In this document: piece by piece, positions 1 through 39,405 of the stretch
Numbering within the stretch: position 1 is the stretch's first letter
Layout: each line of letters opens with the position of its first letter
From: a virus
Lineage: Duplodnaviria; Caudoviricetes
Virus record (IMG/VR): IMGVR_UViG_3300044878_000251
Location: 1 to 39,405 of that record
Strand: one strand, 5' to 3'
Length of the DNA stretch: 39,405 nucleotides
Program-made: the position numbers and the translations under genes
Notes under the pieces: model-generated
Databases searched by the model: none
What the model was told of the DNA's origin: nothing
What the model saw: the letters and a program-made list of their open reading frames with translations, nothing else

Positions 1-106
1 CGTCGGCGCGGTCGACTTGCTCTTCATAGGGCAGCAGTTCCTTCTCGACGAAGCTGCGTACCGAGTCCACCAACATTTCTTGTTCTTGGGTCAGTTGGAA
101 ATTCAT
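1..106 (-). CDS. Acyl-CoA dehydrogenase, N-terminal part (runs off window)
   Basis: CAT at 104-106; translation MNFQLTQEQEMLVDSVRSFVEKELLPYEEQVDRAD is a typical ACAD N-terminus; downstream of an enoyl-CoA hydratase. Confidence 0.85.
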   Translation of the reverse strand, partial: MNFQLTQEQEMLVDSVRSFVEKELLPYEEQVDRAD

Positions 107-146
107 GGTGCTACCTGTTGTTCGTGTGCTGGGAGATGGAGAGGAA

Positions 147-938
147 TCAACGACCGATGAAGCGTGCCGGGCGTTTTTCCATGGCGGCGCGCAGGGCTTC
201 GTTGCCGTCCTCGCTGCGACCGCAGAGCAGGCCCGCGGCGAGTTCGGCTTGCAGTTGTTCCTCCAAGCTGCGTTCGGCGCCTTCACGCATGAGTTTTTTG
301 GTCTGGGCGAAGGCAAAGGTCGGGCCGGCAGCCAGGCGTGCGGCCAGTTCACTGGTGACCGTCAGCAGTTGCTCGTCGGCGCAAACTTCGCCGACCAGGC
401 CGGCGGCCAGGGCACGCTCGGCGCCCCACAATTCATCGAGAAACAGCAGGCGCTTGGCCTGTTCGCTGCCGATCAGGCGTGGCAGGTGCCAACTGGCGCC
501 CGCATCCGGCGAGTACGCCATGCTGGTGTAGCCGGCCTTGAAGCGGGCCGATTGCCCAGCGATGCGCAGGTCGCAGCACAGGGTCAGGTCCATCCCGGCG
601 CCGACGGCAGTACCGTTGATGGCGGCGATGGTGGGTTTTTCCAGGCTGTGCAGGCGGGTCATCAAGGCGTGGGCGGTTTCGGTCCAGCCGTAGGTTTCCA
701 ACGCGCCCCGGGCTTCGGCATCGGCCCATTCGTCGAGGTCGGCTCCGGCGCAGAAGCTGCGGCCACTCCCGGTCAAGACCACCACGCGCACCGCTGGATC
801 GGCATTGAAGGCATCGAGCAAGGTGTGCAGGTTTTTCAGCGTCGGAATGTCCAGCGCATTGCGCTGGGCAGTGCGATTGAGGGTGATCCAGGCAACGCCT
901 GCTTCGACCTGGCTGAGCAGCGACGATTGAGTGGTCAT
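147..938 (-). CDS. Enoyl-CoA hydratase/isomerase (crotonase family)
   Basis: Motifs FCAGADL, IAAINGTAVGAGMDLTLCCDLRI, PDAGASWHLPRLIG; likely start MTTQSS at 938 rather than 1043. Confidence 0.93.
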   Translation of the reverse strand: MTTQSSLLSQVEAGVAWITLNRTAQRNALDIPTLKNLHTLLDAFNADPAVRVVVLTGSGRSFCAGADLDEWADAEARGALETYGWTETAHALMTRLHSLEKPTIAAINGTAVGAGMDLTLCCDLRIAGQSARFKAGYTSMAYSPDAGASWHLPRLIGSEQAKRLLFLDELWGAERALAAGLVGEVCADEQLLTVTSELAARLAAGPTFAFAQTKKLMREGAERSLEEQLQAELAAGLLCGRSEDGNEALRAAMEKRPARFIGR

Positions 939-988
939 GGGAATCCTCGAGTTATTGTGATTGGTCTGAGGTGATGCGACTTGAGGCC

Positions 989-1018
989 ATACTAAACGAG
1001 TGTTCAGTAAGGCGGCAA
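989..1018 (-). promoter_or_regulatory. Putative sigma70 promoter of the hydratase operon with an overlapping palindromic operator
   Basis: Minus strand TTGCCG-18 bp-TAGTAT; imperfect dyad ACTAAAC-GAGT-GTTCAGT (991-1008) overlaps the -10 box and spacer, TetR-operator-like (inference). Confidence 0.45.
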
Positions 1019-1160
1019 TCGGCGAGGAAATGGGCTGTAACAAGCCGACGCGAATACCAAGCTATTGGTTTTATTAGATATTTTTCGGATTGCGAGGGAT
1101 GTGCCGATGGTGTTGTTACAACTTTGAACAACTGGGGACAGGTTGATGCCACGACACAAT

Positions 1161-1192
1161 CCAGCTTGCCGGCGAAGGCGATTACACGGAAG
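1161..1192. repeat. Left arm of a REP hairpin split by the prophage, ending in the GGAAG target duplication
   Basis: GCTTGCCGGCGAA (1164-1176) is the inverted complement (1 mismatch) of TTCACCGGCAAGC at 37329-37341; GGAAG at 1188-1192. Confidence 0.75.
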
Positions 1193-1286
1193 TGTAAGCG
1201 CGCGCCGGATTTGGCATCGCTTAACGCACTATTTGGCACTAACTCCGCGTCTACACATACACAACCTTTAGCGGAAGGTTTGGCAC
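1193..1286 (+). promoter_or_regulatory. Prophage end (Mu attR-equivalent) with three putative transposase-binding sites
   Basis: ATTTGGCA at 1209 and 1231 (22-bp spacing) and GTTTGGCA at 1278; first site is 16 bp in from TG, mirrored at the other end. Confidence 0.7.
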
Positions 1287-1359
1287 CAGGCGCATCACAG
1301 AACGAGATACGGGCAACCGCTCTCTAGAGTGAGCCGCTACCACGGTAAATTGATGCGAG

Positions 1360-2172
1360 TCAGTAGCCTGGCGCCCTTCCTATCGCCCGCCAATGGATGG
1401 TGGCACCAAACATTCCGCTGTCATTGAAGAGCTTGTATTGCGTGGCACTGATGGCCAGCGCACCGGCATCGTTGCCATCGGCTTCCTGATTGTTAGGCGT
1501 CACCTTATTGCCAAAGCAGTTGTAAACCTCGGCAAAGGGCGTCGGGAAGTCGATGGCGCCGCTCACACTGTCCGGGCCGCAATAGCCGCTGCCCCACTGC
1601 TCCAGAAACCCGGTGGCTTTATCCAGGCGCCAACCCGTGGCCGCCATCAACGCGGTGTTTTTGTCTTGCTTGGTCGCTTCTAGGTCGTCGATCAGCGCTT
1701 GCTGGGCCGCCAACGCGGCGTCGATCACCGCTTTGGTATAGGCGTCGCCAATCCCGTAGCCGGCCAGAGTGGTGGCGTTGTTGGCTTTTTCCGCCAGCAG
1801 GGCGTTCACCGCTGTCTTGGTATAGGCATCGCCAATCCCGTAGCCGGCTAGGGTGATGGCGTTGTTGGCTTTCTGCGACAACAGCCAATCGGTCTCTGGC
1901 TTGGTGTACGCATTCAAAATGCCGTAGCCGGCCAGCGTCGTGGCCTTCAGGGCGAAGTTCGCGCCCGAGGCCTGAATCGCCTGCAGCAGTTGCGTGGGGT
2001 CATTGGCGTTCAGCGCCGGCAGATAGGCCAGGATGGCGTTGGCCAGCTCTTCCTGGATCAGGTTGAGCCATTCGGCCTTAACCGGCGTAGGCGGTACTCC
2101 TCCAGCTTGAGTGCCGTAGCGAAACAACCCATCGGGGGTACACATGTCGGTAAAAGCTGAAACTCTCTCCAT
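1360..2172 (-). CDS. Short tail fibre protein (Mu gp49-like N-terminus, fibre repeats, gp53-like C-terminal domain)
   Basis: N-terminus ...GVPPTPVKAEWLNLIQEEL typical of Mu-type fibres; three TTLAGYGIxDAYTK-type repeats; C-terminal EQWG...FPTPF...WRAIG; start ATG 2172. Confidence 0.85.
   Translation of the reverse strand: MERVSAFTDMCTPDGLFRYGTQAGGVPPTPVKAEWLNLIQEELANAILAYLPALNANDPTQLLQAIQASGANFALKATTLAGYGILNAYTKPETDWLLSQKANNAITLAGYGIGDAYTKTAVNALLAEKANNATTLAGYGIGDAYTKAVIDAALAAQQALIDDLEATKQDKNTALMAATGWRLDKATGFLEQWGSGYCGPDSVSGAIDFPTPFAEVYNCFGNKVTPNNQEADGNDAGALAISATQYKLFNDSGMFGATIHWRAIGRAPGY
1713..1945 (-). repeat. Three tandem 84-bp (28-aa) repeats inside the tail fibre gene
   Basis: TTGGT[A/G]TA units begin at 1733, 1817 and 1901; encode KANNA[T/I]TLAGYGIGDAYTK-like units. 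Confidence 0.85.
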
Positions 2173-2186
2173 TATCTTTACCCCCT

Positions 2187-2909
2187 TTAAATGACAATGG
2201 ATCGGCGAGCGCAATACGCTTTTAACCAGGCATACAGCGTCGCCAGCTCGACATCGGTGAGTTTCCGGTTAAACCCCAAGACCGCATACACTTCCGTCTT
2301 GCCGACGTAACTGGCGCTGTTGTAGCCACCGCCGATGCGCATCGGGCTGCCCAGCGAAGGAGTGCCGAGGTTCGCCTGCTTGCCGACCTCGCCCTTGGTC
2401 AGGTTATTCAGGATAACGTCGGCCCCAGCGCCGATGGAGTTGCGCAGGGCCAGACAGACCGGCGCCCCAACCACCAGCGCAGTTGGCGTTGTGGCGCCCG
2501 CGCCATTGGTGTCGGTGCCGCGAAAGGCACTGACGAGCATATTCGAACTGTAGGCGATCGCGACTTTGCGCGTTGTCCCGTCGGTGGTCGACACCAGGTT
2601 CCCCACCGGAATACTGGCCACCGCTTCAACCGGCTTAAACGCCACCAGCAAGGTCATTTCATTGGCATCGGCCATCGCCGATTGCACATAGTTAGTCGCC
2701 CCTTTCAGCGACACACTATTGGGATTGATCGTCGGCACCCCGACGCCGGCACTGACCGGCTTGCCATAAGAAAAGTTGCGCAGTGAATTATCCAGCGTGC
2801 CACCAAAGAAGTGTGCGATCTCTAAGCCGGTGGTATCAATCGGGCAGCCGGCCCAACCCAGCGCCTTGTCACGGAACGAACCATTGTTATCTTTAATTAC
2901 GACGGTCAT
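2187..2909 (-). CDS. Tail-associated beta-sandwich protein (LamG/concanavalin-like), probable tailspike partner
   Basis: 240 aa, beta-rich, C-terminal MRIGGGY...VYAVLGFNRKLTDVEL resembles LamG-like ends; between tailspike and fibre. Confidence 0.6.
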   Translation of the reverse strand: MTVVIKDNNGSFRDKALGWAGCPIDTTGLEIAHFFGGTLDNSLRNFSYGKPVSAGVGVPTINPNSVSLKGATNYVQSAMADANEMTLLVAFKPVEAVASIPVGNLVSTTDGTTRKVAIAYSSNMLVSAFRGTDTNGAGATTPTALVVGAPVCLALRNSIGAGADVILNNLTKGEVGKQANLGTPSLGSPMRIGGGYNSASYVGKTEVYAVLGFNRKLTDVELATLYAWLKAYCARRSIVI

Positions 2910-2921
2910 CAGTGTTACTCC

Positions 2922-4682
2922 CTAAGCCTGCTCTAAGCAGTCGACAATATTTTTAAAGATTTGCAGGTGCCCGGGATCATTCGGGTGCAAGCCATCCGCC
3001 AGGAACACTTCGCCCGCCAATTTCTGTTTGAGCGTGGCGCGGTAGTTATCGATATAGCCACAGCCCACATCCGCCGCCACTTGCGCGACCATGCGCGCCA
3101 CGTCGGCTTGCGAATACTTCGCCGTAACCAGCGATGGGTAATCTGTATCGGCATAGTTAGCGGCCATCAGCACCAAACTTTTGCCGCGCACTTTCGTGAT
3201 GTAATCGGCAATCGCCGCCAAGTTGCGCTTGGTTCTAACCGGGTCATTAGGCTCCGTGGTCTGCTGACGGTCATTGGTGCCACCCTGGAAAATCACATGG
3301 GTGTCGTCATTCGCCACCGAGGCCGGCAGCAGACTGCCGGTCGGCAACCACTCCTGAGTGTTGGTGCCGATCAAGCCGTCATTGGCGACGCGGATTCTTC
3401 GGATGCGCTGGATCGCCTCAAACGCCACCGCGCCGGTGCAGCGCAGCTCTACAGAGTGTCGGCCAAAGGGCAAAGTCAGCGTGACGGTTTTGCCATAGGT
3501 GGTGGTGGCATTGGTGGCGATGACCGTGCTGTTGACCACCCCATCCACCAGCACGGCGAAGCTGCCGGCGTCAGGCGCCTCGCGGTACACCAGCGTGAAG
3601 CCGGTGCCCACCGTTTCGAAACACAGCGCGTGGGCATCGGGCACCACACACAACGCCTCCAAGGCTGCGCTGGCATCGACGCTGACAGCCTTGCCAGTGA
3701 CCGCCCGCGTGGCGACATTGAGCACCGAGACTTTCGCCGAGGTGGACACATCCACGGTGTGCGCCGCTGTGTACAACGCCACGCCAGGCGCCGGACTGCT
3801 CATGACACCGGACGAATAACGTGCGCCGAGGTACTGGTGCAGCAGGTTCGCCCAACTCCGCGAAGTGAGGTTATTACGGATATCGGTCAGAGCATGGCTG
3901 CGCGGGTCGACCGATCCGCCGCCGGTGACCGTCATGCCCCAGACAATCGAATCACCACCCAAGCGGACATTGACATCTTCCAGCTCATTGGCCAGTGACG
4001 CCCGCAACGCGGCCAGCACCGCCGCGCCTTTCGGCAGGCCCACCGCCTGCGCCAGCGGATCAAGCGAAAAGTGAAAGCCGTCCGCATCCATCACACTGAA
4101 CGCGGAACTGACATTCGGCAGTGCCTGGCTGAGAAGCGAAAGCTGCTCCCCCAGAAAGCCCGTTTTGCCGATCTCAAACGCCCCGGTTTTAAGCAGACCG
4201 TCAGTGTGTACCTGGAGTATTTCAAAACCGTCCTGGTCCGCGACTGACGCGCCAATGGCTGGCACGCTGCTGGATGGCGAGATCAGGCCCAGCACATCGT
4301 TGACCGCCGTCGCATTGGGATAGCTGTCTTCATAAACCGCCACCCCCGCCATGTTCCGATATAACAGTAGCAACTCTTTCGACGCCGGACTGGGCACGCT
4401 GAAGTAACCTTTGTCCACCGTATGCAACAAACCAACAGCAGTAGACTCATAGGTCATCGCCCCGGCCATCTGCGAAGCAACTTCGACCAGCGCCGAGGTA
4501 ACTTTCTCCTGAGCCTGCACCGCTTGTTTGGCCAGCGTCGGCACCAAACCAGATTCGGTCGGTACATCTGTCAACTCATCACCGTTGACTATCTGTCGCT
4601 GCGTTTGCGCCGAGGCACTAGCCAGCGCTGCCGCTTCGGACAACTGGCCAGCATAGGCCAGCAGGGATTCAATGTCAGACAT
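2922..4682 (-). CDS. Tailspike with SGNH/GDSL hydrolase (esterase/deacetylase) domain
   Basis: SGNH blocks GGDSI, NDGLIG, GGTNDR, DGLHPN; tailspike-type N-terminus DVPTESGLVPTLAK...GYFSVPS...LYRN; located in tail module. Confidence 0.8.
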   Translation of the reverse strand: MSDIESLLAYAGQLSEAAALASASAQTQRQIVNGDELTDVPTESGLVPTLAKQAVQAQEKVTSALVEVASQMAGAMTYESTAVGLLHTVDKGYFSVPSPASKELLLLYRNMAGVAVYEDSYPNATAVNDVLGLISPSSSVPAIGASVADQDGFEILQVHTDGLLKTGAFEIGKTGFLGEQLSLLSQALPNVSSAFSVMDADGFHFSLDPLAQAVGLPKGAAVLAALRASLANELEDVNVRLGGDSIVWGMTVTGGGSVDPRSHALTDIRNNLTSRSWANLLHQYLGARYSSGVMSSPAPGVALYTAAHTVDVSTSAKVSVLNVATRAVTGKAVSVDASAALEALCVVPDAHALCFETVGTGFTLVYREAPDAGSFAVLVDGVVNSTVIATNATTTYGKTVTLTLPFGRHSVELRCTGAVAFEAIQRIRRIRVANDGLIGTNTQEWLPTGSLLPASVANDDTHVIFQGGTNDRQQTTEPNDPVRTKRNLAAIADYITKVRGKSLVLMAANYADTDYPSLVTAKYSQADVARMVAQVAADVGCGYIDNYRATLKQKLAGEVFLADGLHPNDPGHLQIFKNIVDCLEQA

Positions 4683-5280
4683 TGTTCGTACTCAAGTTAA
4701 AGGGCAAAACATAATTCACAGAGTTGAATAGTTGGTCGACTGCTGCACTAACTTCATCCACTACTTCTTTGCCATAACCAAAGATAACTTCGGTATTTCC
4801 CGGACGGCGTTCATTTATGCGGTATTCCATAGAGGCATTGAAATAGGCTGTTAGCGGTGATTCCAGACGCCAGGTATAAGGCCAATCACCCGAATAGATG
4901 GGGTCACCAGTGTTCAGCAAACCTACAACTGGAATCCTGAAGTTCTTAATGGTGGCAGGCACGCCGAACAATGAAGCCAAGCGGATAAAGTACGGAATGG
5001 ACTGCCCACCAAGATCGCCCATGGCCGCAAGAACGTCCTGAACCCGCTCGTCTTGAGTCGCATCAAGTGCCGGAGTCAGTCCATAGATCCGCTCCCAGTC
5101 AGCAATAAACTCCCCAGCAGTCTCCGGAAAAATCGCCCTCTCAACCACCTCAAGACCGGCTAAAGCATCTCCTAAAACTGCTGCATCACCAGCCAGCTGA
5201 GCTGTTAAGTTTCTGCCGTTGGGGTCGTATGAAACTGGCGGCAACAACGTCTGGAGCTGCTCAATCAAAATTTCGCTCAT
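4675..5280 (-). CDS. Baseplate protein Mu gp48-like (YmfQ/DUF2313)
   Basis: QLQTLLPP...FPETAGEFIADWERIYGL...GGQSIPYFIRLA; follows gp47; start 5280 overlaps gp47 stop. Confidence 0.88.
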   Translation of the reverse strand: MSEILIEQLQTLLPPVSYDPNGRNLTAQLAGDAAVLGDALAGLEVVERAIFPETAGEFIADWERIYGLTPALDATQDERVQDVLAAMGDLGGQSIPYFIRLASLFGVPATIKNFRIPVVGLLNTGDPIYSGDWPYTWRLESPLTAYFNASMEYRINERRPGNTEVIFGYGKEVVDEVSAAVDQLFNSVNYVLPFNLSTNNV

Positions 5281-6344
5281 GCCATTGCTTCCAAATTGAC
5301 CGCTCCAAGACGAATCCACTTAACTGTCGATGGATCATCGGATGCTGAAATATTGTTTGGAGGATTTACCAACTGAAGATCTATAACCCCAGCCAAGCTG
5401 CTGAAAGCCGCTGTTAGGCGAAGGATGTAGAGGGTTTCCAGCGGGACCAGAGGATCGATCACTCCAGCAGCAGCATGCTCCGACGGCGCTTGCAGATCGG
5501 CCAAGGCGAACCCGACCTGAAGCTTGAGACGAACCTGCAGATCAACGGTAATAACAGCGGGTGTGAATACCCAAATATCCGCACCAGCGGGCCCTACTGT
5601 TTCGATATATGCCTGGCACGCCGCGATGACCGCTGCAGAAGAAGGGCTTCCCGCAGACGTGATCACCACGTCAATCGCGTTACCACCACGACGCTTCGGA
5701 ATGATTAAGGCGGTCGAGACGCCGTCTACGGACAATGCCCAGCGGCGATAGTCAGCAATCGATCCGCCGCTTGGTGGATGGCGAAGAACGTCTAGGTAAC
5801 GCCCAAGTAAACTTTCTTGGATTTCGTCGTCAGTGCCGCCAGCCAACACGGCAAGGGTGCAACTCCCATCGATCCCAAGTGGTGGGCTGGTCAGGATTGC
5901 AGCACCCTCCAATCCATTTAGTGAAGCACCGCTTTCCGCAGTGGTGACTGGAGCAACACCGGCCCCATCAGATCCAATCGTTACACCAGCCGTTGTGAAC
6001 AGCACCGTCCCTGTAGCGATGAGGCGCACCTGAGAACCCACTGGCAACGGAACACCAGGGCTTCCGCTGACTGCTATTGAACTGCCTGCGGCGGTGGCTG
6101 ATTTCGGATAAACACCGCGAGTGGCTGCGTGCTTCTTCAGCTCATCGAAGTCGGCAGTGTCAGGGAATATTTGCCTCGCGGTCCAAGAACCCTGCTGATG
6201 AATGCCCTCGGCAATCGCCGACGCGGCGCTTGCGCGAACGAAGTTATCACTATCACTGGTGATGTCTGCGTCCGACTCAAGCGAACGAATTTCCCGCAAA
6301 GCGCGGGCGCGGATAGAGTCGAATTTGGGAGCGTCGTAGGGCAT
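5277..6344 (-). CDS. Baseplate J/Mu gp47-like wedge protein
   Basis: QIFPDTAD...GGTDDE...PPSGGSIADYRRWALSVDGV motifs. Confidence 0.92.
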   Translation of the reverse strand: MPYDAPKFDSIRARALREIRSLESDADITSDSDNFVRASAASAIAEGIHQQGSWTARQIFPDTADFDELKKHAATRGVYPKSATAAGSSIAVSGSPGVPLPVGSQVRLIATGTVLFTTAGVTIGSDGAGVAPVTTAESGASLNGLEGAAILTSPPLGIDGSCTLAVLAGGTDDEIQESLLGRYLDVLRHPPSGGSIADYRRWALSVDGVSTALIIPKRRGGNAIDVVITSAGSPSSAAVIAACQAYIETVGPAGADIWVFTPAVITVDLQVRLKLQVGFALADLQAPSEHAAAGVIDPLVPLETLYILRLTAAFSSLAGVIDLQLVNPPNNISASDDPSTVKWIRLGAVNLEAMA

Positions 6345-6691
6345 CAGATTACGCTCGCGAGATGTTCAAATGTCTGCCTGCCGGCCGGGGTGTAAACCTC
6401 GACCAAAAGCTTTAACCAGCCGTCACCAGCGCGCTCTGCCGTGATGTTTATAGAGGTCGCTCGACCGTCATCGATCAAGGGCTTCAACGCGACTTTGGCG
6501 TACTGTATGGCAAGGCCGCTAACGCGGGCTTTGTCCTTCTCCCTTTTCAGCTCATGCAGACGCGAACCGAGTTCGGGCGCAGCCCAGTAGCTTCCGAGGG
6601 GAGTCATGAGGCGTAGATAGACGGCGTTTGCCAGCGTCGTAATGCGCTGCCCCGTCGAATCGCCAGTAGTTGGGTTTATGCCTGCGTCCAT
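6344..6691 (-). CDS. Baseplate protein Mu gp46-like
   Basis: LANAVYLRLMTPLGSYWAAPELGSRLHELKREK...ALKPLIDDGRA. Confidence 0.9.
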   Translation of the reverse strand: MDAGINPTTGDSTGQRITTLANAVYLRLMTPLGSYWAAPELGSRLHELKREKDKARVSGLAIQYAKVALKPLIDDGRATSINITAERAGDGWLKLLVEVYTPAGRQTFEHLASVI

Positions 6692-6698
6692 GCCAGGC

Positions 6699-6747
6699 AG
6701 ATTGCCCCGCGTGCGCGCGGGGCTGCGTTTCTTACATATGCAAGGCT
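6699..6747 (-). promoter_or_regulatory. Putative activator-dependent late promoter for gp46 and downstream baseplate/fibre genes
   Basis: -10-like CAATCT 7 nt upstream of the ATG; dyad TTTCTT-N8-AAGGCT at 6728-6747; same 29-bp offset as copies at 18175 and 28686. Confidence 0.6.
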
Positions 6748-7309
6748 ATTGCTGAGGAGATGGCGCCGGACCGTTCGGGTGGCCGTGGCCATTGTAGAGT
6801 TCGCGGTCTTCCTGCATGGTGCGAGTGTGATCGGAGATATCGCCGTCTGCCTCGATGTTGCCTCCTACCTTAACGCTGCCCGTAGCCTCTATCAGAGGCG
6901 TTTCAAAGCGAACCTTCGTCCCGGCTTTGACCAGGAGCGTTTCTGTTACCACCTCGACCACTCGACCGCGCTTGAGGTGAACGTAATCGCCTTCATCGCT
7001 GTATAAAGCCACCTCGCCATCCTTGAGCGTGACCCTGTAACGACCATCCTCGCTCGCCACCACAACGGTATGCTTGCTGTTGCCACCGACCGGGATCGCA
7101 ATGTATTCGGCACCAGCCAGAGGTGCCGAGGTGAAGCCGTAGTGCTGGAACAACTCCCCTGAGACCGTCTCACCTGCAAGCCCCTGCATATCAACCCCAA
7201 TGAGCTTTCCGTGCTTGTTACGGGCAGCCACGGCGCGAAAGGCCTGGCGAAACTGTCGCCTCTCTCGACTCGCCTGTTCGCGCATCATTCGTGTCATCGA
7301 CATTTTCAT
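6746..7309 (-). CDS. Baseplate central spike, Mu gp45-like
   Basis: ELFQHYGFTSAPLAGAE...GEVALYSDEG; C-terminal HxH metal site (NGHGH). Confidence 0.9.
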   Translation of the reverse strand: MKMSMTRMMREQASRERRQFRQAFRAVAARNKHGKLIGVDMQGLAGETVSGELFQHYGFTSAPLAGAEYIAIPVGGNSKHTVVVASEDGRYRVTLKDGEVALYSDEGDYVHLKRGRVVEVVTETLLVKAGTKVRFETPLIEATGSVKVGGNIEADGDISDHTRTMQEDRELYNGHGHPNGPAPSPQQ

Positions 7310-8424
7310 AGCCCCTTAATCAGTTCGATGAACGCGGCGTCCTGGTTGGACTTGCCCTTGTGCTTCTTCACGGGATTGCCATCCAGCACCCACATTTTGT
7401 CTTCGCGCAGGCGCAGCTCAGTAATGGCGCCTTGGCCACGGGTCAGCCGAAGGGTGCGCGACATCAGAAAGTAAGTGTCATCCAGACCATGCGGCTCGCT
7501 TCGCACCTTTACGCGCTGACCAGGTGCCCACACCTTGCCGCTGGCAGAGCGATGGCCTTTGACCAAGGCGCGAATCTCGAAGCCTTCCAAGCGACTATCG
7601 GCTAACAGCTTACGAGCACGGGTGGTGGCCATGTCCTGGCTCTCACTCGAACTGTCCACGATCACCTTCGGCCGGAATATCCCGCGCTTGGCCAACGTCT
7701 CGTCTTGTATGACCGAACGCAGGTGAGACCGCGTCGTATCGAAGACGTCGTTGTCATACTGACCATGTTGTCCCAGGACAGTGATCTGGCTGTACCGATT
7801 GGCGATGGAGCGCCTGACTGAAAGCCGCTCGACGTTGTTGCCTTGACCGTCCAGGTTCAACACCAGCGCATGAACCGGCGCACTGGCGTAGTCGGGACCG
7901 CCCATCACCAACCGACCATCAGGCTCAAACCATGGCCAAAGCCCATTGGCCTCGGCAACTTGCAGGAGCGCCTCCCAGGCCGACTGGCCTGGCTCAATCT
8001 GGATGCGCCGCCGCGTCTTTGCCGACGCGGCCCTGATCTCGATTTTGCTTACGCCCAGCGGCTTGACCACTTGGCTGACGATGTCTGCCAGCGAGGCCTC
8101 GCGCATCGCAACGAATGGGCAAGAACAATCCACTAAAGGTGCGGCACCGTCACGGCCATTGATACGGATGGCGATGCCTTGGCGAGATATATCGTGTTCA
8201 AACTCATCGATTTGGCCTGTCAACACGCGATCACCGCCAAGGGTCAGGATGCACGGCGCACCTTCGACCAGGACACTCGGCAGTTGATTCGTCTCGCGGG
8301 TGTACAACTCCATCTCAAAGGCATCGGAAGGAGTAAGCAGATCCGATTCAACCGACCAGCCGTCCCACGTCGCATGGGCTAGCCCACCAATGGTCAAGGT
8401 GATGGCTTCATTTGGCGTAGGCAC
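7306..8424 (-). CDS. Baseplate hub, Mu gpP/gp44-like
   Basis: WDGWSVESDLLTPSDAF...GRDGAAPLVDCS...IEPGQSAWEAL; Mu synteny N-P-45. Confidence 0.9.
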   Translation of the reverse strand: MPTPNEAITLTIGGLAHATWDGWSVESDLLTPSDAFEMELYTRETNQLPSVLVEGAPCILTLGGDRVLTGQIDEFEHDISRQGIAIRINGRDGAAPLVDCSCPFVAMREASLADIVSQVVKPLGVSKIEIRAASAKTRRRIQIEPGQSAWEALLQVAEANGLWPWFEPDGRLVMGGPDYASAPVHALVLNLDGQGNNVERLSVRRSIANRYSQITVLGQHGQYDNDVFDTTRSHLRSVIQDETLAKRGIFRPKVIVDSSSESQDMATTRARKLLADSRLEGFEIRALVKGHRSASGKVWAPGQRVKVRSEPHGLDDTYFLMSRTLRLTRGQGAITELRLREDKMWVLDGNPVKKHKGKSNQDAAFIELIKGL

Positions 8425-9736
8425 GCAGCACCTCCCCTGCAGGAATACTGTAAGGCCGGGTCAGGCCTGGATTGAGCCTGAGTAGCTCTGCTGCCCGCGA
8501 ATGATCGGCGTACCAGCGAAAGGCCAACAAGCGGAGACTGCTTGGAGTTTGGACGGTACGCTCGATCAGGGGTGGACTCTGCAGGATGACGGAACGGGCT
8601 CGGGCCTGGACCAGGTGAGCAATGTTCCGAAGCGACTCTATGACCGGCAACGCGTCCTCGACGCCGTTGAGACAGCGCTGCAGCAAGATTGCCGACTGGA
8701 TGAGCGAGCGCACCAGGTTAACCAGACCTTCCAGTTGATCCGGGCTCAGTGTCGGACTTTCGGCTTCGGCCTCGATCACAACCGAGGCCGCCTGTGCGTG
8801 TGACAGGGCCAGCTCAGTGATGACCAAGACAACCAATGCCATGCCTGATGCTGCCAGTGGATCGCTGGGCATTGCCTCTGGCAGGGCTTCATCCGAAGGC
8901 GTCTGCCCTTGGCGCGCCGAGGCCAGTAAGGATGCTCCAGCATTCCCGGCTTCGACGGTCAGGCTGGACGAACCTGGTACCGCTGCAGGAACACCATCAC
9001 GGGCCAACAGCTCGCTTGAGCTGGTTGGGGTGCTGTCCTGGATCGCGCTCCTGATTTCCGTAGGAGTCCGGTTTAGATCCACCAGAGGGTCATAGTTTGA
9101 CGTCGAATCGCCGTTGACCATGGAGTCAACGCCCGACACAACGCCCATGATCTGGGAGCGCAACTGCTCAAGGCGTAGGCCTATGCCGGGCAGCCCGAGA
9201 GCTTTTTCAAGCAGCCCAGTCCAGCCACCACCGATCCAGCTCTGTACGTCAGCTACAAGGGTGTCCACGCTGGCCAGCAGATCGAACAGACCGTCTTGCC
9301 ATGAGGGCTCATCGTCCAGCATCAGGCTGGCCTCATCAACAAAGACGAACTGGCGCTGGAAGAACGGCTCATCAGGCTTCTGCTCAATGAACTGCAGAGA
9401 GACCTCAGCGTAATCGGGCCGGTTGGCGGTGTGCTGGACACTCCAGTTGTAAGCTATGACATTGAGGCTGCCGTAAATCGGATGCACCAGTTCACCTGGT
9501 CCAATCATGTCCAAGGCTGCGAGCAGCAGCTGCAGAGCTATTTCGTAGTTCGTCCCGAACAACACCACTCGCATCGCAAAGGCTCGGGCTCCACGACCCA
9601 AGTCCTCAACCGAATCACCGTCTTGGTAGGGGGTGCCGTGCTGAGCTATTGCCCTTTGCGCCTGTAGATTTTCATCGATCACATCTAAAGGGACGCCCCG
9701 ATAGGAGGCATCCAACAACGTCTCTGACCAGCTCAT
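8408..9736 (-). CDS. DNA circularization protein, Mu gpN-like
   Basis: MSWSETLLDASYRGVP...VEDLGR...GELVHPIYG; C-terminal LAFRWYADHSRAAELLRLNP. Confidence 0.92.
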   Translation of the reverse strand: MSWSETLLDASYRGVPLDVIDENLQAQRAIAQHGTPYQDGDSVEDLGRGARAFAMRVVLFGTNYEIALQLLLAALDMIGPGELVHPIYGSLNVIAYNWSVQHTANRPDYAEVSLQFIEQKPDEPFFQRQFVFVDEASLMLDDEPSWQDGLFDLLASVDTLVADVQSWIGGGWTGLLEKALGLPGIGLRLEQLRSQIMGVVSGVDSMVNGDSTSNYDPLVDLNRTPTEIRSAIQDSTPTSSSELLARDGVPAAVPGSSSLTVEAGNAGASLLASARQGQTPSDEALPEAMPSDPLAASGMALVVLVITELALSHAQAASVVIEAEAESPTLSPDQLEGLVNLVRSLIQSAILLQRCLNGVEDALPVIESLRNIAHLVQARARSVILQSPPLIERTVQTPSSLRLLAFRWYADHSRAAELLRLNPGLTRPYSIPAGEVLRAYAK

Positions 9737-11991
9737 TATCCGCGCCTCAATTGAATGCCAACACGTCGCTCCATTTCGGCCTGGAAAGCCTCAGAGTCAA
9801 ACCGCAGGTCAATCACTAGTGGTTTGTCCAGGAGTGATTTGAGGCGCTGTTCAGTGGCCTGATTGGCACCTGGTGAACTCATGGGAGCAACGCCCGCATT
9901 GACCAGTTTGGCGGCCATGCCTGAAGCCCAACTATTGGCACCGGCAACGGACGTACCCGTGGCCGTCAATCCAGTTTGATCTTGGGCAAGGCGCCTGGCG
10001 TTTTCTGATAGCCAGTCTGACGACGCATCGGGGTTCTGGCTGGCTAGGTCGCTACGGTTGCGATAAAACGCCACCTGATAGTCTCGCTGACCGCCGTCGA
10101 GCAATTTGCTTCGTCTGGCAAGATCAGCGCGGCTTTCGTCATCCTGAGGCGTAGAGCCGGGAATCAGAGCACCTGCGATGTAAGGGGATTTGCTCAACGC
10201 ATATCCAAAAGCCAACTTGGCATACTGACCTAAGCTGCTACCACCCTTGCCTTCTGTCCCCAATGAGATATCTGGCGCACCTACTGTGCCCATGTTATTC
10301 GGCCAGTTGGTGACAAACACCGAAGTGACGCCGGTAGCCTCCTCCAACACTTTACCGACAGCGATATTTTTAAGGGTCTCGGGTCCGCCCATAAACTTGT
10401 TCAGCAGCGCACCTGCACCCGCTTTGGCGCCACGTCCGGCGTAGTAACCGCCTGCGCCCAAAGCAAGGCTGCCGCCCAGCATCTGCTCGCCAGTGAGGTT
10501 CAAGTCATCGAGCAGGTAGCCGCCAAAGTCGGCGAGCCCTTTATTGAGTGGTTGGGCCATACGGTCAATCGCTTGGCCCAAGGTGGCCTTCATGCGGTTG
10601 CCCACAGCCGTGGCGCTCTCGGTGTTTTCCTTCAGATCGCGATTAAGCACTGGCTCTGCAGCGCTAATTTTCGCTGTCTGATCATTGAAGGTCGCAAGAC
10701 GATCACCGCCGAGCATGATCCGCATGCCCCGAACAGTGTCCTGGTCCATGCTTTTGAAGACCGTGCCCATGAACTGAGCCCGCTGCTGGTCAGTCTTCAT
10801 GGCGTCATACTTGCGTTTCAGATCGCCCATAACGTCAGTTGGGTTGCGAGAGCTGCCGTCGCCATTGAAGAACTTCACGCCGCTGCTTTTCGTGACCTGG
10901 TCACGGTATTGCTTCACGCTAAAGACGCGAAGCGTCGAGTCAGCAAGTGTGCCAAGGCGATCCGGCTGCATCTCGACGGTCGATAGCGTCTCAACGAATG
11001 CGAGCGCCTGAGACAGCCCCATGCCGGCTGCCTGAGCAGATCCACCGATCTTGGGGAACAGGTCGGCCAGGTTCTCCAGCTCGGCATTTCCGAGGCGACC
11101 TGCCACCGTCATCTTCTGCAGCAGATCGAGGGCAGCACCGGCCTTATTCAGGTCGATATTGAACGCACTGGCACCGGCCACCGTGGCCTTGCCCAGTACC
11201 GCCGAATCGGCTCCGCTGACGGCTGTAGTTTGCCCGATGGCGTCTGCAGTCTTCTTGGCGGCGTCATAGTTCACGCCTGAGGCAATAAGTGTGTTGAAGC
11301 CACTGTCCACGCCCGCGCGATCCAAGCCGTAAGTCTTCGCAATGCGAAAGCCTTCCTGACGCCACTCATCGCGCTGAGCCGAGGTCATCCCTGCAGTCTG
11401 CTGAGTACGGATTAATTGGCGGTCAAGCCTGGCGCTGCCGGTCAGCCCTGCAGCAACACCGACACCAACCCCAAGGCCAGCCAACCGGCCTTGCACCGAA
11501 GTGCCTAGCCCTTTAATACGGTTGAACTCTTCACGGACACCAGTAGCCAGAGTTTTCAATACCCGTAGATTCCGACCGCCATTCTGAGCGAGACGGCGAA
11601 AGCTGGTGTCGGCACGGTCCACACTTTGGCGCAAAGGATCGACGCCTTCGCGAGCGGTACGAACCAGCTCAGCTTTGGTTTCGCGGGCAGCCTGGCGCCC
11701 GACCTGACCAAGTTGCTTAAGGTCCGACGTGGTCTGCAGGACACCTTGACGGAATACGCCGCTACCTTGGGTAGTGGCTTCACGCATGGCTTGGCGGATG
11801 ATTTTGTAACTGGCAGCGCCAGCTTGACCGGTTTTGCTGATCGCGTTAGTTGCTTTACCCGACTCATCAGCCAAGGCCTTGGCGCCGTCTTTACCAGCCT
11901 TGCGCAGATCCCGCTCAATGGCTTGAATCTCACGTCGACTGTTGCCCGACGTGGCTTGGATGCGGAGCGCTACGCGCAGATCTGAACTCAT
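9736..11991 (-). CDS. Tail tape measure protein
   Basis: 751 aa Ala/Gly-rich helical protein with TP901-like core (AGRLGNAELENLA), between chaperone and gpN. Confidence 0.9.
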   Translation of the reverse strand: MSSDLRVALRIQATSGNSRREIQAIERDLRKAGKDGAKALADESGKATNAISKTGQAGAASYKIIRQAMREATTQGSGVFRQGVLQTTSDLKQLGQVGRQAARETKAELVRTAREGVDPLRQSVDRADTSFRRLAQNGGRNLRVLKTLATGVREEFNRIKGLGTSVQGRLAGLGVGVGVAAGLTGSARLDRQLIRTQQTAGMTSAQRDEWRQEGFRIAKTYGLDRAGVDSGFNTLIASGVNYDAAKKTADAIGQTTAVSGADSAVLGKATVAGASAFNIDLNKAGAALDLLQKMTVAGRLGNAELENLADLFPKIGGSAQAAGMGLSQALAFVETLSTVEMQPDRLGTLADSTLRVFSVKQYRDQVTKSSGVKFFNGDGSSRNPTDVMGDLKRKYDAMKTDQQRAQFMGTVFKSMDQDTVRGMRIMLGGDRLATFNDQTAKISAAEPVLNRDLKENTESATAVGNRMKATLGQAIDRMAQPLNKGLADFGGYLLDDLNLTGEQMLGGSLALGAGGYYAGRGAKAGAGALLNKFMGGPETLKNIAVGKVLEEATGVTSVFVTNWPNNMGTVGAPDISLGTEGKGGSSLGQYAKLAFGYALSKSPYIAGALIPGSTPQDDESRADLARRSKLLDGGQRDYQVAFYRNRSDLASQNPDASSDWLSENARRLAQDQTGLTATGTSVAGANSWASGMAAKLVNAGVAPMSSPGANQATEQRLKSLLDKPLVIDLRFDSEAFQAEMERRVGIQLRRG

Positions 11992-12020
11992 GTTTGAAAC
12001 TCCCGCACACCTTTATATAA

Positions 12021-12047
12021 AGAAGAAAGGCCCGTTTCCGGGCCTTT
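12021..12047 (-). terminator. Putative intrinsic terminator upstream of tape measure gene
   Basis: Hairpin AAAGGCCCG-TTTC-CGGGCCTTT (12026-12047), followed on the minus strand by CTTCTTT. Confidence 0.5.
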
Positions 12048-12049
12048 GG

Positions 12050-12313
12050 TCAGTTCTGCGCAGGCCCGGCCTCAGAGCCGGCACTCCAACACAACGTGTT
12101 TCGGCCACCTGGCTGGATGTTGATCCAGAAAACTCCAGGCTCAGGTGGAACGAACCCGAGACGCTCGGCCGCGACAACCAAGTCTTCCTGGAATGCCTCC
12201 ATTGGTGGCTTCGCATCGAGCGATGCCAGCGCATTGGCGCGATGAGCGCGCATGATCCCGTCGAGAGCCTCGAAGCTGGGCAGATCAAGCTTGATATATA
12301 CGATCGGAGTCAT
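12050..12313 (-). CDS. Hypothetical 87-aa protein
   Basis: ATG overlaps (ATGA) the stop of the frameshifted chaperone; no recognisable motif. Confidence 0.6.
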   Translation of the reverse strand: MTPIVYIKLDLPSFEALDGIMRAHRANALASLDAKPPMEAFQEDLVVAAERLGFVPPEPGVFWINIQPGGRNTLCWSAGSEAGPAQN

Positions 12314-12809
12314 TTGCTTTTGCCCTTACGCTTGCTGACATATCGCGTGGAGTTCTTCTTGCGGCCTACCAGCAGATCAAGGCGCGCCTCGATCTCTGGA
12401 CGGGTCATCGAACGGATTTCAGCTAAGCGATAGCCGTGTCGGACAAGGGCGTGCTCGATGCGTCGCCAGTCGTTGGAACCGCGCTCGGCGGCGCGAGCTT
12501 TTTTTCCAAGACCTCATCGGCCTGACCCAATCGAGCCAGATCGGTCTCAGTCAGCTCCTCCAGGAGCAACTCCGTAGTCAGCGACTCAACCGGAATATCG
12601 CCCAATGCCAGTAGCTGACGACGGAACACATCAACGGTAATTAGCTGCAGCGGGCCTTGTGGATGCTCTTGCTGAGCACCGACCAAATCGCCCGCCATCG
12701 GCACGCGCAACGTAAAGCTCTTGTGACGCGTGCCAGCAAAATACACACCAACGGCCAGCACACCTGATTCGGTCAAACCATCCCATCGCTTATCAATAGT
12801 CGTCATCAC
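12310..12809 (-). CDS. Tail assembly chaperone, -1 frameshifted long form (~166 aa)
   Basis: Slippery A AAA AAG (plus 12498-12504); -1 frame stays open 62 codons (ARAAERG...KGKSK) to TGA at 12310-12312. Confidence 0.75.
12423..12809 (-). CDS. Tail assembly chaperone (short form)
   Basis: 128 aa between tube and tape measure; slippery site near C-terminus (LEKKL). Confidence 0.82.
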   Translation of the reverse strand: MMTTIDKRWDGLTESGVLAVGVYFAGTRHKSFTLRVPMAGDLVGAQQEHPQGPLQLITVDVFRRQLLALGDIPVESLTTELLLEELTETDLARLGQADEVLEKKLAPPSAVPTTGDASSTPLSDTAIA

Positions 12810-12810
12810 G

Positions 12811-13182
12811 TTATTCCGAGTAGTAGTTGAGAGCGGCCAGGGTCAGATCGCGGGTTGCTTCACCTTCAAGCTGGTACTTGCTGCCCATCTCAATGAGCGA
12901 TACCCCCGTCCAGGTTTCTCGATCACCGCCGCCGTCTACCGGCTCGATGGTGATCTTGGCGTCCAGCATGGCCCGCCAGTTCGGTTCGCCGGACTTAGGA
13001 ATGGCCACGGACACACGCAGGTCGTAGTCCTCTACACCGGCGGCAGTGCCCTTCGGCCGCCTGTTGCGGTTCATGGTTTTGACGATGGTGCGACCAGTCT
13101 TAAGCGTGTGCTCAAGACTCTTGATCTCGTAGTCCTCACCATTGATGGAAAGGACGATTTGCCCAACATAGATATCTGACAT
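12811..13182 (-). CDS. Tail tube protein
   Basis: 123 aa beta-rich protein directly after sheath. Confidence 0.8.
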   Translation of the reverse strand: MSDIYVGQIVLSINGEDYEIKSLEHTLKTGRTIVKTMNRNRRPKGTAAGVEDYDLRVSVAIPKSGEPNWRAMLDAKITIEPVDGGGDRETWTGVSLIEMGSKYQLEGEATRDLTLAALNYYSE

Positions 13183-13197
13183 AGGTGCGGCCTCGAA

Positions 13198-14295
13198 TTA
13201 CAGGAGCAGGTCGATGCGACCGGCGAACACATGCAGGCCGTTCACCACATCGGCGGGAATGGAAGCGTTTAAGCGATTCACGTCTTGTTGCGAACGCTCA
13301 ACAATCAAGGCGTTCGCATTGGCATCGACCTGCTCGAGGATCTCCAGCTCTTCGCACTTTTTCGCAACATCGAGCAGTTCACTACGCACCGCAGCTGCCG
13401 TTCTGCTGGAAAGCTTGGATCTCGGGAATCGCAGGCGGATACGATCACGGCAAGCCTGCCGGAAGTAATAAAGCGTCCGCATGGTGGTCAGGTCGAGCAG
13501 CGACACATCCGTCGCCCCGGTGGCGTTCTTTGTGTAAGTGCTGATCGCTCGGACGATTTGCACCTGGTCACCCGGACCTACCTCCAGCGGAGTGATGCCA
13601 TTGGTCAAGCAGGTCTCTTGCTCAGTACGCCCCAATCGACTGGCGATTGGTGGCACCTGGATGCCAGTTAGGACCAGGGTGTTCAACGGACGGGCCGGAT
13701 CTTCCTCAGAAGCGATCATTGCCGCATACGCTGCTGCGACCTGGCGCGCAGTCGAGGTAGATCCTGGTAGAAGCGCCAGAGTGATCGGGCCGGAGTTGAG
13801 CGCAGTGGCCAACGCGGTAGCCGCAGAGATGGTTGAGGTCACTGCACCGACGCCCAGGATCGACTGTTGCTCAACCGAATCGGTATAGGTGTTGATGTGA
13901 GTGCGCAGAGCCGTGAGGGCAATCTGGCTAAACCAGGCAGGCACCAGGATGGTGAACTTGCCCATTGCAGTCGCGGCCAATGCGGCACTGATGTCCGGCT
14001 CTTGACCTTCGGTTACGGTCACACCAACACATGAGATGGCCACGTAACGGTAAGCGGCAATGGCTGCAGCAACCATCTCCTGAGCAACGACCCCAAACTG
14101 GGCCAAAGCCTCATCGGCGCTGTAGACCTGAGCAGGAACATGAGCTACCGCAGTAGCGCCCGCGTCCAAAGGGACGATGAGGCAGATGCTCTGCGCGTTG
14201 GTCGGCAGAGTGCGAACGGCCAACTTAGTGTTGAATTCCATGTAAACACCCGGCTTGCGGATGCTTGCTGGAATCGTGTCAAAGCCGATAGTCAT
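13198..14295 (-). CDS. Tail sheath protein (Mu gpL-like, compact)
   Basis: IPASIRKPGVYMEFN, EEDPARPLNTL, NGITPL, IVRAISTY, DVVNGLHVFAGRIDL. Confidence 0.93.
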   Translation of the reverse strand: MTIGFDTIPASIRKPGVYMEFNTKLAVRTLPTNAQSICLIVPLDAGATAVAHVPAQVYSADEALAQFGVVAQEMVAAAIAAYRYVAISCVGVTVTEGQEPDISAALAATAMGKFTILVPAWFSQIALTALRTHINTYTDSVEQQSILGVGAVTSTISAATALATALNSGPITLALLPGSTSTARQVAAAYAAMIASEEDPARPLNTLVLTGIQVPPIASRLGRTEQETCLTNGITPLEVGPGDQVQIVRAISTYTKNATGATDVSLLDLTTMRTLYYFRQACRDRIRLRFPRSKLSSRTAAAVRSELLDVAKKCEELEILEQVDANANALIVERSQQDVNRLNASIPADVVNGLHVFAGRIDLLL

Positions 14296-14510
14296 TGCAT
14301 GACTCCTTTAGCGATTTGTTTGGCACCGCGACCAACCGTTTTGGCATCTGCGACTACACGCAATTCGCCTGCAGCAATACGGCGCTGGTAGTAGGAGGTG
14401 TTTTCGACCTCTACCGGCTCAGCAGGCTCGGGCTGAATGAACCCCGCCTGCTTGTTCAGTTGATTCGGCTGCATAGGCACCGGATCTGTTGTGGCGATCA
14501 CGCGCATCAC
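14292..14510 (-). CDS. Mu gp38-like small protein (DUF2635)
   Basis: VEVENTSYYQRRIAAGEL motif immediately before sheath. Confidence 0.8.
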   Translation of the reverse strand: MMRVIATTDPVPMQPNQLNKQAGFIQPEPAEPVEVENTSYYQRRIAAGELRVVADAKTVGRGAKQIAKGVMQ

Positions 14511-15079
14511 GGAACCCTCAATTCGATGTTGTCTGTTGCGGTTGTCTCAGGGTTGTCGCCTGGAACGTGGTACGAAATATCAACGCCTTCGAGGTCGGGC
14601 AGCGGCTCTTCTGGGATCATCCAATCCAGATCAATGGCAAAGCTTTGCCCAAGTACCGATAGGTGATCGGACTGAAACTTACCGGTGACCAGGTTGGCGA
14701 ACTCGGTAGGCGAAGCACGCGCCCCATCAGGCTTGTGTTGCCAGCCTGTGAGCAGGCGCATACAGCTTTCCCAAATCCAGTAACTGCCCGGATCTGCAGT
14801 GACGGTGCCCCGTCGAGTGGCTTTCTCATCTCGGACTGACTTACTGGAAATGACCAAGCGGAACACCACTGCAGCGCTGAATCGGCGGCTGGTTTGGCTC
14901 TGACGGCGAAACGCCACCCGAGGCGTAGTGAGCATCACCGAGGGCGTGCCCTTGATCAGATCAACCAGCAGATCTGGATCACTCAGCTCGCCGCCATACG
15001 TCTTGATCGTCAGGCGCGGCAGCTGTTTTTTCAGCTCCGCGAGCCTGGCCTCAATGGCGTCTTCCAGATCCCCCAACAT
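14507..15079 (-). CDS. Mu gp37-like tail completion protein (DUF1834)
   Basis: LEDAIEARL...IKTYGGEL; synteny. Confidence 0.8.
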   Translation of the reverse strand: MLGDLEDAIEARLAELKKQLPRLTIKTYGGELSDPDLLVDLIKGTPSVMLTTPRVAFRRQSQTSRRFSAAVVFRLVISSKSVRDEKATRRGTVTADPGSYWIWESCMRLLTGWQHKPDGARASPTEFANLVTGKFQSDHLSVLGQSFAIDLDWMIPEEPLPDLEGVDISYHVPGDNPETTATDNIELRVP

Positions 15080-15570
15080 CAGAGCCGGCTCAGCGTGTTG
15101 CGGCTGAACAGTCGAGGCGTATGCTGGATTGCCAAACCTGACTGGCCAGACTCAGATGCCCCACGTTTATCATCCTCAGCGGCCAGGCTCTCCAGCCGCT
15201 TGATGATGTCCTTGTAACGCAGCCGTACGCTCGACTCGGCATTGGCCTTCTCGCCGTACAGGTGAAACCGAGTCAGTTCGGGCAGATCTTCAGCAACCCA
15301 AGCCGGCGCGTCTTCACCTGGTCGGCGATAACGTAGGTAAAACTGAACCTCGCTCCGGGCACGGGTAGCGGCATCGGCAATCCGTGCCAGCGCCGCAACG
15401 GCGGCCGCCACATCATCAGCATCCCATCCGGCCAGATCGTCGCCCCTGGCTGCTGCTTCCAGCAGACCAGGTTCAATGGGATTGAAGGTGTCAGGGACGG
15501 CCAGACTGGCCATTTCCGTAGCACCGAAGCGAGCAATCAAGACCAGTGCACCAGGTAGCGAGAGGTTCAT
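15079..15570 (-). CDS. Mu gp36-like head-tail connector (DUF1320)
   Basis: LIARFGATEM...RYKDIIKRLE...RLFSRNTL. Confidence 0.82.
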   Translation of the reverse strand: MNLSLPGALVLIARFGATEMASLAVPDTFNPIEPGLLEAAARGDDLAGWDADDVAAAVAALARIADAATRARSEVQFYLRYRRPGEDAPAWVAEDLPELTRFHLYGEKANAESSVRLRYKDIIKRLESLAAEDDKRGASESGQSGLAIQHTPRLFSRNTLSRL

Positions 15571-15860
15571 TAGGCGCCCCTTACGCGACGGGTCTTAGCA
15601 CCAACTGCCTTAGGCTTCGACGCACCAGGCGTCGGGCCTGTTTGTGCGCCATTACCTTCCAGCCCGCTGCCCTCGCTCTCATCGCTGTCATCCTCTTCCG
15701 GTTCTTCCACACCTTCGACCACGATCAGTTGCGGCTCACCTCTGAGCGCTTCCAGCTGTTCTTCGCTGAATGCATCATCGGCGTAGTAAGTGCCCGCACT
15801 GCTGTGAGCGATCCCGGCGCGACGGAAGCCATCGCGCAATGCTGTGATAAGTAAGGCCAT
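15570..15860 (-). CDS. Mu gp35/HI1506-related protein
   Basis: ITALRDGFRRAGIAHS...FSEEQLEALRGEPQLIV; start ATG 15860. Confidence 0.8.
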   Translation of the reverse strand: MALLITALRDGFRRAGIAHSSAGTYYADDAFSEEQLEALRGEPQLIVVEGVEEPEEDDSDESEGSGLEGNGAQTGPTPGASKPKAVGAKTRRVRGA

Positions 15861-15864
15861 GGGA

Positions 15865-16773
15865 TTAGGCATCCGTACCGGTGGAGCCGTAAGCGGTCTG
15901 CCAGAGGCCATAGCCACCAGCCGCACGTGCTTCAGCACCAAACTTGAATTTCTTGCGGTTGAAAACATCATCCGCTTCGGCGTCGATCTGCTGGACGAAC
16001 ACCGGAGCCTTGCGCTCCTGGTAGATAAACGGCTTCACCGGGAGGCTGGTGTCGAGCAGGAACCATGCGGTGTCCGAAGTCAGGCGACCGGAGACAACCA
16101 GTTCAGCGGTCCCCTTATAGATGTTGGTCTTGCCGTCTTCCAGGCGGTCAGCCGTGAGTAAGGCACGACCAACGTCTTCCAGCGCCTTTGGCACCAGGAG
16201 AACGGTTGGCGTGATGTTCAGGGGACGACCATCTTCATCCATGAACTTGCCCATGGCCGTACGAGCGGCGCCATAACTGGCCAGAGCGAGCGCCTGAGTT
16301 GCAATCGAGAGTTTTTTAGTGCCCTTGTTACTGACACTTTGATCGCCCACGGGGTGATCGGTGTCAAAGAAGTATTGGTCGTCGTAGCACGGGCTGGTGA
16401 AAGCCGCGTTGACCACATCAAAAATGATTTCATCTGGCAATTGCTTGGCCGAGTAGCCCGCCATTTGTGCCTGAGGCGAGTAGATGCCCAGTTGATCGTC
16501 TTCGATATCGTTGCGGTCCACCTCAACGGTGGCCTCAAAGTCTTCGTTGACGACGGTGTACTTGAACGCCTTCAGGCTTTTGATGTGTTTCTCGCCGATC
16601 CAGCGGCGCATACGTGGAAAGGACGACAGCCACGCGTAAAGGTTGCTGCCCGTGCTGGACGGCACCTTCATGGCGATCTTTTCCCAGTTGCTGGGCGCGG
16701 CAGTGAAGGCGTTGTTGAACAGCGTTTTGAGTGCGACGAAGGCCGCTTGAATCGAAGCTTTATTTACCAGCAT
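15865..16773 (-). CDS. Major capsid protein, Mu gpT-like
   Basis: YAWLSSFPRMRRWIGE, FEATVEVDRNDIEDDQLGIY, CYDDQYFFDTDHPV, KPFIYQER. Confidence 0.95.
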   Translation of the reverse strand: MLVNKASIQAAFVALKTLFNNAFTAAPSNWEKIAMKVPSSTGSNLYAWLSSFPRMRRWIGEKHIKSLKAFKYTVVNEDFEATVEVDRNDIEDDQLGIYSPQAQMAGYSAKQLPDEIIFDVVNAAFTSPCYDDQYFFDTDHPVGDQSVSNKGTKKLSIATQALALASYGAARTAMGKFMDEDGRPLNITPTVLLVPKALEDVGRALLTADRLEDGKTNIYKGTAELVVSGRLTSDTAWFLLDTSLPVKPFIYQERKAPVFVQQIDAEADDVFNRKKFKFGAEARAAGGYGLWQTAYGSTGTDA

Positions 16774-16800
16774 GCGCAATGCGCTCCTATATATAGAGGG

Positions 16801-17196
16801 TTACTCGACCCAAACACCATCCGAGTCGATGCCAACAATTCGGCCAGCCGCAGAGCGAGTGCCACCTCCATCGGTGGCCGCAACCGTACCGTCGTCCACG
16901 ACGTAAGCGGTTTTCAGCAAGTTGGCCTGGACAATGGAGCCGTCATTGGTCCACTTGAATGCCTTGTTGCGACGCACCGGCACGCGAGCCGCGCCAGCCG
17001 CGCCAGAGGTGTTATCGACGAACTCTTCAGCTCGACCGGCGTAGGTCAAACCAGTCGCGGTGCTACCCGGCACGGCAAAGCCGGCCGCATTGAGCATCAC
17101 CAGGCTTCCAGCGAAGATCTTGGTGCTGGCTGCCAAGCCGATCACCACGACGTCAGTGGCTTTCATTGAGGTATTTCGGTCTTGAGTCAGCGGCAT
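16801..17196 (-). CDS. Head decoration/cement-like protein
   Basis: 131 aa Ala/Gly-rich beta protein (YVVDDGTV...AGRIVGIDSDGVWVE) between protease and capsid. Confidence 0.7.
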   Translation of the reverse strand: MPLTQDRNTSMKATDVVVIGLAASTKIFAGSLVMLNAAGFAVPGSTATGLTYAGRAEEFVDNTSGAAGAARVPVRRNKAFKWTNDGSIVQANLLKTAYVVDDGTVAATDGGGTRSAAGRIVGIDSDGVWVE

Positions 17197-17199
17197 GGC

Positions 17200-17694
17200 T
17201 TAGCCCTCGCTCTGAAGCGTTTTGGCGTACTGCTCAGGATCAACACCCAGCTGCGCGCACATGGCTTGCTGCTCGGCGTTGAGGGCAGTAGGGAGAACGG
17301 TTTGCGGTTTGCCATTCAAGCCAGACGGCTCGCCCACAACTGGTGCCGCAGTGACGAACGCCTTGAAGCGCTCCAGACCACCTTCTTCTTGGCAGGCTGC
17401 ACGGTGGTAGTCAGCGGTAGCTGGGGTAATCTTGCCGAGCTTCAGTGCTGCATCGATCTCGGCGTTAACTGACGAATCACGTTCGGCTTTGACGCGAGTA
17501 GCCAATGCCTGCTCGGCGTTAGTGGCGCGAAGCTGCAGAGCGTCGTGATCAGCACGCGGTACGAAACGATCCAGGCTTGGCGTCTTTTCAGTATTCGCGG
17601 CTTGCTTCAGTTGGTTGGCCGCAGCCATAACTTCGGCTTCGGTGGCAGCGTCGGTCAGACCGAGCAATGCCAATAGCGCAGGAGGGAATTTCAC
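17200..17694 (-). CDS. Putative nested in-frame scaffold protein (Mu gpZ-like)
   Basis: In-frame GTG at 17694 preceded by GGAG-N6, just after the protease domain; Mu I/Z has this arrangement. Confidence 0.6.
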   Translation of the reverse strand: MKFPPALLALLGLTDAATEAEVMAAANQLKQAANTEKTPSLDRFVPRADHDALQLRATNAEQALATRVKAERDSSVNAEIDAALKLGKITPATADYHRAACQEEGGLERFKAFVTAAPVVGEPSGLNGKPQTVLPTALNAEQQAMCAQLGVDPEQYAKTLQSEG

Positions 17695-18168
17695 ATTGAA
17701 CTCCGGTTCTTCGTGGTTGAGGGCTGTGAGGAGGAAATTCGGGACGTTGGTGAGGCCAGCGCTGACCAGGCGCACAATGCGTCCGCCTTCGGCCTCGTAG
17801 TCGAATACAGGAGAAAGGAAGCGGTACTCTTTGGCAGCGACTTGCTCGCCACCGCGAGGGGTCCAATTGACTCGACCCCAGAGGCCGCCCGAGCGAATCT
17901 CCAACTCGGTGATCCAAGCTGCTGCAGGAGCCGCTTGACCATTTGGGGCTAGGTGTTGGGTGGCGTGCTCCCAATCAATAGGCAGCTCGATGTTCCGAGC
18001 CGTGAACAGGCTCAGCACCATCTCCTGTGCCTGCTCATCGAACAGCCACTGACGACCATCACGACCGATTACGACGGGACCAGCTGGAATTAGCTCGACC
18101 CATTCCGGCGCCTTGCCATTGGCAATCGCTGCAGAGAGGTCGGTATTGAGTGCGAGTAATGTTTTCAT
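17200..18168 (-). CDS. Prohead protease, Mu gpI-like (with C-terminal scaffold)
   Basis: PEWVELIPAG, GRDGRQW, LPIDWEHAT, APAAAWI, EYRFLSPVF, AGLTNVP; start ATG 18168. Confidence 0.93.
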   Translation of the reverse strand: MKTLLALNTDLSAAIANGKAPEWVELIPAGPVVIGRDGRQWLFDEQAQEMVLSLFTARNIELPIDWEHATQHLAPNGQAAPAAAWITELEIRSGGLWGRVNWTPRGGEQVAAKEYRFLSPVFDYEAEGGRIVRLVSAGLTNVPNFLLTALNHEEPEFNVKFPPALLALLGLTDAATEAEVMAAANQLKQAANTEKTPSLDRFVPRADHDALQLRATNAEQALATRVKAERDSSVNAEIDAALKLGKITPATADYHRAACQEEGGLERFKAFVTAAPVVGEPSGLNGKPQTVLPTALNAEQQAMCAQLGVDPEQYAKTLQSEG

Positions 18169-18174
18169 GCCGCT

Positions 18175-18223
18175 AGTTTCAGCGGCATCGATCAACGATG
18201 GAGTTTCAACCCTGAATAAGAAA
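18175..18223 (-). promoter_or_regulatory. Putative late promoter for gpI/head-tail operon
   Basis: -10-like GAAACT 6 nt before ATG; dyad TTTCAA-N8-AAGAAA (18204-18223) at the conserved 29-bp offset. Confidence 0.62.
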
Positions 18224-18503
18224 TTCGGGTCTCAACCTAGTGCGAGGGAATTGCAGGAATTGGGTATTTTGGCTGGATCTTGGTGACTATGGCTACCGCT
18301 ATGATGCAGGCATGACCCCTGAAGGAAATCTAACGCTTGTCTAACGCATATTGCGAACCCCTACCGCCGTCGTTGTACCTGTAGGGCTCCCTAAGCGCCG
18401 TCAGCGCGATTATCTTGGACCAGCTGAATTTCATTCACTTGAGCACCGCCTTTTTGCGTTCGACCTGATTTGCGGTTACGTGCCCTCACCATTGACGTGC
18501 AAT

Positions 18504-19421
18504 TTATTGCCCGCGGTTGCACCAAGAAAACCACCTCCGCTTGCGAGGTTCTTTTGAGGATTTCTGGAAGCCAGATGTCCAATCTACATACCTTTCTGCA
18601 ACTGGCATCCAACCTCCCTGATGGACTCCCGATAAGTCGACCTCGTGTACCTCCGGCGTCTGGCCTCCTAGCCGACTCTTCTTGAACCTTATTATGAGCA
18701 CCTCCGCGTGCTCGCAGAGGTCCGCGCATAGCTCACTACCGAAAAATATGATGTCATCGGTATACGAACTAATACCATCAACTGTATCGCGGTACTCTTC
18801 ATTGGTCTGACCGTTGCCGTAGGGCAAACCAAATATGAGGTGCTCATGCCTAGCGCCGGGTGGGAAGTCATTGTGTTTAATTTTAGTGATGAGTTCGTTT
18901 CTACATTTCAGTGCGGTGTTTAGATTAATCACTGCATCAGCAAGCTCTGTCACGGACGCAAGTGCTCTACCAGCAGTGGATAACCGACTTAAAACTATCT
19001 CTTGCAGATGAGCGACGGGAGGCGCTATCTCGTGAAGCTCTAGAAGATTCATTTTCGGAAATTCAGTCTGCGGCTGACCAGCAGCCATTTTGGCCTTTAT
19101 TTCTCGGCACTTTTTTCGCTGCTCCTCATAATCTTCTTTGAGGGCCTTAACGTGCTGTTTCTTGAGCTTTACGCCACAGTTCATAACCCCTAGAGCAAGC
19201 ATAATGGCAGCGTTCGTATCACGAATTTCTTTAGTCAGCTGTTCTCGTGCTTTGTTTTTCTCCGAAATGTGCCCGGCTGCCCAAGCACCGATACCTGCGC
19301 CCGCTAGCGCCCCAACGATAGTGGTGAACAAGCCTCCATAGTCGATTGTCCAACCAGTGCTCGGCAGTAGCGGTGCCGTGCTCCAACACACGCTCGACAC
19401 GGACTCCAACAGATTTGCCAT
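18504..19421 (-). CDS. Accessory (moron) membrane-anchored protein, 305 aa
   Basis: ATG 19421 with GAGAGGG RBS; hydrophobic helix GGLFTTIVGALAGAGIGAWAAG then helical/coiled region; AT-richer than neighbours. Confidence 0.75.
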   Translation of the reverse strand: MANLLESVSSVCWSTAPLLPSTGWTIDYGGLFTTIVGALAGAGIGAWAAGHISEKNKAREQLTKEIRDTNAAIMLALGVMNCGVKLKKQHVKALKEDYEEQRKKCREIKAKMAAGQPQTEFPKMNLLELHEIAPPVAHLQEIVLSRLSTAGRALASVTELADAVINLNTALKCRNELITKIKHNDFPPGARHEHLIFGLPYGNGQTNEEYRDTVDGISSYTDDIIFFGSELCADLCEHAEVLIIRFKKSRLGGQTPEVHEVDLSGVHQGGWMPVAERYVDWTSGFQKSSKEPRKRRWFSWCNRGQ

Positions 19422-19472
19422 TGCATTCCCTCTCGTTCGACACCGCGATGCATTCGTGGCACATAGCGAGCG

Positions 19473-19502
19473 ATCATAGCGGCGCCAACGGGCGACGGGC
19501 AA
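19473..19502 (-). promoter_or_regulatory. Putative sigma70 promoter of the membrane moron
   Basis: TTGCCC-18 bp-TATGAT on minus strand. Confidence 0.55.
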
Positions 19503-19536
19503 TCAGGCGGTACACAACGGGTGGCAGCCAGTACAA

Positions 19537-20109
19537 TTACACACCGACTTGGAATGGCTCGGATAGGTAGTCAGAAACGATGGCGAGGATCTCATTGTCA
19601 TCCTCGGATGACAGTCCAAGATATGGTCGAGCGGGCATCTCTGTGGATGTCGCACCTCGGGTCACCCATTGGGCAAAGTTGGACTGCCTCTTTTTGACAA
19701 ATCGGTTTCCGACTTCACCACCCTTCTGCTTAAAGTAAACCTGTTGCGACCTGGCGGCCTGTTCGATCTTACCGCCGAACTGATGGATAGCCGCGTATGG
19801 GCGATCCGAACCTAACTCCAATTCATCACCGCTGACCCGATGTCGGATGGTGTCCTGGAGAAACCCGTCTTGCCGCAAGATCTGGCTCGACTTCTTTTTA
19901 GCAATAGTGGACGCGGCCAATGGTGCCCACGGAGCACCGTCGGGAGAAACCTGCTTTCTAAAGCGGTCGTCCGTGGACTGATGCAGGTATTCAGCGATAT
20001 CCAAGAGCGGTACACGAATATCCTCCAGCCGCTCTGCCAACTCTGCCAGTGCCGCACCAGACCGGCTGTCATCCACTTCGACATTGAGCATTGCGCCTGC
20101 CAAGTGCAT
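19537..20109 (-). CDS. Virion morphogenesis protein, Mu gpG-like
   Basis: RFRKQVSPDGAPWAPLA...YAAIHQFGG...MPARPYLGLS; true start may be TTG at 20103. Confidence 0.92.
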   Translation of the reverse strand: MHLAGAMLNVEVDDSRSGAALAELAERLEDIRVPLLDIAEYLHQSTDDRFRKQVSPDGAPWAPLAASTIAKKKSSQILRQDGFLQDTIRHRVSGDELELGSDRPYAAIHQFGGKIEQAARSQQVYFKQKGGEVGNRFVKKRQSNFAQWVTRGATSTEMPARPYLGLSSEDDNEILAIVSDYLSEPFQVGV

Positions 20110-20119
20110 CTCCTACTAT
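20091..20119 (+). promoter_or_regulatory. Sigma70 promoter driving a small antisense-oriented RNA
   Basis: TTGCGC (20091-20096)-17 bp-TACTAT (20114-20119). Confidence 0.65.
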
Positions 20120-20125
20120 CAATGA

Positions 20126-20208
20126 ACGCCCATTGAGTGAGCAGTCCCCGCCAGGACCTCCAGGCCTACACTCAGGGCGAAACCACGTGTGGCGGCGCGT
20201 GGTTTTTT
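20126..20208 (+). ncRNA. Candidate structured small RNA with kissing loops, convergent with MuF-PBECR2 gene
   Basis: Stems CGCCC/GGGCG, TGAGTG/CACTCA, GTCC/GGAC (loop CCGCCA), terminator AAACCACGTG/CGCGTGGTTT (loop TGGCGG) plus T-run; the two loops are exact complements. Confidence 0.65.
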
Positions 20209-20209
20209 G

Positions 20210-21493
20210 TTACTCGTCGATTGTTGACCGACGATACAGCCGTACCCCGATCCTGAGGTGTTCCAGGTAATCTGGATTATTGGCATCCGGCGAGAACGTC
20301 GTTATCCCATCCCAACCATCATCTCCAACCTCAAACACTGAAAGTGCCGGGACCGGCTCGCCATCGATCTGGTAGCGAGAGATGTAGCGGCGCCGCACTA
20401 CCGCCTTGTTCTTGGCATACAGCCATTCCAGCCGCACCCACACCTCATCGGGGTCTTTGATCGCCTCTGCGAGCAGCAGCAGCTCACGGGCGTGGCCACG
20501 CTTCTTGATCTTTAAAGCACCGGTTTTGGCATTGGTGAACAGCTCACGACTGACCACTACGGCATCGCCGGTCACATCCTTGAACAAGACCGGCGCCGCA
20601 TCCGACGCGCCGAACTCTGCTAGGAAGCGCTCAACGTAGGTCTGATCGGGAAGTCCCTCCGGCAAGAGCTTGTCAGCAGTCACTTCCCGCGCTGGAGGTA
20701 GTGGACTAAGTGGCCGCTTATTTGGCAGGCCTGCGCCCTGAACGCTGCTCGACCGCGCACCTGGTTCAGGCAACGGATCGAAAGCACGCAGCGGTGGTAC
20801 GGCCGTGGCCAACCGTGATTGACCAGGTGCGAACTCAAAACCCGGATCAATACCCTTTGGCACACGCACAACGCGAGGGCCGTTCGGGCTGTTCACCCCA
20901 ATGGGGCGGTCCTCATACTCAACCTCTGGCGCCGGACCAACCTTTAAGCCTTGGCGGTCGAGGTCACGCTGACCCACCATGAATTTCTTGCACTTGCAGC
21001 CCCAGCCGTTTTGGGGGCTGTGAGTACTCCACCACGGATCGTCCAGAGGCAGCACCGTCCCGTTCCAAGCCAGATGCTGTGGCCGAGGGTGAGCACTATC
21101 ACCGTGCCGATACAGGCCGAATGGCCGACGCTTACGCAGCTCAGGGTCAGCCATTTGGGTCTCACGGCCGGCGTTGTAGGACTGTCGCAGGTTGGTCTCG
21201 TAGATCACACGAGTCCGCCAGCCACGCCCGCCGTTGTATTCCCAACCATGCTTGCTTACGACCTGGTCAAACCCGGCGCGGAACTGCTCCAGAGTGAGGC
21301 CACTGGTGATGGCCTTTTCGACAGCACCGCGCATATCCGCAAGCAAGGTCTGCTTGGTGGTGCCCGCGACCACGAACGCCCAGTCATGCTCGACGCTGTA
21401 AACATCCGCCCAAGCACGAGTGGGAATATTGGTCTTGCCCCGGAAGTAGTCGATCTGTTCCTGGAACGGTAAAGAACCGTGTGAGATTGCCAA
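20210..21493 (-). CDS. MuF head morphogenesis protein fused to a C-terminal PBECR2-like nuclease domain
   Basis: MuF motifs RVIYETNLRQSYNAGR, PRPQHLAWNG, PQNGWGCKC; C-terminal FLAEFGA...FKDVTG...KRGHAR.LLLLAEAIKDPDEVW...RRRYI...WDGITTF...RIGVRLYRR recalled as PBECR2; TTG start. Confidence 0.85.
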   Translation of the reverse strand: MAISHGSLPFQEQIDYFRGKTNIPTRAWADVYSVEHDWAFVVAGTTKQTLLADMRGAVEKAITSGLTLEQFRAGFDQVVSKHGWEYNGGRGWRTRVIYETNLRQSYNAGRETQMADPELRKRRPFGLYRHGDSAHPRPQHLAWNGTVLPLDDPWWSTHSPQNGWGCKCKKFMVGQRDLDRQGLKVGPAPEVEYEDRPIGVNSPNGPRVVRVPKGIDPGFEFAPGQSRLATAVPPLRAFDPLPEPGARSSSVQGAGLPNKRPLSPLPPAREVTADKLLPEGLPDQTYVERFLAEFGASDAAPVLFKDVTGDAVVVSRELFTNAKTGALKIKKRGHARELLLLAEAIKDPDEVWVRLEWLYAKNKAVVRRRYISRYQIDGEPVPALSVFEVGDDGWDGITTFSPDANNPDYLEHLRIGVRLYRRSTIDE

Positions 21494-21548
21494 AGGAGTA
21501 GCCTCGTGATATCACCGCTGCTTACCTAAAAATCTGAAGGAAAACAAC

Positions 21549-21791
21549 ATGAGTTCAATTGATAAAAACCTCGAATCGGTCCCTGTAACTGGTCTGATTT
21601 TGGGCGAGGTTCTTGCAGCCATCACTACGATTGTTCACATCATCAAAGAACAACCTGCTTTTGATGTCGCGCTTTACGACGAAAGAGTTCAAGGCATCCT
21701 GCAGGCAAAGGGAGATGACATGTCTACTGTGTTTCGGGCAGTACTAGAAAACACTGTCAGTCTCGACGACGAAACACCTAAAGCCCTCTAA
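21549..21791 (+). CDS. Accessory 80-aa acidic protein, opposite strand, between portal and MuF
   Basis: AAGGAAAA RBS before ATG; candidate promoter TTGCCA-17-TATCAC (21487-21515); AT-richer; fills the gap between conserved genes. Confidence 0.7.
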   Translation: MSSIDKNLESVPVTGLILGEVLAAITTIVHIIKEQPAFDVALYDERVQGILQAKGDDMSTVFRAVLENTVSLDDETPKAL

Positions 21792-23322
21792 GCACGTCAT
21801 ATCTACCAGCGAGGCTGGCAGCAGCCAGCCCATCTGCCATCGCATCGGCGAGTTGTCCTGCATCCATATCGGGGTAGACCTCGATCAACCGGTCACGAAA
21901 CTCTTCAAGGCTGCTGACCGAATCAAGCAATTCACGAATGGCTTCAACCATGTCTCCAAGCGGGGCAGCTGTAGCGGTTTCCAAGGTCTTAACCTGGTTA
22001 TCAACGACATCCTTGATATCGACCGCCTTCTTCGACTGCTCCCGGTTAGCCGCAGTCGCAAGCGCAGGCACTGCAGGTTTGCCCAGGATCTTTGCGCCAT
22101 CAGCTGGGGACGGCAGATTGAGCTTTTCCAGAATGACCGACTGCTCTACCTCTAGCCCAAGCGGCACCAGTTCCTTCAGCGCCGTTATGAGTAGCTGAAT
22201 ATTCTCTGGCTGTGGAACATCGACGATCAGCCTCGGATAGGGACGACCAGGTGCAAAGTTCAGATCACAGAACGGACGAACGAATTGCCGGTTGAAGGTG
22301 TTGCTGAGCGCCTTGGCATCCGCTTCCAGCAGATCCAGTCGCACCTCATTGTGGACCTTAGCTTGCGCCAGGCTGGCACCATCGTCGGCGCTCATCGTCT
22401 GGCCAACGACCGCCTTACTGACCTGTTTGTCCCACCATTCGGCCAACCCTTTAAAGAAGTCCCCGGCACCAGCCACGTTTGCAGCCGTCTGAAAATCAAT
22501 CTTCATGCTGTCGGGAATTACCGCTGCAGCGTCGCTGCCCAAGTTAGCTACGGCCGAAAGCAGGACGCCAATATCATCCTTACTTGCGTTCGGTCCATAC
22601 CGGCCTACGCGCATTGGTATCCCGTAGATATCCGCAAAGCCCATCCAGTCCTTCCATGTCCATGCCTTGCACATGTAGGCGACTGCCGCCAGCCTGGCTA
22701 AACCGCCACGTATTGGAAGCCCAGCACGAATGCGGGGCAAATGGACGATGAACTTATAAGGAGCCAGGGCGATGCCGTTGAGCACATCGGCCTCATCGAG
22801 CAGCCGAAGTTCACGACCGGTCTCGCGGTCAAACTGGAAGAAACGCTGGTCACGCGTCTCGAACCGATCAGGCATCCAGGTCTTGCCGCTTCGATCCCAG
22901 ATGATCTCGCTGACGGAATAGCCTTTGCCCAAGGCATCGACTGCTTCGCTCTGCAGTTCGCCAAACTCGGGCGACGAGACCACCTCACGCAAGGCATCCG
23001 CCCTACGGATGTCCTCGGCTTCATCGGACGCTGCCTCTACTCGAATGTTAAGACCTGCCACTGCCAGCTTGCGCGTACCCAAGACCGAGGCGTAATGCAG
23101 GTCACGCTCCTCCATCTCTTCGGCCAAGGTCAAATAGTCCAGGGCTGTGCCTTCAGCAGCGTCCTGCAGGATTCGCGCGAGTCTCTCTGGCGTCAGCCCA
23201 CTGGCAACCGACGAGTGCCAAACCTGCCGAACACCGGTCACCTTGGGGGCTGCCAGCTCTGCAGTGAGCTGGTCGAATTGGATAGGCCGACCGTGCTGGT
23301 CGACAATGCGTGACTGGGCCAT
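21778..23322 (-). CDS. Portal protein, Mu gp29-like (DUF935)
   Basis: SGLTPERLARIL, EEMEERDLHYASVLGTRK, IYGIPMRVGRY, QAKVHNEVR. Confidence 0.93.
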   Translation of the reverse strand: MAQSRIVDQHGRPIQFDQLTAELAAPKVTGVRQVWHSSVASGLTPERLARILQDAAEGTALDYLTLAEEMEERDLHYASVLGTRKLAVAGLNIRVEAASDEAEDIRRADALREVVSSPEFGELQSEAVDALGKGYSVSEIIWDRSGKTWMPDRFETRDQRFFQFDRETGRELRLLDEADVLNGIALAPYKFIVHLPRIRAGLPIRGGLARLAAVAYMCKAWTWKDWMGFADIYGIPMRVGRYGPNASKDDIGVLLSAVANLGSDAAAVIPDSMKIDFQTAANVAGAGDFFKGLAEWWDKQVSKAVVGQTMSADDGASLAQAKVHNEVRLDLLEADAKALSNTFNRQFVRPFCDLNFAPGRPYPRLIVDVPQPENIQLLITALKELVPLGLEVEQSVILEKLNLPSPADGAKILGKPAVPALATAANREQSKKAVDIKDVVDNQVKTLETATAAPLGDMVEAIRELLDSVSSLEEFRDRLIEVYPDMDAGQLADAMADGLAAASLAGRYDVLRGL

Positions 23323-24899
23323 TACCAGATGCCTTTCTTAGAGCGCCACCCGGCACCGCTCTTGACCGAACGGTCGTGCTGAGCTGCGGGTTGGACGCGG
23401 TGATATTCAAAAATCTCGATGTCTTGTCGGGACGCATAGTCAGCCAGTACCGCCGCGATACCGGCGTCACCGTGGCGCTTTGCACCTTTGGGTCCGCTAT
23501 CGCCTTTTTCCGTCGTCCGTTTGTCAGGGATTCGAGCCACTCCCTTAACAACCCGGAAAGCCCGAATGTCGCCGGTTACGTCTTTGTCTGCAGGAATGTC
23601 GTAGAAGGTGTCGTCTTCCAAAGCCGCCTTGAACGGCGGCATGTTGTCGCGATACCAACCCTCACTGAGCATGACCCGCTCAATGCGGTTGAAGCCGTAC
23701 TTAACCGCTGCGCTTTCTGCAAGCTGGGAGCCGTTACCTCTGGCATCAGGAGCCCCCTTCATGAAGTTGGGTAGGCGATCTACGATGAAGAACAGGATCT
23801 GCTCTTGCTGCTTGAACGGCACGTTGCGCAGCTCAACAACAAAGGGCGTGCGCTTGCGAAGGTTCTGCTCTTTGATCAGCGGCCAGATGACGGAAAGGTC
23901 ACCGCTACGGGCAAAGTCCATGCCGTAGAAGCTCTGTACATCGGTAGGAATGGCAACGAGAAGCGGAAGCAGCTCGCGCTCACACCACTCCAGCGACTCT
24001 GCCAGCCGCGAATGTTCATCCTGCATTTCATAGCCAACTGGATATTTCAGGCGCAGGACCGGAACCTCTCGGCTGGTGCGTGCCTCGATCAAAGCAATGC
24101 TCAGATAAGCACCGCCACCCTGGCTGGGAACGCAATCAAGCTCCTCCTCAGAAGCATCGCCGTAAAAGTCATATACGTCCTGAACCCACGCCTGCTCCGC
24201 TTCTTCCTGGTACTCGATGCCTTTGCGTAGGCAAACCCTCTTATATAAGCCGTGCTCGACGGCCTCGCGGAACGTACAGCGGAACAATGCGCCTTTGCGC
24301 TTGCCTGCCCGGATCTCCTCGATCAGCTCATTGAACGCATTCTCGGTGCCGTCATGGGTGCTGATTACATGAACCTCCCCTCCCCAGATCAATAGCGCGA
24401 GCGCCGCCTTGAGCAGCTCAGCAAGATCCTGGTGGAACGCGGCCTCATCGATCACGACGACACCCTGTCGGCCCCGAAGGTTGGAAGGTCGGCTGGTAAG
24501 CGCAACGATACGATGACCGCTCGGGAAGCTTATGGTGTACGTTTTGATTTGCTTGTCAGGATCGCTGTCCGGCCAGATACCTTCGGATATCTCACTGGCT
24601 GCATAGTCGAACGCACGAGCCCACATCGCACAGGCTTGGATGTATTCGACGGTCATGTCTTGGTTATAGCCGAGGTAATAAACAGTCTGTCCGCCTGCTT
24701 TTTTCTCTGAGGCTGCGACCAGTACATTGTCCGCCGCTTCTGCCCATGTCAGACCAATGCGTCGTGACTTCTCGCCGACCTTCAGCGGTGCACGTATTCC
24801 CACCCACTCTTTTTGGTAATCAAGAAGTACGGCGGGAGCAAAGTTTATATCGGCAACTGGCATCAATGCGCCTAGAGGCAAAGCGTCAGATACCAGCAT
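23322..24899 (-). CDS. Terminase large subunit, Mu gp28-like
   Basis: LLDYQKEW, EKSRRIGLTW, LRGRQG.VVIDEAAF, ISTHDG, GMDFARSGDLSV, HGDAGIA; start ATG 24899 with GGAG RBS. Confidence 0.93.
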   Translation of the reverse strand: MLVSDALPLGALMPVADINFAPAVLLDYQKEWVGIRAPLKVGEKSRRIGLTWAEAADNVLVAASEKKAGGQTVYYLGYNQDMTVEYIQACAMWARAFDYAASEISEGIWPDSDPDKQIKTYTISFPSGHRIVALTSRPSNLRGRQGVVVIDEAAFHQDLAELLKAALALLIWGGEVHVISTHDGTENAFNELIEEIRAGKRKGALFRCTFREAVEHGLYKRVCLRKGIEYQEEAEQAWVQDVYDFYGDASEEELDCVPSQGGGAYLSIALIEARTSREVPVLRLKYPVGYEMQDEHSRLAESLEWCERELLPLLVAIPTDVQSFYGMDFARSGDLSVIWPLIKEQNLRKRTPFVVELRNVPFKQQEQILFFIVDRLPNFMKGAPDARGNGSQLAESAAVKYGFNRIERVMLSEGWYRDNMPPFKAALEDDTFYDIPADKDVTGDIRAFRVVKGVARIPDKRTTEKGDSGPKGAKRHGDAGIAAVLADYASRQDIEIFEYHRVQPAAQHDRSVKSGAGWRSKKGIW

Positions 24900-24948
24900 G
24901 AGCGCACTCTCCAGTGGTACGATTTGAGTGCCAAACAACCTGCATAGG

Positions 24949-25446
24949 ATGAGCAAAATGCTTGATTGGGTTTCGAATGCTTTGAGCAGCGTCAATGCTG
25001 CGCGAGAAATTACCAGCAGTCTGGTCACGCTTCGTGACGAGGCGCTGGTCCGCGACAGGGTGTTCGCTTTGACGAACAACTTGATGGACCTTCAGCAGCA
25101 GATGATGACTGCACAGCATCAGCAGATGGAAATGCTTGAAACAATTCGAGAGCTGAAGGCCGCCCTTGCCATGGCCAACGAAAAGGCCGACCTCGTCGCT
25201 AAGTATCAACGACATAAATTTGTGGACGGAACCTTCGCATATAAGCTCAAGGACAATGGTCAAGTCGAAGAACCTGAATATTTTGTGTGTTCTAACTGCA
25301 TGGAGAGTGAAAATGTCGTAACTCTCCAAAGAATTGCGGTGGGAAATACTTCCTTCCATCGATGCCCGCGCTGCACAACCAACGTTAACAAGATCGTCAG
25401 ACGAACAATCGTGCAACCGACTGTAAATCACTGGGGTAACAAATAA
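24949..25446 (+). CDS. Accessory coiled-coil plus zinc-ribbon protein, opposite strand, between terminase subunits
   Basis: Heptad-rich N-half, CSNC...CPRC; extended -10 TGgTACGAT at 24915-24923; start 24949 or 24958. Confidence 0.78.
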   Translation: MSKMLDWVSNALSSVNAAREITSSLVTLRDEALVRDRVFALTNNLMDLQQQMMTAQHQQMEMLETIRELKAALAMANEKADLVAKYQRHKFVDGTFAYKLKDNGQVEEPEYFVCSNCMESENVVTLQRIAVGNTSFHRCPRCTTNVNKIVRRTIVQPTVNHWGNK

Positions 25447-25448
25447 TC

Positions 25449-25961
25449 TCATCCGGCCACCCCAAGAATCTCACGGCGGATCTCAGCCACCGTCTCGGCA
25501 TTGAGCCCGCCTTTCTTCGCGATTTTCTCCACTTTGGCGGCCGCTGACTCTGCCTTTTCGCGAAACTCGGCCTGCCATTTCTTCTGCACAACGGACGCTC
25601 GGCCAAGCTCGGCGACAGCCTTAGCCACCTTGGGCAGGTCCATCTTCCCGTCATCGGCCATCAGCAACTTAAACAAGTGCTCTTGCACCAGGCGCATGAG
25701 CGCCTCGTTGACTGCGCCTTCGTCATCGGGCGCCGCCTGGACTACGGCCTTTGCCTGCTCCGAAGCCAGCTTGAGCGATGCCAGCTTGACCTCAAACTCT
25801 GAACCGTAGCGATGCAACGCGCTTTTGCCGATCGAGTAGCCACGGCTTTCCAACTCAGCCGATAGAGATTCATATCCGGAAAAGTTCGACTCAACCAAGG
25901 ACTGGTCGAGCCAGGCCTTCACCTCGGCCGGCAATGCAGTCACTTTGCTACGTGGGGGCAT
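25449..25961 (-). CDS. Terminase small subunit candidate, Mu gp27-like (DUF3486)
   Basis: MPPRSKVTALPAEVKAWLDQ...SIGKSALHRYG...GGLNAETVAEIRREILG. Confidence 0.88.
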   Translation of the reverse strand: MPPRSKVTALPAEVKAWLDQSLVESNFSGYESLSAELESRGYSIGKSALHRYGSEFEVKLASLKLASEQAKAVVQAAPDDEGAVNEALMRLVQEHLFKLLMADDGKMDLPKVAKAVAELGRASVVQKKWQAEFREKAESAAAKVEKIAKKGGLNAETVAEIRREILGVAG

Positions 25962-25967
25962 GGCGGC

Positions 25968-26276
25968 TCACCAGTACTTTTCTGGGCGCGCAATCCCAGG
26001 ATTACAGTCAATGGTGTATTCCGCGATATCCACACCGTAGTGGGTTAGGCCGCAGATCCAGACTCCGGCCGGGGACTTCTTCAACGTGACCAAGGAGCGA
26101 TCACTGAGATAGTCCAGCTCTCGGCGCAACTCCATCGCCGTGGCGTCTGGATAGACGCCCTGGATCGTGGACAGCACAACGGCCTCATGCGGGTCCACCG
26201 GCCGAGAGGTGTTGAGGGTCAACAGGATGTACCAGCGCAGGGATTCCCGGCGCACCTTGGCAGGATCAATGTTCAT
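25968..26276 (-). CDS. Mu gp26-like winged-helix protein
   Basis: RRESLRWYIL...LRRELDYLSDRSLV...PGIARP; start ATG 26276. Confidence 0.78.
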   Translation of the reverse strand: MNIDPAKVRRESLRWYILLTLNTSRPVDPHEAVVLSTIQGVYPDATAMELRRELDYLSDRSLVTLKKSPAGVWICGLTHYGVDIAEYTIDCNPGIARPEKYW

Positions 26277-26583
26277 GGCGGAGTCCTTTGAGCTGAACGT
26301 TTTCAAATTTGAGAGCCAAGGCATCTAGCTTGGCTTCGATCACTGTCTGATTTCGCACGTAGTCCTCACGGCGGACGTAGTGCAGAGGCATCTCACCGCG
26401 TAGACGCTCCAAGCCAAGCTCGACCTGGCGAAGTCGCTCGGAGTCCTTCGCGACGGCTGCAAAGCGCTCGTCCAGGCGCCCCTCCATCTGAGAGAGCAGC
26501 AACTTGACCAAGCCTGCGAAGATCCCCAGGAGGGTTATCGCTGACGCGATCAATTGCCAAGTTGGCATCTCGATCATGTTCAT
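26266..26583 (-). CDS. Mu gp25-like membrane-anchored coiled-coil protein
   Basis: N-terminal TM segment, LPxxYVRREDY-like motif; synteny after lysis genes. Confidence 0.72.
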   Translation of the reverse strand: MNMIEMPTWQLIASAITLLGIFAGLVKLLLSQMEGRLDERFAAVAKDSERLRQVELGLERLRGEMPLHYVRREDYVRNQTVIEAKLDALALKFENVQLKGLRHEH

Positions 26584-26795
26584 TTGCGCCCCAAGTACTC
26601 ATGGATGGATTTGCAATCCACGCAAAGCGAAACACCTGGTACAGCTACGCGGCGCGGCTCTGGAATTGCTCCGCCACAATCTTCACAGTGGAAAGATGAG
26701 GGGCGTTCGGGTTGTTTTGCTTGTGCCAAGTGCGCCGCCAAAGCTGCCTCTCGATGCGCTTCCTCAACTTCGGTGGCGCGGTCATCAACGTCCAT
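26580..26795 (-). CDS. TraR/DksA C4-type zinc-finger protein
   Basis: MDVDDRA (DxxDxA), CEDCGGAIPEPRRVAVPGVSLCVDC. Confidence 0.9.
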   Translation of the reverse strand: MDVDDRATEVEEAHREAALAAHLAQAKQPERPSSFHCEDCGGAIPEPRRVAVPGVSLCVDCKSIHEYLGRK

Positions 26796-27414
26796 GGGTG
26801 TAGTACTCGATCAGGCTGGTGAGCTGCGCACGGCAAGAAGCATGCTTCTCGCTATTGCGCACTTGGTTGGTCAGAAGGACAGCCGGAGTTATTCCGCTGT
26901 CGAGGTCGTCAACGGCTCCGGGTCCTCCGGAAGTCGCAGCAGCTCCGCTGGCGGGCTGTCTGGCACGCATTGCGGTTGGGTTAAGGCCTTCGTTCCACAC
27001 GCGGACAAAGCCGGTAGTGAACACAGCAGTAGGCAAAGGCTCAGGTGTCGCATCCAAGGCGCGGCGGTATAGAGTCGTGACACGGTTTATCTCTCCAGTG
27101 AGCTTGTCGGTGTTTCGGCGAAGCTCTTGTTTGGTGGTGACGAGTTGGCTGGCCAGATCATCGCCACGCTTGGTTTGCTCCAGGATCAATTGGGCAGTGG
27201 CCTGAGCTTTCGCCAAATCTTCGCGGGCCCGCACCAGGCGTTCGCCCTCAACTTCGTCTTTGAGCTTTTGATATGGCTCCGCACCCTTGGCCATTCCGGC
27301 AATGACCCCTTCGTCATAACCGGCTTGCCGGGTGTTCTCGATGAACAGGAATACGGCGGCGACAAGACCCAACGCGATGAGCAGAGGCGCAAACCACTTG
27401 AGTGTTTCCTTCAT
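26785..27414 (-). CDS. Inner-membrane spanin (Rz-like)
   Basis: N-terminal TM, long coiled coil, follows endolysin with ATGA overlap. Confidence 0.78.
   Translation of the reverse strand: MKETLKWFAPLLIALGLVAAVFLFIENTRQAGYDEGVIAGMAKGAEPYQKLKDEVEGERLVRAREDLAKAQATAQLILEQTKRGDDLASQLVTTKQELRRNTDKLTGEINRVTTLYRRALDATPEPLPTAVFTTGFVRVWNEGLNPTAMRARQPASGAAATSGGPGAVDDLDSGITPAVLLTNQVRNSEKHASCRAQLTSLIEYYTHGR
26889..27053 (-). CDS. Outer-membrane lipoprotein spanin (Rz1-like) embedded in +1 frame of Rz
   Basis: MRHLSLCLLLCSLPALSA-C lipobox then Pro-rich mature part PQCVPDSPPAELLRLPEDPEPL. Confidence 0.75.
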   Translation of the reverse strand: MRHLSLCLLLCSLPALSACGTKALTQPQCVPDSPPAELLRLPEDPEPLTTSTAE

Positions 27415-28043
27415 TGGCATATCCCCTTACCCCAGCCAGCATCGATATACAGGCGTTCCCAGCGCTGCAGGATGAGGCGGGGGTATTGCCGGTTTTCTTT
27501 GAAAGCCGCAGCAGAGCGGCCAGAGTTGAATCGCTCGATGGACCCGAACCAGGTCAGCGGATCGGCGCCCTTTGCCGATGCCAACTTTCGGTCACGGATC
27601 AGCCACCCCAATCCGCCGTTGTAGCTGGACAGAACCATGGCGCCTTGCTGGCATGGATCTCGTGCCTTAATGCGGTCGGCCAACCAACGGTCATAGCTGA
27701 CCAGGGCCTGCATCGACCAGGTCGGGTTGTATGGCTCGACTTTTCCAAGAGCCTTGGGGAAAAGTTCGGCAAGCCAAGTGGCGGTCGTGGGCATCACTTG
27801 GCCCAAGCCTTGCGCACCTGCAGGTGACTTCGCGTTGAACTTCCAGCGGCTCTCTTGGTGAACTTGCGCCGCGAAGGTGGCAACGGGCGCTTCCAGACCC
27901 CATTCCGCTTGGGCAATGCGGGACAGATCGCGTCGGTATTGCTCGGCCTGCATTGGGATTTCCGCTCGGGCAGCGCCGCAGAAAGCCAGGCCAACTACCA
28001 GCCCGATGAAGGTGCCAGCGAACAGGATTCGTGATCGCTTCAT
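27411..28043 (-). CDS. Endolysin, lytic transglycosylase (SLT) with N-terminal signal/SAR segment
   Basis: QVHQESRW, SPAGAQGLGQVMP, SYNGGLG, ENRQY; hydrophobic N-terminus ending ARA. Confidence 0.9.
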   Translation of the reverse strand: MKRSRILFAGTFIGLVVGLAFCGAARAEIPMQAEQYRRDLSRIAQAEWGLEAPVATFAAQVHQESRWKFNAKSPAGAQGLGQVMPTTATWLAELFPKALGKVEPYNPTWSMQALVSYDRWLADRIKARDPCQQGAMVLSSYNGGLGWLIRDRKLASAKGADPLTWFGSIERFNSGRSAAAFKENRQYPRLILQRWERLYIDAGWGKGICQ

Positions 28044-28045
28044 GG

Positions 28046-28339
28046 TCACAGCCCCATCGTCATGCCGATGACGCATGCCAGCACGACGATTGCGCGGCGC
28101 AGTCCAGCCCAAGGCTGATGAACGCGATGGACCTTGTCGGGTCTGGCATAGGGGAACAAAGCACGGTCGATCCAGTAGCCCAGGACACCGCCGCCAGCGA
28201 CCAGTCCAACCTTATAAAGGATGACTGCTAGCTTGGTCGGGGCGACCATGGCCAGCATGACCATCAAAATGATGGTGATCACCGTCCAGTCGGTCATACG
28301 CGGGGCACGGGACTGCCGCCCGTGATTTCGGATGGTCAT
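28046..28339 (-). CDS. Putative holin
   Basis: 97 aa, 2-3 TM segments, LGYWIDRALFPYARP...RRAIVVLA motif; upstream of endolysin. Confidence 0.82.
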   Translation of the reverse strand: MTIRNHGRQSRAPRMTDWTVITIILMVMLAMVAPTKLAVILYKVGLVAGGGVLGYWIDRALFPYARPDKVHRVHQPWAGLRRAIVVLACVIGMTMGL

Positions 28340-28653
28340 TGTGAGATTGCTCGATTGGAGTTGAGGGAGGCACGGACAGCGGCCAGGTGCGAAGCAGCAA
28401 CGACAGGATTGCCGCGCACCAGGTGCTGCTCTTGGTAAGTGGCGGTTTGAGGAATCGAAGGTTTGGCTGCGGGCCGGAACTTCTGCTGACGGGCGACGTT
28501 CATGTCGCGCCGGTCCTGAGTTATGCGAACGTGCCCCATGACCAGGTCACGCCATTCAATTGGGCACCGCTCAAGGATTGACTCGCACGACGAGCCACCC
28601 TCAAGAATCTGGGCTGCAAATGCACGTGGGGTTGTAGGAGCCGAGACAGACAT
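28336..28653 (-). CDS. Hypothetical protein, first gene of lysis operon
   Basis: 105-aa ORF, stop overlaps holin start. Confidence 0.6.
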   Translation of the reverse strand: MSVSAPTTPRAFAAQILEGGSSCESILERCPIEWRDLVMGHVRITQDRRDMNVARQQKFRPAAKPSIPQTATYQEQHLVRGNPVVAASHLAAVRASLNSNRAISQ

Positions 28654-28685
28654 GACGTGAACCCGTCGGTAAGAAGTACCGAGCT

Positions 28686-28734
28686 AGATTCGCGCTTTGG
28701 GAGATGTGACCGAGTTTCTTATTCAGACAAGAAA
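28686..28734 (-). promoter_or_regulatory. Putative late (lysis) promoter
   Basis: -10-like GAATCT; perfect dyad TTTCTT-N8-AAGAAA at 28715-28734, 29-bp offset. Confidence 0.62.
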
Positions 28735-28756
28735 AACCCCCGCAAGGGCGGGGGTT
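28729..28756 (-). terminator. Intrinsic terminator ending early/middle operon
   Basis: AACCCCCGC-AAGG-GCGGGGGTT hairpin with T-run on minus strand, about 30 bp after mor stop. Confidence 0.8.
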
Positions 28757-28786
28757 GGTGGGACGGCATTGCTCAAGACAATGCTA

Positions 28787-29230
28787 TCAGTGGATGGTCT
28801 CCTGCTCAAAGCCAAACAAGTCAGGACCGTTCTGCCTATGCAGCCCCCGTTGACGCTTAATGATGCCGTAGATGATGGCTGAGGAAAGCTGATACTTGCG
28901 CACCAGCTCATGGGGTTGCGCCCCAGCATCCAACCATTCACGGTAAATTTCAGCGTCTCGCATTGCCCGCTTGAGCGATTCTCCACGCGGCAGATAAATC
29001 ACTGAGCCACCCATGGTGGAGCAGATCGAGAACACTACTGCACGGGCAATTTCGGGTACAGCCTCTGGCTTTTCTGGTAGTTTTTTCAACAGCTCAAACT
29101 CTGCGAGTTCTACCATCTCCTTGAGGTTTCCCTCCCATCGAGCGGAAACGATAGGATCTTCCATATGGGCCAAGACTTTCTTCGGATCAAGCTTGTCACT
29201 GTCGTCAGCAAATAATTGGTCATTGTTCAC
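28787..29230 (-). CDS. mor: Mor/C-family transcription activator
   Basis: MGGSVIYLPRG...RDAEIY...ELVRKYQLSSAIIYGII; GTG start overlaps gemA stop. Confidence 0.9.
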   Translation of the reverse strand: MNNDQLFADDSDKLDPKKVLAHMEDPIVSARWEGNLKEMVELAEFELLKKLPEKPEAVPEIARAVVFSICSTMGGSVIYLPRGESLKRAMRDAEIYREWLDAGAQPHELVRKYQLSSAIIYGIIKRQRGLHRQNGPDLFGFEQETIH

Positions 29231-29640
29231 TGTGCCGACCTCCCATGCCGTTTGGCATCGTAGGTCAGAGCTGCCACCATGCTTCCGAGTTGCCGAGCAT
29301 CCAGCCACTCCACCCGCTCGACCTTGAACATGCGTTGTGCCATGCCATCGGCATAAGCCCACTCACGCCCAGCTTCGGCCAGGAAGGCTTCGATTTTGCC
29401 AACCAGCTTTTCCCGGTCGGGGGCAACTTTAGGTGCTGCTCTACCGGCCTTGGACTTCTTCGGTTTCCACCCTAGGCGCACCAGCTCCGAAAGCACGGCC
29501 GAGGTCTTCAGTGGTGATAAATCCTTTGCCGAACTCACCCCAGCAACTCGCTGGAGCATTGCTCGATAGGTGTCCTCATCCAGTGCCAAATCCTTCTTGG
29601 CGATATGGATCTTCGATAAATCAAGGTTGCGCCGATTCAT
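29227..29640 (-). CDS. gemA: GemA/gp16-family protein (DUF1018)
   Basis: KIHIAKKDLALDEDTYRAML...SSAKDL...KIEAFL. Confidence 0.9.
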   Translation of the reverse strand: MNRRNLDLSKIHIAKKDLALDEDTYRAMLQRVAGVSSAKDLSPLKTSAVLSELVRLGWKPKKSKAGRAAPKVAPDREKLVGKIEAFLAEAGREWAYADGMAQRMFKVERVEWLDARQLGSMVAALTYDAKRHGRSAQ

Positions 29641-29915
29641 TTTCTCCTCGCTTCGACCAATTCCCTGAACGCAACCGGGTCACGTTTCGCCAGCAAGGCC
29701 GCTCCGTGAATCAGCAGCGTCAAACCCTCAGCCGTATCATTGAATTCCCCGGCCGTTCGGATGGCCTCCATAGCCTCAATGGTTCCTGCATATACCTCCA
29801 TCTTGAACTTCTTGGCACCCATAGCTTTCCGCTTTTTAGCGAGAGCATCACGTCTCCGTTGCTGCCGTTCGCGTGCAAGTCGGCGCTTCTGATCAGCCGG
29901 GGTTTCCTGTGTCAT
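29637..29915 (-). CDS. Hypothetical basic protein
   Basis: 92 aa, RERQQRRR; stop overlaps gemA start. Confidence 0.7.
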   Translation of the reverse strand: MTQETPADQKRRLARERQQRRRDALAKKRKAMGAKKFKMEVYAGTIEAMEAIRTAGEFNDTAEGLTLLIHGAALLAKRDPVAFRELVEARRK

Positions 29916-29923
29916 TGGTTAGC

Positions 29924-29992
29924 TGCTCGTCAGTACCCGGCCACTACGCCGGGCAGACCACCCCAGTTGCCCGGAGTGGTTTCGCATTAGTG
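29924..29992 (-). ncRNA. Type II hammerhead ribozyme
   Basis: Minus strand UGC-GAAAC-CACUCCGG(GCAA)CUGGGGUG-GUC-UGCCCGGC(GUAGUG)GCCGGGUA-CUGACGA-GCA: full catalytic core, three stems; upstream CACUA can pair with loop UAGUG. Confidence 0.92.
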
Positions 29993-30223
29993 GATAGTCG
30001 GCTTGGTCAGCTGTTTTTCGCGCATGGCCTGGCAGATCTCGCAGTCGCAGGCGAAATGCCCTGCAGCAAAATCAACGGGAATTCGGGCAAGCAACAGCGG
30101 AGCGCCATTCATAAGGGCGCTTGCTACGCGTCCCGCTTTACTGCCGCCCAGTTGAGTTTGGTTGTCGACTTGGATAGAGACGCCATCGGCGCTGTCTTCG
30201 ATGGTGATCTGGAACTTGGCCAT
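29987..30223 (-). CDS. Hypothetical 78-aa protein with CxCxxC
   Basis: ORF with GAGAG RBS; ACDCEIC. Confidence 0.7.
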   Translation of the reverse strand: MAKFQITIEDSADGVSIQVDNQTQLGGSKAGRVASALMNGAPLLLARIPVDFAAGHFACDCEICQAMREKQLTKPTIH

Positions 30224-30282
30224 AATTTGTTCGCTCTCGTACGTTCAGTGCTGAATGAGGGTTGATCAGTGACGAATTCAGA

Positions 30283-30924
30283 TCAGTGCAGCGTCGACGG
30301 CGCAGAGGCCGCAACAAAAGCACTGGCGATATCCAATGGAATGGAGGCGTATTGGTCGCTATCACCGATACGCTCGTAGATCCGAACGTAACTTTTGGAA
30401 CCAACAACCTGGACCGCGTCACTGATGGCCTGCATTGCGCGCTGCCATCGCAAGTCCGAAATCTCTAGCCGGCGAAGCGCAAGCACACGCCCGGTACTGA
30501 TTTCGCCTACCTTGTCCGTACGAAATGCTTCATTTACCAGTACACGCACTTCGCTACGAGCGTCTTGCGTCCACTCAGCCGCGCACTCATCAATCAAGGC
30601 GCGAGCAGCTTGAAGCCGCTCATCGAACTTGATCGAGTCCTGTACCGCATGAACGATTTTGTAACGGCCATCGAACGACAACAGAGTGACGTTACCTTTC
30701 TTACCGCCAATGGTGGCCTTGTACTGCTCGGCAGACATCTCAACGAAAGCCTTGATGTCGCCAAATGCTGTCGCCTTGAAAGCAGCCAGTGTCGTAGAAA
30801 TGGCCTTGGCCTTTTCGACCAACTCGATGACGAGTTCATCGCGTGCCAGATCAACAGCTTTGATCATCTCAACTGGGACCAAGCGACCCTTTGCGTCCTG
30901 GCGAAATCCTTCTGGAATACTCAT
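30283..30924 (-). CDS. DUF3164-family Mu-like early protein
   Basis: IPEGFRQDAKGRLVP...GGKKGNVTLLSFDG...FDERLQAARALIDEC...SKSYVRIYER. Confidence 0.88.
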   Translation of the reverse strand: MSIPEGFRQDAKGRLVPVEMIKAVDLARDELVIELVEKAKAISTTLAAFKATAFGDIKAFVEMSAEQYKATIGGKKGNVTLLSFDGRYKIVHAVQDSIKFDERLQAARALIDECAAEWTQDARSEVRVLVNEAFRTDKVGEISTGRVLALRRLEISDLRWQRAMQAISDAVQVVGSKSYVRIYERIGDSDQYASIPLDIASAFVAASAPSTLH

Positions 30925-31313
30925 TCTTTTCCCTGCTCCATATTCGTTTCATATTTGGGATTGCTGTACTTCAAGGTGCCGAGGATCTCCCCGATCCGTC
31001 GACGCCCATTGGCGCGCTGTTCTTCTGTGAGTGCGGGCCTCGGTAAAGCCTGCTGGTTCTGGCGGGCCGGTATCGCCCGAATAAGCGCAGCCGGTGCTGG
31101 CCAGCGCTCGCAGCTCGCAAACAGTGCCTCGAATGCGGCTTTAACCCGCGCTCCATCTGTTTCTTCGTTCCAGCGCTGTGCCTTTTTCAAGGCAACCAGC
31201 CATATATCAAGCGTGTGAGTGATAGCGTCGGCAGCAGGTGCACCGTCAAGGCGCAGGGCAACAAGCCCCATGAGCCCTGCAATCACCTCACGCTCAAGCC
31301 ATTCACCCGCCAT
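30921..31313 (-). CDS. Conserved Mu-like early hypothetical protein
   Basis: GLMGLVALRLDGAPAAD...ERWPAPA; overlapping neighbours. Confidence 0.75.
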   Translation of the reverse strand: MAGEWLEREVIAGLMGLVALRLDGAPAADAITHTLDIWLVALKKAQRWNEETDGARVKAAFEALFASCERWPAPAALIRAIPARQNQQALPRPALTEEQRANGRRRIGEILGTLKYSNPKYETNMEQGKE

Positions 31314-31797
31314 TCAACCGCCCCTGTAATGCCGCCATAGCAGCAGTTGTCTGGCTGGGCTTGACCATCAAGGATTGCTTTGGCGCATGGCCTTCCGGCA
31401 GCAGCACGGCTGTTGTTTCGCCTTGCCACTGAGTCATGACCTGGTACAGCCAGCCATGCCCTTTTAGCGGCGTAGCCAGACGGCCAGAATCACGGGCACC
31501 TATTGCTTGCTCCATCGCCCAAATCCAGCTGGCTGTAGGCGCGTTGAACACAGCTCCGTTGCGCTCGATGCGCTGGGCTTGCAGATCGGGCAACAGTTCG
31601 TTGAGGATCTTGCCCACCCGATCCAAAGTCAGCTCTCGGGTTTCTGGACGGAATAAGCCGACATACCGAATTAGTGCATTGCCAAGTTGGCCGGATAATT
31701 TGAACGCCACCCCTAGCGCATCGCGGGCACCATCATGGGCAATGAGGGCATCCAGACTGAGGGTGGTTCCACAGTTAGGGCATCGAGTACGCATCAA
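31303..31797 (-). CDS. Conserved Mu-like early protein with N-terminal CPxCG
   Basis: RCPNCGTTLSLDALI...YVGLFRP...PLKGHGWLYQV. Confidence 0.8.
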   Translation of the reverse strand: MMRTRCPNCGTTLSLDALIAHDGARDALGVAFKLSGQLGNALIRYVGLFRPETRELTLDRVGKILNELLPDLQAQRIERNGAVFNAPTASWIWAMEQAIGARDSGRLATPLKGHGWLYQVMTQWQGETTAVLLPEGHAPKQSLMVKPSQTTAAMAALQGRLNGG

Positions 31798-31976
31798 TGC
31801 ACCCCCTGTTGACGCCCAGCATTCGCTATCTCTTCCGCTCGAATCTGAGCGAACTTGTAGGTTTCAGAGAACCCAACACATTTGTTCCCCACGTACAGTC
31901 GGATCAAGCTGCGACCAGATATGTAAATCTGAACCGCAGGAATTTGCGGACGAGCAAGCTCAGTGGACGGTTGCAT
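31794..31976 (-). CDS. Small hypothetical early protein
   Basis: ATG 31976 after GGA; fills gap and overlaps neighbours. Confidence 0.5.
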   Translation of the reverse strand: MQPSTELARPQIPAVQIYISGRSLIRLYVGNKCVGFSETYKFAQIRAEEIANAGRQQGVH

Positions 31977-32334
31977 TTCCGGCACCTGCGCAATTTGGGT
32001 TGTTGGGACAGTGCTGACACGCACGCCAATGCTGCATCGCTTGGGGGTTGTGCGTTGGCGCTGGCTTTTCGCGGTAGCTTTGGCACTTCTCGATAGTCAA
32101 TGTCTCGCCAACAGCGACACATTCAATCCGACCAAGCGACTCCAGTACCCGCCGCTCGACTCCAGCAGTGCTTGGGCTGCTGTACTTGTTAACCAAGACC
32201 AGACTGACAGCCGTTCGACTGATACCCACACGCTCGGCAGCACGCGTTCGATTACTCGCGCCAACTTCAGCTGCAAGCAATCGAACAAACAAAGGTGGCT
32301 CGATACCCCAGGCAGAAATATCAACTCGGTTCAT
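31960..32334 (-). CDS. HTH protein with Cys-rich C-terminus
   Basis: RTRAAERVGISRTAVSLVL HTH; C..C...CQHCPNN. Confidence 0.78.
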   Translation of the reverse strand: MNRVDISAWGIEPPLFVRLLAAEVGASNRTRAAERVGISRTAVSLVLVNKYSSPSTAGVERRVLESLGRIECVAVGETLTIEKCQSYREKPAPTHNPQAMQHWRACQHCPNNPNCAGAGNATVH

Positions 32335-33071
32335 TCGGCCAACTCCAGTTGCGCCCTCTGAAGCAGGCCGATGGATGGACCACTCAAACCTGCCTCAACG
32401 AATTCAGCCAGTAAGTTGCGAAGACGCAGGTTTTCCTGGTGCATGTCGTTATCAGGAGCGGACGCATCGGAAACGCCCCCCGAAGCGACATTTGAGTAAA
32501 CGACTAAATTCAAATTCGGATCGAATACTTGCACTGCTTCAGATCGCTGAACTATCGGGTGCCGAGGCCCTGCCCGCTTCCCCGCCACAAGTTTGTAGGT
32601 TTGAGCACGCCGGGAGTCGTGCTCACTCACAATCAAGTAGCCTGCTCGAACAAGGACGGCGAAGTAATTTTCTGCATATGCCTGGGTGACTGCTACACCA
32701 CTGGTACTTGCCATCTCCGCCGCATCGGCTGCGGTAATTTCGCCCATGATGCGTAGCGTTCGCCAAAGGTTTTCCAAGCCCTGCCCACGCCGGGAGCGCT
32801 TGCCGTTACTCGCGATTTTTGGATATTCCGCGCCTTCGTCTTGAATGAGACGCCATCGATGATCGACAAACCGTTCTCCTTCATCGACCAGCTCAATCAG
32901 CGCCGCTTTTTTCAATGCACGAATGTAGTTGTCAACACTCATGCCAGCTTGGCGCGATTGTTTGGCAATTTCGCGTGCGGTAAAGCCACCCCGATTGTCA
33001 CGGACAGCCTCCCACATGCACTGACGAGGTTCCTTTCGACCGACTAAGCGGAGTTGCGTCTGCTTAGCCAT
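32331..33071 (-). CDS. Tandem winged-helix early protein
   Basis: Two similar units MWEAVR..FTAREIA..YIRALKKAALI and LWRTLR..ITAADAA..YFAVLVRAGYL. Confidence 0.72.
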   Translation of the reverse strand: MAKQTQLRLVGRKEPRQCMWEAVRDNRGGFTAREIAKQSRQAGMSVDNYIRALKKAALIELVDEGERFVDHRWRLIQDEGAEYPKIASNGKRSRRGQGLENLWRTLRIMGEITAADAAEMASTSGVAVTQAYAENYFAVLVRAGYLIVSEHDSRRAQTYKLVAGKRAGPRHPIVQRSEAVQVFDPNLNLVVYSNVASGGVSDASAPDNDMHQENLRLRNLLAEFVEAGLSGPSIGLLQRAQLELAE

Positions 33072-33793
33072 TAGTGAGACCTCCGCGCCGGAGCCTCACC
33101 CGTGAACCATCCACGTTTCCCCCACGCGGCCATATCAATCTGCTTGATCATCATGGCAGTCGCTTCCGACTGAACCTTGAACAGATTCACAGCTGCACGT
33201 CGCAAGCAACCTCTTGTGGCTCTATTCAAATCCTCCAGTAGATCATCGGCGAACTCAAAATTCGGATAGCTTTGCGAAGCGAGTTGGCGAAGATCTTCCA
33301 ACGTCGCTGCTTGGGCCGGAACCCATTCCAATACCCGGTTATGTAGTCGCTCCAGCTTTGCCAACGAAGCAGGCACTCTCTCTTCACCGATGAGTACGAT
33401 GGTCCCTTGGCTGGCGTTGTAGATGTCTGTCAAAACATTGGCCACGGCCTTATCAAGCAGGTACTGCACGTCATCAATAATCAGCGGGCGCATCGACGTA
33501 CTTAATTGAACAGCAATCTGGTCCACCATCTCTGACATTGTTCGATGGGGATGCACGCACATTTCTCGCAGAATTGCCTGTAAGAAAGCTTTTTTGCTCC
33601 AAGCATCACGGCATTCAATGTAATAAGCGCGATGCATATTTGCTGAGTAAGCTGCGGCCGCACTTTTCCCAAAGCCACTTGGGCCATACATCGCCACCAA
33701 ACCAGGCAGTCCGCTAGGGCGTGCTTGAGCACGTCTTAGAGCGCCAGCAAGCAATCCCACGTTTGTTAAAGGCACAATCTTGGGTACACTCAT
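33071..33793 (-). CDS. Transposition ATPase (MuB-like AAA)
   Basis: Walker A GPSGFGKS, Walker B LIIDD, IVLIGEE; follows transposase. Confidence 0.9.
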   Translation of the reverse strand: MSVPKIVPLTNVGLLAGALRRAQARPSGLPGLVAMYGPSGFGKSAAAAYSANMHRAYYIECRDAWSKKAFLQAILREMCVHPHRTMSEMVDQIAVQLSTSMRPLIIDDVQYLLDKAVANVLTDIYNASQGTIVLIGEERVPASLAKLERLHNRVLEWVPAQAATLEDLRQLASQSYPNFEFADDLLEDLNRATRGCLRRAAVNLFKVQSEATAMMIKQIDMAAWGKRGWFTGEAPARRSH

Positions 33794-33852
33794 TGTGTTT
33801 CTCTCCTTGTTCGTGTGCTGGCAGGCACACCTACTGTATTAAGCGTGGGGGC

Positions 33853-35898
33853 TTAGCCCACGTGTTGAAACACTTCTTGCATCGCTACGAAGTCCGGATG
33901 GGCGGGATATATTTCCAACCATCTGGCTTCGTCAGCGGTCAATTCTTCGCCGGCTTTAACACGCTCATCGAGCTTCACCCACAGCCGATAACGAGAAACG
34001 TCGTCGCCAGGAATGTGAAACTTCGGTGTTTCCATCTCCAGAGCAGCCGCGTACTCCTGGGCAGATATCAATTGTTCATAAGTAAGCGTTGCGGATGGCG
34101 CTGTGCTCGGCGCGATCATCTCCACTCGGTGCCCTGTCAGCGTCTCGAGCTTGTCCATGGATCGTTTTACTTGTCCTTGTGCCCGCTTCTGGCGCCCAAG
34201 TTCCAGCATGCTCATCGGCATGTAATCGGTAGAGTTACCGTCTAGAACCGCTTCTCCGATTAGCTCTCCGTCTAACGTGTAAGTCCAAACACGCCCAGCA
34301 TCTCTAACGTCGTAGGCCAACCGTATTTCTTGTCCGTGCAAGCCGCGCAGTTCGTTAAGAAAATAGGTATTCCCAAGCCAGGAAATTTCACCTCGGCGAG
34401 TCTGGCGAACGACTTGCGGGCGCATGAGTGATTCAACTAGCTCAACAGGCGCAGCAATCGGTTCCCACCCTTCGGCGCAAGCTGCATCCCAGGCTTCATC
34501 TGGACTTGGATGTCTTAATGAACCTGTCTCAGAATCTCGAACTTTTTCAAGGCCCCGGTGCGGCGTGCGGTTGTAAGAGTTGATTTCATCCTCGACGCCC
34601 GCCATGAACTCAGCGAATGAAGGGAGCAATCTAGTAGAGCCGGTTTTCTTCAGTTCTCTACGACCGATCCGATGCACCTTCGTACCGGCATGCTTATCCA
34701 TGTCCGCGCCGATGTAGCTGATCAACTTCTTTGCCGCACGTACCCAGATCGTTTGATGACCGCGCTCCGACAACCCTCGCGCCTGGCTGTTATAAGGCAG
34801 CGAATGGGTCATCGTTCCGCCTAGACGATCAACAACTTCGCGTACCGTTTCGTTGTCAAAGCCTGATCCGTTATCGACGTAGAAAATCGCGAACATGCAT
34901 TTGCTCACCGCATCACGGAGAGCGTCCAATACGCCTATAGCTGATTCCGCCTCGCCAACAGATATCCCAACAACGCGACGGGTCGCCACGTCGAGAACCG
35001 TTGTAATTTCAGGCCGATAGGGTTTGCCGGTGAGTGGATTAAGTACCTCAGCGTCGAACTTATGGCCGTCAGCGGTATAAACATCCCCAGGAAACAAATT
35101 CTTGGTAGATCTGCGACGAAACGGCTGCAGTGCCTTCAATTCCTGCGGACTCATCCGGCCTACGTTGAGAGCCTCTGGCGTGAGTTTTTTTAAGAACCGC
35201 TGCACAGCATGAATGCTTGGAGGTGTTTCGCCTTGGTAGCGAGCCAGGAACTCTCCGTAACTTGCAGCTACGCTTGGCTTCGTTGGTCTCTGATAGCACC
35301 GAAGGAACATTGGCAGCCATTCAGGAACGTCGGTACTCGGCTTCTGACGGAGAGGCGCTAAGCCGCTCTCACCTTGGGCACGATAGGCAGACAACCACCG
35401 CTTCAATGTCCGCTCAGACAATGCTCGGCTTCCGGTTTTTCTGTCGTTCGCAAGGTCTACGCGCTCCATAAGGTACGGGCTCAGCGCATTGTCTTGAGCC
35501 TGTTTGACCAGAACGTCGATAGCGTTTTTCTGAGTAGTTACCGCCCCAACACGTTCGATCTCCCGAATAAAAGACAGACGTGCAAGCATCACATTTCGCT
35601 GTTTATTGTTCAGGCGTGACGAAGATTTGGCGTCACGCTCAATCAATTCCGAATCGGAATGAACCAGCAGAAGATCAGTCGTTGGTTCAGAGCTACCGAC
35701 TTCGCGAGCAAGCAAAACCTTTTGAGTTTCGATAGGTAGAGAGCCAAGCGAGTATTCAACCGCTTTGGTTCCTGCTCGCTTGCGCCACTCCCAACTATCC
35801 TTTCCCCGGATCTGAATTGCCCGGTCACTTCCCGGCATACCGGGGAGCCCAGCCAACTCCTTAGCTGTGAACCATCCAAGTGACTTGGTCATGCTCAA
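33853..35898 (-). CDS. Mu-like DDE transposase A
   Basis: N-terminal WFTAKELAGLPGMP Mu HTH; catalytic YTADGH, YVDNGSGF, GLSER; YNRTPH; C-terminal YDVRD. Confidence 0.95.
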   Translation of the reverse strand: MSMTKSLGWFTAKELAGLPGMPGSDRAIQIRGKDSWEWRKRAGTKAVEYSLGSLPIETQKVLLAREVGSSEPTTDLLLVHSDSELIERDAKSSSRLNNKQRNVMLARLSFIREIERVGAVTTQKNAIDVLVKQAQDNALSPYLMERVDLANDRKTGSRALSERTLKRWLSAYRAQGESGLAPLRQKPSTDVPEWLPMFLRCYQRPTKPSVAASYGEFLARYQGETPPSIHAVQRFLKKLTPEALNVGRMSPQELKALQPFRRRSTKNLFPGDVYTADGHKFDAEVLNPLTGKPYRPEITTVLDVATRRVVGISVGEAESAIGVLDALRDAVSKCMFAIFYVDNGSGFDNETVREVVDRLGGTMTHSLPYNSQARGLSERGHQTIWVRAAKKLISYIGADMDKHAGTKVHRIGRRELKKTGSTRLLPSFAEFMAGVEDEINSYNRTPHRGLEKVRDSETGSLRHPSPDEAWDAACAEGWEPIAAPVELVESLMRPQVVRQTRRGEISWLGNTYFLNELRGLHGQEIRLAYDVRDAGRVWTYTLDGELIGEAVLDGNSTDYMPMSMLELGRQKRAQGQVKRSMDKLETLTGHRVEMIAPSTAPSATLTYEQLISAQEYAAALEMETPKFHIPGDDVSRYRLWVKLDERVKAGEELTADEARWLEIYPAHPDFVAMQEVFQHVG

Positions 35899-36233
35899 GC
35901 CTTCCCTGTGCGATGGTGTGTTTTAGGCGATAAACCGTTAGACTTCTGCGCGATTTCCGAAGATTTTTCAGCCCGACCTGGTCGCTGACGAAACGGTTCT
36001 CCGCTTTGATCCCAACGCTCTGGCCAGATCTGAAAAGGAGTAAGGCCTAGGGCTTTGGCGATAGCTCGCTCCATGCGGGGATAGGCAACGCGCTTTACGT
36101 TGTTAAGCGCATTACGTTCAACTTCGAGCTGGCGAGCCAGTTGAGCCAGCGAAGTGCCTTTTGCCCGCAGCTGGAACTTGATCCATTCCCAGCGCAGTTC
36201 GGCTTCCTTCGGAATTTCGTTATCTATTTTCAT
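35895..36233 (-). CDS. ner: Ner-like transcriptional regulator
   Basis: WIKFQLRAKGTSLAQLA...YPRMERAIAKALGLTPFQIWPERW; start ATG 36233. Confidence 0.9.
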   Translation of the reverse strand: MKIDNEIPKEAELRWEWIKFQLRAKGTSLAQLARQLEVERNALNNVKRVAYPRMERAIAKALGLTPFQIWPERWDQSGEPFRQRPGRAEKSSEIAQKSNGLSPKTHHRTGKA

Positions 36234-36240
36234 TTTTTGG

Positions 36241-36473
36241 TTCCGTTTTCCACTATTAAGAGTGGTTTTTTTAGGGTCGCTAACGTTCCCTTGGTAATAA
36301 TCTAGTCGTTTTCCGAAGATGCGACAACCGAAAACTGAAGATTTCGTTTGTGCTTTTCGCTGTGTTTGGCACAAAACAAAGACAAGTACTTGTTTTCATT
36401 AGGTTTTTTAGGAATTCGAAATGCTAAAAAAGAACGAGCGCGTATTTCGTTTTCCGCAGATGGGAAAGCGAAA
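36241..36473. promoter_or_regulatory. Lysis/lysogeny switch: early promoter, operator repeats, IHF-like site
   Basis: Minus-strand TTGTCG-17-TAGATT (36327-36299); CGTTTTCC at 36244, 36307, 36448 and inverted GGAAAGCG at 36463; AAACAAGTACTTG (minus 36383-36395) is one mismatch from WATCAANNNNTTR. Confidence 0.68.
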
Positions 36474-37132
36474 TGCCTGAGAACCTTGCTGAAAGAATTA
36501 GGGAGTGCGCTTCCATAGTCGGAAACGGCGATGAGCTGTCTCGAAAAGCGTCAATTCCAAGAAGCACGCTTGAGTCTTATATGACGGGAGACAGTGAACC
36601 CAAGGCTTCCAGGCTTGTGGCTATCGCCAAAACTGCGGGCGTGGATGTCGGATGGCTTGTGAGCGGTGAAGGGACTAAACACCCTGGTGCAGCTCTAGAG
36701 AGCGCGCATGAGGATCTGTACGACTACGTCCCACTTTATGACGCCCATATCAGCCAGGGTCACGGAGCCTGGAACGAAGGGGCGCGAATCTTGACCATGC
36801 TTTCCTTTACCAAGTACAGCCTGCGTAAAAAAGGATTGCTCACGGAGCATCTGGCGGCTGTACGCGTTGCAGGTGACTCTAATGAGCCTGTGCTAAGCGA
36901 CGGAGACACCGTAATGGTCGATCTGCGTCGCAACCAGTTTCAGGGTGAAGGGTTTTACGTAATTCGCTTAGATGACCTGTTGTATGCCAAGCGACTTCAG
37001 CGTCAACTTGATGGAGGCGTGATGGTGATTAGCGCGAACGCCGCCTATCAGCCATTGGTTGTCCCTCGTGCTAGCCTCGACACATTGCATGTCGTAGGCC
37101 GGATCGTTTGGTCAGGCGGCTGGATGATTTAG
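36473..37132 (+). CDS. Prophage repressor, XRE HTH plus S24 peptidase-like domain
   Basis: HTH ELSRKASIPRSTLESY..GDSEPK...WLVSGEG; VAGDSNEP and LYAKRLQ; VVGRIVW. Confidence 0.92.
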   Translation: MPENLAERIRECASIVGNGDELSRKASIPRSTLESYMTGDSEPKASRLVAIAKTAGVDVGWLVSGEGTKHPGAALESAHEDLYDYVPLYDAHISQGHGAWNEGARILTMLSFTKYSLRKKGLLTEHLAAVRVAGDSNEPVLSDGDTVMVDLRRNQFQGEGFYVIRLDDLLYAKRLQRQLDGGVMVISANAAYQPLVVPRASLDTLHVVGRIVWSGGWMI

Positions 37133-37138
37133 AGCAAA

Positions 37139-37320
37139 TGCCAAAGAGCCCGCTAAATGCGGGCTCTTTGGTGAATCATCATCTGTTTTTCGTTTGCTCT
37201 CGATTTGGCACTACTTTCGCACCTCTCTCCGCTCAAGCCCCCGTCCTTCCTGATTCCCCCTCATTCTTCCTGCTTCTTCCCACCAGTTTCTCTTGGTGCC
37301 ATATCAATCGTTAACTCACA
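37139..37320 (-). promoter_or_regulatory. Prophage end (Mu attL-equivalent) with three putative transposase-binding sites
   Basis: TGCCAAA (37139), ATTTGGCAC (37203), GTGCCATAT (37296-37304, 16 bp from terminal CA). Confidence 0.65.
37141..37171 (+). terminator. Hairpin terminator after repressor
   Basis: CCAAAGAGCCCGC-TAAAT-GCGGGCTCTTTGG. Confidence 0.7.
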
Positions 37321-37354
37321 GGAAGGCTTTCACCGGCAAGCCTGGCTCCTACAG
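37321..37354. repeat. Target duplication GGAAG and right arm of the interrupted REP element
   Basis: TTCACCGGCAAGCCTGGCTCCTACA is a reverse-complement TGTAGGAGC..GCTTGCCGG.GAA Pseudomonas GTAG-type REP. Confidence 0.8.
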
Positions 37355-37509
37355 GTTGTTACACGCACGGAACGTGTTTGATAGAAGGAGTTAAAGCTTC
37401 AGCAAGCCAGGCACCTACATGCCCTCGCTTTTACGAAAGATCAGAAAAGCCCTAGGCAACTGACAACAATGACTCTCATGCCCGATATGCTTGCACTTGT
37501 TTTTTTACA

Positions 37510-38460
37510 TTAGAGCTTTCGAAAAAGCCGCATATACCCTCTGCTATCACCAGTTGTGCCAGAAAGCTTCATTGAATCATACAATTCTGACAGGGGGACC
37601 CACGGATTATCCCCATACTTATAATTTGCATGTTCAACAAGATGAAGATGAAAATGGCCATGCTCATCCACTCTCATTTTATCAACATATGTAAAATGCC
37701 CAGTGTTTTTACTGGTAAAATGCGGAGCATACTGATCTAAAGGCTGTTCGACCTTCCCCAACTGATACAACTGCGCCCCACCAAAATTTACGATAAACCT
37801 GCTCCCATCCAACTGACTTAACTGCTTTGCAAAAGCCTCGAGAGACATATCAGGAACTAAAAAGCATTCTGCACTCCATGAGATACCACAACTATTGAGC
37901 AAGCGATTAGCAATGTCTGTTAATTGTTGTAGGCTGAAACCGTCGGTGAACACATGCGTTCTTTCTTCACAGGTCAAAAAACCAATGGCAAAATCCAACC
38001 TATCGACAACAGTTGCTTGCGCTGGAAAGTTTGGCGTCAATAAATCATGTGTTGCGGATAGAAAAGAGGTGAGATGACAGGTCCTGGGTGTTGGTTGTGT
38101 GTAGCTCTGTGCTGTGACTGAGTTCCCGCTTGATAGATCCACTTCATCCGCTGAAGGTTCTTTCGCGAACTGTATAGCCTTTTCATTTCCAAGAAGAAAA
38201 AGCGCTCTGCGTATTTCATTAAACTTGTCTGGCTGAGTTCTCCAAAGCGTCCCATCGCCGCTATTTTTTGCGGATGAAAAGCTTGAGTTTTCAATAGCCA
38301 TATTTGGTAAAGACTTTGACTTTGACAACAATGTAAAATCTATATTTGAATTCGAAGCCGATACGAGCTTTCCAGAAATAACACCAGACACTTCGAGAGA
38401 TGGGAGACTTGACAAGTCAATAGTAGGAAGCTTAGCCGTGGAATTTAAAGTTATGGGCAT
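37510..38460 (-). CDS. Phytochelatin-synthase-like (papain-fold) protein with Ser-rich N-terminal extension
   Basis: Q-x5-C (QPTPRTC), GFSLQQL, FIVNF, GHF, LVEHANYKY..PWV..SELYDSM...SRGY match PCS blocks; ATG 38460 with GGAG RBS; AT-rich. Confidence 0.7.
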   Translation of the reverse strand: MPITLNSTAKLPTIDLSSLPSLEVSGVISGKLVSASNSNIDFTLLSKSKSLPNMAIENSSFSSAKNSGDGTLWRTQPDKFNEIRRALFLLGNEKAIQFAKEPSADEVDLSSGNSVTAQSYTQPTPRTCHLTSFLSATHDLLTPNFPAQATVVDRLDFAIGFLTCEERTHVFTDGFSLQQLTDIANRLLNSCGISWSAECFLVPDMSLEAFAKQLSQLDGSRFIVNFGGAQLYQLGKVEQPLDQYAPHFTSKNTGHFTYVDKMRVDEHGHFHLHLVEHANYKYGDNPWVPLSELYDSMKLSGTTGDSRGYMRLFRKL

Positions 38461-38887
38461 TATCTCTCCTGACGCAGGGTTTGTTTTGTGTTTCCATCCA
38501 GACATGGACGTTGACCGCCCCTAGCCGATACATAGTTTATCCTACGAGTTTTTTAAGTTTTCGGATTATTTCAAAGCATCGCTAATGACTCAATAAGTTT
38601 ATTCATGCAGCGCAAGAAGTTAGCGCACCCTAGATCGTCAAGCTCCTGAAAGAGAAATACAATTTATTTCCACGACTGAAAAAACCCAAGTATACGTAAC
38701 AATCTGTAGTGATATGTGGCTAGCTTTGATATGTCTGTTGAGTGGAATGCGCTGCAACAGCCATAAGTTCAGCCATCAGATGTATTTATTGGATTTTTTG
38801 AAAGGCAGGACTGCCGAGGATTGCGCTGTTACATCTTCGAACAACTGGCGACAGGAGGCAGGTCCCAAATTTACCGAACGCCGCAAA

Positions 38888-38999
38888 CCCCTGTGGGAGC
38901 GAGCTTGCTCCGGGCGGCGATCCGACGATAGCGATGGACCAGTCAACAGTGATGTTGGACCTGATTCCGCCATCGCGAGTAAGCTCGCTCCCACAGGGG
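38888..38999. repeat. REP doublet (REPIN-like)
   Basis: CCCCTGTGGGAGCGAGCTTGCTC ... GAGTAAGCTCGCTCCCACAGGGG inverted repeat. Confidence 0.88.
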
Positions 39000-39019
39000 A
39001 AAGTGGTTATCTGGAGGTG

Positions 39020-39405
39020 TTATGCAGTCGGCAGGCTTGGCGCCAACACCGCCTGACGCTTGCGATGAACCAGGAAGTACGCGCCATAGCACAGCGCAAT
39101 GAATCCAAAGCCCCAATACAGTGACGGACGCTGGGTTTCATCCAGGGCGAGGAACACGAAGAGCGAGCAGCACAGCGTGATGCACATCAGTGGCAATACC
39201 GGGAACCACGGTGCGCGGTACTTCAGGTCGCTGAGTTTGCCGCCGTCACGCAAGTACGCCTTGCGGAACTTGTACTGCGCCAGTGCAATGACAATCCAGG
39301 TCACGGTGCCGGACATGCCGCTCACGGCCATCAACACCATGAACAAGGTATCGGCGGCGACGAAGCTGGTCATCAGCGACACCAGCGCAAAGCACAAGGT
39401 GATGC
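39020..39405 (-). CDS. APC-family amino acid permease, C-terminal part (start outside window)
   Basis: LMAVSGMSGTVTWIVIALAQYKFRK...LKYRAPWFPVLP; multiple TM helices. Confidence 0.9.
   Translation of the reverse strand, partial: ITLCFALVSLMTSFVAADTLFMVLMAVSGMSGTVTWIVIALAQYKFRKAYLRDGGKLSDLKYRAPWFPVLPLMCITLCCSLFVFLALDETQRPSLYWGFGFIALCYGAYFLVHRKRQAVLAPSLPTA

Follow-up and report, generated by a model that had tools for sequence, protein, structure and literature searches.

What holds the nuclease in check at a Mu-like locus where muF ends in a predicted RNase domain and no immunity gene follows? The window analysed here is the whole 39,405-nt stretch of a Caudoviricetes virus (IMG/VR record IMGVR_UViG_3300044878_000251), in which muF adjoins the portal gene and carries a toxin-like C-terminal domain, the hallmark of MuF polymorphic toxins. 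The initial annotation had proposed that a ~100-bp gap after muF, devoid of an immunity ORF, encodes an RNA antitoxin instead. The ORF list and Pfam annotation of the window bore out this layout: the muF–gpG (gpF–gpG) gap measured 106 nt and contained no ORF, and the positions at which both promoter hexamers and both loop sequences had been placed were all correct (Table 1). Among the loci compared, gpG started 1–31 nt past muF or beyond the RNA, and the few inserted ORFs were unrelated to one another.

Table 1. Features of the muF–gpG locus (window coordinates).
Feature	Position	Strand	Details and basis
gpG (virion morphogenesis)	19537..20103	-	PF05069; likely TTG start at 20103 by aligned starts of relatives
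Putative -35 hexamer TTGCGC	20091..20096	+	In first gpG codons (opposite strand); 3/6 consensus
gpG Shine-Dalgarno AGGAG	20110-20114	-	Alignment of relatives' starts
Putative -10 hexamer TACTAT	20114..20119	+	Abuts gpG Shine-Dalgarno back to back
Predicted ~82-nt small RNA	20127..20208	+	5' end placed from -10 box; 3' end = U tract
Arm 1	20127..20179	+	P1, AU bulge, P2, internal loop, P3
P1	20127-20131/20175-20179	+	
P2	20134-20139/20169-20174	+	
P3	20144-20147/20154-20157	+	
Internal loop	20140-20143/20158-20168	+	AGCA faces CUCCAGGCCUA
Loop L3 CCGCCA	20148..20153	+	Kissing helix 5' strand; compensatory with L4
Conserved unpaired strand	20158..20168	+	CUCCAnnCCUA in window's subfamily, YCCAA-like elsewhere
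P4/intrinsic terminator hairpin and U tract	20180..20208	+	Hairpin scan: 20179-20206; loop L4 UGGCGG 20190-20195
muF (gpF)	20210..21493	-	427 aa; MuF domain PF04233 aa 55-169 and C-terminal PBECR2; Pfam
PBECR2, predicted colicin-D-like RNase	20231..20629	-	PF18810, aa 289-421, E 1.6e-28
T398 codon	20300-20302	-	
Motif K328-x-x-K331-x-x-H334	20492..20512	-	Predicted catalytic/RNA-contact
80-aa moron gene	21549..21791	+	Portal–muF interval; not the immunity gene

The PBECR2-like end of MuF noticed in the initial annotation was confirmed by Pfam at 99.8 bits against a curated cut-off of 27.1, and PBECR2 and Phage_Mu_F were the only families in the protein at E ≤ 0.01. A PDB sequence search gave no match, an atlas search returned only the sister families PBECR3 and MuF_C, and PADLOC identified none of its families at the locus. 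The AlphaFold model of the domain (pLDDT 94) bore a weak structural resemblance to CdiA-CT Kp342, colicin D and RelE-type toxins; the top-probability Foldseek rows were chains of 6CP9, the CdiA-CT Kp342 complex (probability 0.66–0.82, E 0.035–0.086), no Foldseek match reached E ≤ 0.001, and the VIA Z of the model (≤ 4.1) was level with unrelated folds. For the first AlphaFold model (15 sequences, pLDDT 83), the only useful fold match was colicin E5 (3AO9; Z 3.3). The spacing of K331, H334 and T398 equalled that of the K157/Y160/T255 triad of CdiA-CT Kp342 (PMC9086364). Active sites of colicin-like BECR domains sit on the last strand and on the pre-alpha element, where Lys precedes His (10.64898/2026.08.28.747851); K331, H334 and T398 mapped to the pre-alpha element and last strand of the AlphaFold model, in a residue order that fits colicin-like BECR. 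We infer that PBECR2 works as a colicin-D-like RNase, with tRNA as its probable target.

The gap itself bore out the prediction of a self-contained folded RNA with a T-run terminator that had been read from the window. The plus strand folded with z = −3.3, none of 200 shuffles being as good, a terminator-like hairpin was found, and the predicted length came to ~82 nt; a slightly longer stretch of the minus strand gave z = −0.5. The RNA is a single unit downstream of muF and on the opposite strand, its U tract stopping 1 nt short of the muF stop codon in convergent geometry, and the region 19400–21900 contained no tandem repeats. Every helix of the RNA covaried, with relatives across proteobacterial Mu-like phages. 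Among 34 sequences, 98.5% of cells were paired and 20 of 28 pairs were compensatory, including 4 of the 6 L3–L4 pairs; in a further set, with 38 distinct sequences, whose nested helices were fitted to the covariance model, of which the window alone was also in the training set, and where kinship among the sequences inflates shuffle controls, the values were 98.8% and 27 of 28. The kissing helix, which is not part of the covariance model, was 100% paired in this second set with compensatory changes at all six pairs, so that the loop-loop complementarity first noticed as an exact match in one sequence is a covarying feature. A strict kissing detector was passed by 84 of 113 long gaps versus 17 of 565 shuffles. 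Like type III antitoxins, the RNA contains a predicted pseudoknot, here a covarying loop-loop helix of the kissing and not the H-type.

Loop sequences varied (of the type CUGCCA/CUGUCA in the window's subfamily; CCGACU, GCACCA, GGUGAU, UCCGGA and ACGCAC in others) and only their pairing was conserved, and we rejected anticodon mimicry. Another rejected candidate was muF–gpG read-through, since the gpG start is not in frame with the muF stop and the structure lies on the opposite strand. The unpaired strand opposite AGCA is a candidate protein-contact strand; its invariance is partly built in, as the first search pattern contained that strand, and a further comparison showed it partly conserved. 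One locus (L277) carried two different RNA subtypes in tandem.

The promoter proposed by the initial annotation stood in part. Its −10 box was conserved: 83 of 84 relatives had TAnnnT 28–40 nt ahead of the inner loop, versus 116 of 1331 background windows (8.7%), and the first two −10 letters often coincided with the gpG Shine-Dalgarno context. However, the putative promoter, with its 17-nt spacer, agreed with the consensus at no more than 7 of its 12 positions, and was absent from the list of a consensus promoter scan of the window. The −35 stretch was kept, in degraded form, in the orphan copy L309. The preference for the plus strand, first suggested by G-U pairing in the window, held among relatives, whose alignment contained 133 G-U versus 4 A-C paired cells when read on that strand; at the level of sequence, this G·U excess and the conserved −10 box fix the strand of the predicted RNA as plus.

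The RNA fell outside named families, as had been supposed. Rfam gave no match in the region 19900–20400 even at E ≤ 10 and none in the gaps of 20 divergent loci, where two chance matches both lay outside the gaps. The gap matched no phage or plasmid record in BLASTN, and a second-subfamily RNA returned nothing from E. coli genomes and only short chance matches from plasmids; a genome-collection scan with one divergent protein yielded only 2 loci. It is very improbable that the element acts independently of the nuclease, either as a new self-cleaving ribozyme or as an mRNA-strand structure governing gpG translation. A hammerhead ribozyme is found by Rfam elsewhere in the same prophage (29917–29987), and the RNA stayed beside the gpG start wherever genes were inserted behind muF, a position explained by the overlap of its promoter with the gpG start. 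Yet the Rfam ribozymes did not match, the G-U versus A-C counts exclude the mRNA strand, and the presence of the RNA tracked the nuclease motif and not gpG (see below). As to the hammerhead itself, the 3′ half of the RNA resembles GCGAAAC–stem III, yet it lacks the CUGANGA core.

A cis-antisense role, similar to type I systems, is also improbable. In such a scheme the RNA would pair with the late polycistronic mRNA after the muF stop, causing decay or less read-through and keeping MuF silent in the lysogen. The convergent geometry and full complementarity to the presumed late transcript suit this scheme, which likewise predicts loss of the RNA after nuclease death. However, complementarity in cis is automatic and would not preserve the AU bulge, the sequence of the internal loop and a kiss within the molecule in subfamilies that have diverged. 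At nearly all loci the RNA did not overlap the muF coding sequence, and at L077/L091, L100, L111 and L177 unrelated genes of ~250–400 nt intervened between muF and the RNA. Moreover, an antisense RNA would be powerless against a toxin arriving as protein.

With the RNA class set by gap length, K/R331 together with H/R334 was kept at 113 of 115 long-gap (RNA-class) loci versus 0 of 40 short-gap (no-RNA) loci. By position, K328 was present at 114/115 versus 7/40, K331 at 113/115 versus 1/40, and H or R334 at 115/115 versus 5/40, whereas the fold residues P348, E350, W352, R368, W394 and R414 were invariant in both classes. RcapMu in Rhodobacter capsulatus SB1003, for instance, has a gap of 92 nt with the motif intact. 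The covariance model found no RNA in the 27 short-gap PBECR2 loci searched out of the 40. In a tree made without the motif columns (quick search, SH-aLRT only), RNA status changed 5 times, 3 of these changes being forced by starred branches with strong support, and each no-RNA group was nested among RNA-bearing rows. PBECR2 adjoined 48 of 49 viral pattern matches (the 49th is cut by a contig end), 16 of 16 second-subfamily matches and 20 of 26 metagenome matches. The proposed link between the RNA and PBECR2 survived as tight co-occurrence, but the 40 PBECR2 loci without RNA narrow it to an intact K-x-x-K-x-x-H/R motif. Across 100 loci, RNA similarity tracked PBECR2 over gpG and the MuF N-domain (partial rank r 0.53 versus 0.12 and 0.50 versus 0.05, respectively); among the 40 closest loci the associations with PBECR2 and with the MuF N-domain were equal (0.42 versus 0.40). 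Adjacency alone yields such similarity correlations.

Loss of the RNA together with the predicted active site suggests that the RNA is the toxin's antidote. An antitoxin is also consistent with the order in which the parts decayed: two loci had a damaged motif and kept the RNA (L308, K331Q with a frameshifted C-terminus, and L289, K331N), and the reverse, an intact motif without RNA, occurred at none of the 40 short-gap loci. Joint loss is equally expected for a ligand or cargo RNA, and the main alternative, which we consider unlikely, casts the RNA as cargo or cofactor of a ribonucleoprotein. A basic patch of PBECR2 would bind, and perhaps trim, the RNA, and MuF would deliver it to the head or to the next cell, the complex serving as an anti-defence decoy or packaging aid. 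Position 334 was Arg and not His at 90 of 115 RNA loci, so that a basic RNA-binding patch accounts for the motif as well as catalysis does, and the locus sits in the portal–MuF–gpG head module. The loops could also pair between molecules, presumably in the manner of phi29 pRNA, and those of one relative (L219, TCCGGA) are self-complementary. RNA binding has been proposed for inactive MuF-fused PBECR domains (Iyer 2017, PMC5512222). Against the cargo scheme, it predicts motif-intact loci without RNA, which were missing, while motif-damaged loci with RNA exist; the predicted RNA promoter opposes the late operon, so the RNA would not be co-expressed with head genes; five lineages whose head module is apparently identical lacked the RNA; and orphan copies in host chromosomes are hard to account for.

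These orphans, promoter–RNA–terminator units in host-type DNA with no nuclease or gpF nearby, comprised L309/L314, L300 (cut by a contig end), L297 (with a weak gpG-like fragment nearby) and L376. The last has its own compensatory loop pair in a genome with no PF18810 or PF04233 match, and the covariance model had matches in only 3 of the 101 family genomes around it. L375 retains the final ~65 nuclease codons, and the plasmid copy L358 is decayed. The number of orphans is small, and they may be remnants of prophages.

The 80-aa upstream gene, named by the initial annotation as the possible true rescuer, is a variable moron and no conserved partner. Its homologs occurred at RNA and no-RNA loci alike, and 30 of 52 RNA loci had no space for a gene there; it was rejected as the immunity gene. 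Covariation, linkage to PBECR2 and this gene, on which the RNA-antitoxin idea could have failed computationally, were all examined, and none refuted it.

Taken together, our comparison of loci argues that the RNA is probably the antitoxin, or immunity factor, of a virion-borne RNase, resembling type III toxin-antitoxin systems in action and lying outside the described families. More tentatively, we picture a polymorphic toxin system with RNA immunity, in which the RNase that Mu-like phages inject is packaged in the head and their lysogens are shielded by a constitutive kissing-loop RNA, each PBECR2 clade having its own RNA architecture, the RNA being open to exchange or stacking in the manner of an immunity cassette, and bacteria capturing the RNA alone as a defence against injected toxin. 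The PBECR2 RNase would be packaged via MuF and injected with the DNA. The RNA would be made from its own σ70-type promoter opposing the late operon, and hence be present in the lysogen. The L3–L4 kiss may lock a compact shape in which the Lys/Lys/His(Arg)/Thr pocket meets the conserved unpaired strand as a substrate mimic, either uncleavable or cleaved and held. This would guard the cell against sibling virions and against MuF made by leakage or in the lytic phase; with the nuclease disabled, the RNA would become dispensable and be deleted.

If a single-copy RNA of ~80 nt does block a colicin-like RNase, it would represent a new RNA antitoxin family directed at a new toxin fold, and would explain the missing immunity genes at many proteobacterial MuF C-termini. 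The role of MuF on injection becomes directly testable: the RNA should make cloning of the toxic domain possible, and phages that naturally lack the RNA and have a dead motif provide controls. Stand-alone chromosomal copies hint at RNA-only defence against a virion toxin.

Small downstream ORFs accompany 89.4% of MuF toxin genes, and many proteobacterial MuF C-termini were left with no assigned toxin or immunity (Jamet 2017, PMC5576092). The present locus shares with MuF polymorphic toxins the position of muF right behind the portal gene, the temperate phage and the C-terminal predicted nuclease, but neither locus class has the small downstream ORF, and its slot holds the RNA. Among PBECR domains (accessible parts of PMC5512222 and 10.64898/2026.08.28.747851), the window protein is a PBECR2 member and likewise a predicted virion-packaged RNase; those parts name no RNA partner for PBECR domains, inactive versions are noted there for Mu's own MuF-C, and the literature consulted, in the portions available, held no activity test of PBECR2. 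The tRNases colicin D and CdiA-CT Kp342 have in common with it, as modelled, a Lys-x-x-His/Tyr before the core helix and a Ser/Thr on the last strand, but are neutralised by protein immunity factors, unlike the RNA proposed here; immunity factors described in the literature consulted on polymorphic, CDI and MuF toxins are protein only. Classical RNA antitoxins are repeat arrays partnered with ToxN-type toxins. In ToxIN, CptIN and TenpIN (PMC12283969), an endoribonuclease toxin is paired with a small pseudoknotted RNA, a pairing also predicted here. Their antitoxin repeats, arranged in tandem with a terminator, precede the toxin gene within a single operon and form an H-type pseudoknot, whereas here one RNA copy lies downstream, on the opposite strand, under its own promoter, and forms a hairpin-hairpin kiss using the terminator loop. 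The toxin differs too: it is a predicted BECR domain of the colicin-like type, joined to a head protein, and not a member of the ToxN, CptN or TenpN families. AbiF/AbiFr and AvcID, as reported in PMC12373285 and PMC10511110, also use non-canonical RNA antitoxins, one of them prophage-encoded, but their toxins are the AbiF protein and a deoxycytidylate deaminase, and their role is anti-phage defence, unlike that of a head-protein effector.

The window represents a transposable, Mu-like prophage type, and its closest MuF relatives come from Pseudomonas species. The initial annotation had placed an RNA unit in the gap after muF at positions that proved exact on re-checking the sequence, and its claim that no immunity ORF follows muF held, since gpG or the RNA comes next. 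With the most likely gpG start, a 106-nt gap without an ORF remains. This gap folded better than 200 of 200 shuffles on the plus strand, and the minus strand failed the same test. The RNA had been described as outside the named families; consistently, an Rfam search of the gap at E ≤ 10 returned zero matches, and none of 20 divergent loci gave an Rfam match within the gap. For the proposed promoter, the −10 box was backed by homologs, but the consensus match was only 7/12 and the promoter was absent from a promoter scan, so that comparative evidence was required. Elsewhere in the window, the scans run on the four moron-like genes assigned them to no Pfam or NCBIfam family with significance, and PADLOC scored them no more than weakly.

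Features of the window and positions within homologous loci (L numbers)
Feature	Position	Strand	Evidence or remark
Portal, muF, gpG, protease I, capsid T		-	gene calls and profile search
muF	20210-21493	-	Phage_Mu_F domain and C-terminal PBECR2, far over Pfam cut-off
gpG	TTG 20103	-	most likely start
Moron-like gene	18504-19502	-	uncharacterised
Moron-like gene	21549-21791	+	uncharacterised
Moron-like gene	24928-25446	+	uncharacterised
Moron-like gene	37510-38505	-	uncharacterised
Type II hammerhead ribozyme	29917-29987	-	RF02276, 66.1 bits; fills gap between two early-region genes
Tandem RNA subtypes	L277:1923-2130		215-nt gpF-gpG gap
RNA opposite extended MuF	L253:673-769		MuF runs past usual end
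Orphan RNA	L297:657-758		near CRISPR-like array
Orphan RNA	L300:658-744		near CRISPR-like array

For comparison, 161 non-redundant MuF-PBECR2 loci were assembled from 75 gpG-related viral loci, two pattern scans, two PBECR2-alignment scans, five named phages and two genome loci. Among 34 close RNAs, 98.5% of cells were paired, with both-side changes in 20 of 28 pairs, compared to pairing of only 36–44% in slid controls. A covariance model built without the pseudoknot found 39 matches in 95 sources; the kissing helix left out of that model was 100% paired in 38 distinct model-matched sequences, with compensatory changes in 6/6 pairs, confirming the predicted loop-loop pairing. The G-U argument for the plus strand was likewise strengthened, as 133 G-U versus 4 A-C cells over both alignments identify this strand as the RNA. 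A TAnnnT box lay 28–40 nt upstream of the inner loop in 83/84 loci, compared with 8.7% of background windows. Of 113 long gaps, 84 were called positive for the loop-loop pairing by a sequence-blind detector, versus 17 of 565 shuffles, many misses having a short inner stem and a loop complement visible by eye. Relatives include Rheinheimera prophages and phages RR1-B, RcWaterboi and RcapMu, the last with the gap and −10 box and a negative kiss call. Judged from these alignments, the gap RNA is a real family. Cis-antisense control would leave the conserved fold unaccounted for, and we regard it as quite improbable. At locus L219, each kissing loop reads TCCGGA, a palindrome that would permit RNA-RNA pairing between molecules.

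The suggested co-occurrence with the nuclease was borne out: PBECR2 adjoined 48 of 49 viral matches, all 16 matches of a second subfamily (judged by contig identity with one of the PBECR2-alignment scans) and 20 of 26 metagenome matches; two of the remaining six were cut short and four, from three distinct loci, lay in host-type DNA. A ribozyme or leader acting independently of the nuclease conflicts with this linkage and is hardly credible. RNA similarity over 100 loci followed PBECR2 more than gpG or MuF-N; in the closest 40 it tracked PBECR2 no better than MuF-N. In several phages unrelated genes sit between muF and the RNA, which stays at the gpG start despite these insertions because its promoter overlaps that start. 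The muF stop-RNA junction is an insertion hotspot for unrelated small genes in L077, L091, L100, L111, L177 and L308, and L277 carries two different RNA subtypes in tandem, resembling stacked immunity cassettes. The 80-aa upstream gene was rejected as the immunity gene: its homologs occur in both locus classes defined below, and 30 of 52 RNA loci have no space for any gene there.

Gap length separated an RNA class of at least 75 nt (114 loci plus the window) from a short-gap class of at most 31 nt (40 loci), omitting 7 loci without a locatable gpG, all of which keep the motif. L253, where a lengthened MuF C-terminus is coded opposite the RNA, was placed in the RNA class because the model detects its RNA beneath that extension. 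The predicted catalytic residues differed sharply between RNA-class and short-gap loci: K328 (114/115 versus 7/40), K331 (113/115 versus 1/40), H or R334 (115/115 versus 5/40), and K/R331 with H/R334 jointly (113/115 versus 0/40). The fold residues P348, E350, W352, R368, W394 and R414 were invariant in both classes. A tree was built by quick search from 112 rows after deduplication at 90% and removal of the motif columns. With unclassified rows scored in the RNA class, RNA status switched five times on it, three of the switches being forced by branches with SH-aLRT ≥ 95. The no-RNA groups were three Pseudomonas-type clades, the clade L246/L250/L251 and phage JBD25, and the decayed motif differed in each. 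Exceptions in the RNA class were L072, very divergent and doubtfully aligned, and L289 (K331N); metagenome locus L308 had K331Q, a frameshifted end and intact RNA. Such loci indicate that the motif can decay with the RNA still in place, and the motif occurred without RNA at no classified locus. Across these loci, presence of the RNA goes together with the residues predicted to form the PBECR2 active site. A cargo or cofactor role would account for the joint loss of RNA and motif, but it leaves the order of loss, the opposite-strand promoter and the orphan copies unexplained and appears unlikely. We consider the RNA to be probably an antitoxin, which would be transcribed on its own and not with the late operon, would occupy the nuclease pocket and would thereby guard the lysogen.

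The accessible text of Iyer 2017 (PMC5512222) places a His (one family has Arg) within the N-terminal helix together with a C-terminal Thr/Ser in PBECR active sites, and that of a preprint on BECR classification (10.64898/2026.08.28.747851) groups PBECRs with colicin-like RNases having Lys before His on a pre-alpha element; a review table (PMC9086364) lists K157/Y160/T255 for CdiA-CT Kp342. In an AlphaFold model from 108 sequences (pLDDT 94), the final core strand carries T398, and K331-H334 lies immediately ahead of the core helix. The highest-probability Foldseek rows were 6CP9 chains (E 0.035). About 12 of the best 50 VIA rows were colicin D, CDI or RelE-type toxins at Z 3.0–4.1, level with unrelated folds, part of these family labels being what we take the matches to be. 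The model is consistent with a colicin-like RNase; as position 334 is Arg in 90 of 115 RNA-class loci, the motif may serve binding only.

Among distant clades drawn from PF18810 matches in genome samples, the His-type ones showed an opposite-strand TAnnnT box and hairpins past the stop, and some had loops complementary by eye (CCTGGA/TCCAGG versus TCTGGA/TCCAGA; CCGCAT/ATGCGG). The strict kiss detector called 9 of 30 distant loci versus 22 of 300 shuffles, some calls being probably false. We treat these features as leads. Other candidate RNA architectures, an outer stem around two hairpins with complementary loops, lie behind the stop in L326, L327 and L344, in L329, L331, L334, L336, L339 and L340, and in L335, L346 and L347, a pattern that suggests RNA partners peculiar to each clade. 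L326, L327, L351 and L353 (PF18810) have short stand-alone PBECR2 frames (148–189 aa) without an in-frame MuF domain, followed directly by gpG in L351.

Copies also occurred apart from the nuclease. In L309/L314 the RNA has a MarR regulator gene on one side and an IclR regulator gene on the other, phage homology covering only ~125 nt of promoter, RNA and terminator. Independent orphans in L297 and L300 lie ~70–350 nt off the degenerate end of CRISPR-like arrays, oriented towards the array, whose repeats end GAAAC. When the covariance model was run over 151 proteobacterial genomes, it matched at 2 places. L376 is an intact orphan between topoisomerase-like and cyclic-nucleotide-binding-like genes (labels read off translations), with no PF18810 or PF04233 match in its possibly incomplete genome. 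L375 is a scar retaining the final ~65 nuclease codons, and plasmid NZ_OP378668 holds a decayed RNA copy and no PBECR2 match. The orphan is not conserved across its family (any match in 3/101 genomes), so such copies are possibly neutral remnants.

A literature search turned up no account of this RNA, although subscription journals and large candidate lists might hold one; MuF, PBECR and kissing loops are absent from the main text of a genome-language-model ncRNA preprint (10.64898/2026.09.22.753630). In the accessible parts of Jamet 2017 (PMC5576092), a small ORF lies downstream of 89.4% of muF toxin genes, and a meeting report (PMC11806420), as far as available, names protein immunity alone for MuF; in contrast, the loci compared here lack such an immunity gene and have gpG or the RNA in its place. 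If true, RNA immunity against an injected toxin would be a new category. The likeness to type III toxin-antitoxin systems would lie in the mode of working, an RNA antitoxin paired with an RNase, whereas in layout and toxin the unit differs from ToxIN, CptIN and TenpIN by the part of their criteria available in PMC12283969. The RNA unit would combine two known kinds, the type III-like RNA antitoxin and the MuF toxin system, in a new form.
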